A DNA stretch of 64,000 nucleotides from an uncultured bacterium (GCA_963717435.1 OY970332.1:928001-992000), one strand, 5' to 3'. Shown: positions 1-64,000, counted from the stretch's first letter. Numbers and translations are program-made. The notes: generated from the letters alone by a model not told the origin.

Positions 1-459
1 ATCAGCAGGAAGTTTGGTATTTATTTTTAAGTAGCTATTATATGTATCTTTTAGGGTTCTCCAGATAGCTTCTAGCTCAACTGTTTTTTCAGTGTCACTT
101 TTTAAATCTTCACAGTGAACCGCCAAAAAGTTATCTATGCGTTCAGTGGACAAGAATTTTGATCTACAAATACCTTCAACCAAGATTTTTAGCGTGCCCT
201 TTGGCATACGCATTACTTGGAGAATCGTAGCTTTTGTCCCGTAGTTAAATAGATCTTTTTCTGTTGGATGTTCTATATCGGGGTGTTTTTGTGCTGTAAT
301 AAAAATGGGTTGATTATTCTTAAGAGCATATTCTACTGCTTCAACTGAAGATGCTCTACCGACTATTACGGGTATAATGCTTTTAGGCAAAATAACGACA
401 TTTTTTAATGGCAAAAGAGCCAAAAAATTTTGCTGTATATTGTTTTCTGGTGAGTTCAT
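1..459 (-). CDS. lon: Lon protease, N-terminal part (runs off window start)
   Basis: Manual translation from ATG at 459: MNSPEN...LLPLKNVVILPKSIIPVIVGRASSVEAVEYA...IFITAQK...GTKATILQVMRMPKGTLKILVEG, typical Lon N-domain. Confidence 0.9.
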   Translation of the reverse strand, partial: MNSPENNIQQNFLALLPLKNVVILPKSIIPVIVGRASSVEAVEYALKNNQPIFITAQKHPDIEHPTEKDLFNYGTKATILQVMRMPKGTLKILVEGICRSKFLSTERIDNFLAVHCEDLKSDTEKTVELEAIWRTLKDTYNSYLKINTKLPAD

Positions 460-759
460 CTGCAGATCTTTCCTGAATTGGTTAAGACTTAAAAGTAATG
501 GCTTAAAACTTTAATAGCTTATACCTAAGTTATTTTAGCATAATATACTCAAGGAGTAAATCTTATTTTTTTGCCCCTATTAGTCTATAATTTAGCTTAT
601 ATAAGCTATTTTTTGCAGTTTTTTTAATTATTTTTTTTACAAAAGTTTAATATTTCTGTATGATTTTAAGTGATCTTTGTTTTTGAAGTACTCGTAGCCA
701 ATAAGCTTGGTTCGAGCTGGGGAAATTACTAAAACTTGCTTTACCTGAAGGTCCACTTA

Positions 760-2199
760 ATGAGTCGTATCGGTCATAATATTGCGTCGTTTTTAAGGTC
801 TATTTTTAGTTTTTTCTTGGATGTCGAAAAAGAGGAAAGAATAAAGGTTATTTTGCTAACTGTGTCATTTTTCTTTGTAATAGGCGCTTACACTGTTGTA
901 AAAGAGCTTAAAGATTCTATATTTGCTTCAGTAGTGGGTGAAGACTATCAGCCCAAAGCCAAAATGATAGTTATTTTTCTCTTAATTCCAGCCATATTCT
1001 TCTACTCAAAACTTGTTGACGTCTTAAAGCGCCATAATCTGCTATATTTCTACACTATACTATATAGCATTATAGGCTTTGTATTTGTTTATCTAATGGC
1101 CCATCCAACAATAGGCCTTGCAAATACTGTAGCTAGCCCGAACCGATATTTTGGTTGGCTCTTTTACTTTTTCATAGAAAGCTATTCGCCGTTTGTGGTT
1201 AGTGTATTCTGGGCATTTGCAAACTCCGTCACGAGCCCAACTTCTGTGAGGCAAAATTACTCTATAATGATATCCGGCTCAAAGCTGGGCGGTATGCTTA
1301 GCGCTATGTTTGCTTGGTGGATCCTGCGCTCAAAATGTGCTGACGGCTGCATGAGATTTTCAGACGTAACCAACCATCAGATTTTGCTTGGTTATTCGTC
1401 AGTGTTTTTATTGATAGTTCCCGCTTTGGTTTATCTGCTTATAAAGTATGTTCCCCAAAAGAATCTGCATGGGTATGAAGCTGGTCATGAAGCAGAAGTG
1501 GAACTGGATAAGCCCGAAAATAGAGAGTCCACTTTTAGGGGCATGATCTCTGGGTTTATGTTGCTGATAAAAAATCCATACGTGCTTGGTATTTTTAGTA
1601 TCGGCTTCTTTTATGAACTTATAAATCAGGTTTTTAGTTACGAGAGATTGGTAATTGGAAAAAAAATAACAACTAACGCTTCAGAATTTAGTGCCTATTT
1701 ATTTGAGCAAATATTCTGGGTTCATGCCATTGGCTTTGTAATAAGCTTATTTGGAACCAGAGCTATTATATCTTATTTCGGGGAACGCAAGTCGCTTTTG
1801 GTTGTGCCTATACTAATAGGTATTACTCTACTGTATTTTGTGTTTTACCCATCTGACGGCATACTTTATGTATTTGTTTTGAGCAGATCGCTAAATTATG
1901 CATTAACTCAGCCCCTAAGAGAGAGCTTGTATATCCCGACCATACGTGACGTCCAGTTTAAATCTAAATCTTGGATCGATGGATTTGGAACAAAATTTGC
2001 CAAAACCTGCGGCGCAACTTTCAATGATTTTGTAAAAAATCTGTCTTATAGCGCACATACTTTTGCCAATTCGATACTGTTCATGATGACAGCAATGCTT
2101 TGGATTCTGTCTTCTTACTGGTTAGGTTGGAGATTTGAAAAAGCTGTGAAAAATAACGAAGTTATTGGAAAAGAAGAGGTCCTAGGCGAAGATAATTAG
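760..2199 (+). CDS. NTT/TLC-family nucleotide (ADP/ATP) translocase
   Basis: Multi-TM protein with KELKDS, FWAFAN, LNYALTQPLRESLYIPT and KSKSWIDGFGTKFAK motifs; ATG at 760 preferred over TTG at 736. Confidence 0.85.
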   Translation: MSRIGHNIASFLRSIFSFFLDVEKEERIKVILLTVSFFFVIGAYTVVKELKDSIFASVVGEDYQPKAKMIVIFLLIPAIFFYSKLVDVLKRHNLLYFYTILYSIIGFVFVYLMAHPTIGLANTVASPNRYFGWLFYFFIESYSPFVVSVFWAFANSVTSPTSVRQNYSIMISGSKLGGMLSAMFAWWILRSKCADGCMRFSDVTNHQILLGYSSVFLLIVPALVYLLIKYVPQKNLHGYEAGHEAEVELDKPENRESTFRGMISGFMLLIKNPYVLGIFSIGFFYELINQVFSYERLVIGKKITTNASEFSAYLFEQIFWVHAIGFVISLFGTRAIISYFGERKSLLVVPILIGITLLYFVFYPSDGILYVFVLSRSLNYALTQPLRESLYIPTIRDVQFKSKSWIDGFGTKFAKTCGATFNDFVKNLSYSAHTFANSILFMMTAMLWILSSYWLGWRFEKAVKNNEVIGKEEVLGEDN

Positions 2200-2261
2200 C
2201 TAAGATAATTGATTTTTGCGGTATTTTTGCTAGATTTTAAAGTATAAATTAACATTTCTTG

Positions 2262-2335
2262 TCATTTGTTTTTTCAAAAGGGTGGTTGCCGAATATAAAA
2301 CATATTTGGGCCGGAAAGACAAACAAATAACCCTT
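2262..2335 (+). promoter_or_regulatory. Candidate rpsB (S2) autoregulatory leader with pseudoknot topology
   Basis: TTTGTTTTTTC/GAAAGACAAA stem crossed by AAGGGT/ACCCTT pairing, with an internal CCGAATAT/ATATTTGG hairpin, directly upstream of rpsB. Confidence 0.5.
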
Positions 2336-2349
2336 ATAAAGGTACAATT

Positions 2350-3222
2350 ATGAACGATTTAAAAAAACTCGATTTAGAAAAATTTATAGACAATCATGTC
2401 CAGTTCGGGCACAAAAGCTCAAGCAGACATCCTGGGATGAACCAGTATATCTGGGGTCGCAGGAACGACATCTATCTTATAGATGTTTCCAAAACTGCAC
2501 ACCAACTTCAAAAAGCTGCTGAGTTTTTAAAAGCTACTGCTGCTTCAGGTAAGTCAATTTTGGTTGTTGGTACAAAAAAAGCTGCACAACCAGCTGTTGA
2601 AAAGATTGCAAAAGAGTTGGGAATTCCTCACGTTACACATAGATGGATCGGTGGAACATTAACCAATTACAGACAGATTAAAAAAGCTGTTTCAAACTAC
2701 TTGCACCAAGTTGATGTTCTTGCAAAATCTGACCAATATCCGTATACAAAAAAAGAATTTGGTAAGATTCAAAAGAACGTAGAACGTCTAGAGAAAAATA
2801 TCGGCGGTATAACAAAGCTTGTTTGGCCAGTTGGCGCAGTTATCATAATTGACGTCAAGAAAGAGCATGTTGCTGTTAAAGAAGCTAAATTTGTAGGCGT
2901 GCCTATCGTTGCTTTAGTTGATACAAACTGCGATCCATCAGGCATCGATTACGTAATTCCTGCAAATGACGACTCCCCTCGTTCAATTAATTTCTTAATG
3001 AACTATTTGAGTGGAAGTATTAAACAGGGTCTTGAAAATGCTCAAGCAAAACAACAGGAAGATATGTTGCCTGAAGAGATAACAGCAGAAGAAATATCAG
3101 TTGCTATACCAGAAAATGAAACTGAAGAAGAAGGCAAAAAGCGCATTGCGCGTCTTGCAGCTGCTAAGTCTATCAAAAAGGTTGCACCAAAGGGCGCAAA
3201 GTCTGTTAGAAAACTTGAGTAA
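2350..3222 (+). CDS. rpsB: 30S ribosomal protein S2
   Basis: HVQFGH, VGTKK, RWIGGTLTN, LVDTNCDP and VIPANDD motifs. Confidence 0.98.
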   Translation: MNDLKKLDLEKFIDNHVQFGHKSSSRHPGMNQYIWGRRNDIYLIDVSKTAHQLQKAAEFLKATAASGKSILVVGTKKAAQPAVEKIAKELGIPHVTHRWIGGTLTNYRQIKKAVSNYLHQVDVLAKSDQYPYTKKEFGKIQKNVERLEKNIGGITKLVWPVGAVIIIDVKKEHVAVKEAKFVGVPIVALVDTNCDPSGIDYVIPANDDSPRSINFLMNYLSGSIKQGLENAQAKQQEDMLPEEITAEEISVAIPENETEEEGKKRIARLAAAKSIKKVAPKGAKSVRKLE

Positions 3223-3237
3223 TTAGTAATTAATTTT

Positions 3238-3328
3238 GGAGAGGTGTCTGAGAGGCCGAAAGAGCGTGATTGGAAATCGCGTATACTCCAAAAGGGTATC
3301 GAGGGTTCGAATCCCTCTCTCTCCACCA
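3238..3328 (+). tRNA. tRNA-Ser(GGA)
   Basis: GGAGAGG acceptor stem, CGTGA-TTGGAAA-TCGCG anticodon arm, long variable arm, GGTTCGAATCC T-arm, encoded CCA. Confidence 0.97.
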
Positions 3329-3452
3329 TTCATTTCTGAAGGAAATGAATGGCAGGCCAGTTTTTTCAGCTGGGCTAGGTCCAAGCTAGACTAGTTAGAG
3401 ATTGTGAAATATAATTTAACTAACAGACCAATTTGTTAGAGTATTAAAAAAT

Positions 3453-3542
3453 ATGGGGAAGCACATAAAAAATCGTTGCTTAATTTGTCAGGTCTGAAAA
3501 GAAGCAGCAAGGGTAACTAAGTTTTTGTATGAGCTTTCCCAT
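3453..3542 (+). ncRNA. ffs: Signal recognition particle RNA (4.5S)
   Basis: TCAGGTCTGAAAAGAAGCAGC matches the SRP helix-8 motif; terminal ATGGGGAAGC/GCTTTCCCAT stem; tRNA-Ser/ffs/dnaX gene order. Confidence 0.85.
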
Positions 3543-3562
3543 TTTAATTGAGCGGGTCCCAA

Positions 3563-5263
3563 ATGGATACAGGTTTAAATCTAGCTCGTAAATGGAGATC
3601 AAAAGACTTTTCGCAGATTGTTGGACAAGAACTTTCTGTTAGATTATTGCAAAACAGTCTTTATAAAAATCAATTTTTTCCTGTTTATCTTTTTTCCGGT
3701 CAGCGTGGGTGCGGTAAAACCACAACGGCTCGAGTTTTTTCTGCAGCTCTAAACTGCGAAAATCTAAATAACTTTCAAAAAGATCCACAAAACTATAAAC
3801 TCCCGTGCCTAGAGTGCTACTCTTGTAAGTGCATCAAAGCTGGTAATCACCCCGATTTTATAGAGATAGACGCAGCTTCAAATACTGGAGTTGATAACGT
3901 AAGACAGATTATAGATTCAGCTTCGTTCTTGCCAGTTCTTGGCAGAAAAAAAATATATTTAATAGATGAAGCCCATATGCTATCAAAAGCAGCGTTTAAC
4001 GCCTTGCTTAAAATCTTGGAAGAGCCGCCCGTTAACGTCATTTTTATTTTGGCAACAACTGATCCTCAAAAAATTATAGATACTGTCAGATCACGTTGCT
4101 TCCAGCTCTTTTTTGCTCCAGTAAATTTTGATCAGGTAGCTGCGCATCTTGCTGATATTTGCAAACAAGAAAATATTAAATTTGAAAGTTCAGCTCTTCT
4201 TTTAATCGCTCGTGAAACAGAAGGGTCGCTGCGCGACGCCATAAATTTATTAGAACGTGTCAGGCTTGCAACAGATATTGTCGACGAGAAAACTGTTTGT
4301 AGTATTCTGGGGCATCTTGAAGAAACTAAAATATTAGAACTTCTTGATTTAGTTTTAAACAAAAGCTTGCCCGATATAATAACTTTTTTAGATAGATTAG
4401 ACTTGCAGCGTTACTCTTTAATGCCGCTATGGAAAAAATTTGTTGACCTGCTGCGTGCATCTATATGGCTCAAGAATAATATAGTCTTGGAATCCCATGC
4501 ACATATTAAAGAAAATTTAGATAAAGTTCTTTCTGGGGTTAGCATACAAAAGCTTGTACTATTACTTGAGATTAGCTACGACTACGAACAAGCTTTTTCA
4601 AAGACATCGACTCCCCAAGTTATGCTGCAAATGATGCTGTTAAAGATGTCGGGCTGTGACGCGCAGTTAAGTAACATCCCCACAAATACAGTAGTTAAAA
4701 ATTCAGGCGCACAACAAAACTATTCGGGCGCAGCTAAGCAGGTAAATTCTAGCTCAGCCACGCCGACGGCAATCCCGACGGCAGTCTTGCCGGTTGGCTG
4801 GGATAAAGTTGTCCAGAATTTAAATCAGCTAAATGACCCACTTGTTGCATCTATATTCAAGCAGGGTAAACTATTATCATACGATAAAGAGTCGGGTAAT
4901 TTGCAGGTTAGTTTTCCAGGTGAGTTAAATTTCTTCTCTGAACAATTAGATTCCTCAAAAAAAATATGGCAGCCATTTTTAGCTACTATTTTTGACGATA
5001 ATATAAAATTTAGCCCAGTATTTGATAAACAGCAGGAAAAAAAAAGCCCAGCCAATACAATAAATAATAGTGGGGCCGCTGGCGCAACTATTAGCGCAAA
5101 TAATTTAACTGGCACAGAAAATAAGCCCGTAATTTCAGCTAATTCAGGCGCAACGCAGAAAAAACAACTAAGTAATTTAATAGACGTAATTGATAAACAA
5201 AAATGGCAAAAAACACATAATATATTAAGTGTTTTTCCGGGCAAGATAACACAGATTAATTAG
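3563..5263 (+). CDS. dnaX: DNA polymerase III subunit gamma/tau
   Basis: LARKWR, GQRGCGKTT, EIDAASNTGVD, IDEAHML, SRC and GSLRDA motifs. Confidence 0.97.
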   Translation: MDTGLNLARKWRSKDFSQIVGQELSVRLLQNSLYKNQFFPVYLFSGQRGCGKTTTARVFSAALNCENLNNFQKDPQNYKLPCLECYSCKCIKAGNHPDFIEIDAASNTGVDNVRQIIDSASFLPVLGRKKIYLIDEAHMLSKAAFNALLKILEEPPVNVIFILATTDPQKIIDTVRSRCFQLFFAPVNFDQVAAHLADICKQENIKFESSALLLIARETEGSLRDAINLLERVRLATDIVDEKTVCSILGHLEETKILELLDLVLNKSLPDIITFLDRLDLQRYSLMPLWKKFVDLLRASIWLKNNIVLESHAHIKENLDKVLSGVSIQKLVLLLEISYDYEQAFSKTSTPQVMLQMMLLKMSGCDAQLSNIPTNTVVKNSGAQQNYSGAAKQVNSSSATPTAIPTAVLPVGWDKVVQNLNQLNDPLVASIFKQGKLLSYDKESGNLQVSFPGELNFFSEQLDSSKKIWQPFLATIFDDNIKFSPVFDKQQEKKSPANTINNSGAAGATISANNLTGTENKPVISANSGATQKKQLSNLIDVIDKQKWQKTHNILSVFPGKITQIN

Positions 5264-5312
5264 AAATAATTTTAATAAATATAAATAACTATAAGTAATA
5301 ATAAATAATAAC

Positions 5313-6695
5313 ATGAGCAAATTAAGCAAAGTGGCCCTTGTAGGCCGCATGAATGTCGGAAAATCAACACTATTCAATAAGCTGTCAACGTCTGTCAGAA
5401 GCATGGCGCTAGATTACGAAGGCGTTACGCGCGACTATCTAAAAGATCAAGTTGAATGGGCTGGGGTTTTCTTTCAACTATATGATACTGGCGGGATAGA
5501 AAATTTTAAAAAATCTGATGATATTATCCAGCAAAAAGTGCAACAAAAAGTTATAGCGTTACTAAAAGAAGTTGACGTTATAATCTTTATGGTTGACGGT
5601 ACTGTTGGCCTTGTGCCGCACGATCGTTGGATCGCTCAAGAGCTGCACAAGCTTTCTAAGCCCGTGATTTTGGTTGTTAATAAAATAGATAATAAAGCTA
5701 CAGCAGAAAATTTTCACGAATTTTATGCACTAGGTTTTAAAAATATTATAGGCATCTCTGCAGAGCATAGAACGGGCACCAACGAACTTCTTGATAAAGT
5801 TGTTGAGCTACTTCCAAAAAAATCTCAAGATATAACAATAGAAAAACCTGGCTGCAAAGTTGTCTTTCTTGGCAAGCCAAACGTCGGCAAATCTTCACTT
5901 CTTAATGCAATATTAAACCAGGAACGTGCGATCGTTTCAGAACAAGCTGGAACAACACGCGAAGCGCTTTCTGAGACAATTAAGTTTTACCAAGAAGATA
6001 TCCAAATTACTGACACTCCTGGGATAAGACGCAAAAGATCTGTTGGTGGCGAACTTGAGCCTCTGATGGTAAAAAGCTCTTTTTCTGCGCTAAAAGATTC
6101 AGATATAGTTGTTTTACTTATGGACGGTTCTGAGGGCGAGATTGTTGACCAAGAATTAAAGTTGGCATTTTATGCGTTTACTGAGCAGTATAAAGCTCTA
6201 ATTTTGCTTGTTAACAAAGAAGATTTGATGACAGATAAAAACAGAGCTGATTTAGAATTTAGTTTAGATTATTACAAGCACTTGATTCACAAAAAAGTGC
6301 CATTAATGAACATATCTTGCAAAACTGGCAAAAATATTGGAAAAATATTGCCGTTAATTACTGAAGTTTATAAGCGTTATTCTTACCAGTTTAATAGTGA
6401 AGAATTAAGAATGCTCTTTGCAACTGAATTGCAAAAAAAGCATTTGATTAGAGCTAAGCAGCGCCTAAAAGTTTATGAAGTTGAGCAAGTGCGTACCGCG
6501 CCGATTACAATTGCGATAAAAGTTAACTTGCCTGTATTCTTTGAAGAGTCACAGCTTGCGTTTCTTGAGAATATCATGCGTTCAAATTACGATTTAGTTG
6601 GCGTGCCAATTAAGTTTTTAATTAGATCTACTAAAGACAAGCTTAATAAATCTTCTGCTTCTGACAATTCTGAATCAGAAAATCAAGAAGAATAA
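5313..6695 (+). CDS. der: Ribosome biogenesis GTPase Der (EngA)
   Basis: Two tandem G domains (GRMNVGKS, GKPNVGKS) plus a C-terminal KH-like domain. Confidence 0.96.
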   Translation: MSKLSKVALVGRMNVGKSTLFNKLSTSVRSMALDYEGVTRDYLKDQVEWAGVFFQLYDTGGIENFKKSDDIIQQKVQQKVIALLKEVDVIIFMVDGTVGLVPHDRWIAQELHKLSKPVILVVNKIDNKATAENFHEFYALGFKNIIGISAEHRTGTNELLDKVVELLPKKSQDITIEKPGCKVVFLGKPNVGKSSLLNAILNQERAIVSEQAGTTREALSETIKFYQEDIQITDTPGIRRKRSVGGELEPLMVKSSFSALKDSDIVVLLMDGSEGEIVDQELKLAFYAFTEQYKALILLVNKEDLMTDKNRADLEFSLDYYKHLIHKKVPLMNISCKTGKNIGKILPLITEVYKRYSYQFNSEELRMLFATELQKKHLIRAKQRLKVYEVEQVRTAPITIAIKVNLPVFFEESQLAFLENIMRSNYDLVGVPIKFLIRSTKDKLNKSSASDNSESENQEE

Positions 6696-6736
6696 TTTTT
6701 AAATTATAAGTTTTACAAATTTACATAAAATTTTTT

Positions 6737-6804
6737 AACCCGCTCGTCCCGAGTGTTCTACGAAGCCTTAGGCGAAGTAGAATGTATCGAGGGATAGCCG
6801 GGTT
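6737..6804. repeat. REP-like palindromic repeat, family A copy 1
   Basis: CGCTCGTCCCGAGTG-TTCTA-CGAAGCCTTAGGCGAAG-TAGAA-TGTATCGAGGGA closed by AACCCG/CGGGTT. Confidence 0.85.
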
Positions 6805-6899
6805 TTTTCTTGAGTTTTTATATATCACTTGCACGATCAGATCGCTTTTGTGTAAACTTTAAACGTTAGTATTGAAACAATATTATAGGAGTTAAAGTT

Positions 6900-7217
6900 A
6901 TGCACAAAAGAATATCTTTCAGACGTATGGATCCTGAAGCTATAATGGAAAAGTACGTAGATCAACAATTAGATAAAGTTGTTAAGTTTTTAAGCAACGA
7001 GAAATCCCCGGTATATATAGATGTAGTTTTAGAGAATGGAAAAATTCACGCACATAATAGAGTCGAGATTCGCGTAAAATCGCCAAATTACGATCTTGTG
7101 TCACATTATGAAGGACCCAAGATGTATGACGTTATAGACGAAGCTATCGATCGCATGTATTTAGAATTAAGAAGACATAAAGAAAAGCTTGTTGATAAGC
7201 GCAAAGCAGCAGCGTAA
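6900..7217 (+). CDS. hpf: Ribosome hibernation factor HPF/RaiA (S30AE family), short form
   Basis: ISFRRMD...YVDQQLDKV...MYDVIDEAIDRMYLELRRHKEK pattern, 105 aa. Confidence 0.8.
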   Translation: MHKRISFRRMDPEAIMEKYVDQQLDKVVKFLSNEKSPVYIDVVLENGKIHAHNRVEIRVKSPNYDLVSHYEGPKMYDVIDEAIDRMYLELRRHKEKLVDKRKAAA

Positions 7218-7226
7218 AATTTAAAG

Positions 7227-7246
7227 GGCCGGGAGAATTCCCGGCC
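7227..7246. terminator. GGCCGG hairpin between convergent genes
   Basis: GGCCGGGA-GAAT-TCCCGGCC perfect inverted repeat. Confidence 0.55.
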
Positions 7247-7284
7247 AAATTATTAATTATTAATAATTTTGATATTATTTTTTG

Positions 7285-7983
7285 TCATGAGATCCAATTT
7301 CTTATTTGAGGACACTGGTTTAGTTGTTCGGGCTTTTCACAAAATTCAATAATTTTACCGGATTCAACATAATAAATTCGATCAAAAAGTTTGCGTACAA
7401 AATTCATATCTTGGCTAGAAAGACCTACGGTTAACCCATCAATTGATAACTTTTTTAAAATATTTATCAAAATATCTGTATTAGCTGGATCAAGCGATGC
7501 CGTGGGTTCATCAAGCAAAATAACACGTGGATTTAAACAAAGTGCTCTTGCAATAGCAACTCGTTGTTGCTGTCCCCCAGAAAGTTGAAAGGGATATTTT
7601 TGAATATAATTATTCATTTCAAGGTCTTGCAATGAATTAAGCGCTATTTCTTCCGCTTGGGCATAAGATTTTCCAAGAACAAGCAGCGGATCGATGCAAT
7701 TTTCAAGTACAGTTAGCTGCGGAAATAGATTGTAATCCTGAAAAACATATCCTATTTCTTCAGATCTTTGTCTTGCACTTAGCTTATTAAGTTGTTTGTT
7801 GTTAATTATGACATCGCCACTTTTTATTGGCTCTAGTCCTATCAATGATTTCAACAATGTCGTTTTTCCTGCGCCACTTTTACCAATAAAACCTGTGATT
7901 CTACCTTTTGTTAAAGAGCAAGAGACATTATCTAATAATTTCTGATTCTTTATTGATATGGTGAGATTATTAACGATAACCAT
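7285..7983 (-). CDS. Polar amino acid ABC transporter ATP-binding protein
   Basis: GKSGAGKT, LSGGQQQRVAIARAL and LLDEPT motifs. Confidence 0.92.
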   Translation of the reverse strand: MVIVNNLTISIKNQKLLDNVSCSLTKGRITGFIGKSGAGKTTLLKSLIGLEPIKSGDVIINNKQLNKLSARQRSEEIGYVFQDYNLFPQLTVLENCIDPLLVLGKSYAQAEEIALNSLQDLEMNNYIQKYPFQLSGGQQQRVAIARALCLNPRVILLDEPTASLDPANTDILINILKKLSIDGLTVGLSSQDMNFVRKLFDRIYYVESGKIIEFCEKPEQLNQCPQIRNWIS

Positions 7984-8626
7984 ATGGGCCCCTTCTGTTA
8001 AGGTAGAGAACCAAAATATTTAATAATCCAGAAAATAATAGATAAATCATAGCCACCGAAAGGTATACCGGTAATGGATTTAGTTCGCGTGATATTATAT
8101 TCATGCCAACACGTGTTAATTCAGTAACACCAATTGTTGCAAGCAAAGATGTGCTTTTAAGCAATTGTTCAAGTTCTCCTATTAACGCAGGCAACGCTAC
8201 TCTTATAGCTTGTGGTAATATAATTCGTCTTATAGAAACTGGGATTGAATACCCTAATGCAAAACATGCGGCCCATTGACCTTTGGGAATTGCATTAATT
8301 TGAGAACGAATAATTTCAGTCACGTAACCGCTTGAACATAACGACAATGCAAATGATGCTGCCAGAAATCCGGGAATGTTGATGCCTAACAATTGTGGTA
8401 TGATAAAATACGCTATAAGAATTTGTACATAGGCTGGAATACCTTTAGTAATAAAAGTATATGCCCTTACAATAAATATACCTATATCCGAACCGACCTC
8501 CTGAGAGCTTATAATTCCGAGAAATGTTCCGAGTACTAAACTTATTATTCCGGCAAAAAGCCATGCTCCTAATGTTACAAAACTACCCTTTATAAATAAC
8601 GGAATGTATGTGATTAAGTTAATCAT
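7970..8626 (-). CDS. Polar amino acid ABC transporter permease
   Basis: HisM/GlnP-like EIIRSQINAIPKGQWAA...IILPQA...LLKSTSL. Confidence 0.92.
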   Translation of the reverse strand: MINLITYIPLFIKGSFVTLGAWLFAGIISLVLGTFLGIISSQEVGSDIGIFIVRAYTFITKGIPAYVQILIAYFIIPQLLGINIPGFLAASFALSLCSSGYVTEIIRSQINAIPKGQWAACFALGYSIPVSIRRIILPQAIRVALPALIGELEQLLKSTSLLATIGVTELTRVGMNIISRELNPLPVYLSVAMIYLLFSGLLNILVLYLNRRGPYGYR

Positions 8627-9402
8627 TCTATACCCCATTTTTTTTCATACAGTTTAATGGCGCCGTTATCTTTTAATTGATTAATAGAACTTTGCACTTG
8701 CGTAATCAAAGTTGTATTAATTTGTTTAATGGCAACACCAACACCTTGTACTTGATCTTCTTCATTCAAAGGTACATCTAAGATTTTAATCTCCGAGTAT
8801 TTTGCCTTAAACTTTTTAGCAATTGCTGGATCAATAAGTGCTGCTGTAGCTTTACCATATTGAATATTAAATAGCGCATCATCAACTTTTTCAGTTGGCA
8901 TTATAATAACGTCTTTATATTTACCTAAAACAATACTTTGAGATGAAGTTGGTTCAACACAAACAACCATTCCTTTCATATCAGAAAGAGATTTGATTTT
9001 CTTAGGGATCTCTTTCCAAAAAATAAGAGGGTGTGAAGTTTCTGTTTCACCCTGATAGTGTAGCATTGCGAATTTTTTCAAACGATCTTTAGTTATGGAC
9101 ATACCCCAAATTATTGCATCAATAGAACCTTGTTCAAGTGCAATTATTAACGATGTCATTGAGCCAAGATCCTTGAGTACAAGTTTTTTATTCATATTGC
9201 ATGCAAGCGCATTAGCAAAATCAATATCAAAACCTTCATATTCGCCTTTTTCATTAATGCTAATAAAGGGAGCATATCCTGCTGTCATACCAACAATAAA
9301 TGTATTAGCGGCGCTTTCTGTTTTTGTATTTTTGAAAACTATATATCCACCCCAAAAACCACCGAACAATAGCATAAGAATTAGAATAATTTTAAATTGC
9401 AT
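8623..9402 (-). CDS. Amino acid ABC transporter substrate-binding protein (family 3)
   Basis: VGMTAGYAPF, GFDIDFANAL and IDAIIWGMSITKDR motifs; N-terminal anchor. Confidence 0.9.
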   Translation of the reverse strand: MQFKIILILMLLFGGFWGGYIVFKNTKTESAANTFIVGMTAGYAPFISINEKGEYEGFDIDFANALACNMNKKLVLKDLGSMTSLIIALEQGSIDAIIWGMSITKDRLKKFAMLHYQGETETSHPLIFWKEIPKKIKSLSDMKGMVVCVEPTSSQSIVLGKYKDVIIMPTEKVDDALFNIQYGKATAALIDPAIAKKFKAKYSEIKILDVPLNEEDQVQGVGVAIKQINTTLITQVQSSINQLKDNGAIKLYEKKWGIE

Positions 9403-9455
9403 TAAAAACCTCTTTTGGTTTAATATTACCTATATAAACTTTTATTAATTAAATG

Positions 9456-9758
9456 TTATATTTTTTTAATTTTATTAAGAATTGTGGCATAGCCTTGATG
9501 GGATTCGTTTCTTAAAAAGCGTGCAATTCTGGTAATTGTGGCAAGACTGGCACCAGTTTGTTGATGAATTTCGCGATAAGATAATGTATTTTGATCTAAT
9601 AATTTACACACTCGCCAGCGTTCGGCCAATGCTGAAATTTCTTGAGGAGTGCATAAATCTCTCATGAATCGCGCTGCCTGATCTCTATTTTCTAAAAGAA
9701 GTAATGCCTCAAAAAGTTCTTCTGCCGCGCTTATTTTGGATTTATTATCATTTTCCAT
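9456..9758 (-). CDS. TrpR-like (YerC/YecD) transcriptional regulator
   Basis: FMRDLCTPQEISALAERW...SYREIHQQTGASLATITRIARFL. Confidence 0.9.
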   Translation of the reverse strand: MENDNKSKISAAEELFEALLLLENRDQAARFMRDLCTPQEISALAERWRVCKLLDQNTLSYREIHQQTGASLATITRIARFLRNESHQGYATILNKIKKI

Positions 9759-9783
9759 AAATTTCCCTTTATAAATCTATTAC

Positions 9784-9821
9784 TGTTCTACCATGATAGC
9801 ACACAAGAACGGCGCCGTCAA
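9784..9821 (-). promoter_or_regulatory. Sigma70 promoter with an overlapping palindromic operator
   Basis: Minus strand TTGACG-17 nt-TATCAT with extended TG; 20-bp imperfect palindrome TGTTCTACCATGATAGCACA (9784-9803) covers the -10 box. Confidence 0.6.
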
Positions 9822-9909
9822 TAGCGCTAAAATTTAAGTTTTATGGGGTTCATATAGGATATTCTCATCCAAATCAGCAGCGTAAAATTAAAACATAAAA
9901 ATATAAAAA

Positions 9910-9940
9910 CGGGAACTTGTGTAAACTACGCAAGTTCCCG
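9910..9940 (-). terminator. Intrinsic terminator after dsbD
   Basis: CGGGAACTTG/CAAGTTCCCG stem followed by a T-run on the minus strand. Confidence 0.7.
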
Positions 9941-9964
9941 CAATAATTTAAAAACTATCTAAGT

Positions 9965-11803
9965 TCAGCAAATTTCAAGTAGCTCTTTTACAATCTGCTC
10001 AGTTGGCATATCGTAAAATTCACCCATATATTTTTTAAGAACTTTTCCAGATTTCGGGTCGACAACAAGCAGCGTCGGGAATCCGGTAATATTATATTCT
10101 TTGTTCAAACTAGCATACGGCTCAGAACCAGAATTAGTGCCGTCAACTTTTAACAAAATAAAATTATCGTTAAGCGCTTGTTTAATTTCAGGTCTTACCA
10201 AGACTGTATTTTCAATAGCTTTACAGATAGAGCACCATTTTGCCCCGAAATCTATAAATAGATTTTTCGCTTCAGTTTCTGCTTTTTGTCTTGCATAACT
10301 ATAATCAGTGATCCATGTAATATCAGCAATATTTTCTTGCATAAAAGTGGTTTTATAACTTTGCATGAATACAATAAAGCTGCTTGCAATTAACAACATT
10401 CCGATTAAACTTTTTACTCGTTTTGTGCTTTTAGACTCATGGGTTTTAATATTATAAATATAATAAACTCCGCTTGCCAAAATAAAGCTTGCAAGAATCC
10501 AGATCAAAACCCACCAAGGGATTATTGCTTGCAAATAATAAAAGCACATGCCGATTAGCAAAAATCCGAATATCTTTTTAACTTCAACCATCCACATCCC
10601 AGCTTGCGGCAGCAAGTTAATCGATGTTGAAAAAGTTGCGATAATTAATAATGGGAAACTTGAGCCAACACCAAATGCAAACAACATCATAAAGCCAAGA
10701 AATTTATTGGCCATTGTTGCAACTATGCTCAAAATTAAAGCTAATCCAGGTGACAAGCAGGGTGATGCGATTGTGCCGCTTGCTGCACCAAAAACAAAAG
10801 CAGATAAATATGAACCATGCTTAAATCTGTGATCTTTGGGTTGCAAAAATCTTGGGATATACATCTCGTAAAACCCGAACATAGAAAATGCTAAATATCC
10901 CAAAAATAAAACAAGCGCGATCACAAATATTGGGTTGCCCAAAATCTGACCAAACGCCATCGAACCAAACGAAGCTAAAAGCCCAAATGCAGCAAACGTT
11001 AAGCCAATACCAAGCGTGTAGCAAACAGCAGCAATAACATTTGACACAAAAGATTTTGTTGCACTTTGTTGTAATATTCCAATAGTAACAGGGATCATAG
11101 GATAGATGCACGGCGTTAAGCTCATCATTAAGCCGAGCATAAATGCCAAGAAGATTTTGAACCATATTGATTCACTGTGTTGTAAATTTCCCCAGACATA
11201 ATCTTTAATTTTTTCAAACTGCTCCGCCAAAAAGTTTATAATTTTCTTTACTGTTAAAGTTATTAATGACCACGGGCCGCTCGGCGCAGGCGTATGCTTG
11301 GTTTTGCATCTTTCTGCCATAATCGCATTTTGAGCTTCGGTTTCACTTGAGCTTAGTTCGTTATCTGAACCAATAATTTCTTGCGGTTTTTCTTTTTCTT
11401 TAAATTTTACGTGAATAATTTTCTCTTGCCAGCTCTTTTTTCCGCTTACAAGATATGTCAAAAATACGTCGGCGTTTTCGGCTTCACTTTCCGGATTTCT
11501 TGTTACTGTCAGTTTTACTTTTGTGTTTTTGTTATAAACAATTTTGCTGTCTTTAAACTGTTGATCATCAAAAGACTTTACTGCAACCTGTTCTGTCTGC
11601 CAATCAGAAATCTTAAAGTCCGGTGAGTCCACAGAAAAGCTTATCGAATCTTTATAAAGCTGATTTTTTTTACTTAATTTGAAATCAACTGTTAAAAGCT
11701 GACTGTTTTCATCAATCTCTTTTAACTGGTAACTGACATGAGAATATAACCCCAAAGTTATATTTAGTAATAAAATAAATATTGACCTAAAAAACGCTGA
11801 CAT
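9965..11803 (-). CDS. dsbD: Thiol:disulfide interchange protein DsbD
   Basis: SLTPCIYPMIP, ASPCLSP, LPQAGMWM and a C-terminal thioredoxin WCSIC. Confidence 0.92.
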   Translation of the reverse strand: MSAFFRSIFILLLNITLGLYSHVSYQLKEIDENSQLLTVDFKLSKKNQLYKDSISFSVDSPDFKISDWQTEQVAVKSFDDQQFKDSKIVYNKNTKVKLTVTRNPESEAENADVFLTYLVSGKKSWQEKIIHVKFKEKEKPQEIIGSDNELSSSETEAQNAIMAERCKTKHTPAPSGPWSLITLTVKKIINFLAEQFEKIKDYVWGNLQHSESIWFKIFLAFMLGLMMSLTPCIYPMIPVTIGILQQSATKSFVSNVIAAVCYTLGIGLTFAAFGLLASFGSMAFGQILGNPIFVIALVLFLGYLAFSMFGFYEMYIPRFLQPKDHRFKHGSYLSAFVFGAASGTIASPCLSPGLALILSIVATMANKFLGFMMLFAFGVGSSFPLLIIATFSTSINLLPQAGMWMVEVKKIFGFLLIGMCFYYLQAIIPWWVLIWILASFILASGVYYIYNIKTHESKSTKRVKSLIGMLLIASSFIVFMQSYKTTFMQENIADITWITDYSYARQKAETEAKNLFIDFGAKWCSICKAIENTVLVRPEIKQALNDNFILLKVDGTNSGSEPYASLNKEYNITGFPTLLVVDPKSGKVLKKYMGEFYDMPTEQIVKELLEIC

Positions 11804-11853
11804 TTTTTCTCCCAAAAGTTTAAATTTAAAAAATTTATATTTTTAGTATACAC

Positions 11854-11953
11854 GAAATTCTGCCTTCGAATAAATTTGCAAAAAAATAAGGGCCAGAATT
11901 TTCCGGCCCTTAAAAAACTATTTTTTAATTTTTTATTTCGTATCTAAATTCAC
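11854..11953. repeat. Left copy of imperfect direct repeat (intergenic segment plus relic PP2C 3' end)
   Basis: GAAATTCTGCCTTCGAATAAATTTGCAAAAAAATAAG matches 18209-18243; 11933-11953 reads VNLDTK* on the minus strand versus the PP2C end VGLDSK*. Confidence 0.8.
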
Positions 11954-12121
11954 ATGGCCGTTCTTAAAAGTCCGCCCCCGCATCCTGCCCATGTGCCGGG
12001 TAGCCCCAAAAACAGGTTAAAATACCCACCCCATGCCCCCCCGGGGCGGTTGCAATATATGACAAATTGTATAATATTTAATATATTATAATGCAATATA
12101 ATTCAAATAATGGAGTATTTT

Positions 12122-12706
12122 ATGAAAAAATTGTTACTTTTTGCCCCTTTGATGCTATTAGCAGGCTGTGCCGGCTATAAATCACGCCCTTTAAAGACTT
12201 TGCATCCCGAACCTTTAAAAACGCATAAAGATATCCATTTTGCTGCTAAAGCGTACGATAGAATGGATTCAGAAACTTATCTTGGTAGAGATACTATTAA
12301 GGCAGGGTATAGACCTATACAAATAGCCATCAAAAACAAATCTTATCGAACTCTTAATTTTTCATTAAACACAATTAATATGCCAATAGTTCCTGTAGAT
12401 GTTGTTGCTAGAAGTGTTTATCAATCAGTTGAAGCACGGGCCTTGGGGTATGGAATTCCTGCCTTATTTGTTTTTACTATTCCACTTTTAATTCCTGCTG
12501 TTACCGATTCAATCTGGGCATATCAAGCAAATGAGCAATTATTATCTGACTACACTGATAAATCAATTTTTACTTCAATACTTAAACCTGATTCGTTTAC
12601 GCAGGGACTTATTTTTGTTGCAAATTCCAATTATGAAAATCAGTTAAGTTTTACACTGATCGATAGAGATACTCAGGAAAAAATAGTTTGTAAAACTGAT
12701 TTATAA
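12122..12706 (+). CDS. Hypothetical lipoprotein
   Basis: MKKLLLFAPLMLLAGC lipobox; internal hydrophobic segment. Confidence 0.75.
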   Translation: MKKLLLFAPLMLLAGCAGYKSRPLKTLHPEPLKTHKDIHFAAKAYDRMDSETYLGRDTIKAGYRPIQIAIKNKSYRTLNFSLNTINMPIVPVDVVARSVYQSVEARALGYGIPALFVFTIPLLIPAVTDSIWAYQANEQLLSDYTDKSIFTSILKPDSFTQGLIFVANSNYENQLSFTLIDRDTQEKIVCKTDL

Positions 12707-12737
12707 ATATAAAACATAATAAATAATTGGGGTTAAT

Positions 12738-13205
12738 ATGAAAAATAAATACTTTGTTTATATACTTCTTTTTATCTCTTTATTGGGATTGTCTGGATGT
12801 GGGATTCGCCAAAAGAGCTGGCTATCCAATCTTTCTTCTGGAATGAACAAGAAGCAAGTTAAATCCAAAATGGGCCAGCCTGATTTCGTTCATACTCCTA
12901 CCACAAATATTAAAGGCGAAACTATTGATATTTGGGAATATGAACTTGCTACAACTGATGAAAATCAATGGAGTAAGCAGTTTGCCGCCTCTTTTTCTCT
13001 TACCTTAATGTCTTTAACCCTTGGTTTTATTCCAGGATTTCCGCGTGAGCTTTATGCGTTAACTATACCTATATCATATGCCCCACTTATTTTTATGGAT
13101 TCCCCTTATGACTACAATACTTATTTCCTTAAGTTTGTTAACGACTTTCTTTCTAAATGGGGAAGTGCTTCTGATGTTGGATTAGATAAGAAATTTATAT
13201 CTTAA
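12738..13205 (+). CDS. Hypothetical lipoprotein with BamE/SmpA-like motif
   Basis: LSGC lipobox; GMNKKQVKSKMGQPD...IWEY...LKFVNDFLSKWG. Confidence 0.65.
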   Translation: MKNKYFVYILLFISLLGLSGCGIRQKSWLSNLSSGMNKKQVKSKMGQPDFVHTPTTNIKGETIDIWEYELATTDENQWSKQFAASFSLTLMSLTLGFIPGFPRELYALTIPISYAPLIFMDSPYDYNTYFLKFVNDFLSKWGSASDVGLDKKFIS

Positions 13206-13217
13206 TTTGGGGGTGCT

Positions 13218-14726
13218 ATGTTTTCTAATAAATTTATTTTTAATCATCTAGTAGTTTATTTATGTCTTTTGGTCAGCCCAAGCATCATTGCAGATGGTTC
13301 AACTCGTTCTACGTCTGCGTATATTTCTAAGTGGACGCAACCATCTCATGGAGGGTTTGTTACAATTCGCAAAAAGCAACCCTTATCTATTTACGCAGCT
13401 ATATCATTTAATAACAATCCAGATAATGAATTGATTGAAAAATATCTTTTGTTTTTAAGGCCAAAAATGGCAAATCTTGGAATTAAAATTGATAAAACAC
13501 CACATAACCCATTTAGCTTTGTCATAAAAAATGGCAAAATTTCTAAATCCGACATAATCACAATTATTTATGAAGCTAACCACCACTTTGACCCAAATTT
13601 TAAAACTCCAGCAGAGCTGGCAGCTCAAAATGCTAAAGAAAGAGCTGAAAGAGATGTGCTTCAGGAACAACTTAGGGAAGCTGAGATAAAGCGTAAAGCT
13701 GAAGAGCTAAGATTGAGACTTGAAAATGAGGCGAGATTAAGAAAGTTAGCGATTGAAGCTGAAGAAGCACTAATGAAAAGGATGGCGCAGGAGGAAAGAG
13801 AAAGAGTACAAAAACTTCAAATTGAGTATAAAGAATGGGAAAAAATTAATAACAGCAAAATTGGAAAATATCATGTTAGAGCTCTTCCTATAGATATGTA
13901 TACATCTACAAATAAGCCTTTAAGTGAAAATGGCCAGATATGCGGTGAACTAATTTATCATGATAAGAGCTATAATTATGAAAAGGCAGTAATTTGGGAT
14001 CCTATTCACGGATTAAAAATATTTGCAAAAGAACAAAGTACTGCTGGTGGAATAAATGACTTTGGTTTTGTAGCGGTTAACTTAAAAGCAGATTATCATC
14101 GTAACCAAATAATTCTTTGGGACACAAAGTCAGATAAATTAATATTTGGTCCATTCGGCCAGTCAATTTCATTTAACAATAAAAACCAAATTTTATTTGA
14201 AAATGATAAAATTTGGAATTCCAGCAACAATACCATTAATTCACTTAACACTCGCTCAAAGTATATAGATGATAATGGAAGCGCTCTTTTATCAAGTCAT
14301 TCGATGAATTATATAGATATCAACAAGAAAGGTGCTGCCATAAATTTTTCTTCTATGGGTTTATATATTAATACAGGAAATTATATGGCCCCATTAGTAA
14401 TCCCAGAAGGTGGGGTTGTTTTCGAAGCAAAAATTAATAATAACAACGAAGTTGCAACAATATACAAGAACAGATTGATTATTTGGGATAACAAACAAAA
14501 GATAACAGCCCATGATTCTTTAGAGGATATCATAAAATGGGTCGAAGGCTATGAATTGAGAAATGGGCTTAAGGGATCTGAATATTTTAGTAAGCTTGAA
14601 GATTGGAAGGCTCATAATTTAAATTTTGAAGTTCTAGCTTTCAATTGCGCAAGGCAAATTCTAATTAGGCTCAAAATAACTTCATTTAAAAATAAGCAAT
14701 TCCTATTTTTATTGTCCCCAAAATAA
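13218..14726 (+). CDS. Exported protein with coiled coil and HAF-like beta repeats
   Basis: Signal-like N-terminus, E/K/R-rich coil, repeats GINDFGFVA / SFNNKNQI / DINKKG / KINNNNEVA. Confidence 0.6.
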   Translation: MFSNKFIFNHLVVYLCLLVSPSIIADGSTRSTSAYISKWTQPSHGGFVTIRKKQPLSIYAAISFNNNPDNELIEKYLLFLRPKMANLGIKIDKTPHNPFSFVIKNGKISKSDIITIIYEANHHFDPNFKTPAELAAQNAKERAERDVLQEQLREAEIKRKAEELRLRLENEARLRKLAIEAEEALMKRMAQEERERVQKLQIEYKEWEKINNSKIGKYHVRALPIDMYTSTNKPLSENGQICGELIYHDKSYNYEKAVIWDPIHGLKIFAKEQSTAGGINDFGFVAVNLKADYHRNQIILWDTKSDKLIFGPFGQSISFNNKNQILFENDKIWNSSNNTINSLNTRSKYIDDNGSALLSSHSMNYIDINKKGAAINFSSMGLYINTGNYMAPLVIPEGGVVFEAKINNNNEVATIYKNRLIIWDNKQKITAHDSLEDIIKWVEGYELRNGLKGSEYFSKLEDWKAHNLNFEVLAFNCARQILIRLKITSFKNKQFLFLLSPK

Positions 14727-14782
14727 TTTTGATTGTGAATGGTTAGAAAAAATCTAACTATTCATCCTCTTTATTTGCTGTT

Positions 14783-14811
14783 AATACCACCATGTCTGTC
14801 GGTGGTATTTT
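14783..14811 (+). terminator. Probable intrinsic terminator
   Basis: AATACCAC/GTGGTATT stem followed by a T-run. Confidence 0.55.
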
Positions 14812-14930
14812 ACTTTTTGTATATTTTCTTAGGGTCAAAAAATAGTTTGTTAAGATGTTATAATTCATGGGAATTTATCTTATAATATATAGGCTCCTAG
14901 TTGAGACTTATATTATATACGAGGTTTTTT

Positions 14931-15827
14931 ATGAATGTTTTTATTGATGAATCAGGCAAGTTTCGCGCGCCAGAAAATATTTCCAGCCAACCTAATTACG
15001 AATGTATTATTGCAATTATATTGAGTAATGATGCCCTAATAAAATTTGAAGAAAAATTTGGAGAAAAAAGTAAGCTTTGTTTGCGTCTTAATGCAAGGGA
15101 CGTTATTAAGTTTATCGAGGAAAACGGTTGTAGAGCATTTGCTGTTATATACGATTCCAATCTATCTTCAAAAAACACTATTGAAGAACATAAAAAAGAC
15201 TATATAAGATCTATATATAAATCATCTGCAAATCATCCATTTTTTTTACAAGAAACTGTTAAACATCATGCTGAAAAATTATCTAAATTTAGCCCAAATG
15301 AATATATTAAAGCTTTATTATCGATTAAATTATTAGAAAATGTGTTGAGAGCTGTCATAGGAAACTCTACAGAGTTTTTGAAATATGATCTAAAGAAATT
15401 CGAATTTGTGTGCGATTCAGGAAATTGCAATATCGAATCAACGATCAAGTATTTCAGTTTGTTTTCTATGTTTTGTAATTCTGCAAATAACCCTATTTGC
15501 TTTGATAATAGGGAAAATATTCAGCATTTGATAGATCCATCAGGCAAGTATCTTGACGCCAGGTTGATTTTTGAAAATATTAATTTTGTTTCATCAGGGG
15601 ATGTCGCAGGTGTTAGGGCAGTAGATGTTGTTTCTAACCAGCTGTTCAGAATTTTGCATGAAGAATCAGTTGATTATGATATAGAAAGATGGAAAAATAT
15701 ATTTTCCAATCCTTATAGTTTTGATTTTTTATCTTTTGATAAAGATCAGGAATTTATAGATAGCGAAATCGGAGAAAAGGCGTTTGTTTTCCCTAAATTA
15801 TTAGGCAAAATTAATAACCTTGTATAA
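14931..15827 (+). CDS. DUF3800-like protein (RNase H-like acidic motifs)
   Basis: N-terminal VFIDESG, central FVCD, C-terminal GVRAVDVVS. Confidence 0.6.
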   Translation: MNVFIDESGKFRAPENISSQPNYECIIAIILSNDALIKFEEKFGEKSKLCLRLNARDVIKFIEENGCRAFAVIYDSNLSSKNTIEEHKKDYIRSIYKSSANHPFFLQETVKHHAEKLSKFSPNEYIKALLSIKLLENVLRAVIGNSTEFLKYDLKKFEFVCDSGNCNIESTIKYFSLFSMFCNSANNPICFDNRENIQHLIDPSGKYLDARLIFENINFVSSGDVAGVRAVDVVSNQLFRILHEESVDYDIERWKNIFSNPYSFDFLSFDKDQEFIDSEIGEKAFVFPKLLGKINNLV

Positions 15828-15928
15828 ATTTTATAGACCCATCTTTTGTCCCGTTTCTTCAAATCATATTTAATTTTACATTACTCTTGTTTGTAATATA
15901 ATAACCCAGATTAATTTAGGGATGAATC

Positions 15929-17827
15929 ATGGGAAAATTATTAATTACAACAATTGGCTCGGGCTTGTTTTTTCTTGGTTTATTTGGGCATGATAGCAAT
16001 AATGTAAATGCTAGATTTACCAATGAGTTTGCGCATCCTAAAATTTTAAAGTTTGAAAATAATCACCATCTTTATGATTTCAATAAAGAATTAAAAAAAG
16101 AGGGTTTATATTACCCTAAAAATAATATTACTTATAATAATCCTGCATTAAATGTTTTTTATAATCCTAGTGATTGCTGGAATTGGCAAGAAAATGATTA
16201 TTGGAACGCTTTGCTGATATTATTTGGTAAAGAATATTCAATAGGTCAGAGAGCAAATTTGCCTCAAGAATATAAGATTTTTTGTACAACAGCCACCCAT
16301 AATTATTATATTCATGATAATGATCGACAGTCTTTATTTAACCAACCAGAATTATACAATTTCCCAGCTTTCTGGGATTTTATTAAAAAATTTCCCGATT
16401 ACCCATCTTGCATTTATAAAGTTAAAGAACTAGTTGATTTTAATCCTAAAATCAAAAATAGATTTTCTAATAAAGCTTTAGACGAAATTAACAGAGAATA
16501 TTCGAGAATAAAAGGCTTTGAAGAACAGCACCAACAGTTAATAAATAATGCGAAAAACAGAGAAGTTTTTCAGCGGCGAGTAGATTCCGTTTTTCAGAGT
16601 CAGTTTGATGATTGCGTAAAAAAAGAAGAAGAGTACAAAGAGCTTAATAGTTTGTATCGGGAATATAATCTTGGAGATTGTGCAAGAATCCAAAGACGCA
16701 TAGATGCAATAGATAATATTAAAGAAACTGGATCAAAATATATTGATAAAAGCTATAATCTGGCCCCTAATCTTCTTGGCTATTTAAGCAATAATAATAT
16801 TAATTCTGAAAAATATGGCACATGTTATGGTAATCAACTTCAACACGTTATTCACCAAGAATGTGTTGATATTCTTAATAATAGCTTTTCTTTGAGCCCA
16901 CAATCTTATGCATTTGGTTATAAGAGCCCAATAATTACATTCGCTGATGCTGCTTGTGATTATAACAAAATGGGATTAACCTCTAGGGCCATGGATATAA
17001 CAGATGCCTGTTGGGCTTTTTTTGATTATGGCAAAGCCATTTTTGAGGGCGTTTCTGAGGGTCTAATTAGCGCCGCGAAAGATTTGATTGACCACCCGAT
17101 TCAAGCCGGGTTATGTGTTGTTGCGGGAGAATATGTTTTTGCTTATCAGTTATCAAAATTAATTTATAATGTTGCCGAAATTGGTATTACGTCTTTAGTA
17201 GACAAACGGGCTGGCGCCCAAAAATGGCAAGAATATGTCGCGCCACTTTCGCAACTGATCGATGCGGTGCAAAATAAGCAAATAAGCTTGCGGCATGGAA
17301 TCAAGGGCGTAACGCGTACCGTTGTTGAGTGGAAGACGCAAGACAAGCTTCTTGGTGGATTGAGTGGGTTCCTTAGGACCACAAAAAAGAAGGCGATAGA
17401 TTTCTTCAAAGATAATCCACTTGCAACACCTGAACAGTATGTGACGACCCCTGATGGAATGTTATTTAGGTCGACTGACAAGCTCAATTCTAAAAGGAAC
17501 TCAAGTCTTGATAAAATTACGGAAAAGGTATCTAAGAAAAGTCTTCTTAAGAAGCATCAGCTACCCATTAAGGGAAGAATTCGCTATGTTCCACCTAAAG
17601 ATTTACATGCCAATAAGGGATTGCCATGTAAAAGATTAGACAATAACGGAATTGGCTTCGTTGATCGTTTTGATAATGTTTGGGTAAAGGGTGTTAGTCG
17701 AACCAAGGGTCAGGCTTTCGAGTGGGATGTTCAGCTTTCAAATCAGGGCAGGCAGAAACTTGGATGGATGAGTCGTGATGGCGAACATATTAATGTAAGT
17801 TTAGACGGAAGGATAACTCATAAATGA
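15929..17827 (+). CDS. Secreted polymorphic toxin with C-terminal Ntox17-like predicted RNase domain
   Basis: Signal peptide; C-terminus GRIRYVPP...GFVDRFDNVWVKGVSRTKGQAFEWDVQLS...GEHINVSLDGRITHK (ExD motif plus His). Confidence 0.75.
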   Translation: MGKLLITTIGSGLFFLGLFGHDSNNVNARFTNEFAHPKILKFENNHHLYDFNKELKKEGLYYPKNNITYNNPALNVFYNPSDCWNWQENDYWNALLILFGKEYSIGQRANLPQEYKIFCTTATHNYYIHDNDRQSLFNQPELYNFPAFWDFIKKFPDYPSCIYKVKELVDFNPKIKNRFSNKALDEINREYSRIKGFEEQHQQLINNAKNREVFQRRVDSVFQSQFDDCVKKEEEYKELNSLYREYNLGDCARIQRRIDAIDNIKETGSKYIDKSYNLAPNLLGYLSNNNINSEKYGTCYGNQLQHVIHQECVDILNNSFSLSPQSYAFGYKSPIITFADAACDYNKMGLTSRAMDITDACWAFFDYGKAIFEGVSEGLISAAKDLIDHPIQAGLCVVAGEYVFAYQLSKLIYNVAEIGITSLVDKRAGAQKWQEYVAPLSQLIDAVQNKQISLRHGIKGVTRTVVEWKTQDKLLGGLSGFLRTTKKKAIDFFKDNPLATPEQYVTTPDGMLFRSTDKLNSKRNSSLDKITEKVSKKSLLKKHQLPIKGRIRYVPPKDLHANKGLPCKRLDNNGIGFVDRFDNVWVKGVSRTKGQAFEWDVQLSNQGRQKLGWMSRDGEHINVSLDGRITHK

Positions 17828-18210
17828 ATCTCCCAGCTTGTTTTTTAATTGAATGCATTATTACAGATGGCAAAAATATTTCTAATGAATTATTTGAACA
17901 ATTAAAAGAACTTATCGAAAAGCGTTTTGACAAATCAGATGTAAAAATAACATCGTTGAATAAGTATTGGAAATATCCCGATACTAAGCAGATTATTTTT
18001 GAGGTAAGAGCAAAAAATTTTATATCTGTAGAAGAGTTTACTAAATTATTTAATATAACGTGGAAGCATTCTAAATTGCCCGTAAGCAATTATGACACAA
18101 AGAAAACAGTGGACCAAGAAAGTGCTGTGTGGAATAGAAATATGTATCCTGAAGAAACATTTTTGAACAGCGATGTAGAATGGGTCCATGTTTATTCATG
18201 GCTAGATTGA
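17824..18210 (+). CDS. Putative immunity protein
   Basis: 128-aa ORF with ATGA overlap onto the toxin stop codon. Confidence 0.65.
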   Translation: MNLPACFLIECIITDGKNISNELFEQLKELIEKRFDKSDVKITSLNKYWKYPDTKQIIFEVRAKNFISVEEFTKLFNITWKHSKLPVSNYDTKKTVDQESAVWNRNMYPEETFLNSDVEWVHVYSWLD

Positions 18211-18277
18211 AATTCTGCCTCGAATAAATTTGAAAAAAATAAGTGGGTACAAATTTTTATTTACTATCTAAACCCAC
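18209..18277. repeat. Right copy of imperfect direct repeat (includes last codons of PP2C)
   Basis: GAAATTCTGCCTCGAATAAATTTGAAAAAAATAAG plus TTATTTACTATCTAAACCCAC. Confidence 0.8.
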
Positions 18278-19318
18278 AACAATAACAGAAATATTATCAC
18301 CGCTTTGGTTGGCAAAAGCGGCGTCGCGCAGGGCAGCTGCTGCGTCCAGGGCATTTTGTGAGTTGCCCGCGTTGTCAGATTTTTCAGAACCGAAATCTGG
18401 TTTGTGTGTTATATTAATTACGTTATCTTTTTTATCAAACTTTTCTGAAACAATTTTGGCCGCTTTTTCGTTATCTATAACATCCCAAACGCCGTCGCAT
18501 GCGATAATTAAATATTTGTGATCGTGAGTAAGTTTAATCGTGTGAATTTCAGGTATTCCTGATACCGCTCCGCCGTCAATTATTTTCCCCGCGCTGTTTG
18601 GTTGCTTAAATAAAAAATCTCCAAACGCACGTGAAACTGCAAGCAATGTGCTTACTCCCGGGATATAAATTCTTGGAACATCTTCTTCTTCACAAACAAC
18701 TTTGCCCCCATTTTTTTCAATACGTTCAGTTTCTTCAAGATTTATGGGCTTATGATCCCGCGATTCCCAATCAATATTATTATTTTTATCAACTAAGATT
18801 GCGCGTGAGTCGCCAAGCCAAGCGACAGTCAAGATTTTGTGGCCAGTTTTGTCTATTTCTATGTGGCCTACAACAGCTGTTGAACCCATGCTATCTGCAT
18901 AAGATTTTGTTTTTAGATCATCTTCTATGCGTGCAAAAGTTTTTAAGAATATTTGATCAGTTCTAGTTAATTTTTTTGTTTCCTGAGATTTTTCTGATTT
19001 TTCTATCTGATGATGATCTGCCTCATGATGTACAACAAATTTGTTGAATTCAAAATGCTCTATAAATTTTTCTTGGGCATATTCGGCAACCTTTTTGCCC
19101 CCGTGTCCATCAAAAATGCCAAACAAAAATTCGTTATTTGTTTTTTCCATAGGATGCGCGACAATATGCGTATCTTCCATAGTTATACGTCTTCCCTGAC
19201 GTGCGCTTAGACCCCAAGCAAATCTGTGTGCAGTTGTTTTATATTCACCAGATAATCCAGGCGCTATAAATACTAAACTTAGAAAAATAGTAAAAAGCCT
19301 AACTGATTGGTTTTTCAT
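18257..19318 (-). CDS. PP2C/PPM Ser/Thr phosphatase, eukaryote-type, with signal peptide
   Basis: QGRRITMED, FDGHGG, GSTA, LGDSRA, DHKP, LAVSRAFGD, ACDGVWDV and GDNISV motifs. Confidence 0.92.
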   Translation of the reverse strand: MKNQSVRLFTIFLSLVFIAPGLSGEYKTTAHRFAWGLSARQGRRITMEDTHIVAHPMEKTNNEFLFGIFDGHGGKKVAEYAQEKFIEHFEFNKFVVHHEADHHQIEKSEKSQETKKLTRTDQIFLKTFARIEDDLKTKSYADSMGSTAVVGHIEIDKTGHKILTVAWLGDSRAILVDKNNNIDWESRDHKPINLEETERIEKNGGKVVCEEEDVPRIYIPGVSTLLAVSRAFGDFLFKQPNSAGKIIDGGAVSGIPEIHTIKLTHDHKYLIIACDGVWDVIDNEKAAKIVSEKFDKKDNVINITHKPDFGSEKSDNAGNSQNALDAAAALRDAAFANQSGDNISVIVVGLDSK

Positions 19319-19518
19319 GAAAAAATCTTAAAGATTAAATTTTAATTTACCGGGATCGATAATATAAAAAAGCTGCGTGTTTATCAAGACTTGTATTTAA
19401 GCGTTTTTTATTTGTGGGCAGTAACTAATTAGTCGGGTTGTTTACAAGCCGAACTTGAATTGGGTAGGGTGTTTATGTTGAGTTGTGTATTATTAAAAAT
19501 AGGGGAGAGCGTGTGTGT

Positions 19519-20223
19519 ATGGATTTTTTAAAAAATCTTATAACTAAGCTGATTTTTGCGTTGAATTTAGTCTCTGTTTCACAAATTGCAGGGGCAGTTT
19601 ATGAATCGGGCAGGAATGGCGGGAACGGGCGTGAGATTACTGAAAAAAATGCCTCGGCGCAGGCTTTGCAGGCCATAAAGAACGAAAATATGTCTCTTCT
19701 TGCAGATTTAGTAAAATATTATAAAAAACAGGGTATCGATATTAACGAGCCAGTTGATGTGTTGGGTAGAAAATATGATCTTTTGGGAGCAGCGATTTCC
19801 TGGGGAAAAGTGAAAGCTGCTAAATTCTTGTTAAGTAATGGGGCGAAATTGAAAGACGAATTTGAAATTAAATCTGTCAAAACAGCGCCGCTTATTTATA
19901 CCAAATCTATGGCTGAACTTTTGATACCTCGAGGGGTTATCGTACCGAAAATTAAAGATGTAATAGATAAGATGCGTGCGGATTCTCTTACAAAAATGCT
20001 TGATGTTAAAGAAACCGGATTAGCTTTGATAAAGTTTTTGGTAGGTCACGGTGCAGAGTTTGATCGTACCGTGATAAATAGTATTAATGCCGCTATTCAA
20101 GATTTGATTGCCGATGAAAATCATGTTTTTGTTAACAACAGTAAACATTTTCAAGAAGATTATAGCGCAGAATTCAAGGCGATAAAAAAATATCTTGATG
20201 AAAAACTAAAAAATCGCAACTAA
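19519..20223 (+). CDS. Exported protein with degenerate ankyrin repeats
   Basis: Signal-like N-terminus; LLGAAISWGKVKAAKFLLSNGAK and IKFLVGHGAEF. Confidence 0.6.
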   Translation: MDFLKNLITKLIFALNLVSVSQIAGAVYESGRNGGNGREITEKNASAQALQAIKNENMSLLADLVKYYKKQGIDINEPVDVLGRKYDLLGAAISWGKVKAAKFLLSNGAKLKDEFEIKSVKTAPLIYTKSMAELLIPRGVIVPKIKDVIDKMRADSLTKMLDVKETGLALIKFLVGHGAEFDRTVINSINAAIQDLIADENHVFVNNSKHFQEDYSAEFKAIKKYLDEKLKNRN

Positions 20224-20324
20224 TGATATTGGGCTTAAATTGGATTTATTATATCTAGTTTGTGAATAATTTTTTTTGCATGACTATTTTTCTTTAAATT
20301 TTAATATTTTTTGCTTATTAATTA

Positions 20325-21257
20325 TTACGCTATAATACACAGTTCGCGAAGTTTCTTTATTACGTCTTGCTCAAGTTCCTCCCAGATTGCGCCCTTTTTA
20401 ATTAAATATTGTACAACATTAGATTTGATATCGATGTTGCCAAATTGGTCATGTGTTGCATAATATAATGGCTTTAAACCATATGCGTTTAATGCATTTA
20501 TATCAGCTTGATATTGTTTTAATAATTTGCACATATAAAAGTCATTGTTATATGCTGCAATATGCATTAAATATTGAGTGTTGCCGTATTTGTGATTTAC
20601 CATATCTAAATTTGGATTAGCTTGCCTGTTGCATTTTAAAATTTTAAAAGCCTGTCTTTTATTTTTAAATACTACCGCCCAATAAAGTTTGTCGCTTTCT
20701 GAAATTTTTTCACTAAGGTATAAAGCTATTTCAAGTTGCACAATAACTTTCTGGCTTAGAATTTTCCAGTCCGCTCCATTTGCTATCAAAAACAAAGCAA
20801 CTTCGAACTTTATTTTCATATTGTCGAATTTATCATGCGTTGCATAATATAGTGGCGTATGCCCCAAACGGTTTTTTACATTCAAATCTGCGCCATATTG
20901 TTTTAACAATGCGCACATGTTTAAATCACCGTTGTTTGCTGCTATATGAATCAAAGACAGGCCATTGCAATACACGCGATTTACCAAATTAAGCCCGGGT
21001 TTTTCCTGTATAGACGATTCTATTGTTGAACGAGCAGCTTCGACGTTTTTTAGCACAACATGGACATAAATTTTCTCATGATCATACAGATATTGATATG
21101 TGTCGGGGTCTTTCACGACCCTTCTTGCATCATTTTTGGTTGTAATTCCCAGAGTATCTTTTCTAAAGTTAGGGATAAAATTTTGCCCACCTGCTTGTAA
21201 GCTAAGTGCAGTAATTGTGATTGCTATAACTAATTTTGCTAATAATTTTTTCTGCAT
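20325..21257 (-). CDS. Secreted ankyrin-repeat protein ending in CaaX (CIIA)
   Basis: Signal peptide; LIHIAANNGD...GADLNVKNRLGHTPLYYA module present twice. Confidence 0.88.
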   Translation of the reverse strand: MQKKLLAKLVIAITITALSLQAGGQNFIPNFRKDTLGITTKNDARRVVKDPDTYQYLYDHEKIYVHVVLKNVEAARSTIESSIQEKPGLNLVNRVYCNGLSLIHIAANNGDLNMCALLKQYGADLNVKNRLGHTPLYYATHDKFDNMKIKFEVALFLIANGADWKILSQKVIVQLEIALYLSEKISESDKLYWAVVFKNKRQAFKILKCNRQANPNLDMVNHKYGNTQYLMHIAAYNNDFYMCKLLKQYQADINALNAYGLKPLYYATHDQFGNIDIKSNVVQYLIKKGAIWEELEQDVIKKLRELCIIA

Positions 21258-21355
21258 GATGATTTTCTCTAAATTTTAAAATTTTTGTTTTTGGTATCTA
21301 AAAAAATATAACTTATTATAACCAGAGTTTGGCCAGTTTGGCTACAAAAAAGCTG

Positions 21356-22183
21356 TTATATTATCAAGCAGTCGTCAGCATCCGGCTCTTCAGGATTGGG
21401 CTGATTTTGCGAGTTTTGGGGATTTTTATTCTTGTCTTGTATTAATAATAATTTTTTTAGATTTTCTAGTTTTTTTATCTCGGGTTCTGTTGATTGGTTC
21501 GATATTGCGCCCTTTTGGATTAGTATTGTTAGAATTTTTAGTTGTTCCTGTGGGATATTAGCTTGTTGATTATTGCTAAAATTAATTGCGCTTAAAAATA
21601 GATCAAGTGGTGTTTGCCTAGAGCTGTTTTGCTGATTTATTTTAACTTCTGGGTTATAAATAAATATTCTTGCAAGATCATACAAAGAGAAACTCAATGC
21701 TATATGCAAAGGGGTATTTTTGTCATGCTCGGTGCTATTTATCTTTGCATTATAGGCAATTAACATATTGATAATATTGTTGTCTCCCGAATAGTTTTCC
21801 ATGGCAGAAAATATTGCAGTCTCGTTGTTATTGTCAGTAATATTTGGATCAGCACCATGTCGCAACAAAATTTCAACAGCTGCAAAATTGTTTCTTAGGC
21901 ATGCAAGATGCAAAGCTGTTTTTCCATCGCGATTTTTTATATTTATATATTTCGGCTGCGAAGCTAATGTTTCAAGCATATGCGCGTTACCATGCATAAC
22001 AGCAAGATGTATCGCCTGATTCCCGTTATAAGATTTTACTAGAGAGATTGAGTCAAGATCGCCATCTGACAAATCTTGAGAGTCCATAGATAAAATTTTA
22101 GTTTGAAAATTTGAGATAAAAATAAAAGTTAAAAGAAATCTTAATTTGTTTTTAAAACAAATTCTACAAATTGTGTCCCCCAT
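21356..22183 (-). CDS. Ankyrin-repeat protein ending in CaaX (CLII)
   Basis: GNQAIHLA, GKTALHLA and NTPLHIA repeats; hydrophobic N-terminus. Confidence 0.9.
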   Translation of the reverse strand: MGDTICRICFKNKLRFLLTFIFISNFQTKILSMDSQDLSDGDLDSISLVKSYNGNQAIHLAVMHGNAHMLETLASQPKYINIKNRDGKTALHLACLRNNFAAVEILLRHGADPNITDNNNETAIFSAMENYSGDNNIINMLIAYNAKINSTEHDKNTPLHIALSFSLYDLARIFIYNPEVKINQQNSSRQTPLDLFLSAINFSNNQQANIPQEQLKILTILIQKGAISNQSTEPEIKKLENLKKLLLIQDKNKNPQNSQNQPNPEEPDADDCLII

Positions 22184-22210
22184 AAAACTACTGCCCCCTT
22201 TTTAAATTAA

Positions 22211-23041
22211 CTAATATTCATAAATCCCTATATTGCCCCTATCAGCATCAAGTGTTATTGGCGCTCCGCCATCCCCCAAAGTTCCGCAGGCTTCTTTTGT
22301 AAACTGCTTCCAACTATTTTTGTTTAATTTTGTTGTTATGGGCCTGGTTGTAACAAATAACTCAGAAGTTACTTTGCCGTAGTTAGTTTTTGCGTTTAAG
22401 TCTGCGTTTGTTTCTTTTGGTAGGTATAGATTTATATCGCCACTTAGTGTTTCAAGAAAGATAGAACAGTTGTCTTGCAGTTGCTTTTGTCGGACAGTTA
22501 TCGAGCCCCTATCCGCTTTTGCATTTACTGAATTGGTTGAATTTTTAATGTCGATATCCCCCTCATGTATTGTTGCCTGTATGCTGCCGTCAATATCTTC
22601 TACTTTTATTACACCTTTGTCTGTGCAGATAGATTTTAAATTGGCAGATTTTGGAAGCAGGATATTTAAATTGGTGTATGCAACGTCTTCTGACTTATAG
22701 CTTACAATAACTCTTAGCGTTTTTTCTTTTTCAAGCTCTTTAAATATCGCTTTTGTTGCCTTTATTTCTTCAGGGGTGCCTCTTTTTTCTAGTTCGATTA
22801 AGAGTTTATTGTTGTTCCATGTTTTAATTGTTATATTCCCTTTAGGGATAATTACTTCAAGATTTGATTCTGCATCAAAAGAAAATTCTTTGGTTAAAAT
22901 CTCTTTTTCTGCGGGAGTAAATATCTTTTTAACTTTAGAAATATATTTAGAAGTTTCTATAGAATATAGATTTGGGCAGATCAAACATGTTAAAGATGTT
23001 ATTAAAAGTGTGTTATAAGTAAAATTCTTGTTAAAAACCAT
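22211..23041 (-). CDS. DUF4097-like beta-strand repeat (putative adhesin) protein
   Basis: Repeated T/D-x-x-G-x-I units; ends GDGGAPITLDADRGNIGI. Confidence 0.75.
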   Translation of the reverse strand: MVFNKNFTYNTLLITSLTCLICPNLYSIETSKYISKVKKIFTPAEKEILTKEFSFDAESNLEVIIPKGNITIKTWNNNKLLIELEKRGTPEEIKATKAIFKELEKEKTLRVIVSYKSEDVAYTNLNILLPKSANLKSICTDKGVIKVEDIDGSIQATIHEGDIDIKNSTNSVNAKADRGSITVRQKQLQDNCSIFLETLSGDINLYLPKETNADLNAKTNYGKVTSELFVTTRPITTKLNKNSWKQFTKEACGTLGDGGAPITLDADRGNIGIYEY

Positions 23042-23059
23042 AATTTACTCGCTAAAGTT

Positions 23060-24496
23060 ATGAATATAAAAAATAAAATCAAAGATTTTGTTAAATTTTT
23101 ATTACCTGCTGACGCTATTATATCTAATATAGTATTAAATATTCAAGAGGCAGGTGGCGTCTCTTATCTGGTCGGCGGTTCTGTGCGCGATATTTTAATG
23201 GCCGATTTTTCCCATAATATTAACATAAAAGATCTTGATATCGAGGTTCATGGGCTGGATCTTGAGGCTCTAAAAAAAATATTGTCTAAATATGGCCACG
23301 TGAATTTGGTGGGCAAATCTTTTGGCGTTTTGAGAGTTGCAAACTTGGATGTTGATTGGTCATTGCCAAGAACAGATTCTTCTGGAAGAAAGCCCGAAGT
23401 TAAGATTGACCCAAATATGGATATCACAACTGCGCTTAAAAGAAGAGATTTGACTATCAACTCTATGGCAATAAATTTAAATAATTACGAACTTATCGAC
23501 CCATATGGTGGGATAAACGACATAAAAAACAAAGTTTTACGCGCAACTGACAGTAAATTTTTTGGTGAAGATCCGCTTCGGTTTTTCAGAGTTATGCAGT
23601 TTGTTTCCCGTTTTGAGCTGGTTCCAGATAACGAGCTTAATCAAATATGCGCCAATATGGACGTTAAATCTGTATCAAAAGAACGCATAGAGCTTGAATT
23701 TGAAAAGATGCTTTTAAAATCAAAAAAGCCGTCACTTGGGCTGCGCTGGCTCTTAGAGATTAATAGACTTGAAGATATATTTCCTGAACTTTATAAAACT
23801 GTTGGGGTTAAGCAAGAGTTTAAATGGCACCCGGAAAAAGATGTTTTTGAGCACACTATGCAGGCGCTTGATGCTGAAGCAAAAATCTATTTGCAGTTTT
23901 CAGAGAACCCCGACAAGAAAAAAGAAAAACTAATTTTGCTATATGCGGCAATATGTCACGATTTGGGCAAACCTGATACCACAGAAATAATCGACGGGGT
24001 TATCAAAAGTCATGGGCATGAAGTTGTTGGTGTTGAAATTGCAAATAAGTTCTTAAGAAGAATTACAGATAAAAAAGAGATTATTGACCCGGTTTTAAAG
24101 TTGGTTCGAAATCATATGGCGCCTGGAACGTTTGCTGCACAAAATGCATCGCCGCGGGCGTATAAACGTCTTGCTCTTCATCTTTCTCCCGACGTTAATA
24201 TTAAGATGCTTGCAAATCTGGCATTTGCAGATAGACGCGGCAGAAACCCGGATTCACATGAGCCATTAGATTCCGATTTGCCTGAGATACAAGAATTTTT
24301 AAATCGTGCAGAGCAAGCGCAAGTTTTATTTGAAAAAGAACAGCCCATTTTGCTTGGTAGAGATTTTCTTGATATTTTTTCGGGCCCGCAACTTGGCGAA
24401 GCTGTTAGACTTGCTTATAAGTTGCAAATTGATGACTCTATAAAAGACAAAGAAGAGCTTAGGGCTCTGGTGATAGAAAAGTTGCGAGAAAAATAA
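23060..24496 (+). CDS. cca: CCA tRNA nucleotidyltransferase with HD domain
   Basis: VGGSVRD, KDLDIE, RRDLTINSMA, EDPLR, HPEKDVFEHT and CHDLGK motifs. Confidence 0.92.
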   Translation: MNIKNKIKDFVKFLLPADAIISNIVLNIQEAGGVSYLVGGSVRDILMADFSHNINIKDLDIEVHGLDLEALKKILSKYGHVNLVGKSFGVLRVANLDVDWSLPRTDSSGRKPEVKIDPNMDITTALKRRDLTINSMAINLNNYELIDPYGGINDIKNKVLRATDSKFFGEDPLRFFRVMQFVSRFELVPDNELNQICANMDVKSVSKERIELEFEKMLLKSKKPSLGLRWLLEINRLEDIFPELYKTVGVKQEFKWHPEKDVFEHTMQALDAEAKIYLQFSENPDKKKEKLILLYAAICHDLGKPDTTEIIDGVIKSHGHEVVGVEIANKFLRRITDKKEIIDPVLKLVRNHMAPGTFAAQNASPRAYKRLALHLSPDVNIKMLANLAFADRRGRNPDSHEPLDSDLPEIQEFLNRAEQAQVLFEKEQPILLGRDFLDIFSGPQLGEAVRLAYKLQIDDSIKDKEELRALVIEKLREK

Positions 24497-24508
24497 TTTA
24501 TTGCGCCA

Positions 24509-24681
24509 TGGTTCGATACATTCTTCTACGATAAATCTTCGAAGAACACTCACCACGAGCGCCTACCCGCTCGTCCCGAGTGCCCGAATGGAATGAGGGT
24601 GTATCGAGGGATGGCGGATGTTTCTCGATCCCTCGATACATTCTACTACGCCAAGGCTTCGTAGAACACTCGGGACGAGCG
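24509..24681. repeat. Three family A repeats in alternating orientation (BIME-like)
   Basis: Units 24509-24561, 24568-24611 (reverse) and 24629-24681, each with TCGATACA...CACTC..ACGAGCG. Confidence 0.85.
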
Positions 24682-24797
24682 GCCTGCTTGCATAAACTAC
24701 AAAAATATAAAAATTCAACAGAACCTAAAATTTATATATAATATTGGCTATAAATATATTTGATAAATTTTTTAACTAAATATAAAAGGGGAATTGC

Positions 24798-25478
24798 GTG
24801 AATCCAATTTCAATGAAAAATGCGTTGGCACAGTTAGTTTTGCAATCTGATGCATTAAGTAAGTTAACTTTAATATTATTGCTTGTAATGTCTATTGTTT
24901 GTTGGACAATAACTTTTTATAAGCTATTTAATTTATATAATCAAAAAAAACAACTTGAATCTGTTGAGCAGTCTATGAGAACCGCAACGGATGTCCAAGA
25001 TCTAATCACAGCAGTGTCGCCATATAGAAACAGTTCTGCAGGTGAGTTAGTCATAAAATATTTAAATTCGATCAAACTTGCTTTAAAAAATAAGCAATCT
25101 ATAAACTCATTAACGGATAGCGATTTTGAATATTTGCAGTTTATGTCTGATCAGAATATAGACCAAATTATTCATGAAAACGAAGTTAATTTGTCGATAT
25201 TATCTGTTAGTGCAGCAGTTGCGCCGCTTATTGGTTTGTTTGGAACAGTTTGGGGACTTATTCACAGTTTTGTTTCTATAAGTGCATTAAAAAATGCCGA
25301 TATTACAACAGTTGCGCCAGGTATTGCCGAAGCACTTATTGTAACATTGGCGGGTCTTATGGTCGCAATTCCAGCGCTTGTGAGTTTTCATTCTATTGCA
25401 ACAAGAATCAGAGATCTTGAACATAGACTGCAAAATTTGTTATCTAAAGTAGAGTTTGTTATTAGAAATTCTAATTAG
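24798..25478 (+). CDS. tolQ: TolQ/ExbB proton channel protein
   Basis: APLIGLFGTVWG and VAPGIAEALIVTLAGL. Confidence 0.9.
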   Translation: MNPISMKNALAQLVLQSDALSKLTLILLLVMSIVCWTITFYKLFNLYNQKKQLESVEQSMRTATDVQDLITAVSPYRNSSAGELVIKYLNSIKLALKNKQSINSLTDSDFEYLQFMSDQNIDQIIHENEVNLSILSVSAAVAPLIGLFGTVWGLIHSFVSISALKNADITTVAPGIAEALIVTLAGLMVAIPALVSFHSIATRIRDLEHRLQNLLSKVEFVIRNSN

Positions 25479-25489
25479 GGGTTCAAATA

Positions 25490-25906
25490 ATGCGCAGAAG
25501 AAGAAATAGTGATCGGAAATTGGTAATGCCTGAAATTTCGTTAACGCCATTAATCGATACGGCGTTAACGCTTCTTGTTATCTTCATGGTTTCAACGCCC
25601 ATGCTACAAAATGCTATTAACGTCGAATTGCCCAAAACTGGAGCTAGGGAAAATAATCAGCCAAAGCGGGAAGATTTAATAGTTTATATAGACTCAAAAG
25701 AAAATTTTTATTTGGGTGATAAAAAACTTACTGAAAAAGAGATTGCAGAAAATTTAGGCAAACGAACAACTAAAGATGATCCTCAGACTGTTTATGTAAG
25801 AGCCGATAGAGCCGTGAAGCACGGTACCGTTTGTGAATTTGTTGATAGACTTCAGCACTATCCGGGGGTAAAGAATGTCGCATTGGCAACTCAGATTACA
25901 ACGTAA
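25490..25906 (+). CDS. tolR: TolR/ExbD
   Basis: EISLTPLIDTALTLLVIFMV and VYVRAD. Confidence 0.9.
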   Translation: MRRRRNSDRKLVMPEISLTPLIDTALTLLVIFMVSTPMLQNAINVELPKTGARENNQPKREDLIVYIDSKENFYLGDKKLTEKEIAENLGKRTTKDDPQTVYVRADRAVKHGTVCEFVDRLQHYPGVKNVALATQITT

Positions 25907-26936
25907 ATTATTATCTAGTAAATTTTGGGTTGAGCCCAATAGCTTATCAAAAGCTTTTCTTATATCTTTTGTCGTGCACGTTTTTATTTTTATTGTCCCA
26001 TTTTTATTTATAAGAAACTCTGGAATTATAATTATTGACTCTACTGGGAAATATAATATCCCAGTTTATTACAAACTTGCTGCTAATTCTGGACGCGCAG
26101 GTTCGGGTGCTAATTATAATTTTAATTCTGGAAATAGCTCAGGAAGTTTTAAAAACGCGGGACTTACTGTAAATAGTAAAAACAGTAATAAAACTAATAA
26201 ATCTGGTAAAAATAATATTGCGAGCAAGCTAGTTAGCCCGCAGGCGAATAAAAATTCGCATGCGCGTCAAAGTTTAGCCGCAAGCGCAAGAGCAGAAGAT
26301 ACTGGCGCTTTTGTTAAACTGAAAAAGTTTTCCAGAAAGCAGAATTTTTCAAAATCAACTAGCAAGAAAAATAATAAATTAGATAAAAAAACAAAAAATA
26401 AACTTGATAATAAAAATAATAAAAACTTAAAAAATAGTTCAAAAAAATTAACTCAGCCCGAGATTAAGCCAGAAACAGCACAAGAAGTTGCTCAAGAAAC
26501 TGTTGTCGAAGAGAAAGTAAGCGAAAAAATAAATGCGCCTGAGATCTTAGAAAATAATAATACACAAGAAAGTAATTCTAGTTCTGTGCCCCTGCCGGAA
26601 AATTTGGGTACACTAGATTTTTCAGGTAATAACTCGGGTGACAGCACTGCTGTTGGTACTGGATTTGGAATTGAAGGGTATTTGCATTCAGATGGTGAAC
26701 TTGTCGATGGAATAAGAAATGCTGTCGGTAAAAACTGGTCGCGACCTAAAGGGTTTACGTCAGATGTTTATTGTGAATTTAAAATTTTAGTCGCACAAGA
26801 TGGCAAGAGCGTAAAAATTTTAGAACAGAAAGATAGTAAAGTTCCTGCATTTAATATTCAAGCGCGTGGGGCAATCTTGCGCACAGAGTTTCCGGAAAAA
26901 TGTTGGAACAAAGAGTTAAATTTAATATTGAGATAA
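25875..26936 (+). CDS. TolA/TonB-like protein
   Basis: N-terminal TM with SxxxH, K/N-rich linker and TonB-C-like C-terminus; lies between tolR and tolB. Confidence 0.7.
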   Translation: MSHWQLRLQRKLLSSKFWVEPNSLSKAFLISFVVHVFIFIVPFLFIRNSGIIIIDSTGKYNIPVYYKLAANSGRAGSGANYNFNSGNSSGSFKNAGLTVNSKNSNKTNKSGKNNIASKLVSPQANKNSHARQSLAASARAEDTGAFVKLKKFSRKQNFSKSTSKKNNKLDKKTKNKLDNKNNKNLKNSSKKLTQPEIKPETAQEVAQETVVEEKVSEKINAPEILENNNTQESNSSSVPLPENLGTLDFSGNNSGDSTAVGTGFGIEGYLHSDGELVDGIRNAVGKNWSRPKGFTSDVYCEFKILVAQDGKSVKILEQKDSKVPAFNIQARGAILRTEFPEKCWNKELNLILR

Positions 26937-26955
26937 ATAAGATAGGTGTAGACGC

Positions 26956-28263
26956 ATGAATAAATTTACAAAAATATTAGTGATACTTATTTTTATTATT
27001 TTTAATAATAATTGTGAGAGCGATTCTGCGGGCAAAATATTTGCACAGATAGATCTTGAATCTTCTGGGAATTTTAAAATCCCTGTGTTAATAGCGCAAA
27101 GCTGGGTAAATGCTGAAACAAATAATATCCCTGATGATAATTTTAAAAATCTTGTAAAAAAAATCGCACAAAATATTTCACTCAGCGGGCAATACGACGT
27201 TCATGTAAAATCTATAGAGATGCCCAAGAAAAAATCTGATATCAAAAACTTTTCTGAGCAGGGCTTTTATTTGGTTATTTTTGTTGAACAAAGTTTTGAT
27301 AAAAATTTTATCGAATTTAGAGTCTATGATTCTGCTCTGGGCGATATGGTGAAGGGCAAAAAAATCGAAGTCTGCCCCGATATTGCTGATATTATATCAA
27401 ATTATGTATGGCTCGAGCTTTCGGGGGAGCAGGGTGTTTTTGGAACAAAAATAGCGTATGTAAAACGAATCTCAAATTCCAGAAATTCACACAAAAGCGC
27501 AGTGTGTCTGTCAGATATTACTGGAAAAAATGAACTTAAAATTGTAAGAAATTCGACAATTAATATTAAGCCGCAGTTTGTTAAAATTAATAATATTTTA
27601 AAATTATTTTATTCAGAGTTTACCGCTGGAAATGTCAGACTCATGTCTGTTATGCTTAATGGAACCGGAAAAAGACCGGTATTTGATTTTGATGGGACAA
27701 TAGTTGGGATCTCCTGTTCTCCCGATGGCAAATCTGCCGCATATTGCAGATCGGGCGATATTTGGCATTACACTTACGAATCAAATACAAAAAAAAGTTT
27801 TCATAAAAAAATAGTTCACGATTTTGGAAACTCTTCTTGCCCGAACTTGTTACCCAACGGCGATATTATTTTTGGATCTGATTATGGCAAAACTTGCAGT
27901 ATATATATTTGCAAAAATAATTTAGCTAATTTGGATCAAAAAATTAATCCTGAAAAATTAAATATTTCTGGTTATTGCGTGGCACCCAACTGGTGCCCAG
28001 TTAATAATAAGATTGTTTATTCAAAACGCGTAGACAATAATATGCAGTTATTTACTTATAATTTAAATAATAATAAAGAAGAACAGATCACTTATAATTC
28101 TGGTAACAAAATAGACGCCTGCTGGTCCCCATGCGGTAATTATTTACTGTTTTGTTACCAAAATAATAAGACAAGCAGAATTGCCCGTATTCACACTGTT
28201 GTTAAAGAAATAGAGTTTGTTACACCTGAATCAGATTTTTGCAGCTACCCAGCTTGGGCGTAA
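26956..28263 (+). CDS. tolB: TolB-like beta-propeller protein
   Basis: GVFGTKIAYV and PD40-like repeats (SPDGK, WSPCG, PAW). Confidence 0.8.
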   Translation: MNKFTKILVILIFIIFNNNCESDSAGKIFAQIDLESSGNFKIPVLIAQSWVNAETNNIPDDNFKNLVKKIAQNISLSGQYDVHVKSIEMPKKKSDIKNFSEQGFYLVIFVEQSFDKNFIEFRVYDSALGDMVKGKKIEVCPDIADIISNYVWLELSGEQGVFGTKIAYVKRISNSRNSHKSAVCLSDITGKNELKIVRNSTINIKPQFVKINNILKLFYSEFTAGNVRLMSVMLNGTGKRPVFDFDGTIVGISCSPDGKSAAYCRSGDIWHYTYESNTKKSFHKKIVHDFGNSSCPNLLPNGDIIFGSDYGKTCSIYICKNNLANLDQKINPEKLNISGYCVAPNWCPVNNKIVYSKRVDNNMQLFTYNLNNNKEEQITYNSGNKIDACWSPCGNYLLFCYQNNKTSRIARIHTVVKEIEFVTPESDFCSYPAWA

Positions 28264-28426
28264 TTGAGTCTGGCAAGCTCAACTTTTGGGCGATATTGTT
28301 CGACAAAATATTGCTTTCTGGTAATATAAACTCTGATTTTCTCTTCCAACTCTGGATTTTAGAAATCATCCAAATATATAATGTTTATAAGTTTGATTTA
28401 ATAACCGACATTTTTAGGTAGGGTTT

Positions 28427-30247
28427 ATGAAAGATATTAATTTCAATAAGTTCAAGGGCGGTCCTCGTAATTTTTTATTGCTACTTATAATTTTAGCAGC
28501 AGGTATTGTTGTTCTTACAAAGTTAACTGACTTTACCAAGCTAAGACGTAGCATAAGTTACTCATCTTTTTTAAAGCATGTAGAAGATAATAAAGTTGAT
28601 ACTGTTCATGTAATAGGCCAAGAGGCTGTTGGAAAACTAAAAGATGGCAGTTATTTTGAAACTGTTATTGCTGATAGACCACAAAACTGGGATCTAATGA
28701 AAGAGCATGGGGTTAACTTTTCAGTTGCACCTGCTTCAACCCAATTTACATTCTGGCATATCTTATTGTTACTAGCTTTTTTGGTTGCACCAATAGCAGT
28801 CTGGTTTTTCTTGCGCCAAACTCGTAACCAAAATGGTGGCGGTGGGAGCGGGAACATTTTTAGTATGTCTAAAAGCAAAGCTAAAATGTTCATGCCATCT
28901 CAAATTAAGACAAATTTTAATTCTGTTGCCGGCGTTGAAGAAGCAAAAGAAGAACTTGCTGACGTTGTAGATTTTCTTAAAAATCCTGATAAATACAAAA
29001 GACTTGGTGCAAAATTAACAAAAGGCGTGCTGCTTATCGGTGAACCAGGTAACGGTAAAACTTTACTTGCTAAAGCTGTAGCCGGTGAAGCAAATTGCCC
29101 ATTTTTTAGTATCAGCGGCTCAGACTTTATAGAAGTTTTTGTTGGTGTTGGTGCTGCAAGAGTAAGAGATCTTTTTGCTCAGGCCCGCAAATATTCCCCA
29201 TGTATTATTTTTATTGATGAAATCGATGCTGTTGGTCGTCATAGAGGTAGTGGTCTAGGTGGTGGTCACGATGAACGTGAACAAACATTAAATCAGTTGC
29301 TTACAGAAATGGACGGCTTTGATACCGGTAATTCTGCAATTGTTGTTATCGCGGCAACAAACAGACCTGACGTTCTTGATAAAGCTTTATTAAGACCTGG
29401 CAGATTTGATCGTCAAGTTCATGTGCCGTATCCTGATTTGAAAAGTCGTGAAGCAATATTAAAGGTTCATGGCAAAGATGTAAAAATGGCACCGAATATA
29501 GATTATCAAAAAATCGCTCGTGGAACCCCAGGGTTTACCGGCGCTGATTTGGCTAACCTAATTAACGAAGCTGCTATAGTTGCATCTAAATTGGATAAAG
29601 CTGAAGTTACTATGGAAGATATTGACGAAGCACGCGATAAACTTATGATCGGTAAAAAGATCAAGTCTAAGATTCTTTCAGATGAAGAACGTAAAGTAAC
29701 AGCTTATCATGAGGCTGGTCACGCACTTGCGATATTGTTGCAACCTGGCGAGGTTGACCCGTTACATAAGATTACAATAGCCCCTAGAGGTGGTGCACTT
29801 GGCGTAACCCACTACTTGCCTGAAAGAGAAAAGTTTATTGTAACCAGAGAAAATATGATGGCGGATATAGTTAGATCTGTTGGCGGTCGTGCTGCTGAAG
29901 AGATAATCTTTAATGTTCTATCAACTGGCGCTTACAGTGATTTCAAAACTGCGACAAGTATCGCTCGTTCTATGATCTGTAACTACGGCATGTCTGAAAA
30001 GCTTGGCCATGTTGTTTATAAACAAGACGAGCATCATCAACTATCTGGGCACACTTTGAGACTTATCGAAGAAGAGATTAAAAACATAGTCGACGAGTGT
30101 TACAAAAAAGCTTTAGATTTGTTAAAAGCAAATCGCGACAAGCTTGATAAGTTGGCAACAACTTTACTTGATAAAGAAACGCTAGAAGCACAAGAGGTTT
30201 ATGAACTTTTGGATATCGCACCAAGAGAACAGCATAAGCTTGTTTAA
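28427..30247 (+). CDS. ftsH: ATP-dependent zinc metalloprotease FtsH
   Basis: Two TMs, [19 protein letters not shown] and HEAGH. Confidence 0.98.
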
Positions 30248-30273
30248 ATTAGTATAAAATTGGTAAAACTAAG

Positions 30274-30294
30274 GGGCCGGAATTTATCCGGCCC
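30274..30294 (+). terminator. GGCCGG hairpin after ftsH
   Basis: GGGCCGGA-ATTTA-TCCGGCCC. Confidence 0.5.
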
Positions 30295-30327
30295 TTATTA
30301 TTAATATTTTTTCTAGAGTGAGTAGTT

Positions 30328-31122
30328 ATGGAGCAAATTAATCTAAATAAATTGGTTCTTGATGTCGAACAAGTTATAACCCAGGCTGGGGACATTTTGC
30401 TCTCCCATTTCAGAAAAGAGACGAAACGGGTCGATAAAGCAAATGGGCAGGGTTTTGTGACTGAAGCAGACACTGTTTCTGAACAGTTTTTGATAGAGAA
30501 TTTAACAAAGCTTTTCCCCCAAGCCAGTATTTACGCAGAAGAATCAGGTAAATCGGGTAAATCTGTGGATGGCTACTGCTGGGTTATTGATCCACTGGAT
30601 GGCACAACCAATTTTGCTTACGGCATCCCATACTTTTCTATCTCAATCGCGCTTACCCATAATAATATCCCCATTTTGGGAGTAGTTTATGACCCCATAA
30701 CAAAAGATTTATTTACGGCTATTTCGGGTAACGGCACATACTTGAATAAGCAAAAAATACAGGTTTCGAAGATCAATAAGCTTGAAAAGGCATGCCTGCT
30801 TTTGTCTGTCCCTTATGTAAAAGATCATGATTATGAAAAATTACTTAAAGTGGCCAACATAATCGATATGAAATCTTTTGTTACCCGCCAACTTGGGTCG
30901 GTAGTCTTAGATGCAGCTTATGTCGCCTGCGGCCGTGTCGATGGGTACTATTTTAATAATTTAGCCTGGTGGGATGTCGCTGCTGGCATGTTACTAATTC
31001 AGGAAGCTGGCGGGCTTGTTACAGACTTTTCAGGCGGCCCAATAATCCCTGGGTATAAAACCTGCGTCGGCGCCAACCCCCAAATTTACGGCCAAATTAA
31101 GTCTATCTTGGCAGGTTATTAG
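30328..31122 (+). CDS. suhB: Inositol monophosphatase family protein (SuhB)
   Basis: FVTEAD, WVIDPLDGTTNF and WDVAAGMLLIQEAGG. Confidence 0.92.
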   Translation: MEQINLNKLVLDVEQVITQAGDILLSHFRKETKRVDKANGQGFVTEADTVSEQFLIENLTKLFPQASIYAEESGKSGKSVDGYCWVIDPLDGTTNFAYGIPYFSISIALTHNNIPILGVVYDPITKDLFTAISGNGTYLNKQKIQVSKINKLEKACLLLSVPYVKDHDYEKLLKVANIIDMKSFVTRQLGSVVLDAAYVACGRVDGYYFNNLAWWDVAAGMLLIQEAGGLVTDFSGGPIIPGYKTCVGANPQIYGQIKSILAGY

Positions 31123-31161
31123 GCCCCATACGTCTTTGATATTTTACAAGATTCACGATTG

Positions 31162-31229
31162 CGGCGCTCGCCCTGAGTGTTTTTCGTAGCTCTTCAGAGC
31201 GCAGAAAAATGTATCGAATGGGTGCGCCG
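31162..31229. repeat. Family A repeat copy
   Basis: CGCTCGCCCTGAGTG-TTTTT-CGTAGCTCTTCAGAGCGCAG-AAAAA-TGTATCGAATGGG. Confidence 0.8.
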
Positions 31230-31343
31230 GGAAATATCCAGTATCACATAAATTGCCAATATTAGTTATTTTTGGTAAATTTATTATTCCCAGTTGTAAA
31301 AATTATAAAAATTAAAGATCTTATCTTATTTATCACAGGTTTT

Positions 31344-31691
31344 ATGAATATTAAAAATTATTTTCATGTATTAGTTCTTATCTGTTTTTTATCTAGCTTT
31401 TCAGGCGCATTTTCCCATGGGCCAGAATCCACAGTTGTTAAGCATCAGGCTGAATTGGTTAAAGAAAAACTACAAGCAATGCATAAAAGCGGCAATCACG
31501 GGGCTACCGAGCTTCATGCTGCAGTTATGGTTCATGCTTTTGATTGGATAAAATGCTGGGTACAACTAAATATAAATAAACCTGGATTTTGCTCTCTTAT
31601 TAGACAAAGAGATAGTTATTCGTTAACCCCGTACCATCTGGCTAACTATGTGCTGGCTCCCGATATAGCAGAATACTTGGCTAGATACTAA
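31344..31691 (+). CDS. Small exported protein with ankyrin-like motifs
   Basis: Signal peptide; GATELHAAV and LTPYHLA. Confidence 0.55.
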   Translation: MNIKNYFHVLVLICFLSSFSGAFSHGPESTVVKHQAELVKEKLQAMHKSGNHGATELHAAVMVHAFDWIKCWVQLNINKPGFCSLIRQRDSYSLTPYHLANYVLAPDIAEYLARY

Positions 31692-31803
31692 AATATTTGA
31701 GATATTAAGTTTATTGTAATTGAAAAAGTTGCTATTTATAGTATAATTTTAAGTAAATTAGACTTGAAATTATAGATTCGTCGTCCAGAAAGGTTTTAAA
31801 TTT

Positions 31804-32004
31804 ATGTCACGTATATGCTGTGTCTGCGACAAAAGGCCCCAAGTTGCCAACATGGTCAGCCACGCAAAAAATAGAGTAAAAAAGATGGTTTATCCAAACG
31901 TTCATAGAATGCGTTTTGTGATGCCACATTCCGGATCTGAAGTTCACGCTGGAAATGTGTGCACAAAGTGTGTTAAGGCTCGTAAGGTACAAAAAGTAAT
32001 TTAA
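31804..32004 (+). CDS. rpmB: 50S ribosomal protein L28 (Cys-containing form)
   Basis: MSRICCVC...VSHAKN...PNV...VCTKC. Confidence 0.93.
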   Translation: MSRICCVCDKRPQVANMVSHAKNRVKKMVYPNVHRMRFVMPHSGSEVHAGNVCTKCVKARKVQKVI

Positions 32005-32016
32005 TTGGGAATTTCG

Positions 32017-32289
32017 ATGGCAAATACAAAATCAGCTAAAAAAGCCGCAAAGCAATCTGAAGTTAGAAGAAAGCAAAACCTATCACGTAAGACAGCAATC
32101 AAAACAGCTATCAAAAAAGTTGTTGCTGCTATCGACGAAGGTGCGGATTATTCAGTAACTCAAGAACTATTGAGCGACGTTGCTGCTAAGCTTGCAAGAG
32201 CAAAAAGCAAAAAAGTAATTCATGCAAATACAGCTTCAAGAAAGCTTTCAAGACTAGCTTTAAGAATTAATAAATCTCAAGCTAAGTAA
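32017..32289 (+). CDS. rpsT: 30S ribosomal protein S20
   Basis: MANTKSAKK...IHANTASRKLSRL. Confidence 0.95.
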   Translation: MANTKSAKKAAKQSEVRRKQNLSRKTAIKTAIKKVVAAIDEGADYSVTQELLSDVAAKLARAKSKKVIHANTASRKLSRLALRINKSQAK

Positions 32290-32302
32290 AAAGCAATAAA
32301 TT

Positions 32303-32330
32303 AAAGCTCTCAAAACTGGGAGCTTTTTTT
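32303..32330 (+). terminator. Intrinsic terminator after rpsT
   Basis: AAAGCTCTC/GGGAGCTTT stem followed by a T-run. Confidence 0.7.
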
Positions 32331-32371
32331 ATGCCAATTTTTTAAGTAAAAATAAATTAGAGTTAATTTAA

Positions 32372-33769
32372 CTACTCAAAATATTTTCTAAATAGTTCAT
32401 TTGAAAATATGCCATTGGGGTCATATTTTTTCTTAGTATTAAGAAATTCTTGAAAGTTTGGATAAGCCGATAAAAGTTGATCTTTACGGGCGCTTAAGAG
32501 ATATGGTAAATAAAAAGAACCACCGCATTTAATGGCTTGATCTATAAGCTCTTGTGTCCATTGTTGAGTAGCATCTTTGCCGTATTGCATGTTTAAGATA
32601 TTAATATAAAGCACAAAAGAGAAAGAATCCTGTTGCGCATAAGACAACAACGATTCAGAGTTCTTTTTGACATATCTTATAGAACAGTTCAGCACGTTTA
32701 CGTTGTAATAATTAATAATCTTTCTTAACTCATCCACAAAGTTATCAAATTGATCGCAAGGGATAAAATATTCTTGCAAAATGTGACTTGTGGGGAAAGC
32801 TATCAATGGTTCCAAAGACTTGGTATCCTCGGCCATAACAAAATTTCGCATAGCAACCTGAGTATTATTCAGAACTTTGGGCTCCAGACCCGCTCGCCAT
32901 TCTCTGGCTTTGCTTACCCTGCGTAGAATTTGTAATCCTACCAATTCAGCAAAATAAAGCTTTTCAGGATCCCTAAATCTATCTCTAGTTGTTAGTGGTT
33001 CGTCTGTTTTTTTCCAGGCAATACTTAGAACCTCATTGAATTGATTCGGGTAAAGATTCCCGTTATGAAGCACTATATCCGGACGGTTTTGTATGTTTTC
33101 TTCAAAGAATTTTTTATAATCTTTTACGTCTATTAGCCTAACCTCACGATAGATTTTAACATTTTCTGTCAGGTTCAGAGTTGCCTCGACAATGATCCCC
33201 ATATAGCCATACCCACCAATAGCGGCCCTAAAAATGTCATAATTTTCTTGGCGACTTGCGGTTATTAAAGATCCATCAGCCAATATGATTTTTATAGATT
33301 CTACGGTTGAAATAAGCTGACTACTTGTACCCTGTCTTCCATGAACGTTTACGCTAAGGGATCCACCCACAGAGAAGTTATAATAAGACTGCATAGATTG
33401 TATAGACAAATTATACGGGTCTATGTGCTCTATAATCTGTTTCCAGGTGGCCCCAGCTCGTACCGTTATCTTTTTATTGAAAACATCCAGCTTAAGAATA
33501 GAGTTGAACTTACGCATATCTACAACTATACCGTCTTTATACGCAGTTTGCCCGCCTTGGCTATACCCTGCGCCCCAAATAGATACTTTTTGCTTTTTCA
33601 ATGTGGCTTCACGAACAACATCTTGTATTTCATTGATGCAAGTTGGTTTTACTATCTTTTGAACCGGCGTACTTGTAATACTTGCCCAATCAACAACCTT
33701 ATCTGCAGGTAATAGAGCAAATACAGGTATTATTAAAGAAAATATTAGTTTTTTATTAAAAATAGACAT
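32372..33769 (-). CDS. FAD-binding oxidoreductase (VAO/ALO-like) with signal peptide
   Basis: GAGYSQGGQ, FSVGGSLSVNVHG, AIGGYGYMGII and KYDPNGIFSN. Confidence 0.85.
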   Translation of the reverse strand: MSIFNKKLIFSLIIPVFALLPADKVVDWASITSTPVQKIVKPTCINEIQDVVREATLKKQKVSIWGAGYSQGGQTAYKDGIVVDMRKFNSILKLDVFNKKITVRAGATWKQIIEHIDPYNLSIQSMQSYYNFSVGGSLSVNVHGRQGTSSQLISTVESIKIILADGSLITASRQENYDIFRAAIGGYGYMGIIVEATLNLTENVKIYREVRLIDVKDYKKFFEENIQNRPDIVLHNGNLYPNQFNEVLSIAWKKTDEPLTTRDRFRDPEKLYFAELVGLQILRRVSKAREWRAGLEPKVLNNTQVAMRNFVMAEDTKSLEPLIAFPTSHILQEYFIPCDQFDNFVDELRKIINYYNVNVLNCSIRYVKKNSESLLSYAQQDSFSFVLYINILNMQYGKDATQQWTQELIDQAIKCGGSFYLPYLLSARKDQLLSAYPNFQEFLNTKKKYDPNGIFSNELFRKYFE

Positions 33770-33956
33770 ATGACCCCCATAAATTATCATTATGTAATTA
33801 ATTATGACAACTCAGATTTAACTGTCAAAAGCCCCCTCCTGCGCCTATCCACGCCTTACGGCTTGGCAGGCTCCGAAGGGCGGGCCCTCTATACCATTTG
33901 ACGAGTTATTCAAATAGAATAATATTAAATATATTGGGGCAAATTGGGGTTAACAA

Positions 33957-34817
33957 ATGAAAAATTTATTAAAAAAATTAGCTGTATTCTTTTGGTCTGG
34001 ATCTGAGACCAATTCTCTCGATAATGCGCAGAATAAAAATTCTAAAAAAACAAGCCGCTATCGTCCTCAAAGAACCAGAAATATTTATAGCAATTCTGAA
34101 TCTAAGATATACAGACTTAGTCGAAGTAAGCTTGAGCTTTTTTCACGGTGCCAAAGATGCTTTTATCTTGACCGAAAGCTTGGCGTTGGTCATCCGCCTT
34201 CATATCCATTTAATCTTAACATAGCTGTTGATGAACTACTTAAAAAAGAATTTGATACTTACAGATTTGAGCAAAAAACCCATCCATTTTTTATAGAAAA
34301 TAATATAGAGGCAGTTCCCTTTAAGCATGATGATATTAATAAATGGCGTGACTCACTTCATGCTGGAATTCAATATACTGTTCCAGGTACAAATATTATG
34401 CTTTATGGTGGTATTGATGATATATGGGTCAACACAAATACCAAAGAATTAATAGTAGTGGATTACAAAGCCACATCTAAAAAAGAGACGGTTTCGCTAG
34501 ATGCCGATTGGCAATCGGGCTATAAGCGACAAGCAGAAATCTATCAATGGCTCTTGCGCAAAAATGGTTTTGTTGTTTCTAATACTGCATATTTTGTTTA
34601 TTGCAATGGAAAAGCGAGTGCTGAAAAATTTGATAAGCAGTTGCAATTTGACGTTTCGCTGCTTCCATATGTTGGTGATGATTCATGGGTTGAAAATTCA
34701 ATAATAGAAGCTTATAAGTGCCTGCAGTCCGATGTTATTCCCCCAATCTCCGAATCATGCGATTATTGCCAATATTGGGAAGGTGTAAGAAGATGCTTAG
34801 AAAGGATATTATCGTGA
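33957..34817 (+). CDS. PD-(D/E)XK nuclease, Cas4/AddB-like
   Basis: LSRSKLELFSRCQRCFY, GGIDDIW, VVDYKAT, QAEIY and C-terminal CDYC. Confidence 0.85.
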   Translation: MKNLLKKLAVFFWSGSETNSLDNAQNKNSKKTSRYRPQRTRNIYSNSESKIYRLSRSKLELFSRCQRCFYLDRKLGVGHPPSYPFNLNIAVDELLKKEFDTYRFEQKTHPFFIENNIEAVPFKHDDINKWRDSLHAGIQYTVPGTNIMLYGGIDDIWVNTNTKELIVVDYKATSKKETVSLDADWQSGYKRQAEIYQWLLRKNGFVVSNTAYFVYCNGKASAEKFDKQLQFDVSLLPYVGDDSWVENSIIEAYKCLQSDVIPPISESCDYCQYWEGVRRCLERILS

Positions 34818-36310
34818 TATACTTAGGGATTTTTATTTTAACTTTGGTAATTATTTTGTCCTTCTTTAGAAAGAAGGTAGCTTTGTTCTGCAGTTTATGC
34901 ATTGAAAAAATCGATGGTCTGCTTGCTCAAGCCGAAGAAAAAACAGTGGAGGCATATACTCGTATAAAAATGGAAGAGGAGCTTTCCAAAATTGAAAAAG
35001 AAGTTAAAAGAAAAATAGAAAATTTTTCGTTTCATAGTGTTTTTGAACCAATGCAAGACGATCTAGATTGGCCCGACGTAAATATTCCACGGATGTCAGT
35101 CTCTGAGGCGCAAATTAAATTTATGCTTTCAAACAAATCTCTCAATGGTCCATGCGGAGTCAATTTACTGAAATTGCTGAATATCGGTTACTTGCCGACA
35201 TTTCCCAATTTACAAAATATAAATAATGGCAATTACGATCAAAGAATAAAAAAGATACAAAAACTCATAGAAGATGTTCGTTCAAAACCACTCGCGGAGA
35301 TAGAAAAGGCAAATAAGCTCAAAGAAGCATACAATATGAATCAACAATCTGCGATAGAGGAGGTCGTTAGATTGACTTTGCTTAGACATGCTGTCCCGGA
35401 GATTTTTCAGAAGAAAATAGATATTTTGTATGAAGCAGAAAGTCGGATTATTTTGGTTGTCTTAGAAATCCCCGATTTGTCGTCTATTTCAATTGTAAAG
35501 CGAAAGGCAGCGCGGTATTTCGGAGATTGGATCGAGGTGTCAGCCAAAGTTCAAAAAAAGTTGAAAGAAGATATATTGTATTCTCTTTGTATACGCGCAG
35601 GATATCTTGTAGCAAAATCAGATACCAAGAATTTTGATCTTGTTGCAATAAACGCTAAACAAAGTTGGTTTGATCCAGCTACGGGGGTGAAAAAAGAAGG
35701 GATAATTGCTTCTCTTCAGGCTTCTAAGGAAGACTTTCTTTCTCTTCAAATAGACCGCATCGAACCAAAGGCATGTTTTAGATATCTTAAAGGCGTTTCT
35801 ACACCATCCGTTGAAAATATCATGGCTATTAAGCCAATTTTTGATTTGAACATGAATGACCGAAGAATAATAGAGGGTAGAAATGTGAGCGACTCTTTAG
35901 ATCCTAATGCTAATTTAGCTGAGATGCCATGGGATGACTTTGAGCACTTGGTACGTCAATTATTTGAATGGGAATTTGGCAACAAGGGTATTGAGGTAAA
36001 AGTGACTTGCGCTTCTAGAGATCGTGGCGTGGATGCTATCATGTTTGATCCAGATCCTCTGAAAGGTGGCAAATATGTCTTGCAGGCTAAAAGATATACT
36101 AGAACAGTTGACGTAGCAGCAGTCAGGGATCTCTATGGTACAGTCGTGAATGAAGGAGCAAATCGCGGCATTTTGGTAACCACAAGCAGTTATGGTCCAG
36201 ATACATATGAATTTGCTAAGGATAAACCTATTTCATTGGTTGATGGACAGCATTTAGTTCAAATGCTAAAAAAACATGGAAAAAATTACCATATTCAATT
36301 TGAAAGGTAG
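34814..36310 (+). CDS. Mrr-type restriction endonuclease with N-terminal TM helix
   Basis: FEHLVRQLF, DRGVDA, LQAKRY, VRDLYG and GILVTTSSY; GTG start overlapping the upstream TGA, with AAGGA RBS. Confidence 0.85.
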   Translation: MIYLGIFILTLVIILSFFRKKVALFCSLCIEKIDGLLAQAEEKTVEAYTRIKMEEELSKIEKEVKRKIENFSFHSVFEPMQDDLDWPDVNIPRMSVSEAQIKFMLSNKSLNGPCGVNLLKLLNIGYLPTFPNLQNINNGNYDQRIKKIQKLIEDVRSKPLAEIEKANKLKEAYNMNQQSAIEEVVRLTLLRHAVPEIFQKKIDILYEAESRIILVVLEIPDLSSISIVKRKAARYFGDWIEVSAKVQKKLKEDILYSLCIRAGYLVAKSDTKNFDLVAINAKQSWFDPATGVKKEGIIASLQASKEDFLSLQIDRIEPKACFRYLKGVSTPSVENIMAIKPIFDLNMNDRRIIEGRNVSDSLDPNANLAEMPWDDFEHLVRQLFEWEFGNKGIEVKVTCASRDRGVDAIMFDPDPLKGGKYVLQAKRYTRTVDVAAVRDLYGTVVNEGANRGILVTTSSYGPDTYEFAKDKPISLVDGQHLVQMLKKHGKNYHIQFER

Positions 36311-36484
36311 ATTTTTAGTTTTTAAATCCTATTTTGAAACTTTCCAAGACACAGTTCTAAACAAAAAAATCTTCTGACCCTATTCTAAAAAATTGCTGAA
36401 TAATTTGTAAACCAAATTTAAACTATCTGTTATAATTATAAGGTAGTTTTAATATTATTTTGCCTGTTTTTTATAAAGGTTAGT

Positions 36485-36775
36485 ATGAAAATAAAATCTA
36501 TTGATTTGACAAAAATTGATAAACCAATTCATGAGGCAGTAGAGTTTCTTTCGATTCAAGAAATAGTTCAAAATCCAGATACTGAAGTGATTAACTTTTT
36601 CTATGAAAGTATATTGTTTGTCCAACAAATATTTAATGAGACTCTTGATCGTTTAAATGAAAGAGCGAAATCAGTTTTCAGTAGAACTTTTGAGAATAGC
36701 AACCTGAAGCAGATTGCTTTGATTTATCTAGATGAACAATTAAAACAGCATGAAGTCATTGTCTGGGTTAAATAA
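36485..36775 (+). CDS. Hypothetical protein
   Basis: 96-aa ORF with AAGG RBS; no recognised motif. Confidence 0.5.
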   Translation: MKIKSIDLTKIDKPIHEAVEFLSIQEIVQNPDTEVINFFYESILFVQQIFNETLDRLNERAKSVFSRTFENSNLKQIALIYLDEQLKQHEVIVWVK

Positions 36776-36837
36776 ATTTTTTATTTAACCCATTTTTAGG
36801 GCTGTATGAGTAATATTTTATTTATACAGCTCTGTTT

Positions 36838-36973
36838 TTATTTCTTAAATTTTTCTTCAAATTTATGCAAAATATCAGGGGTTTAGCTGGTTATTATCCA
36901 TAAGATGGAAATATTTAAGCATGAAGTCTTTTGCCATCATGATAGCGGGGCTGTGGAGCCGGCGTGTTCGACA
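36838..36973 (-). pseudogene. Relic diverged copy of the mrdA 3' end (about 45 codons, two 1-bp indels)
   Basis: Aligns to about 37704-37838, with many synonymous differences. Confidence 0.85.
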
Positions 36974-37099
36974 AGGACTGAGATTTATTGTTTCGTAATG
37001 TTTATAATATATGACGCCCAGCTTTCGCTAAAGCTTCAGTTGGCACGGACAGTCATTTTAAATAATTTATATAAAATATAGAATAGCAGCGGGGAGCTA

Positions 37100-37648
37100 A
37101 TGACAAATAAAAAGAAACCCAAAAGAATAAGTCATGATAAAGTTGATGAAAAAGCTATCATAATGCTATTTTTGACAGATAAGAAAGTATATGGCGAGCC
37201 TTATTACGCGCAAAATCATGAATATCCAGATTGCACTATTACTTCAGAGGGACTGTGCATTGAAGAGACATCTGTTCAACGATATGATGTTACTGAAACA
37301 CTAGATAAGAGCGCAATACGGAAAACATTTAAGATAAAATATAGAGACAAAAGCACTTTTATCTCTAAAATTAGAGAGGCTATTAATAGAAAACAAAATC
37401 ATAGGCCGTATAGCGAATTACCTAACAAATATAGCAGAAGAATATTGTTAGTTAGGATTAGTGGGCTTGGTTTGGATTGGAGACTTGATCCAGAGTATAT
37501 TTTTAATGCAGCCAATTTTTTGGATTTAGAATCAGGAATATTCAACGAAATATATCTTGTTATTTATCCATTAATCCCAACTAAAGAAGAAATTGATAAT
37601 AAGATATTTGAGCGACCTTTGCGGTCTGATTTTGTTAGAATTGTGTGA
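37100..37648 (+). CDS. Hypothetical protein, possible PD-(D/E)XK fold
   Basis: GGGGAG RBS; EYPDC...LCIEET pattern. Confidence 0.5.
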   Translation: MTNKKKPKRISHDKVDEKAIIMLFLTDKKVYGEPYYAQNHEYPDCTITSEGLCIEETSVQRYDVTETLDKSAIRKTFKIKYRDKSTFISKIREAINRKQNHRPYSELPNKYSRRILLVRISGLGLDWRLDPEYIFNAANFLDLESGIFNEIYLVIYPLIPTKEEIDNKIFERPLRSDFVRIV

Positions 37649-37703
37649 ATTATGAAAGCCACCGGAGGCATTTAATTATTCCGGCTGTTGATGATTTAAA
37701 ACT

Positions 37704-39464
37704 TTATTTCTTAAATTTTTCTTCGAATCTTTTTACAATATCAGGGTTGAGTTGGTTATTATCCATAAGATGGAAATAGTTAAGCATGAAATCTTTTGCC
37801 ATAGTTATAGCAGGGGCTGTGGAGCCTGCGTGTTCGACGAAAACAATAATTGTAAGTGGTGAGTGTTCTTTGTATTTAAAGTTTGCTACAAACCAGCCGT
37901 GCTCTAAATAGATACCACCGAGGGTACGTTTGGATAAATCTGAAGTTTGGGCCGTACCGGTTTTTGCGTAGATCTTAATATTTTTTAATTTATTTAATCT
38001 TTGTGCGGTTCCGTGAGTGGACACAACACCTTTCATGCATTTTTTTAATATTTTTAGAGTGCTTTTTGAGATATTTATATCATGGGTTATTATCGGCTCG
38101 TCTTCCAATATTCTTGGTGTCACACGATATCCTGTGCATATCCCGGAAATCATGCAGGCTATTTGAATTGGCGTCACAAGCAAAAAGCTTTGTCCGATCG
38201 AACAAGAAATTGTTTCACCCGGCCACCAGGATTCCCCCTTCACTCTCTTTTTCCATTCACTTGTGGGAACAAGCCCAGAACTTTCTGGGAATATTATCCC
38301 CGTCTTTGAGCCAAACCCCAACTCTCTTGCATAAGCTGCCAGATTATCTATTTTTGCTCTTTTTCCAATATCATAAAATGGAATATTACAAGATTGCGCA
38401 AGTGCCTCTTTAAAATTAACAAGACCGTGCCCGATCTTTTTGTGGCAATAAATTGTTCTGCCCCCATACTCTATGCTCCCGTTACAGAACCATTTCGATT
38501 CTAGCGTTGCTAAATTATAATCTATAGCGTATGCCATTGTGACAAGTTTAAAGAGGGACGCTGGTGGATATTCTGCCGAAAGTGCGCGATTTAGAAAGCA
38601 GCGATTCTTTTGAAGATCCTGCCATTCGTCATGATTTATTGTTCGTAAAAAAATTTCTGGATCAAATTTTGGTCTTGAAATTAAAGCTTTAAGTGCGCCT
38701 GTTTCTGGATCCATCAAAATAAATGCTCCAGAATAATCTTCAGGAAAAAGTGTTTCTGCGCAAAGTTGTAAATCTAAATTTATAGTGGTTCTAATATCTG
38801 CGCCGATCTTTGGGGGCTTAACCTCTTTTTCTGCCAGATTATGTCCGACAGAATTAATCGTTTTGACAATCTCGCCCGGCTCACCTTTTAATTTTTCTTC
38901 ACACATTTTTTCGATCCCCATCCTGCCGGTTCTTTCAAGGTCGATAAACCCTAAATATCCTATAGTGTGGCTCGCGAAAGGGCCATAAGGGTAAAAACGC
39001 TTGAATGTTGTTGAAAGAACAATATTACTGTTATTTGAAAACTGTTCTGCAATTTTTCCCAGCTCCTCAAAAGATAGATCTATTTTTAATATTAGTTTTT
39101 GTTTCTTCTTTTCTGCCGGTAATAATTCAGGATTATTTAGAATTTCTATTGAGAGAATTTTTTCAAGATTTCTTATATTTTCAATATCTTTATCATCAAA
39201 ATTTTTTTTGCCCGATCCTTGCCAATTTACACAAGTTACTGGCCTGTTTGTTACAAGAAGCTTCCCGCTTGTATCAAGAATGTTGCCACGTGGCGGGCTT
39301 ATTTTTTCATGTCGCAAAAAGTTTTTCTGCCCCATGATAAAAAAACTTAAAGTCTTATTAACTTGCAGGTGAAACAGTCTGCCAACTATTATTAAAAACA
39401 GGAAAAATATCGAACCCACAAGAAGTTTAAGTCTTGTGGGTAAAATTTTTGATGGTATTTCCAT
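37704..39464 (-). CDS. mrdA: Penicillin-binding protein 2
   Basis: PPRGNILD, RFYPYG, SLFK, SCN and KTGTAQ motifs. Confidence 0.93.
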   Translation of the reverse strand: MEIPSKILPTRLKLLVGSIFFLFLIIVGRLFHLQVNKTLSFFIMGQKNFLRHEKISPPRGNILDTSGKLLVTNRPVTCVNWQGSGKKNFDDKDIENIRNLEKILSIEILNNPELLPAEKKKQKLILKIDLSFEELGKIAEQFSNNSNIVLSTTFKRFYPYGPFASHTIGYLGFIDLERTGRMGIEKMCEEKLKGEPGEIVKTINSVGHNLAEKEVKPPKIGADIRTTINLDLQLCAETLFPEDYSGAFILMDPETGALKALISRPKFDPEIFLRTINHDEWQDLQKNRCFLNRALSAEYPPASLFKLVTMAYAIDYNLATLESKWFCNGSIEYGGRTIYCHKKIGHGLVNFKEALAQSCNIPFYDIGKRAKIDNLAAYARELGFGSKTGIIFPESSGLVPTSEWKKRVKGESWWPGETISCSIGQSFLLVTPIQIACMISGICTGYRVTPRILEDEPIITHDINISKSTLKILKKCMKGVVSTHGTAQRLNKLKNIKIYAKTGTAQTSDLSKRTLGGIYLEHGWFVANFKYKEHSPLTIIVFVEHAGSTAPAITMAKDFMLNYFHLMDNNQLNPDIVKRFEEKFKK

Positions 39465-39470
39465 AGAAAA

Positions 39471-40319
39471 TTACTGCACAGATTTTTTATACTGCTTAGT
39501 AACATTTAGGGTTCTTAGGCCCAATAACTCTTCAACCATTTTCAAGTCTGTCCCTTTTTCTATCATATGAACGGCAAAAGAGTGTCTCAAAATATGTGGG
39601 GTTATTTTTTTCCCCTCAGTTAAAAACTTTTCGAACATGCCGCATATTCTCTGGATCGATCTTGTTGTTAAAGACTCGTTTTTGTGATTTACAAAAAGAA
39701 ACTCGCCGTTTTCTGTGCACTCTTTTTTTATGTAATCCACTAGCTTAGATTCAGTAGTTTCTTTGAGCGGGACCATTCTCGATTTTCTATTTTTTGTATT
39801 TATAAATATTTTTTTGTTAGTTAAGTCTATATCTTTTATTTTTATATTAACGATCTCAGAACATCTGATTCCTGTTGAATATAAGATATCAAGAATTAGT
39901 TTATCACGTGTAGGTTTCTGTGACGGGATACTTTTATTTGGGAGTTCTTCTATCAAGAATTGGATTTCTTTGTTTGCCAAAAATTCTGGCGCTTTGTTTA
40001 CTATTTTTGGTCTTTCAAAAGAAATCTCTATATTAATATCATGTAGTTTTAAAAATCTTATAAACGAACTTAGGCATGACATTTTTCTTGCTACAGATCG
40101 TTTATCTAAGATCTTATGTAACAGTGCGGTATTATAGCGTGAGATAGCTTTTGAAATTGGAATCTCAGATGCTTCTTTTTCCTGAATCTCTTTCCAGAAG
40201 TTTATAAACTGTGCAAGATCCAGGTCGTAAGATTTTCTTGTGTTAAGAGCTAGATGTTTTTCAATTTCAAGATAACGTATAAAATCATTTTTATATTTTA
40301 GACAGTCCTGTATATTCAT
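39471..40319 (-). CDS. XerC/XerD-like tyrosine recombinase
   Basis: N-terminal SAM-like domain, LYSTGIRCSE, TPHILRHSFA and TKQY. Confidence 0.85.
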   Translation of the reverse strand: MNIQDCLKYKNDFIRYLEIEKHLALNTRKSYDLDLAQFINFWKEIQEKEASEIPISKAISRYNTALLHKILDKRSVARKMSCLSSFIRFLKLHDINIEISFERPKIVNKAPEFLANKEIQFLIEELPNKSIPSQKPTRDKLILDILYSTGIRCSEIVNIKIKDIDLTNKKIFINTKNRKSRMVPLKETTESKLVDYIKKECTENGEFLFVNHKNESLTTRSIQRICGMFEKFLTEGKKITPHILRHSFAVHMIEKGTDLKMVEELLGLRTLNVTKQYKKSVQ

Positions 40320-40391
40320 CTTATTTCTTTTATTTCTTTGTTATTTGGTTTCAAAGCAAATTATATAGCCAACAATCTCAGTTAACTCTAC

Positions 40392-40457
40392 ACACCCGCT
40401 CGCCCTGAGTGTTCTTCGAAGCCTTGGCGAAGAAGAATGTATCGAAGGGTCGGGTGT
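40392..40457. repeat. Family A repeat copy
   Basis: CGCTCGCCCTGAGTG-TTCTT-CGAAGCCTTGGCGAAG-AAGAA-TGTATCGAAGGG closed by ACACCCG/CGGGTGT. Confidence 0.85.
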
Positions 40458-40477
40458 TTGTTGTTATACAAGATCTG

Positions 40478-43201
40478 CTATAAAATATTAAACTCTTTTA
40501 ATCTTCTATTAATCGATGAACGATTAACAGATAAGAGTGTAGCAATTTTGTTTTGATTTTTAAACTTATACCAAAGCATTGATAGAATCTTAGGATCTTT
40601 GATCGCTTTTTTGCCGAGTCTGACAGCTTCGACAAGTTCAGGATCGCTTATGCTGTATGCAGGGTCGAACTCAGTTGTTTCGTAAATCATATTTTTTGTA
40701 GACTTATCGACAAGCATCTGATGAACAATATTTTTGAACTCTTTTAAACTTAAAGATTTGTTAACATAAAGTCTGTTTTTATCTTTATCATTAAGCTCAA
40801 AAAGATTTTTGAAGGTTTGGGTTTTTATCGCTGTTTGCGTAAAGCCATCAGCAAGTTCGCTAATTTCAATCTTAGATAGATTTGTCAGTGACGGTAAACT
40901 TAAAGACATCTTCGCAAGCTCGTTATAAAGCTTTTCCAAGAATTTGCCCTCTTTGACCAACACTTGTAAATTTTGATTTGTAGATGCGATTATTCTTACA
41001 TCACTAAAATGTTTTTCGTCGCTCTTGTAGCCTTTATAAAATCCGTAAATTATAAAATCTGCTAACTGCTTTTGTGTTTCCAAGTTTAAGAAATGTATAT
41101 TTTCTATAAACAAAGTTCCTGCATTATTAAGTTTAGATAACAGGGGCTCGCCTGCATCGACTGCTCCAAGAAGTGGGTTTAGGCCAAATAATTTTATGGC
41201 AACCTCGTTATTCTTTTCAGGAGAGCTTAATTTAATCACATGCAAGTTTTGTCGCAAACTTATGTGGTGCAACATCTCAACAGTTGGTATCAAGTCATCT
41301 TCGGGCATATAAAGCAGAGTAGCTTTTTTGCTCAAAGATGTTTTGAGTAGTTCAATCTTAAAATTTAAAAACTGTGGGCTTGAACTTGGAATCAAGCTAT
41401 TAATTAAGCGGCCGGTATTTGTTGTTTCTAAGTATAATAAATAATCCCAAAGTGACGGATCTTTCAATACATCAAGCTGGGTTTTCAGGATATCTGATAT
41501 TTCTGGATAATAAACCAAAATTGTTATCAAGTTTGTTTCCAAACTTGGGACCCCGGCAAGAACAATTCTATTTCCGGTTAGATCTTTACTAAAAATCGTC
41601 TGGGCGCTTCTGTATTCTTGTACTTGTTTTGCCAATTTTTTAAGTGCTTGTGCTATTGGCTCGCCTGTTTGTTCATTCGGGTTTATACCAACGAGCTCTT
41701 GGGCTGCGATATTGGCCATATTAAATTTGTTGCCCTTATAAAATATTATCCCAATTTTTCTATCAGTATTTGCTCGCAGGAAAGACTTTATAGCCTCTTT
41801 ATATTGGTTAATTTCCTGATGCTTGCTATAAATTTCTTCTTTCAACTCTTTTTCTTGCTGGATTAGTTTATCCAGATCTCTACTCTTTAAAAGATTAATG
41901 GTGTTGCCAAGATAACTTGCAAATACCAATATTTCATCTCTTTCAATACTGCTAAAGAGCTTATCCGGCCTTGAATCTTTTTCGATTATTATATATCCGA
42001 CGATATTTTGCTTTTCAAATATGGGCAGGAATATGTCTGCGTTAATGCCATTTAGAAAATCGACTATAGCTGTTCTTGCACTATTTTCTTCATAAAAATT
42101 ACTGAACTCAATCTCGTCTTTAATTAAAACTTTCTTTTGCCTTAAGGTTTCTAGCACCAACGAATTTTCACTGCTATTTGCTAACAAGAAGTTTTCTACC
42201 TTTAGCGCTGTATTAACCTGATCGTTATGGTCCCCATCTTCCTGATGCTTATTTAGTTTTCTCAGATACAACTTTGTTCTATTTGCCGGTATCCCAAATC
42301 CTGACTTCAAGAAAGACTGGCTTATATGGGTCAATTCTCGCACGTTCGTGACTTTCCCCAAATCCTCCAAAATATCTTTAAAGTCAGTTATAAAGTTAAA
42401 ATTATGCTTTGCTTGCACATGGTCACTTAGATTTAAGAATCGCAGACCCATAACTTTGCTGGTGCAATAAAAAATGGTAAAAGTTAGTAAAGTTGTTGAT
42501 ATGCTACTGAAGCATAGTTACTAATCGCCAACCCAGATGATGATATGTGGGAAATATTGCAGTAAGTCTACAAAATGTATGGGACAATTAGATATGAAAT
42601 AAATGCCTTAACCTGGTGTTCTAGAATAACTGGCAAATTTCCAGAACGAAGTCTTATTAGAGACTTTATTGCAGCCACAACCATTAAGAAAATTAAATAT
42701 ATATGAGTTATTTTGGCAACAGAGAACTCCAGGGGAGATCATCTCGGAAATATGACACAAATTAAAATTGAATATTGCAAAATATAAAAAAACTAATACC
42801 AAAAAAGTGCTGGTTATTAAGAATGGGATGTGGCTGGGCTTTATTTTTGGTTTGGGTTCTACTATGTTCTCCAAAAATAATCCAAAAGATTGATATTGAA
42901 TTACAGCAAATGCCCAGGCCATTCTCACAATAAAAATATATAATCTTATATCTATGTTGGGAAAAAAGTTGTTTTTTAAAATTCTAAGAACCCAAGCAAC
43001 ATTACTTAACATGGCCCCAACAATAACCAACAATAAAATTTTTACTAGCCATGGCGCTCGTTTTGTTTTTAGACTATTTACAAGTAGTGACAGAAATATG
43101 TATGACTTCATAAGAAGAGATGCAATTTCGGCACAAAAAATGAATACAAAACTGCCCAGGCTTGCGTTAATTAAGTGTATAAAGAATTGAAAATCGACCA
43201 T
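40478..43201 (-). pseudogene. Frameshifted (or mis-assembled) membrane-bound regulator: multi-TM, GAF-like, degenerate sigma54-activator AAA and Fis-type HTH
   Basis: ORFs 42608-43201 and 40478-42451 are bridged by hydrophobic peptides in shifted frames; GTLFIENI, DVRIIASTN and NQNKIATLLSVNRSSINRRL. Confidence 0.7.
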
Positions 43202-43434
43202 ATTTGTTGATCTTTGTTTTTTAAGTAATTATAATTTTAACTAGTTTTTACAATATTTTTCAGGGAGCTCTTATGTATAATATTAAACCGATGTTCGGGT
43301 TCTTGGCAAATGCCTTCGTTCTTGGAATCATGTTATTTGGTTTTTCAGAGCAATTTTGTGCGCAACGAAATCCAGGTACTTGTACAGTATTTTTAGATTC
43401 TTCAGATTTTCCACCTATAGATTAAAGCTTTAAA

Positions 43435-44079
43435 ATGACAGATAAGACTCAGCTTGCCCTTAAAATAATAAAGCTATTAAAAGAAAAGACAAAGGGTATG
43501 CCGGAGCCGATGTCGCAGGTTTTGGTCTCAGAATATGGGCATGACCCATTCATAATCTTGATGTCATGCCTATTAAGCCTTAGGGCAAGGGATGTTCAGA
43601 CCTTGCCAGTAAGCCGGGAATTATTCAAAATTGCCCGTACTCCAGAAGAGATTCTGGCTATTCCAGATAAAAAGTTGGAAAAAATTCTTTTTCCACTGGG
43701 TTTTTATCACCGCAAGGCAAAAATCTTAAAAGAAGTGAGCCGTGAGCTTATAGACAGATTTGGGGGTAAGGTCCCAGATAATATGGAAGATCTGCTGTCA
43801 ATTAAGGGAATCGGTAGGAAAACCGCCAATTTGGTGTTGTCTCAAAGTTTTGGTATTCCGGCCATATGCGTCGATACCCATGTTCATAGATTGGCTAACC
43901 TGTTTGGCCTAGTTCACACTAAGACCCCGGATCAAACGGAGCAGGAGCTCATGAAAATAGTGCCCAAAAGATACTGGAGCGAGATTAATAGGTTATTTGT
44001 TATGTGGGGCCAAAATACTGGCCGGGGTAAGAATTCTACGGTTATTACGGGTTTGGGGGCAGTTGATAACAGGAAATAA
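43435..44079 (+). CDS. nth: Endonuclease III (HhH-GPD glycosylase) lacking the Fe-S tail
   Basis: LLSIKGIGRKTANLV and ICVDTHVHR. Confidence 0.9.
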   Translation: MTDKTQLALKIIKLLKEKTKGMPEPMSQVLVSEYGHDPFIILMSCLLSLRARDVQTLPVSRELFKIARTPEEILAIPDKKLEKILFPLGFYHRKAKILKEVSRELIDRFGGKVPDNMEDLLSIKGIGRKTANLVLSQSFGIPAICVDTHVHRLANLFGLVHTKTPDQTEQELMKIVPKRYWSEINRLFVMWGQNTGRGKNSTVITGLGAVDNRK

Positions 44080-44161
44080 TCTGATAAAATAGTATATATG
44101 TTGTTAAATGGGGGAATTATCTCTTATAAGTTACTATTCTAAAATAATGGAGTTAAAAAAT

Positions 44162-44785
44162 ATGAAAAAAATATTAGTTTTGGCTGCTTTTGCGGCTCAA
44201 GTTTTTTCTTTTAATTGTGTCAAAGCTGATTTAAAAGAAACAATCAAAAACGCGTCTTATGTAGGTTTTGATTATGTTAAAGATATTTTGGGCTTTAATA
44301 ATCCAAAAGATTTGAGAAATTTAGTTGATGCGATAAGTCAAGTTGATCCTACAAAATTTAAAGAAATTTTGGATACAAAAACCGATCTGTCTGAAGATTA
44401 TAAAAAAGATATTTTAGCTCAACTTGATGCAGTTAAATCTGAATGGGAGAAAAATAGAGGTGTAATTGGTAGGGTATCCAATTTAGCTTCTATTTCAGTT
44501 AGGCTTACTATATTTAGTATTTTATTGTTTTCTGAAGTGTTGATCATTCTGGCAACCGGCGACGCAACCGCCGACAAGGCAACCAGCGACGATCAAAAAG
44601 TGGGTATCAAACAGTTTGCGATTCTAATTGCAGCTTGTGCTGCTTTCCCACTTTATCTATCAGTCCCGTCTATAAAATCTTTTAAGAAACTGTTTATTCC
44701 TGCAAGAAAAATCGGGCAGTTGGAGCAAATGAGAAAGATGGTTGAAGAAAAAACAGAAAAGACTGTCGAAATTCAGGCTGCTTAA
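44162..44785 (+). CDS. Hypothetical exported/membrane protein
   Basis: Signal peptide plus two TM segments; GGAG RBS. Confidence 0.65.
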   Translation: MKKILVLAAFAAQVFSFNCVKADLKETIKNASYVGFDYVKDILGFNNPKDLRNLVDAISQVDPTKFKEILDTKTDLSEDYKKDILAQLDAVKSEWEKNRGVIGRVSNLASISVRLTIFSILLFSEVLIILATGDATADKATSDDQKVGIKQFAILIAACAAFPLYLSVPSIKSFKKLFIPARKIGQLEQMRKMVEEKTEKTVEIQAA

Positions 44786-44899
44786 GCCCGGTTTTAGCAC
44801 AAGTCGCTAAAATTAGACTTGAAAAATAAAATTATGTATAGCTATGCTACTTTGGTAGTGTAGCTATATTTTTTTGTAATTTTATATAGGGATCTTATC

Positions 44900-45637
44900 A
44901 TGAATTTTGAATCTGTTAAGAGCTATTTGTTTATTATTAAAGAATCTTGGATCGATAATCTTAGGGCGTTAAAGCCCGGGAATCTGGGCAAGTTGTTATT
45001 GGTAACTTTAAAGGGAGCGGTTGAGAGCGTTAGGTCTTTATTGTTTTATCTTCTCGGGCTGCTCTTGCTTTTTGGTCTAAAAAACTGGTTAATCAAGTTT
45101 TTGCCCGTTTTTTTGAGATGTCACGCGGGCTTAATTTATTGTATTATCTTGGGCTTATTGTGCTTTAATATTGTTTTGTCTTTGAGATCTTCTGTGAAAA
45201 TTAAAGATCTCGAGTATTATCTTGAGTATCAAAAATATTTACTGCCCGGGTCGGTTATAATTTTTTTGTTTTGTTTAGTTGATTTTTATTTTGACATTAA
45301 ACTGTTTTTAATCCCAGTTTTGTGGCTATTGTTTTTAACTGATAGTGAGTTAAATATTAAAAACTTTTTTGTCTCTGCGTATCGAGCTATTTTGATGCTT
45401 GTTGCGAATCTGCCATTATTTTTAATTATTAGATTTGTACTGTTTGGGTTTATTAATATTTTAAAGTTATCGAAACTTGCAATAAAATATTTTGTTCCAA
45501 ATACAACTCTTGCTTTATCTGGCTTGGGCTTAATTGTTTTTTATATAATTCTGTATCTTGTTTTAACTTATTTTATTGCTCTAGTAAGCAAAATTTATGT
45601 CAAACGGGTACATGAACAGTTTAATTTATATTTTTAG
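44900..45637 (+). CDS. Hypothetical multi-pass membrane protein
   Basis: Several hydrophobic helices. Confidence 0.65.
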   Translation: MNFESVKSYLFIIKESWIDNLRALKPGNLGKLLLVTLKGAVESVRSLLFYLLGLLLLFGLKNWLIKFLPVFLRCHAGLIYCIILGLLCFNIVLSLRSSVKIKDLEYYLEYQKYLLPGSVIIFLFCLVDFYFDIKLFLIPVLWLLFLTDSELNIKNFFVSAYRAILMLVANLPLFLIIRFVLFGFINILKLSKLAIKYFVPNTTLALSGLGLIVFYIILYLVLTYFIALVSKIYVKRVHEQFNLYF

Positions 45638-45651
45638 ATATTAATTTTTTA

Positions 45652-45707
45652 TGGTTCGATACATTTTTCTACGCTCTTCGAGCTACGAAAAACACTCACC
45701 ACGAGCG
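45652..45707. repeat. Family A repeat copy
   Basis: TGGTTCGATACA-TTTTT-CTACGCTCTTCGAGCTACG-AAAAA-CACTCACCACGAGCG. Confidence 0.85.
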
Positions 45708-45838
45708 GGTAAAAAATTAATTTATCACGAGTTCTAAAGTAAGTTTTTGAATTTTGGGATAAGCTCTAAAAAAATATAAAAAATTATATATAATATTGGT
45801 AGTGGTAATTGGCGTAAAACTTATTAAGGGGTTTTAAA

Positions 45839-46591
45839 GTGAATAGAGAAAATATAACTATTTTTACTGTTTTAAGAACTTTTTTAACTTATCTTTTGGC
45901 ATTTATTTTGGTTCTGATTTTTATTTTACCATGTTTTATTTGTACATTGTTGCCAGAAAAAATAAGATACGATAATAAGTTTTATTTCTGGTGTTTCTCA
46001 ATATTTTTTAAATTATTATTAAAAGTTTCTTTTTTGCCAGTAAAATTTTTCGGCAGATATAATATCCCAGATGGTCCGGTTATATTTGTTGCAAATCACC
46101 AGTCGGCAATCGATATACCGGTTGTTGGGGCAGTGATTGATGCACGAAAACATATCTGGCTCGTTCTTGAATATTACGCAAAGTTTCCAATATTAGGTTT
46201 TTTTGTCAGACGTATGTGCGTTACTGTTGATCGTGGAAATACTGAAAAATCTGCACGCTCTATTGTTCAGGTTTTGAGACTTACCAAAGATCACGATAGA
46301 GATTTGGTGATTTTCCCGGAGGCGGCCCGCTTTACTGACGGAGAGATTCATAAATTTATGCCTGGACTTGCAATGTTTTCAAAAAAACTTAACCGCCCAG
46401 TTGTTCCCATTTATATGCCAAATAATTACAAAATTTATCCACCAGGAAGTTTTTTGATACGAAATCATGAAGTTGTAGCAATTGTAGGGCAGCCATTTAC
46501 CTGCGGCGAAAATGAATCAGAAGAAGATTTTACAAACAGAGTTCAAAGTTGGTTCGTTGCACTTTCAGAAAATCAGGGACAATATAGATGA
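45839..46591 (+). CDS. plsC: 1-acyl-sn-glycerol-3-phosphate acyltransferase
   Basis: NHQSAID, VDRG and IFPEAAR motifs. Confidence 0.88.
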   Translation: MNRENITIFTVLRTFLTYLLAFILVLIFILPCFICTLLPEKIRYDNKFYFWCFSIFFKLLLKVSFLPVKFFGRYNIPDGPVIFVANHQSAIDIPVVGAVIDARKHIWLVLEYYAKFPILGFFVRRMCVTVDRGNTEKSARSIVQVLRLTKDHDRDLVIFPEAARFTDGEIHKFMPGLAMFSKKLNRPVVPIYMPNNYKIYPPGSFLIRNHEVVAIVGQPFTCGENESEEDFTNRVQSWFVALSENQGQYR

Positions 46592-47580
46592 TTTTTTCTT
46601 ACAGCTTTGCGTACCCAGCAGTTTTATATTTGGGTATACCGATAATATTGTTAATATCGTTTTATAGATTTTATTTTTATAAAAATAGTTTTTATAAGTT
46701 TAATTTTGTAAAACAGATAGCCCAGTATTCTGGTTCTAATAAATTTTTTTATAAAATTATCCCCTATTTATTAAGATTTTTTGTTTTGTTTTTGTTGCTT
46801 ATAGCAATTGCAAGGCCCCAAAAGCCGGATTCTAAAACGGTAACAAAAGTTGATGGGATAGATATCATGATGGTGCTGGATGTTTCTGGGAGTATGCAGT
46901 GCTTTGATGATCTTAAAGACAGACGAAGCAGATTTGAGGTCGCAAAATCTGAAGCAATTAAATTTATTAATAAACGTACAAATGATTCAATAGGCTTGGT
47001 TATATTTGCCAAAGATGTTGTCACAAGATGCCCTCTTACTTTTGATAAAAAGCTGTTAACAGGTATTGTGAGTGATCTGCAGTTGGGGCAAATTGATCAT
47101 ACTGATACGATGCTTGGCAAATCTCTGGTAACAGCGCTTTCACGACTTGAACACGCAAAATCAAAATCTAAAATTGTTATTTTATTGACTGACGGTGAGC
47201 CGTCGCAGGGTGATGTATCTGCTTTGGTGCCGATCGAGATGGCAAAAAAACTTGGTATTAAAATATATACTATTGGCGTCGGTTCTGATGCTGGCGGTTA
47301 TATTCAACATCCATATTTTGGTATTTCGCAATGTAATGTAAAAGTTAATACTGATTTATTGCAGATTATTGCGGATAAAACGGGTGGCAAATTCTTTTTT
47401 GCAAAATCGCCTGAAGATGTCGAAAAAATCTACGAGATTATCGACAGGCTTGAAAAAAGTGAAATTGAGGCCCCGATTTTCACTCGATTTAAAGATTACT
47501 TTTGGCCACTATTACTTTTGGGTTTTATATTTTTGTTTCTTGAAATTTTTTCTACAACAACTGTTTGGTCGAGATTATAA
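46588..47580 (+). CDS. batA: BatA-like VWA protein
   Basis: IARPQ, DVSGSM MIDAS, LLTDG and TGGKFF. Confidence 0.85.
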   Translation: MIFSYSFAYPAVLYLGIPIILLISFYRFYFYKNSFYKFNFVKQIAQYSGSNKFFYKIIPYLLRFFVLFLLLIAIARPQKPDSKTVTKVDGIDIMMVLDVSGSMQCFDDLKDRRSRFEVAKSEAIKFINKRTNDSIGLVIFAKDVVTRCPLTFDKKLLTGIVSDLQLGQIDHTDTMLGKSLVTALSRLEHAKSKSKIVILLTDGEPSQGDVSALVPIEMAKKLGIKIYTIGVGSDAGGYIQHPYFGISQCNVKVNTDLLQIIADKTGGKFFFAKSPEDVEKIYEIIDRLEKSEIEAPIFTRFKDYFWPLLLLGFIFLFLEIFSTTTVWSRL

Positions 47581-47582
47581 TT

Positions 47583-48584
47583 ATGGAACTTGCTTTTTCT
47601 TGGGGTAATTTTGGTTATATTTTTTATCTGGCCCCTGTATTAATTTTTTCATGTTTTTTATTATTTTATAATTTTTTTAATCAAAAAAAATATTACAAAA
47701 TTTTAACCTTTGACGGGCATTTTAAAGATTTGCTTGTAAATTTTTCTTTAAACAAAAAATTAATAAAAATAGTTTTGCTTGTTTTGGCGCTTCTCTCTTT
47801 GATTGTGGCAATAGCGCGCCCCGGCTTTGGAAAAACTGAAGAAAAAATTAAGCAGGAGGGGCGAGATTTATTTGTTGCTATCGATATTTCGCGCAGCATG
47901 CTCTCCAATGACGTAGGCCCCAATAGACTTGAGTTTGCAAAACAAAAAATTAAAGATTTAATTAACTCACTTAATACTGAACGCGTTGGACTTATGATCT
48001 TTGCAAGTTCTGCAATAATTCAAACCCCATTAACCACTGATTATCAGGTTTTTAAGTCTTTTTTGGACTCTCTTGATGTTGATACGGTTTCTTCAGGAAG
48101 TACCGATATTGGACAGGCCCTGCAAAAAGCTGTCTCTATATTTGAAGATTCGCCCGGCAAAAAAACTAAGTTGTTATTTGTTTTGACTGATGGGGAAGAT
48201 TTCTCGCAAAATCTGGAAGATATAAAAAATAAAATAGTATCAAACTCGATACATGTGATCACTATGGGTATCGGAACCGCTGAAGGCGGTCCTGTTCCTG
48301 TTGTTGGAGAACGTGGGAATCTTGAGGGTCACCAAAAAGATGAGCATGGCAATATTATTATTTCAAAATTAAATGAAAAAGTGCTTCGTGATATTGCAAG
48401 CAAATCTGGCGGAATATACTTGCGCGCAAGCAAAGATGACACTGATGTTAAGAAGATAAAAAGATATATCGAGCGATTTGAAAGCGAGCAATACGAAGAT
48501 CGCGATTTTAGTTTGCAAAACGAAAAATATTTTTATTTTGCTTTTATTAGCTTGATTTTATTGATATTGGAGTGGTTATTGTGA
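47583..48584 (+). CDS. batB: BatB-like VWA protein
   Basis: DISRSM, PNRLEFAK, PLTTDY, TDGED and GIGTAEGG. Confidence 0.85.
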   Translation: MELAFSWGNFGYIFYLAPVLIFSCFLLFYNFFNQKKYYKILTFDGHFKDLLVNFSLNKKLIKIVLLVLALLSLIVAIARPGFGKTEEKIKQEGRDLFVAIDISRSMLSNDVGPNRLEFAKQKIKDLINSLNTERVGLMIFASSAIIQTPLTTDYQVFKSFLDSLDVDTVSSGSTDIGQALQKAVSIFEDSPGKKTKLLFVLTDGEDFSQNLEDIKNKIVSNSIHVITMGIGTAEGGPVPVVGERGNLEGHQKDEHGNIIISKLNEKVLRDIASKSGGIYLRASKDDTDVKKIKRYIERFESEQYEDRDFSLQNEKYFYFAFISLILLILEWLL

Positions 48585-49537
48585 TTATTAATTTGATAAG
48601 CAAATTTGCGATTTTTGTTTTTTTAGCTTGTTCTACGATCTCTTATTGTGCGCAAGAGACTGATTATAAACTACTGGGAAGTAATTATGAGCAGGAGATT
48701 ATTAACGACCCAAATAACTTAGAAGCGCTTTATAATTTGGGAGTTGCTTTATATAAGCAGCAAGATTTTGATAACGCCGGTAAAGCTTTTGACCAGCTTT
48801 TGAATAATAAGAACTTGAATAAAGCGCAAGATATCCTTTATGAGTATGGGAATTTTAATTTGGGAAACTGTTATTTTCAGCAAAAAGAGTATCAAAAAGC
48901 GATAGACTCTTACGACAAAGTACTTGAAAAAAATCCCAATAACCAAAAAGCTTTAAAAAACAGAGAGATAGCAAAAAAGATGCTGGAAGAGCAGCAAAAG
49001 CAAGAACAGAATCAGGACAAGCAGGACAAACAAGAAAATAAAGATAATAAAAATTCGCAAGACAAAAATAATAATAAACAGGATCAAGAACAAAAACAGC
49101 AAGAGCAGCAACAAGAAAATCAAGATAATAAACAAGATAATAATAAAAATAATAAAGACTCTGGAAAGCAAGACAAACAACAAGAATCTGAGCAGAATCA
49201 AGAAAAATCTGGGCAAGAAAAAGACAAAAATAAAGATAAAAATAAAGAAAAAGAATCTGGCGAAAAAGAACAACAAAGTAAATCTCAGAATAAGTCTGGA
49301 GAAAAACAAGAGAATTCAGAAAATAGCCTAGAAAATAAGCCTGAAAATAAAGAAGCTGCACAAGCACAAGCTGCCGAAATGGCCGATAAATTTAAAGAAG
49401 AAGAGAGCAAACTTTCAGAAGCTGAGCAAGAGCTTGTTGCGGCTATCAAAGAACAAGAAACAGGGTCATATAAAAGATTTTTAAGATCAAACATTAAGCA
49501 TGATATGTCAGGAATGTATGGCGACAAGAACTGGTAA
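48581..49537 (+). CDS. batC: BatC-like TPR protein with Q/K/N/E-rich tail
   Basis: YNLGVALY and FNLGNCYF TPRs, low-complexity tail, ends KNW. Confidence 0.8.
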   Translation: MIINLISKFAIFVFLACSTISYCAQETDYKLLGSNYEQEIINDPNNLEALYNLGVALYKQQDFDNAGKAFDQLLNNKNLNKAQDILYEYGNFNLGNCYFQQKEYQKAIDSYDKVLEKNPNNQKALKNREIAKKMLEEQQKQEQNQDKQDKQENKDNKNSQDKNNNKQDQEQKQQEQQQENQDNKQDNNKNNKDSGKQDKQQESEQNQEKSGQEKDKNKDKNKEKESGEKEQQSKSQNKSGEKQENSENSLENKPENKEAAQAQAAEMADKFKEEESKLSEAEQELVAAIKEQETGSYKRFLRSNIKHDMSGMYGDKNW

Positions 49538-51254
49538 ATTTTTATTACTGATTTTTTCTTTTATAAATATTTTTTTTACAAATATTTTATCACAAGATCC
49601 AAGAGTCTCTCTTAAGTTATTATCACCCAAGGGGATTCAAATAAAAAATCCCACTGAAAGTGAGACTTTCTTGCTTGAATTATCTGTACATGACGCGGAT
49701 ACTATTACGGGATTTGATATATCTAATCTTGATCAATTTAAAATTCGGGATCTTAGACGCGCGACAAACACTTCTATAATTAATGGCGTTAAATCAGAGG
49801 TCAAAAAATTTACATATAGCTTGGTTGCAGAAAAACCAGGCAAATTTGAGATCGGGCCGGTAACATTAAAAGCTGACGACAAAATAGTTACAGTTGATCC
49901 ATTTGAAATTACTGTACAGGAAAAAAGCTACGACGAGCCGTTTAAAAACTCTTCTGAGCCAGAAGCAAAATTAAAAATGTTAACCGACGGCAAGACTAAA
50001 ATATTTGTCGGACAAAAAATACCACTAAAAGTTAGATTTTATTACAATTCAGAAGATATCGCATGCGAAGCTATCTCAGATATAAATCCAGAAAATTTTA
50101 ATTTACTGTCTTATAGTGGCCCATTCGAGGGCTACGAGCAGATTGGCAAAGAAACATTTAAATATCTTGAGTGGGTTTATAATATTTTTGCAAAAAAATC
50201 TGGCAAATTAGTTTTGCCTGCACTTACCGCTGCCTATAATGTTTCCCGTTCAGATGACATATACTCGATAGCGCTGCGCATGTTTGGTGCTGCTTTGGAA
50301 CGCAAAATGATTGAATCTAAGCCATTAAATTTGCAGGTATTTGAAGTTCCGGAAAATCCAAAATTTGACGGAGCCATTGGCAAATTTACAAGTTTGATTT
50401 TGACTGCCACTGGAGATAAATTTTCTCAATCTGCTCCGATAGTGCTGAAATTGCAAATTGTTGGCGACGGCAATTTTGAAAATTTAAAATGGCCCAAGTT
50501 AAACCTTCCGGAGATATTTCGGGTTACAGAGTCGAAAAAATATTTTGAAGACGCAAGTAACAAAGTTACATTTGAGTATATACTTCAGGCTCTTGAAGCT
50601 GGGACATATAAAATTGGCCCTAAAGAACTTGTGTATTTTGATCCTGAATTTGAAAAGTTTGAAACTCTAAAAAGTAATAGCTTAAAATTTATTATAGAAC
50701 CTACAGCTGGGAATATCTCTTACGAAGACGAGCTTGATAAGTTTCTTGATTCTGAAAATAAAACTGCTAATAAGCCTGAATATTACGGATCTAAGTACAC
50801 AGAATATCTGTCGGGCTATTTTAAGTTGTCTGTTCTGCCCAACAAAATATTTAATATTTTATTTTTTGGGCCGTTAATTATTTTAATTTTATTAATATTA
50901 TATTTATTATTATCCCCAAATTACCAAGTTATTAAAGATTTTGTACTTAATAAATCTGCTTTTGGGTTGGCCAAATTGCGCGTCAGATTAGCCATGAGAA
51001 GCAATAGGCCTGACAAGGTTTATGACGCCTTTGATAAACTTTTCAGATCCAGATTGCCAAACTATTTTTTAGGTAATGCTGGGCAAGATATAGAAAATGT
51101 TTTAAACTTTCCTGACCAAAAAAATCAATGGCACGATTTTTACCTGGTTGTACTTGCTTATAAGTTCTCAAAAAATGGGATTAATTATCCAAAAGATTGG
51201 GTCTTTAAAAAAGCAATATACTGGATTAAAGAGTTAGAAAAAGCAAAAAATTAA
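49518..51254 (+). CDS. batD: BatD-like protein
   Basis: SIING, GAIGKF, GDGNF and YFDP motifs; operon position. Confidence 0.75.
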   Translation: MATRTGKFLLLIFSFINIFFTNILSQDPRVSLKLLSPKGIQIKNPTESETFLLELSVHDADTITGFDISNLDQFKIRDLRRATNTSIINGVKSEVKKFTYSLVAEKPGKFEIGPVTLKADDKIVTVDPFEITVQEKSYDEPFKNSSEPEAKLKMLTDGKTKIFVGQKIPLKVRFYYNSEDIACEAISDINPENFNLLSYSGPFEGYEQIGKETFKYLEWVYNIFAKKSGKLVLPALTAAYNVSRSDDIYSIALRMFGAALERKMIESKPLNLQVFEVPENPKFDGAIGKFTSLILTATGDKFSQSAPIVLKLQIVGDGNFENLKWPKLNLPEIFRVTESKKYFEDASNKVTFEYILQALEAGTYKIGPKELVYFDPEFEKFETLKSNSLKFIIEPTAGNISYEDELDKFLDSENKTANKPEYYGSKYTEYLSGYFKLSVLPNKIFNILFFGPLIILILLILYLLLSPNYQVIKDFVLNKSAFGLAKLRVRLAMRSNRPDKVYDAFDKLFRSRLPNYFLGNAGQDIENVLNFPDQKNQWHDFYLVVLAYKFSKNGINYPKDWVFKKAIYWIKELEKAKN

Positions 51255-51255
51255 T

Positions 51256-51837
51256 ATGACTAGCAATAATACTAATAATAATATAGATAATAACCCAGCA
51301 ATTCAGGCACTTTCGGAACTTAGAAGGGCGCAACAAACCAGCTTTGGTAGTTCTTATAAAGCTATAGAATCTGAGATAGAAAATATTAAAAAATCTGCTC
51401 AAATTAATTACACGAGCCTGTCTGATGGGAGTTACTTAAAATCTGCTGCTTGGTATTTTCCGCCCGTAGCTATTCAGGCAGGTTTTTTGGCTTTTTGGAT
51501 TCTTAGTCTTGTTTGTTTTTATAAGATTTTTAAGTTAAAAAAAATTAAGATCAAATATTTGTTTATCTTTTTTTTGACAACTTTAGTGGGTGTTTTTTTA
51601 CTATTCGATCTTAATCAGCGCAAGTTGAATTTTGCGGTAATTAAGCGGGATACTCAGTTAAAATTGGGGCCCGACAAGCAGCATATTTCAAGAAAAGATT
51701 TAAAAATTTTGGACGAAGTTAAAGTGATAGATAGGGTGGGGGACTGGTATAAAGTTGAAGCTGATAGTATAATTGGCTGGATTGAAAACACAGACTTGGA
51801 ATTGGTTAATAATTTGGTTAATAATAATGAATTTTAA
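51256..51837 (+). CDS. BatE-like protein (two TMs plus SH3b domain)
   Basis: LKLGPD...GDWYKV...IGWI SH3-like C-terminus. Confidence 0.65.
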   Translation: MTSNNTNNNIDNNPAIQALSELRRAQQTSFGSSYKAIESEIENIKKSAQINYTSLSDGSYLKSAAWYFPPVAIQAGFLAFWILSLVCFYKIFKLKKIKIKYLFIFFLTTLVGVFLLFDLNQRKLNFAVIKRDTQLKLGPDKQHISRKDLKILDEVKVIDRVGDWYKVEADSIIGWIENTDLELVNNLVNNNEF

Positions 51838-52078
51838 CGATTTAGCTAAGTTTGGCAGGTATATATTCTTCTTCATGTTCTTTCTAATGTTCAGTGTTAC
51901 TAGTTTATTAGTTTACGAATACAGTTACTTTAGAAACAAAGTTTTACAATTAGAGGCGCTTAAAGAAGATTATACAACTTACCTGCTTACACTTAAGAAA
52001 CTTATACTTGAATATGATCGCGTAAAAGATTCGCAGGATTCTGAAGTGAATCTTGATGAAAAAAAAAAGAGTGAGTGA
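51827..52078 (+). CDS. TM plus coiled-coil ORF, probably the N-terminal part of the M23 peptidase
   Basis: TM helix then coil; ends just after the A10 run and overlaps the M23 ORF, which is in the +1 frame. Confidence 0.55.
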   Translation: MNFNDLAKFGRYIFFFMFFLMFSVTSLLVYEYSYFRNKVLQLEALKEDYTTYLLTLKKLILEYDRVKDSQDSEVNLDEKKKSE

Positions 52079-52760
52079 CGCTCAGATTTTTGAATCATCA
52101 GATAGCGCAGAATCGGGGGATCTTTTTCCAGTAGTTAATAGAGAATCAGAATATTTACTTCGTGAGTCTTTGGCCTTTGCAAAGTTACATAATTTGGAAT
52201 TTGCTTTGCAAAAGATGTACGAAGCTGATGAACTGGTTGCAAGATCTAGTAATATAAGAACTACAAAGCGGGCCGCAAAAAGGCGGCGTTCATCAAGGGC
52301 TAATATCGAGGCGATGGCCCGTATTCAAGAAAAAATCGAAAGTTTCTCGCATAAGCGTGAACCGATATTTATCTGGCCGATCAAGCGCTCACAATTTTGG
52401 TTGAGTGCATTTTTTGGTCCAAGAAAAATTGCTGGAGTTTGGAGATTGCATAAAGGCATAGATATGGCGGCCGTTAAGGGAACGCCTATATTGGCAGCAG
52501 GTTCTGGCGTAGTTTCAGAGGCAAGATATGTTAGTGGTTATGGAAATACTATTTTGGTGACCCATAACAAGAAATTTAAAACACGATACGCGCATCTGTC
52601 TAAAATATTGGTAAAAGTTGGAGAAAAAGTTGAGCAGGGTGATATAATTGGAAAAGTTGGTGACACTGGATTTGTTAAAGGTCGCAACGGCTCCCATCTG
52701 CATTTTGAAGTTTACGTTTTTGAAAAACAGGTTAATCCGTTTTATTTTTTAATTAAATAG
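52053..52760 (+). CDS. M23 family metallopeptidase
   Basis: HKGID, GYGN, YAHL and HLHFE motifs. Confidence 0.9.
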   Translation: MMKKKRVSDAQIFESSDSAESGDLFPVVNRESEYLLRESLAFAKLHNLEFALQKMYEADELVARSSNIRTTKRAAKRRRSSRANIEAMARIQEKIESFSHKREPIFIWPIKRSQFWLSAFFGPRKIAGVWRLHKGIDMAAVKGTPILAAGSGVVSEARYVSGYGNTILVTHNKKFKTRYAHLSKILVKVGEKVEQGDIIGKVGDTGFVKGRNGSHLHFEVYVFEKQVNPFYFLIK

Positions 52761-52770
52761 GAAATATATT

Positions 52771-53574
52771 ATGGCTACAAACAGCAACAATAATTATTAT
52801 TGGGAAAATTTTAAGTCTATAGCGCTTATATTAATAGCGGCGTTTATTATAAGAACCGTGGGTTTTGGATTATATAAATTACCACCATCAGGTTCTATGG
52901 AAACGACACTATTAGATGGTGAATCTGTATTTGCGGACAAATTTTCTTATTGGATCACTTCGCCAAAACGTGGTGACATAATCGCATGTAATTCTCCAAA
53001 ATATGAGTATTCTTCAAACCCTGTAATTAAATGGTGGCAAAATTATGTTTGGGGCCCCGATAATTGGACAAAGAGGGTGATCGGTCTTCCGGGGGATCAC
53101 GTTCAGGGCGTTATCGAAGATGGCAAACCGGTAGTTTATGTTAATGGGCAAAAACTTGACGAGCCGTATGTAAATAAATACCCACTAATAAGATGTTCAG
53201 GTGAACATGCAAAGTCATTTGACCCAAATTGCGATTTTAATAATCAGCCGTTTTATAGACTTGATAAAAACAAAGTTGTTACAAACAACGAGGGGCAAGT
53301 TTCTATAATTCCTGCTCAAACCCCGATTACTATCGACGAATTTGATGTAAATCTTGGTCCGACAGAATATTGGCTGATGGGCGATAACAGACTTAACAGT
53401 GCTGACTCTCGAGTTGTTGGGCCGGTCGATAAATCTTTAATTCATGGAAAAATTATTTTTAGAATATTTTCTGTGGACTCTAATGAAAATTGGATGATAC
53501 TAGATTTATTAAAACACCCGATAGATTTTTTCAAAAGAGTAAGATGGTCCCGATGCCTAAATGTGGTGTCTTAA
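52771..53574 (+). CDS. lepB: Signal peptidase I
   Basis: SGSMETTL, KRVIGLPGD and MGDNRLNSADSR. Confidence 0.95.
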   Translation: MATNSNNNYYWENFKSIALILIAAFIIRTVGFGLYKLPPSGSMETTLLDGESVFADKFSYWITSPKRGDIIACNSPKYEYSSNPVIKWWQNYVWGPDNWTKRVIGLPGDHVQGVIEDGKPVVYVNGQKLDEPYVNKYPLIRCSGEHAKSFDPNCDFNNQPFYRLDKNKVVTNNEGQVSIIPAQTPITIDEFDVNLGPTEYWLMGDNRLNSADSRVVGPVDKSLIHGKIIFRIFSVDSNENWMILDLLKHPIDFFKRVRWSRCLNVVS

Positions 53575-53589
53575 TATTGTAAGATAAAT

Positions 53590-54543
53590 ATGCAAAATTC
53601 GATTTTATCTGTTGAAAATTTAACTAAAACTTTTTACGCAAAAAAATTCTGGTTCAGAAATGCTGAGCCAGAATTTACCGCTCTTAATAATATTAATTTT
53701 GAGCTTAATCAAGGTGAGATATTGGGTTTTCTTGGGCCAAATGGTGCCGGAAAAACTACTACGATCTCTATTTTGTTGGGCGTTATGTCGCCAACATCGG
53801 GTAATATAAAATATTTTGGAAAAAGCCTTTCTAAATATAGATCAGAAATATTGCAGCAGGTTTCATTTGCAAGTACATATGTCAAACTTCCAAGTAGATT
53901 AACAATTTATGAAAATCTTGATGTCTATGCGAAAATTTATGGCATGCGATATGCAGATAGAGTTGAAAATATTAGCAAGTTTTTGAAATATTTTGATTTG
54001 TGGGATTTGAGAAACAGGGACACGGGAAGTTTATCTGCGGGCCAGACAACGCGTGTTATGGTTGTTAAAGCCTTTCTTGCAAGACCTAAAATTGTTCTTC
54101 TTGATGAGCCGACCGCGTCTCTCGATCCCGATATATCTAAGATGGTCAGAGAATTTATAAAGATGCAAAGAGATGAAAATGGGGTTTCTATATTATTAAC
54201 TTCGCACAATATGGACGAGGTTACTGAAAGTTGTAATAGAGTAGTAGTTTTAAAAAATGGCAATATTATTGCAAATAATACACCGGAGCAGTTAGCTGCC
54301 AGTGTTACAAATTCTAAAGTTCAGTTACTTGTTACAAAAAATTTAGATTTGGCTAAAAATTTATGCAAGCAAAAAAATCTTGTCTGTTCTGTTGATAATC
54401 TGTTTTTAAATATAGAAATCGATGAAAAACATGTAGCAAGCTTACTTTCTGAACTTGCCCATCTTAATGTTATTTATGACCAGATTTCGATAGAAAAGCC
54501 GACACTTGAAGATTATTTTTTGCAAATATCTGAAACTAAATAA
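53590..54543 (+). CDS. ABC-2 exporter ATP-binding protein
   Basis: GPNGAGKTT, LSAGQ, LLDEPT and PTLEDYF. Confidence 0.9.
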   Translation: MQNSILSVENLTKTFYAKKFWFRNAEPEFTALNNINFELNQGEILGFLGPNGAGKTTTISILLGVMSPTSGNIKYFGKSLSKYRSEILQQVSFASTYVKLPSRLTIYENLDVYAKIYGMRYADRVENISKFLKYFDLWDLRNRDTGSLSAGQTTRVMVVKAFLARPKIVLLDEPTASLDPDISKMVREFIKMQRDENGVSILLTSHNMDEVTESCNRVVVLKNGNIIANNTPEQLAASVTNSKVQLLVTKNLDLAKNLCKQKNLVCSVDNLFLNIEIDEKHVASLLSELAHLNVIYDQISIEKPTLEDYFLQISETK

Positions 54544-54577
54544 AAAATAGTGAGTAATTGAAACGGGTGATTTAAAT

Positions 54578-55369
54578 ATGAAACTTATAAGAATATCAGC
54601 AGTTATACAGCGCCATTTGTTTATCACGTTGCGCGACGCTAGTGTAATTTCTGAACTTTTTTACTGGCCACTATACGATATAATATTGTGGGGCTTTGCA
54701 ACAACATGGTTTGGAGCTGGTGACCCCAAAGACCAAAAAATTGTCTTAGCAACGCTTGCTTGTCTTGTATTGTGGCAGGTTGTTTATAGGACTTGCCAAG
54801 ATGTTTGTCGAGGTATGGTAGAAGAAATTTGGTCCCGTAATTTAGTTAATCTTTTTTCGACGCCAATCTCAATTGTTGAATGGCTCTTAGGAGTTATGGC
54901 CCTGGGATTGCTTAAAGTTGTCCCATCTTTAATTTTTGCAGCTACAGCCGTTTGGTATCTTTATAATATAAATATTTTGTCTTTGGGACTTGTATTGGTC
55001 CCATATATTTTGTCTTTGATTGTTTCCGGTTGGTGCATAGGAATCTTGATTTCATGTTTCTTAATTTCCTGGGGACATAGAGCGCAGACTTTAGTTTGGA
55101 CCTTGGCTTATGCATTTGCGCCAATGTCTGGTGTCTTTTTTTCTATATCAGTTTTTCCCAAGTCGATCCAAATTATAGCCAAATTACTTCCGACAACTTA
55201 TATTTTTGCATCTGCAAGAGAACTTATTTTTAATAATATTATTAACTGGCACTATTTTTATATAGCTACCGTTTTAAATATTTTTTACTTTATTATAACT
55301 TTATTATTATTTAAATTTAGCTTTGAAAGAAGTCGTGCTTTGGGTCTTGCAAGACTTGAAGTTGACTAG
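54578..55369 (+). CDS. ABC-2 exporter permease
   Basis: Six TM segments; EIWSRNLVNLFSTP. Confidence 0.85.
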   Translation: MKLIRISAVIQRHLFITLRDASVISELFYWPLYDIILWGFATTWFGAGDPKDQKIVLATLACLVLWQVVYRTCQDVCRGMVEEIWSRNLVNLFSTPISIVEWLLGVMALGLLKVVPSLIFAATAVWYLYNINILSLGLVLVPYILSLIVSGWCIGILISCFLISWGHRAQTLVWTLAYAFAPMSGVFFSISVFPKSIQIIAKLLPTTYIFASARELIFNNIINWHYFYIATVLNIFYFIITLLLFKFSFERSRALGLARLEVD

Positions 55370-55388
55370 AATTTAAAAAAAAGTGAAT

Positions 55389-56063
55389 TTATCTTGAAGG
55401 CACATATAGAGACGTGCCAATTCTTTGTGGCGCACTTCCGGAAGACTTGTATATCGAAGTGGTACCGGTGGTTTCTGGCGCGGTTTCAAGTGGTTGTACG
55501 ACATTAAGATTAAATGGTCTAAAACTGTAGCCGGCTAGTGGCCCAACTTGCGAATTGCATCTAAGATATTTATCGCTTTCTTGAAATCCAGATAAGCTCA
55601 CAACCCCTGCGCAGTCTACTAATACGGGTTCTTGTTTTACTCCATTTATTGTCGATAGTTTTGCGCATGATATTGAATAGTAATCTGATATTGTTGTTCC
55701 ACTTGAATCGTACATTACATAGAAAGTTTTTAATTTTTCAGGATTTTTTTTAATCTCTTCAGGCGAATCATATTTTATTTCTATTGCATTATTTAAGGGC
55801 ACCCGTTCTTCTTGATCATTATTTCCAAGAAAATGGCGCCAAGATTTTAGTTCAAGAATATCGTTTTTGTAATCCCAATTTTCTATCGCCTGTGTTGGTT
55901 GTTGAATTATAACCCCGCCACAGGATTCTGTCGGCGCAACCATTACTATTTCATTGTTTTTAAAACTGGGTATAATTTTTTCAACCCTTGTTGCTGAAAA
56001 AACATGAACAAAGCTAAAAATTGTTCCAATTAAAATTGTTAAATTTAAACTAAACCTGTTCAT
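55389..56063 (-). CDS. Secreted four-Cys protein, distant paralog of the two upstream genes
   Basis: Signal peptide; SCGG, YSISC, VDCAGVV and LRC. Confidence 0.6.
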   Translation of the reverse strand: MNRFSLNLTILIGTIFSFVHVFSATRVEKIIPSFKNNEIVMVAPTESCGGVIIQQPTQAIENWDYKNDILELKSWRHFLGNNDQEERVPLNNAIEIKYDSPEEIKKNPEKLKTFYVMYDSSGTTISDYYSISCAKLSTINGVKQEPVLVDCAGVVSLSGFQESDKYLRCNSQVGPLAGYSFRPFNLNVVQPLETAPETTGTTSIYKSSGSAPQRIGTSLYVPSR

Positions 56064-56100
56064 GATTTTTCCAACTTTTTATACTAATTTTTTATTATAT

Positions 56101-56562
56101 TTAACCTTGGTTCATCTTCAAGCCTGTGTAACCTTCGTCGCCCACACCCGGACCTGCGTTTCCAGGTAGGCAAGCGGTGTTATGACGAATATTCTCCATA
56201 GTTACTACTTCTGAACAATTAGCGTTCGACCACTTATCATTCTTTTTGCTTTTACAATATATTCTGTAATAGCCTCCCTGTCCGCCCGAATCATATCTAA
56301 ATCTATGACCGTCAACTTCCAATCCATTTCCACCATTATCATAAGATCCCAAAAGAGTTTTGGCATCTGTATTTGATTCAACTTTGTATGATTCTAGTTT
56401 TACAAGCGCTCCAGATTTTGGTTTTATTGTCAATCCACCACATGTTGAAGGGTTGGCAGCCAGATTAATGTAGCCTGAGACAAATACTGGCAATATATTA
56501 TTAGCTTGAAGCATAAAAATGCTTAGCGTTAAAGTTAAAAATGATATTAATTTAAACTTCAT
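56101..56562 (-). CDS. Secreted four-Cys protein, paralog 2
   Basis: Signal peptide; STCGG, LGSYDNGGNGL, YRIYC and NCSEVVT. Confidence 0.7.
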   Translation of the reverse strand: MKFKLISFLTLTLSIFMLQANNILPVFVSGYINLAANPSTCGGLTIKPKSGALVKLESYKVESNTDAKTLLGSYDNGGNGLEVDGHRFRYDSGGQGGYYRIYCKSKKNDKWSNANCSEVVTMENIRHNTACLPGNAGPGVGDEGYTGLKMNQG

Positions 56563-56620
56563 TGAAATCTCCTTGAAAAAGCAAAGTGGCCGGAAGTTAT
56601 CCGGCCATCTATCTGTAAAT

Positions 56621-57121
56621 TTAAGCTTGGTTCATCTTAAGATCGTTATAACCTTCACTACCCACACCCGGGCCTGTGATAAAGTCACTTGTTCCACAAG
56701 ATTCGTTATGACGAATATTGTCTATAGTTACTACATCTGAACAATTAACGTTTGTCCATTCATCATTCTTTTTCATTTTTCTCTTACAGTATATTCTGTA
56801 ATGGGTCAAGCTTCCTGATCCCGCCCAGTCATATCTGAATCTTTTGCCGCCATCATCTAATCCATTTCCACCATTATCATAAGAACCTAATTGACCATCA
56901 GTTGTATCAGCTGTATCCGTTCCAATTGGAGAATAATACTTATATGATTCCAGTCTCACCAGACCAGCTCCTGATTTTGGTCGGATGGTGAACCCGCCAC
57001 AAGTAGAACCCCTTGCAACCAATTTAATATAGTTTGACACAAATATAGGCTCTGTGTTGTCCGCTTGAAGCATAAAAATGCTCAGCGATAAAGTTAAAAA
57101 TGATATTGATTTGAAATTCAT
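56621..57121 (-). CDS. Secreted four-Cys protein, paralog 1
   Basis: Near-identical signal peptide and motifs to 56101-56562. Confidence 0.7.
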   Translation of the reverse strand: MNFKSISFLTLSLSIFMLQADNTEPIFVSNYIKLVARGSTCGGFTIRPKSGAGLVRLESYKYYSPIGTDTADTTDGQLGSYDNGGNGLDDGGKRFRYDWAGSGSLTHYRIYCKRKMKKNDEWTNVNCSDVVTIDNIRHNESCGTSDFITGPGVGSEGYNDLKMNQA

Positions 57122-57370
57122 CGAAACCTCCTTTTAGGTTTATAAATTATTAAAACTCTCTAATTTTCTATCTCTATTACCATATTAATACAAATAGAAA
57201 CAATAATTCAACAATTTATATATAAACTTATTCGCCGTCACTTATATTACATTCTATTGCTTCTGATAATCCCCTTTTTATAATCTTTTATTAGTTTATG
57301 GATTTTGTAACTATTTTTCAGGTATAAAATTACTGTTTTTTTGTATTTTTTAATAAGGGGGTAGGATATC

Positions 57371-58675
57371 ATGTTTAGGTTCAAAAAGTTTATATATTGG
57401 GGTTTTATTATAATAACCTGTTTAAATTGTGGGGCTATTGGTTCGGGCAACCCAGCTGATAAGCTGGCAGATTGGACGCTTTTTGTTTATATGGAGTCAG
57501 ATAAAGAACTTAATGACGCCGCTATCAAAAATATTACCGATATGGCACGCTCTGGGGTTCCAGGTAACATAAATGTTGTTATTCAGCTCCATGTTTGGCA
57601 AGAAACAGCCTGGCGATACGTCGTTTCAGGTTCAAGTATTATTTTGGACTCAAGTGTTGAATTGACCCTTGATCCAGAACAAGATTTAATAAATGGCCTA
57701 ACTTGGGCATTTACTAAGTTCCCATCCCAAAAAATAATGACAGTGTTGTGGAACCACGGATTTGGGATTTTGGACCCAGTTTGGTCGGAGCATCAAGAGA
57801 GCTGGGTGCCCGAAAATATTCAGGATGTGCAGGTAACAAGATCAAGATTAGTAACGGATATGATTGAGCATAAGAATCACAGGGGAGTTCTTTTTTATCC
57901 ATTTAACAAAGTTTTTCTAACCAATTCCGGAATGGTTAACGCTTTTAACAAAATAAAAAACACAGTTCTTGGCGGCAGAAAAATCGATATTATTAGCGCG
58001 GACGCATGCAAAATGGCAATGATCGAGATAGCTTATCAACTTTCAGAATTTGGTGATTATCTTATAGGTTCCCAAGATTGCGAACTTAAAGATGGCTGTG
58101 ATTATTTTTCTTTGATAAATAATCTATCAAAAAATCTGTCGCCGAAAGATATAGCCATTAATATCGTACGTGATTATGAAACTTACTATAAACCCAGAGC
58201 GGCCTGCGGCAGATATACGCAATCTGCTATAGATTTAAATAATATTAATAACTTAATAATTAGTCTGGATGATTTTATAAAAACAGCCCAAGAAATTTAC
58301 GAAGCAGAAAACTTAGAAATTAAAAAAGATATTTTTGAAATAATAAATAGTTCCCGCAAAGTTATGCCAGAATTTTGCAAAATGCCATCTTACATTGATA
58401 TTACAAGTTATTTTAATAGCTTAAAAGAAGAACTGAGCTTCGCCAATTCTGATAAAAAATTTGATAAGCTTATAAGCACAATTGATAATTTAGTTTTGGC
58501 TGTCAATAAATCTGTGGTTGCCAACACTAGAGGTTTTAAATCTGCGCATGCTCAGGGACTTTCAATTTATTACCCATACGACTATTCTGATTGTTCTTAT
58601 ATAGAGTGTTTGTTTGCAAAAAATAGCGCATGGCTAAGTTTTTTAAGGACTTTTGCAACTAATCAAGCTTTTTAA
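57371..58675 (+). CDS. Clostripain-family (C11) cysteine peptidase
   Basis: WTLFVYMESD, LWNHGFG, DACKM and GLSIYYP. Confidence 0.85.
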   Translation: MFRFKKFIYWGFIIITCLNCGAIGSGNPADKLADWTLFVYMESDKELNDAAIKNITDMARSGVPGNINVVIQLHVWQETAWRYVVSGSSIILDSSVELTLDPEQDLINGLTWAFTKFPSQKIMTVLWNHGFGILDPVWSEHQESWVPENIQDVQVTRSRLVTDMIEHKNHRGVLFYPFNKVFLTNSGMVNAFNKIKNTVLGGRKIDIISADACKMAMIEIAYQLSEFGDYLIGSQDCELKDGCDYFSLINNLSKNLSPKDIAINIVRDYETYYKPRAACGRYTQSAIDLNNINNLIISLDDFIKTAQEIYEAENLEIKKDIFEIINSSRKVMPEFCKMPSYIDITSYFNSLKEELSFANSDKKFDKLISTIDNLVLAVNKSVVANTRGFKSAHAQGLSIYYPYDYSDCSYIECLFAKNSAWLSFLRTFATNQAF

Positions 58676-58931
58676 ATCTGGTAACTTTCTGCCCGTTATC
58701 TTCAACAAGTTCCAAGAACATTTCAGCAGGTCTTGCCCACAAAGTTCCAGCTGGTAATTTCTTATTTGTTCCACGAATTTCAGATTCATAAAGTTGCTTA
58801 TAAATAACCAATTCTTGTTCAGGATTTTCGCTATACAGAGCTGTGCCTATAACTTCGTATTGGTTTTTTGTTCTATAGTGCTCGTAGATTCCAGGTTGAA
58901 CTGTTTGCTTTGTTGCTTTTTCTTTGTGCAT
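58659..58931 (-). CDS. DUF1653 family protein
   Basis: GIYEHYR...YEVIG...VIYKQLY...WARPAEMF...RF. Confidence 0.85.
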   Translation of the reverse strand: MHKEKATKQTVQPGIYEHYRTKNQYEVIGTALYSENPEQELVIYKQLYESEIRGTNKKLPAGTLWARPAEMFLELVEDNGQKVTRFKKLD

Positions 58932-58946
58932 AATAGGCTCTTCGGT

Positions 58947-59762
58947 TTAATTTTTATCAACTAAATAAAATTCTTCTTCGCTTTGTTTTTTAACTCTTGT
59001 ATCTTCTAATAATTCAATATCTTTTTTTTGTACGTTAGTATTTATATCAAATTTTTTTCTTGAATAATAAGAAGTTCTTTCGGAATAATCAAAGCCAATA
59101 AATAACTTAGCTGTGTTGGTTAAATTATTAATCCCAAAAAGCCCGCCCCCGGTTTGAGGCTCGAGAGTCTTGTTCCAGCTTAAAAATAAAGTTTTTCTTG
59201 TAAGTGTACTGATTTTGTAAATTATATCGGGCTTGTTCACTCTGGATTTTACAAGTGGGTCCTGCGGCTCCGTCAGCCATATATAAATAAATACGGGGCT
59301 TGATTTGTCAGTTAATATCGTTGCGGCGCCAGTATAGTTCAAATTTGTATATGGCGAGCCTAATAGTTCTTTTGGCATTAAAAATTTATTTCCGTTAAGC
59401 AAAGAGATCCACAGGTTCGTGCTGCTTTTGTTTACGAACTCAAAAGAAATTAATTTATTATTAATATCTTCTAAGTTTGTTGTCCATGACCCGACAGTTG
59501 TAATATCTTCTTCTGACCTTTTTAAATCTATGCCATTAATTAGCTGTAAAATTTGTTCTGAAAGATCTTTTTTTTCAGCTTCTTGCATTATTATGGGTGG
59601 ATTATATATTTGAGATATTGCTCTGTCTTCCCCCATGCCACAAATATAAAATTGGCAAAACAATTGCAGCAGAAATAATCTTAAAATAAACGTGAAAGTT
59701 ATTGGACAAAAAATTAGATAGTTTAAATCTGGCATCTTGTGATATTTAATTTTACTACTCAC
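58947..59762 (-). CDS. Hypothetical protein
   Basis: Long ORF with GGAGG RBS and a hydrophobic N-terminal segment; start uncertain. Confidence 0.55.
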   Translation of the reverse strand: MSSKIKYHKMPDLNYLIFCPITFTFILRLFLLQLFCQFYICGMGEDRAISQIYNPPIIMQEAEKKDLSEQILQLINGIDLKRSEEDITTVGSWTTNLEDINNKLISFEFVNKSSTNLWISLLNGNKFLMPKELLGSPYTNLNYTGAATILTDKSSPVFIYIWLTEPQDPLVKSRVNKPDIIYKISTLTRKTLFLSWNKTLEPQTGGGLFGINNLTNTAKLFIGFDYSERTSYYSRKKFDINTNVQKKDIELLEDTRVKKQSEEEFYLVDKN

Positions 59763-59875
59763 TTCTTGCCTCCTATATTAACTTGAAAAAAATATACTGA
59801 AAAACTTGCATGAGTCAATAATTTTGCTAAATTTATCTCTGTGAAATGTTAATAAAATTTTAATTAAGGTACGTA

Positions 59876-60400
59876 ATGAAAAACTTAACTTTTGAAAAAT
59901 ATATTTTTGTGGCGCTATTAAGCTTGGCTCTTATCCCTGGGTGTGGCAACAGTTCTGAAGAAAATAAATCTTGCGCAGCTTCAAGCAGTCAGGCCCAATC
60001 AAAAAAAGTGAAAGTTATTAACGTTTTGGACCCTGAACTATATAATGACGCCCATATTGACGGGTCGATAAATATAGAATTTGGTAAAGTTGCCGATACC
60101 GCAAAATCTGAAAATTGGGACAAAGATACTAAAATAGTTCTTTATTGCTCAAATTATATGTGTAGCGCAAGTGGAGAAGAGGCTAGAAAATTAAAAGAAT
60201 TAGGGTATACTGATGTTGCTGTGTATGAAGGTGGCATGGCTCAATGGTTTACTTTAAGCCAAAGTGATCCTAGCTACAAGGTTATCGGTGAGGCAAAGCA
60301 AGAGTATTTGAGCTTGCCCAACGAGAAGCCCGCACGAGCTGCTGAATCTGATATACCGGAAATCACAGCACAAGAGTTGAAAGACCTTTTGTCAAAGTAG
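59876..60400 (+). CDS. Rhodanese-domain lipoprotein
   Basis: IPGC lipobox; AHIDGSINI, IVLYC and YEGGMAQW. Confidence 0.85.
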   Translation: MKNLTFEKYIFVALLSLALIPGCGNSSEENKSCAASSSQAQSKKVKVINVLDPELYNDAHIDGSINIEFGKVADTAKSENWDKDTKIVLYCSNYMCSASGEEARKLKELGYTDVAVYEGGMAQWFTLSQSDPSYKVIGEAKQEYLSLPNEKPARAAESDIPEITAQELKDLLSK

Positions 60401-60417
60401 ATCTTATAAATTTTTAA

Positions 60418-60492
60418 GGCGGCATAGCCAAGCGGTAAGGCAGGGGTCTGCAAAACCCCCATTCCCCAGTTCGATTCTGGGTGCCGCCTCCA
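60418..60492 (+). tRNA. tRNA-Cys(GCA)
   Basis: GGCGGCA acceptor, GGGGT-CTGCAAA-ACCCC anticodon arm, encoded CCA. Confidence 0.97.
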
Positions 60493-60602
60493 TACTACGC
60501 TAAAGCTTCGTATGGCGCAGCCAGCCTACGCCAAAAAAAGAGTGTAGCCGAGCTTATATCTTGAAATATCTAAGTAGAGTAATCTTTGAATATAAATTAG
60601 TT

Positions 60603-60689
60603 GCCGAGGTGGCGAAATTGGTAGACGCAAAGGACTTAAAATCCTTCGGGGGTTTCCCTGTGCCGGTTCGAGTCCGGCCCTCGGCACCA
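60603..60689 (+). tRNA. tRNA-Leu(TAA)
   Basis: GCCGAGG acceptor, AAGGA-CTTAAAA-TCCTT anticodon arm, long variable arm, encoded CCA. Confidence 0.97.
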
Positions 60690-60936
60690 TTCATTTCCAG
60701 AGGAAATGAATGGCTGACCTGTTCTTCAACCACACTTTTTCCCCGTTTGTTAAATATTTTTCCCCCGCAAATTTAAATTGGTTCCAAAATAATTTTTTAA
60801 TAATTTTTCCAAAAGTTAAATTCAACATCAAAAAAATCTTGACATTTTTGCGCGTTCAAATAGTGTAGCATCTGTAAGGCTGTTTCGTTTCTGATTTGTA
60901 AAATGATTAAAAAATTTTAAGAAATTAAGGAAGTCT

Positions 60937-61215
60937 ATGAACAAAGCGAAATTGATTGAACAAATCTCAAAAATGTCAAAAATGCCAAAAGCACAATGTA
61001 AAAAAGCTCTTGAAGCATTCATCAAAAGTGTTGGACACTCACTAAAAACTGGTAAGTCAGTTGTTCTTACAGGGTTTGGTACATTCACAAGTATCAAAAG
61101 AAAAAGCAGAAAGGGTGTTAACCCTGCAACAGGTAAAGCAATGCAAATACCTGCTAAGAAAGTTGCTAAGTTTAAACCTGGTAAAGCGCTTCGCGATCTA
61201 GTTTCAGCTAGCTAA
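60937..61215 (+). CDS. hup: HU family DNA-binding protein
   Basis: MNKAKLI, GFGTF, GVNPATG and KFKPGKAL. Confidence 0.95.
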   Translation: MNKAKLIEQISKMSKMPKAQCKKALEAFIKSVGHSLKTGKSVVLTGFGTFTSIKRKSRKGVNPATGKAMQIPAKKVAKFKPGKALRDLVSAS

Positions 61216-61242
61216 AAACTAAGTTGATATTTAGTAAACAGG

Positions 61243-61278
61243 AATGCGCCTAACTTAATAAGTTGGGCGCATTTATTT
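61243..61278 (+). terminator. Intrinsic terminator after HU
   Basis: AATGCGCCTAACTT/AAGTTGGGCGCATT stem followed by T-rich sequence. Confidence 0.7.
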
Positions 61279-61295
61279 TGTAAAGGGGTTTTATT

Positions 61296-61664
61296 GTGGA
61301 AGCACTTAATAATTTTAAAGATTCTTTCGTTGCATACATATCTGATTATGCAAAAAATTTTTCATCAGCAAGATTATTTGTACTTTTTGGTTCTTTTATA
61401 AGCGGTCTATTATTTGGTTTTGTTCTAAATAATTATGGTAGACAGCTTTTGTTTTTAATGGCATTTCTTGGAGCGTCAGTTTTCTTGCTTAATTATTTTC
61501 ATTTTGCGACCGTTCATACAGTTGAGATTAAAGCGTTTTTTGGCATAACAGGTTCTAATTCCGTTCAAGATGTTTTTTACGTTTATGTAGATTATATAAA
61601 AAAATATATGGTTGAAAGCGTATTCTTTTTAATCGGCTTTTTGATCGGATGGAAAATAGGATGA
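61296..61664 (+). CDS. Small membrane protein (FUN14-like)
   Basis: Hydrophobic SGLLFGFVL and FLIGFLIGWKIG segments. Confidence 0.5.
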   Translation: MEALNNFKDSFVAYISDYAKNFSSARLFVLFGSFISGLLFGFVLNNYGRQLLFLMAFLGASVFLLNYFHFATVHTVEIKAFFGITGSNSVQDVFYVYVDYIKKYMVESVFFLIGFLIGWKIG

Positions 61665-62821
61665 TTAACGACTCATATGCGGTAAACGTTGTTGGAGAAA
61701 TTCTCTTAGAAGCTATCAAATTGGGCGCGTCAGATATCCACTGCGAACCAGAAGAAGCGGGGCTGAGAATCAGATTCAGAATGGATGGCGTGCTTTATGA
61801 CAAAATGGTTATAGAGTCCGATTATGGCCTGCAGGTTATTTCAAGAATAAAAGTTATGGCCAATGTCAATGTCGCTGAAAAACGTTTGCCACAAGATGGA
61901 AAACTAAGCTTACAAATTAATAGTAATTTGGTTGATCTGCGTGTTTCGACTTTTCCAACTTTGCTTGGCGAAAAAGTTGTAATTAGAATTCTAGATAGAG
62001 AGAAAAACGCTATAACGCTAGAGAGTCTTGGTTTTGAATCGGATATGCTAGAAAAATTTAATCGACTTACACAGACCTCTAACGGTTTTTTTTTAGTCAC
62101 GGGCCCCACAGGCTCTGGAAAAACGACAAGTTTATATTCAGTTCTTTCAGTATTAAATTCGCCTGAAAAAAATATAATCACACTTGAAGATCCAATAGAA
62201 TATAAAATTTCTGGAATCACACAAGGACAAATAAATACAGATATCGGCTTTACTTTTGAGCGGGGGATCCGTGCGCTTTTGCGCCAGGACCCAGATATAA
62301 TAATGGTCGGTGAAATACGGGATCGTGAAACTGCGGAAGTCGCGATTCAAGCATCTTTAACTGGCCATCTTGTTTTAAGCACTTTGCATACCAACGACGC
62401 CGTAAGCGCCGTAATGAGACTGATCGACATGGGCATAGAGTCATTTCTGGTGAAAGCTGCGCTGACTGGTGTGTTGGCACAAAGATTGGCAAGAAAGTTG
62501 TGCCAAGATTGCAAATACGAAACAAAATTAGAAGAATATGAGTTTAGTCTTTTAAAAAAGTTTAATATAATTTTAGATAGCGCGTATAAAAGTAAGGGCT
62601 GCACAAACTGTAACGGACTTGGATATAAGGGACGGGCTGGGATTTTTTCTTTATTAGAATTTACAGAAAAATTTAGATCTTTAATAAATCAAAATCCACA
62701 ATTTGAAGATTTATATCAGCAAGCATTACAAGACGGATGCAAGCCATTAGTTTATGACGCAGCATTAAAAGTTTCTAAAGGGTTGATAAGTGTCTCAGAA
62801 TTAATCAGAACGGTGCTATGA
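61661..62821 (+). CDS. GspE/PilB-family secretion/pilus ATPase (short form)
   Basis: ASDIHCEP, GPTGSGKTT, LRQDPD, GHLVLSTLH and CxxC pairs. Confidence 0.93.
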   Translation: MINDSYAVNVVGEILLEAIKLGASDIHCEPEEAGLRIRFRMDGVLYDKMVIESDYGLQVISRIKVMANVNVAEKRLPQDGKLSLQINSNLVDLRVSTFPTLLGEKVVIRILDREKNAITLESLGFESDMLEKFNRLTQTSNGFFLVTGPTGSGKTTSLYSVLSVLNSPEKNIITLEDPIEYKISGITQGQINTDIGFTFERGIRALLRQDPDIIMVGEIRDRETAEVAIQASLTGHLVLSTLHTNDAVSAVMRLIDMGIESFLVKAALTGVLAQRLARKLCQDCKYETKLEEYEFSLLKKFNIILDSAYKSKGCTNCNGLGYKGRAGIFSLLEFTEKFRSLINQNPQFEDLYQQALQDGCKPLVYDAALKVSKGLISVSELIRTVL

Positions 62822-64000
62822 AATATATTAAATTTTTTGAAGATATAAATATTCACGATATTAATCTTGTTGGTGGCAAAAATAGCTCTATAGGGGAGAT
62901 GATAAAAAATTTGTCATCTTTTGGAATTCTCGTTCCTGACGGTTTTGCAATAACTTCAGAAGCTTACTGGTACTATTTAGAATATAATAATTTGCTTGAA
63001 AAAATGCGTAATATTATGAGCAAGTTGGAAACGCCGTCTGATGTAAAAACTTTGCAGTCCGTTGGCGAACAAGTAAGAGAATTAATTTTAAAAGGTGATT
63101 TCCCAGAAGAGTTATCTTCAGAAATAGTGAAGGCTTATCATGAACTTTCAAAGCGCTATAAACAAGAAAATTGTGATGTTGCAGTAAGATCTTCCGCAAC
63201 TGCCGAAGATTTGCCCAACGCATCTTTTGCAGGACAACAAGAAACTTTTTTAAATGTTAATGGCGACATTAGTTTGCTTATAGCCGTTAAAAAGTGCCTA
63301 GCATCTTTATTCACCGATAGGGCGATAATTTATAGAATCGAAAACAAATTTGATCATTTTAAAGTTGCGCTTTCTGTTGGCATTCAAAAAATGGTTAGAT
63401 CAGATCTTGCATGCTCGGGCGTAGCATTTTCTCTTGATACTGAAACTGGATTTAAAGATGTTGTCGAAATAAGCTCGTCTTATGGACTTGGCGATTCGAT
63501 AGTGCAAGGAATCGTTAACCCAGATGAATTTTGTGTGCATAAAAAAACTTTGGAGCTTGGCTTTGAACCCATAATAAAAAAATATTTGGGTAATAAAGAA
63601 ACAAAAATTGTTTACGGCAAAACTCAAACAACTACGGTAAAAGTAGAAAAAAAAGATCAAGCAAGATTTTCTCTTAGCGATCAAGAAATTTTAGAACTAT
63701 CTAAGTTTGTTATAAGAATCGAAGATTATTACTCTAAGCTACGCGGCGCTTGGTCCCCAATGGATGTTGAATGGGCAAAAGATGGCATCGATGGTAAAAT
63801 ATATATTGTTCAGGCCCGTTCTGAAACTGTACACTCTCTTTTGCGCGTAGACAAACTTGTAAGATATCATCTGGCCCATCCAAATCAAGCCAAAGAAGTT
63901 CTTGTTACGGGCTTAAGTATCGGTCAAAAGATAGCTTATGGAAAAGTTAGAGTTATAAAATCTGCCAAAGAAATTTCTAAGTTTGAAACGGGTGATATAT
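62818..64000 (+). CDS. ppsA: Phosphoenolpyruvate synthase (runs off window end)
   Basis: Manual translation: MKYIKFF...VGGKNSSIGEM...VAVRSSATAEDLPNASFAGQQET...MDVEWAKDG...IVQARSETVH. Confidence 0.95.
   Translation, partial: MKYIKFFEDINIHDINLVGGKNSSIGEMIKNLSSFGILVPDGFAITSEAYWYYLEYNNLLEKMRNIMSKLETPSDVKTLQSVGEQVRELILKGDFPEELSSEIVKAYHELSKRYKQENCDVAVRSSATAEDLPNASFAGQQETFLNVNGDISLLIAVKKCLASLFTDRAIIYRIENKFDHFKVALSVGIQKMVRSDLACSGVAFSLDTETGFKDVVEISSSYGLGDSIVQGIVNPDEFCVHKKTLELGFEPIIKKYLGNKETKIVYGKTQTTTVKVEKKDQARFSLSDQEILELSKFVIRIEDYYSKLRGAWSPMDVEWAKDGIDGKIYIVQARSETVHSLLRVDKLVRYHLAHPNQAKEVLVTGLSIGQKIAYGKVRVIKSAKEISKFETGDI

Follow-up and report, generated by a model that had tools for sequence, protein, structure and literature searches.

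A probable exported polymorphic toxin with a predicted Ntox17 RNase tip, and its immunity gene, in a Dependentiae bacterium

Introduction

The Dependentiae, parasites of protists with ~1-Mb genomes, form a widespread phylum of which almost nothing has been cultured. The window analysed here, a stretch of 64,000 nucleotides from an uncultured bacterium (GCA_963717435.1 OY970332.1:928001-992000), contains two overlapping genes, P0001 and P0002, that raise the question of why such a parasite would carry a large protein ending in a toxin domain, and against whom it would be used. An earlier note, made from the sequence alone, read the pair as a Sec-exported RNase toxin with its immunity gene, possibly of a new polymorphic toxin class, and placed it in an intracellular parasite. 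The source is indeed a Dependentiae/Babeliales bacterium, and Dependentiae are known only as intracellular parasites of protists (Deeg 2019, Yeoh 2016, available parts of both). Among the papers listed by literature searches on Dependentiae, TM6 and Babeliales toxins, judged largely by title and abstract, none describes these toxins, and the word 'toxin' does not occur in the available text of Deeg 2019 and Yeoh 2016. The gene family thus appears to be undescribed; the supplementary alignments of Zhang et al. 2012 could hold family members.

Results

Organisation of the gene pair

The features of the locus are listed in Table 1. The ATG of P0002 (17824-17826) overlaps the TGA of P0001 (17825-17827) in an ATGA, giving a 4-nt overlap at 17824-17827, and the 632-aa ORF with a translationally coupled 128-aa gene that the earlier note had described is found at the positions given there. 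Both are genuine genes and not chance ORFs, as both have many homologues and P0001 folds with high confidence. The promoter-like sequence upstream of P0001 is at most plausible, because the region holds 14 such sites where 11.1 are expected. Conserved antisense ORFs (e.g. 17164-17487, minus strand) were rejected, as they mirror the conservation of the sense strand.

Table 1. Features of the P0001-P0002 locus, numbered from the first nucleotide of the window.
Feature	Residues	Coordinates	Strand	Basis
Promoter-like TTTACA-16 nt-TATAAT, upstream of P0001		15875..15902	+	11/12 consensus matches
Shine-Dalgarno-like AGGGA, ahead of P0001 start		15918-15922	+	Read from sequence
Toxin ORF P0001, stop codon included	1-632	15929..17827	+	632 aa
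Signal-peptide-like N-terminus	1-28	15929..16012	+	Hydrophobicity heuristic; similar N-termini in relatives
Variable spacer, probably disordered	29-66	16013..16126	+	Low pLDDT; no alignment across family
Conserved globular head domain	67-375	16127..17053	+	pLDDT 95.4, pTM 0.81
Conserved hydrophobic/amphipathic helical region, including HPIQAGLCVVAGEYVFAYQLSKLIYNVAEIGI	376-494	17054..17410	+	Prediction and strong conservation
Junction (pre-toxin boundary) motif DNPLATPEQYVTTPDG	495-510	17411..17458	+	Family homology stops here
Variable basic linker	511-532	17459..17524	+	pLDDT <50 at 508-512 and 518-531
Ntox17 toxin domain, predicted metal-independent RNase	533-632	17525..17824	+	PF15524, E 6.5e-29
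Shine-Dalgarno-like GGAAGGA, before P0002 start		17807-17813	+	Read from sequence
Downstream ORF P0002, predicted cognate immunity gene		17824..18210	+	128 aa; coupled, acidic (pI 5.5), without signal peptide

The C-terminal toxin domain

Residues 540-631 of P0001 match the Pfam model Ntox17 (PF15524) over model positions 7-98 of 98, with 100.5 bits against a cut-off of 25 (E 6.5e-29), so that the likeness to Ntox17 noted earlier lies above the Pfam cut-off. The EWD and His motifs noticed at the same time correspond to E598-W599-D600, H620 and H631, all of which are invariant in 13 Ntox17-type family members, and D617 is also conserved in the domain. With a pI of 10.4 the tail is basic, and residues 541-630 of the domain are modelled at a block pLDDT >90. 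In the available part of the table of Zhang et al. 2012, Ntox17 stands under the heading 'Predicted metal-independent RNase toxins', with conserved ExD and His residues. An RNase function is accordingly a prediction for the P0001 domain, made from its sequence. The name 'NTox_17' also occurs among predicted pore-forming domains in the available part of a Salmonella T6SS review, where the nomenclature may differ. Literature naming Ntox17 yielded no experimental study, and a PDB sequence search with the toxin domain gave a best E of 0.1.

The constant module

No Pfam or NCBIfam model matches residues 1-539 of P0001, in keeping with the large unrecognised region that had been noted ahead of the toxin. 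Approximately 480 aa of it make up a constant module, composed of a globular head of unrecognised fold and a conserved hydrophobic helical region. The head is predicted to be alpha/beta plus helical, including a 65-residue helix, with a pLDDT of about 95 over residues 67-380, and the family alignment reveals an invariant GNQLQ motif (301-305) with H309, as well as conserved Y345/N346 and C361. In the region that follows, helices are modelled at 390-424, 426-448 and 454-495, in a block with pLDDT of 37-75. The hydrophobic pre-toxin stretch of the earlier note is present at residues 394-412, the best internal window of the protein, with a Kyte-Doolittle mean of 1.17. A classical transmembrane helix has a mean of about 1.6 or above, and such a helix in the module was rejected on this value. 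The low mean of the segment and the low confidence with which it is modelled were counted against the explanation preferred below.

Comparisons with solved structures identified no relative of the module above noise. The module profile gave a best E of 0.099 against PDB sequences. For the whole model, Foldseek returned no PDB match at E<=1e-3 (best 0.074) and a best E of 0.1 against BFVD, and the wide VIA search reached Z 6.7, with none of 48,161 chains at Z>=8; for the head alone the best VIA hit was Z 6.8 (rmsd 3.6, 93 aligned), again with no chain at Z>=8, and the best Foldseek E was 0.14. These VIA and Foldseek fold lists hardly cover residues 67-156 or the Ntox17 domain. Colicin B was found by Foldseek at noise level (E 0.23, TM about 0.1), and both AhlC (Z 5.8, rmsd 4.3, 156 aligned) and Hbl-B (Z 5.7, rmsd 6.2, 171 aligned) fall in the band that the tool states to be noise for helical models. 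The ESM Atlas pointed to MafB, by a cluster sharing 102 of 256 features (score 0.85), and to PT-TG (score 0.83), both leads being under the tool's mark of 0.9 and neither confirmed by Pfam in P0001 or 22 aligned relatives, including with the PT-TG pre-toxin model (PF14449). Two catalytic readings were also rejected. For a lytic-transglycosylase-like reading of GNQLQ...YNQxG there is no SLT Pfam match and no lysozyme-like chain in the best 50 of either VIA list, and the conserved 'CW' at residue 361, when read as papain-like, has all-helical surroundings.

The Pfam models for RHS, CdiA/TPS, LXG, VgrG/PAAR and MafB likewise have no match in P0001 at E<=1 or in the 22 aligned relatives at E<=0.01, which agrees with the lack of such hallmarks reported earlier. 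Neither by sequence nor, above noise, by fold does the N-terminal region of P0001 correspond to a known delivery domain.

Distribution of the family

A profile of the module retrieved 830 representatives (50% clustering) at E<=1e-3, 187 of them at E<=1e-30, and the matches indicate that the family is confined to Dependentiae. It was found in 66 of 261 Dependentiae/Babeliales genomes, with up to 7 matches per genome; in genomes as reduced as these, this points to a real selective pressure, most simply competition among co-infecting bacteria.

Exchange of tails at the junction

Alignment of P0001 with its relatives is conserved to residue ~510, after which there is no similarity. The constant module closes with a junction of consensus NPLxTPEQYxTTPEG, which lies approximately 210 residues from GNQLQ in 7 of the 8 locus toxins with a matched junction pattern and 231 residues from it in the L011 toxin. 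The basic linker, also a claim of the earlier note, begins here, and the wider stretch 511-545 contains 10 K+R against 3 D+E (pI 10.5).

Among 166 family members examined, 116 have a complete junction, followed by tails of 67-227 aa that fall into 27 unrelated clusters; 26 close homologues were also seen to carry differing precomputed C-terminal families. Pfam recognises Ntox17, EndoU, colicin D and Ntox21 tails, a further tail is colicin-E3-like, and weaker matches are to Cytotoxic, Ntox35 and DUF4258, but most tails have no Pfam match. For the two unrecognised tail types with most members, profile searches of PDB sequences found nothing in the tail. Members of the second of these types have weak DUF4258 matches in 7 of 11 cases (best E 7.9e-4, under the cut-off). 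Two paralogues within one genome share 74-97% DNA identity from -134 to +1480, falling to 34-42% past the junction codons, an identity break that marks cassette displacement at the start of the tip. The comparison indicates that tails after the junction, of at least 27 unrelated types, are exchanged by recombination, with the constant module kept. Homologues of residues 25-520 thereby show the conserved N-terminus with interchangeable, unrelated C-termini that the polymorphic toxin assignment had predicted.

The downstream gene

A P0002 homologue with the 4-nt overlap follows all 7 Ntox17-type toxins (7/7) in the loci. Over 27 distinct genomic toxins, the downstream family is common to 32 of 33 same-type pairs and to none of 318 different-type pairs. 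The sole exception is L008, in which an IS transposase lies between the toxin and a homologous downstream gene. On this covariation each tail type is judged to travel with its own downstream gene, as expected of an adjoining immunity gene and as anticipated for this locus.

The P0002 family consists of 30 clusters including P0002, is restricted to Babeliales, has no Pfam match and includes no functionally named member (all are unnamed or 'hypothetical protein'). The Atlas places P0002 among unnamed clusters only. Pfam Imm31 matched none of 6 family members at E<=10, a search in which HMMER filters drop most matches above ~0.1.

When residues 525-632 were modelled in complex with P0002, the median ipSAE was 0.86, against 0.12 for the best of 3 controls; of 80 solved complexes 58 attain the ipSAE mark, as do 2 of 110 mismatched pairs. 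Contact agreement between the three complex runs was at least 93%, pLDDT of the partner was at least 88, and the predicted interface takes in D600, D617, H620 and H631. Recall of a known complex is unlikely because sequence searches give no solved relative for either chain (best E 0.28 for the immunity profile against PDB sequences). The modelled complex, a further check proposed in the earlier note, supports binding of P0002 to the Ntox17 domain.

Additional immunity genes occur in relatives. Locus L011 contains a tight small-gene array, in which two P0002-like genes are additional and two other immunity families are represented, and L003, L004 and L012 carry tandem toxin-immunity modules. 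The genome of the window has one module, and tblastn with 26 immunity-like ORFs and 116 tails returned this locus only, with no orphan immunity genes or spare cassettes; the conflict signature consequently comes from the relatives.

Export and gene neighbourhood

The N-terminus of P0001, MGKLLITTIGSGLFFLGLFG, includes the most hydrophobic 19-aa window of the protein (residues 1-19, Kyte-Doolittle mean 1.61). The signal peptide that had been proposed is made likely by this heuristic call, which rests on hydrophobicity and on the look of relatives' N-termini: a strongly hydrophobic N-terminal window is present in 105 of 150 family proteins with an M start, and 11 of 12 locus toxins were judged by eye to have signal-like N-termini. 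P0001 has no lipobox, and cleavage would be expected after VNA. The spacer that follows is modelled with pLDDT <50 at residues 20-50 and 58-66.

Two secretins and an intact T2SS-type ATPase are encoded in the genome of the window, and T2SS components with two gspD genes are given for all TM6 genomes in the available part of Yeoh 2016. TssC (PF05943) and VirB4 were not found, and as the genome is 88.8% complete by marker genes, absence of a T6SS or T4SS is unproven.

The genes around the toxin gene are likely to be host-directed and predict a PP2C phosphatase with a signal peptide and ankyrin-repeat proteins; the flanking PP2C gene was present in just 3 of 40 family relatives, too few for the synteny comparison to bear on insertion. 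Besides toxins and immunity genes, the loci have no common gene family except a small GIY-YIG-like ORF (by motif reading) in 3 of 13. Because the toxins have no conserved neighbour that could act as a partner in the manner of MafA or CdiB, the loci offer no component in support of the proposed entry route.

Discussion

Taken as a whole, the evidence makes it probable that the two genes P0001 and P0002 form a polymorphic toxin-immunity module in a bacterium of the Dependentiae (Babeliales), that is, an exported polymorphic toxin with a swappable tip, predicted to be an Ntox17 RNase, and an immunity gene, for which we infer the target and the mode of entry. Sec would export the toxin, and the outer membrane might be crossed via the T2SS-type secretins of the phylum, a route suggested by heuristics. 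The constant module would either anchor the toxin or carry the tip into the target cell; entry is the favoured role, in which the hydrophobic helices would insert into the target membrane and the Ntox17 domain would then cleave RNA in the target. In the cytoplasm of the producer, P0002 would block Ntox17 by binding where the conserved acidic and histidine residues of the domain lie. The targets would most probably be related bacteria sharing the same protist host, because the tight extra-immunity arrays of relatives are a signature of bacterial conflict and not of host manipulation. Obligate intracellular life limits meetings with competitors, and was counted against bacterial targeting.

How far the module itself accounts for delivery is the part on which readings diverge. 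In the most far-reaching version, which we put forward tentatively and would not expect to hold, the ~480-aa module is a self-sufficient entry device of new fold, the head binding a receptor, the helices inserting and the RNase tip crossing the membrane. If it did hold, a freely released Sec-exported protein would kill neighbouring Dependentiae in a shared protist without a T5, T6 or T7 machine. This would be a third general solution for import of nuclease toxins beside colicins and contact-dependent systems, and the family would hold in reserve some twenty toxin and immunity families not yet described. Alternatively, and to us just as doubtful, the toxin is polymorphic all the same and the module is a surface anchor or clustering domain with no translocation of its own, delivery being by contact or vesicles. 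Anchoring or homotypic clustering is what Zhang et al. 2012 (section 37) propose for the constant domains of MafB-N, Microscilla-N and APD1/2, putative outer-membrane vesicles are mentioned in the available part of Deeg 2019, the protein could be retained in the producer's outer membrane by its hydrophobic helices, and the sub-threshold Atlas lead is to MafB. The Pfam MafB model has no match, however, P0001 lacks a lipobox, no anchoring partner gene is conserved nearby, and a module of this size with two distinct conserved parts exceeds the needs of a simple anchor.

That the target is the protist is unlikely in our view. Secreted into the vacuole or cytoplasm of the protist, the RNase tip would in that case degrade host RNA, for host shutdown or for release of nucleotides that the parasite is unable to make, with the module acting as an AB-toxin-like translocator and P0002 protecting the producer before export. 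Endosymbiont toxins aimed at hosts typically lack immunity genes according to the available text of Zhang et al. 2012, whereas each tail type here has a tightly coupled downstream gene, and a purely host-directed toxin leaves the extra immunity arrays of relatives unexplained. All of the Pfam-recognised tails belong to families known in bacterial conflict systems, and no eukaryote-interaction domain was seen on any tail. What keeps the host in consideration is the obligate intracellular life of Dependentiae with their many signal-peptide effectors, the PP2C and ankyrin-repeat neighbours, a conserved hydrophobic helical region that could cross a host membrane, the single module without orphan immunity genes in this genome, and the proposal, in the available part of Deeg 2019, that secreted Dependentiae nucleases act on the host and break down host polymers. 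A cytoplasmic toxin-antitoxin or defence module, in which the N-terminal region has an unrelated role, is highly improbable. The tight coupling, with the toxin first and a small acidic inhibitor second, would suit it, but signal-peptide-like N-termini are conserved across the family, and a constant region of 480 aa whose tails are swapped at a recombination junction is organised as in secreted polymorphic toxins and not as in type II pairs.

On the preferred explanation, an exported toxin with an immunity gene, the locus may represent a competition or delivery system for Dependentiae, in a genome where neither TssC nor VirB4 was detected. The constant module, with a fold predicted at very high confidence and no solved likeness, could show how Sec-exported polymorphic toxins, MafB included, reach their targets. 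The loci further provide what may be a new family of Ntox17 immunity proteins, along with many tips and immunity proteins to which no Pfam model matches.

Comparison with known systems

Machine-borne toxins differ from P0001 in their delivery regions. No TPS or FHA Pfam match and no CdiB neighbour occur in the loci, unlike T5SS CdiA; PAAR, VgrG and Rhs domains are absent, unlike T6SS effectors, and TssC was not found in the 88.8%-complete genome; and a signal-peptide-like N-terminus takes the place of the N-terminal LXG/WXG Pfam match of T7SS toxins. CdiA-CT/CdiI and Rhs-CT/RhsI cassettes have junction motifs such as VENN, and the resemblance to them lies in the sharp junction motif, the tips displaced by recombination, the immunity gene that directly follows each tip and, to judge from the L011 array of a relative, possibly orphan immunity genes. 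The junction here is NPLxTPEQYxTTPEG, however, and the carrier is only ~480 aa, probably Sec-exported, and lacks a TPS domain, FHA repeats, CdiB, YD repeats and PAAR.

Nuclease colicins such as E3 and D have no signal peptide, are plasmid-borne and are released by lysis proteins. They share with P0001 a compact basic C-terminal RNase (a predicted one in P0001) after a larger helical region (for uptake in colicins) and a small acidic immunity protein encoded downstream, and the family itself includes colicin D and colicin-E3-like tails, but the N-terminus of P0001 is signal-peptide-like, and the fold searches revealed no relation to colicins above noise. Proteobacterial Ntox17-Imm31 pairs have the same PF15524 toxin domain with its ExD and His residues; the partner here is a Babeliales-restricted family without an Imm31 match.

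Closer in organisation are APD1/APD2 of Amoebophilus asiaticus and Microscilla-N, in which a lineage-specific constant N-terminus also precedes polymorphic C-termini, placed after a signal peptide in APD1/2, which belong to an intracellular symbiont of amoebae. The descriptions of APD proteins set them apart from the present family: they have a lipobox and no immunity genes, their domains include those of the ubiquitin system and others aimed at eukaryotes, and a host-directed role is ascribed to them. In the present family, where P0001 lacks a lipobox, every tail comes with an immunity gene and those tails that are recognised are of RNase type.

MafB/MafI of Neisseria (MAFB-N/DUF1020) agrees in having a signal peptide, a lineage-restricted constant domain, a variable tip and an immunity gene directly downstream, as well as several paralogous loci per genome, and Zhang et al. 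2012 (section 37 and table) include Ntox17 among MafB-class tails. The differences are that PF06255 has no match in P0001 or in the 22 relatives aligned with it, that no MafA-like lipoprotein gene lies upstream, and that the module belongs to a different, Dependentiae-restricted family. The 'possibly new polymorphic toxin class' of the earlier note thus stands as a new module family and not as a new principle, because the architecture of a Sec signal, a lineage-specific constant domain, a variable toxin and an immunity gene is already described by Zhang et al. 2012 (section 37) for MafB, Microscilla-N and APD1/2.

Putative toxin and immunity genes in the window

ORF calling returned exactly the positions that the earlier note had assigned to the 632 aa toxin (P0001) and the 128 aa candidate immunity protein (P0002), and the proposed ATGA coupling is borne out, with the P0002 start overlapping the P0001 stop at 17824-17827. 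Ntox17 is the sole Pfam domain in P0001 (residues 540-631, E 6.5e-29, 100.5 bits against a cut-off of 25), in keeping with the likeness suggested for the C-terminus; an NCBIfam search gave no match for either protein. The most hydrophobic 19-residue window of P0001 is its N-terminus, which resembles a signal peptide, a feature conserved across the family, and the stretch after residue 510 is strongly basic, corresponding to the linker described previously. The promoter-like site upstream is only a plausible toxin promoter, as the region holds no excess of sites of this kind. An antisense 107 aa ORF within the toxin gene (17164-17487, − strand) owes its apparent conservation in 4 loci entirely to that of the sense strand, and was rejected as a gene.

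Features of the window, of the P0001 model and of related loci (L, toxin loci from relatives; G, genomes of the phylum, G000 being the window's own)
Feature	Position	Strand	Details
DsbD-type thiol:disulfide interchange protein	9965-11815	−	
Exported protein, 502 aa	13218-14726	+	upstream of toxin; no family match
DUF3800-like protein	14901-15827	+	upstream of toxin; E 4.8e-6
Promoter-like site TTTACA-16-TATAAT	15875-15902		upstream of toxin gene; near consensus
P0001, 632 aa	15929-17827	+	ORF calling
GGAAGGA motif	10 nt upstream of P0002 start		read from sequence
P0002, 128 aa	17824-18210	+	ORF calling
PP2C-type protein phosphatase	18257-19318	−	PF00481, E 8.6e-50; N-terminus signal-peptide-like; convergent with immunity gene
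Ankyrin-repeat protein	19483-20223	+	hydrophobic N-terminus; cluster adjoining toxin locus
Ankyrin-repeat protein	20325-21257	−	as above
Ankyrin-repeat protein	21356-22183	−	as above
T2SS-type ATPase, intact	~61676-62809		
Second T2SS/T4P-type ATPase copy	G000:C1:297436-298582		outside window; PF00437; decayed, 8 in-frame stops
P0001 head	residues 71-370		full-length model, block pLDDT mostly >90
P0001	residues 375-396		full-length model, pLDDT <50
P0001 helices	residues 390-495		full-length model, block pLDDT 37-75
P0001 linker	residues 508-512, 518-531		full-length model, pLDDT <50
P0001 Ntox17	residues 541-630		full-length model, block pLDDT >90
Small ORFs of one shared family	L001:5394-5759, L003:8242-8493, L009:3524-3763		beside toxin genes; 3/13 loci
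ISAZ013-type DDE transposase	L008:7635-8840		E 1.8e-138; between toxin gene and homologue of expected immunity gene
Homologue of expected immunity gene	L008:10327-10956		
Small-gene array, tight, ~nine genes	L011:7803-11008		3′ of an Ntox17 toxin
Module copy with in-frame TAA	G231:C1:1012405-1013925		

A constant module with exchangeable tails

The toxin has a modular architecture. A search with residues 25-520 alone recovered 26 homologues (32-64% identity), among which the C-termini are swapped, as the earlier note had envisaged; their precomputed C-terminal families are Ntox17 (2), Colicin D (1) and EndoU (4), with none recognised in 19. In an alignment of 22 proteins conservation extends from approximately residue 85 to 510, and the sequences are unrelated past this junction. 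GNQLQ (301-305), H309 and Y504 are invariant, the last within the junction motif NPLxTPEQYxTTPEG, and the hydrophobic AGEYVFAYQLSK stretch at 399-410 is invariant in part (A399, Y402, A405, L408 and K410).

A module-only profile built from 12 sequences of the window and loci matched 830 of 1.84 billion representatives at E<=1e-3, 531 at E<=1e-10 and 187 at E<=1e-30. A complete junction followed by a tail of 50 aa or more was found in 116 of the 166 family proteins examined, and these tails (67-227 aa, median about 129) form 27 BLAST clusters. Ntox17, EndoU, Colicin D and Ntox21 tails exceed the Pfam cut-off, as does Cytotoxic (colicin E3) in one protein; weak matches below it are to Cytotoxic in a second protein, Ntox35, DUF4258 and PBECR3, and for none of the five largest unnamed clusters does a Pfam match reach the cut-off.

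The tails are exchanged at a fixed junction, which is seen directly in two paralogues from one 1.09-Mb genome, L001 with an Ntox17 tip and L004 with a Colicin D tip. Between a point 134 nt before the start and ~nt 1480 the two share 74-97% DNA identity, which then drops to 59% in the next comparison window and to 34-42% through the downstream gene, with the break falling at the junction codons.

The full-length P0001 model has a mean pLDDT of 79.9. Residues 67-380 folded alone (pLDDT 95.4, pTM 0.81) are predicted to form a small three-stranded sheet, a 65-residue helix and a helical bundle bearing the invariant polar residues. Foldseek and VIA-align found no structural relative above the tools' stated noise, with residues 67-156 and Ntox17 barely covered, and the predicted fold is therefore unrecognised, not proven new.

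In 13 proteins the module lies far from the N-terminus; one of these has a PT-HINT domain (E 7e-7), and none has an RHS, FHA or VgrG domain. The module ends a much longer protein in metagenomic P0098 (2093 aa), P0067 (1443 aa) and P0055 (1323 aa), the PT-HINT of P0098 being near its N-terminus. Numerous weaker genome matches, in ORFs of 500-1400 aa, are confined to the globular head (profile positions ~150-390), and on the basis of these and the long proteins the head may also serve other architectures.

Pairing of tails with downstream genes

In the first 13 loci, the genes directly behind Ntox17-type toxins encode homologues of P0002 (24-41% identity, E 6e-13 to 2e-32), their start codons overlapping the toxin stop codons, and toxins with other tails precede different small genes. 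Pairing was counted over these loci and 16 regions from other genomes, where 31 of 35 module ORFs combine a complete junction with a tail of 50 aa or more; the four dropped for an incomplete junction are in L029 (two), L031 and L037. A same-strand ORF starting -25 to +200 nt from the toxin stop follows 29 of the 31, or 27 distinct toxins without two duplicate loci. L010 and L036 have no qualifying ORF, the next ORF in L010 starting 33 nt before the stop and being of the family that its tail type predicts. Tail types were clustered on the last 95 residues; whole-tail clustering mis-chained three toxins, possibly via shared linker sequence.

The 27 toxins comprise 13 types with 14 downstream families, and the downstream family is common to 32 of 33 same-type pairs versus 0 of 318 different-type pairs. 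Tails and downstream genes thus pair one-to-one, and the downstream gene changes with the C-terminus as anticipated. The sole same-type exception is L008, where a transposase adjoins the toxin and a homologue of the expected gene is 2.8 kb further on.

The P0002 family comprises 30 clusters, including P0002, in a 5.8-billion-protein collection; one is labelled Candidatus Babeliales, and none of the 30 has a functional name or Pfam domain. Six members compared with Pfam gave no convincing match, including to Imm31, the partner listed for Ntox17 (Zhang 2012).

The complex of residues 525-632 (13-row alignment) with P0002 (31-row alignment), a prediction proposed in the earlier note, reached a median ipSAE of 0.86, against 0.12 for the best of three controls. 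At the ipSAE mark used, 58 of 80 solved complexes qualify, as do 2 of 110 mismatched pairs; these counts are only rough here because our own alignments were supplied. Contacts agree by at least 93% across three runs, with partner pLDDT of at least 88. As no solved structure is related in sequence to either chain, the predictor is unlikely to have reproduced a known complex. The predicted interface includes D600, D617, H620, N622 and H631, which supports, but does not show, binding of P0002 over conserved residues of the putative active site.

Distribution and genomic context

The source genome is a single contig of 1,198,203 bp, 88.8% complete by marker genes. MAG labels of the 13 related loci are Candidatus Dependentiae (3), Candidatus Babeliales (1), 'uncultured bacterium' (6), 'bacterium' (1) and 'uncultured Pseudomonadota' (2); L011, one of the last two, is the same contig as genome G199, which a genome search assigned to the order of the window's genome. 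At E<=1e-10 the profile matches 66 of 261 phylum genomes (47 of 189 high-quality genomes; 45 of 145 genera), with up to 7 matches per genome. Matches occur in 34 of 80 genomes of one other family, to which the close relatives belong, and in 3 of 40 other genomes of the window's own family, weakly and partially. The profile was built mostly from close relatives in the former, which biases this contrast, and lateral acquisition is therefore only a suggestion. The window's own genome contains one module and no spare cassettes. Tandem toxin-immunity modules occur in L012 (three toxins) and in L003 and L004 (two each), and the in-frame TAA in the G231 copy indicates that some paralogues are decaying.

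Beside the toxin locus, the PP2C phosphatase, which turned up in just 3 of 40 family relatives, probably acts as a eukaryote-like effector that is secreted, and the ankyrin cluster encodes typical Dependentiae host-interaction candidates. The 502 aa protein has a charged stretch that, judged by eye, is probably a coiled-coil; G+C is lowest in the window (0.30) at 14-16 kb. As P0001 has 11 cysteines and a DsbD gene is nearby, periplasmic disulfide handling could be relevant to the toxin. Going by their motif YxVYI...GxT..L..RL..HN, we take the small ORFs in L001, L003 and L009 to be GIY-YIG-like; they may be a sign of mobile DNA or lie there by coincidence.

Proposed mode of action and probable targets

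The toxin would be exported by Sec, possibly crossing the outer membrane via secretins, with the constant module in a delivery role. The phylum, parasites of protists, is reported to have Sec export, many signal-peptide proteins, T2SS components and two gspD genes (Deeg 2019, Yeoh 2016). The window's own genome agrees with this picture, containing two secretins and one intact T2SS-type ATPase; TssC and VirB4 were not found in this 88.8% complete genome. Ntox17, listed under 'Predicted metal-independent RNase toxins' (Zhang 2012), is predicted to cleave RNA, and P0002 would be a cytoplasmic inhibitor covering its catalytic face.

Bacterial targets are favoured because the recognised tails all come from bacterial-conflict families, and because relatives carry tandem toxin-immunity modules and tight arrays of extra immunity genes. 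In the L011 array three genes are P0002-like and others belong to two further immunity families, a small Cys-rich one ('CCFC') and a 'VGWYPE' one; with no toxin fragments between the genes, the array reads as a heterogeneous poly-immunity locus. A host-directed toxin keeps real weight, fitting the organism's lifestyle, the effector-rich neighbourhood and the absence of orphan immunity genes from the window's own genome.

Comparison with known systems

No description of polymorphic toxins in Dependentiae, Babeliales or TM6 was found in the literature searched. The module matches no known delivery domain by Pfam, upholding the earlier reading of the N-terminal region. It is accompanied by no MafA-like partner gene, and the immunity family paired with Ntox17 differs from the Imm31 that Zhang 2012 lists. 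The suggestion of a possibly new polymorphic toxin class holds for the module itself but not for the concept, which is already described: the closest known counterparts are the Sec-dependent toxins whose constant domains are lineage-specific, MafB-N, Microscilla-N and APD1/2 (Zhang 2012).
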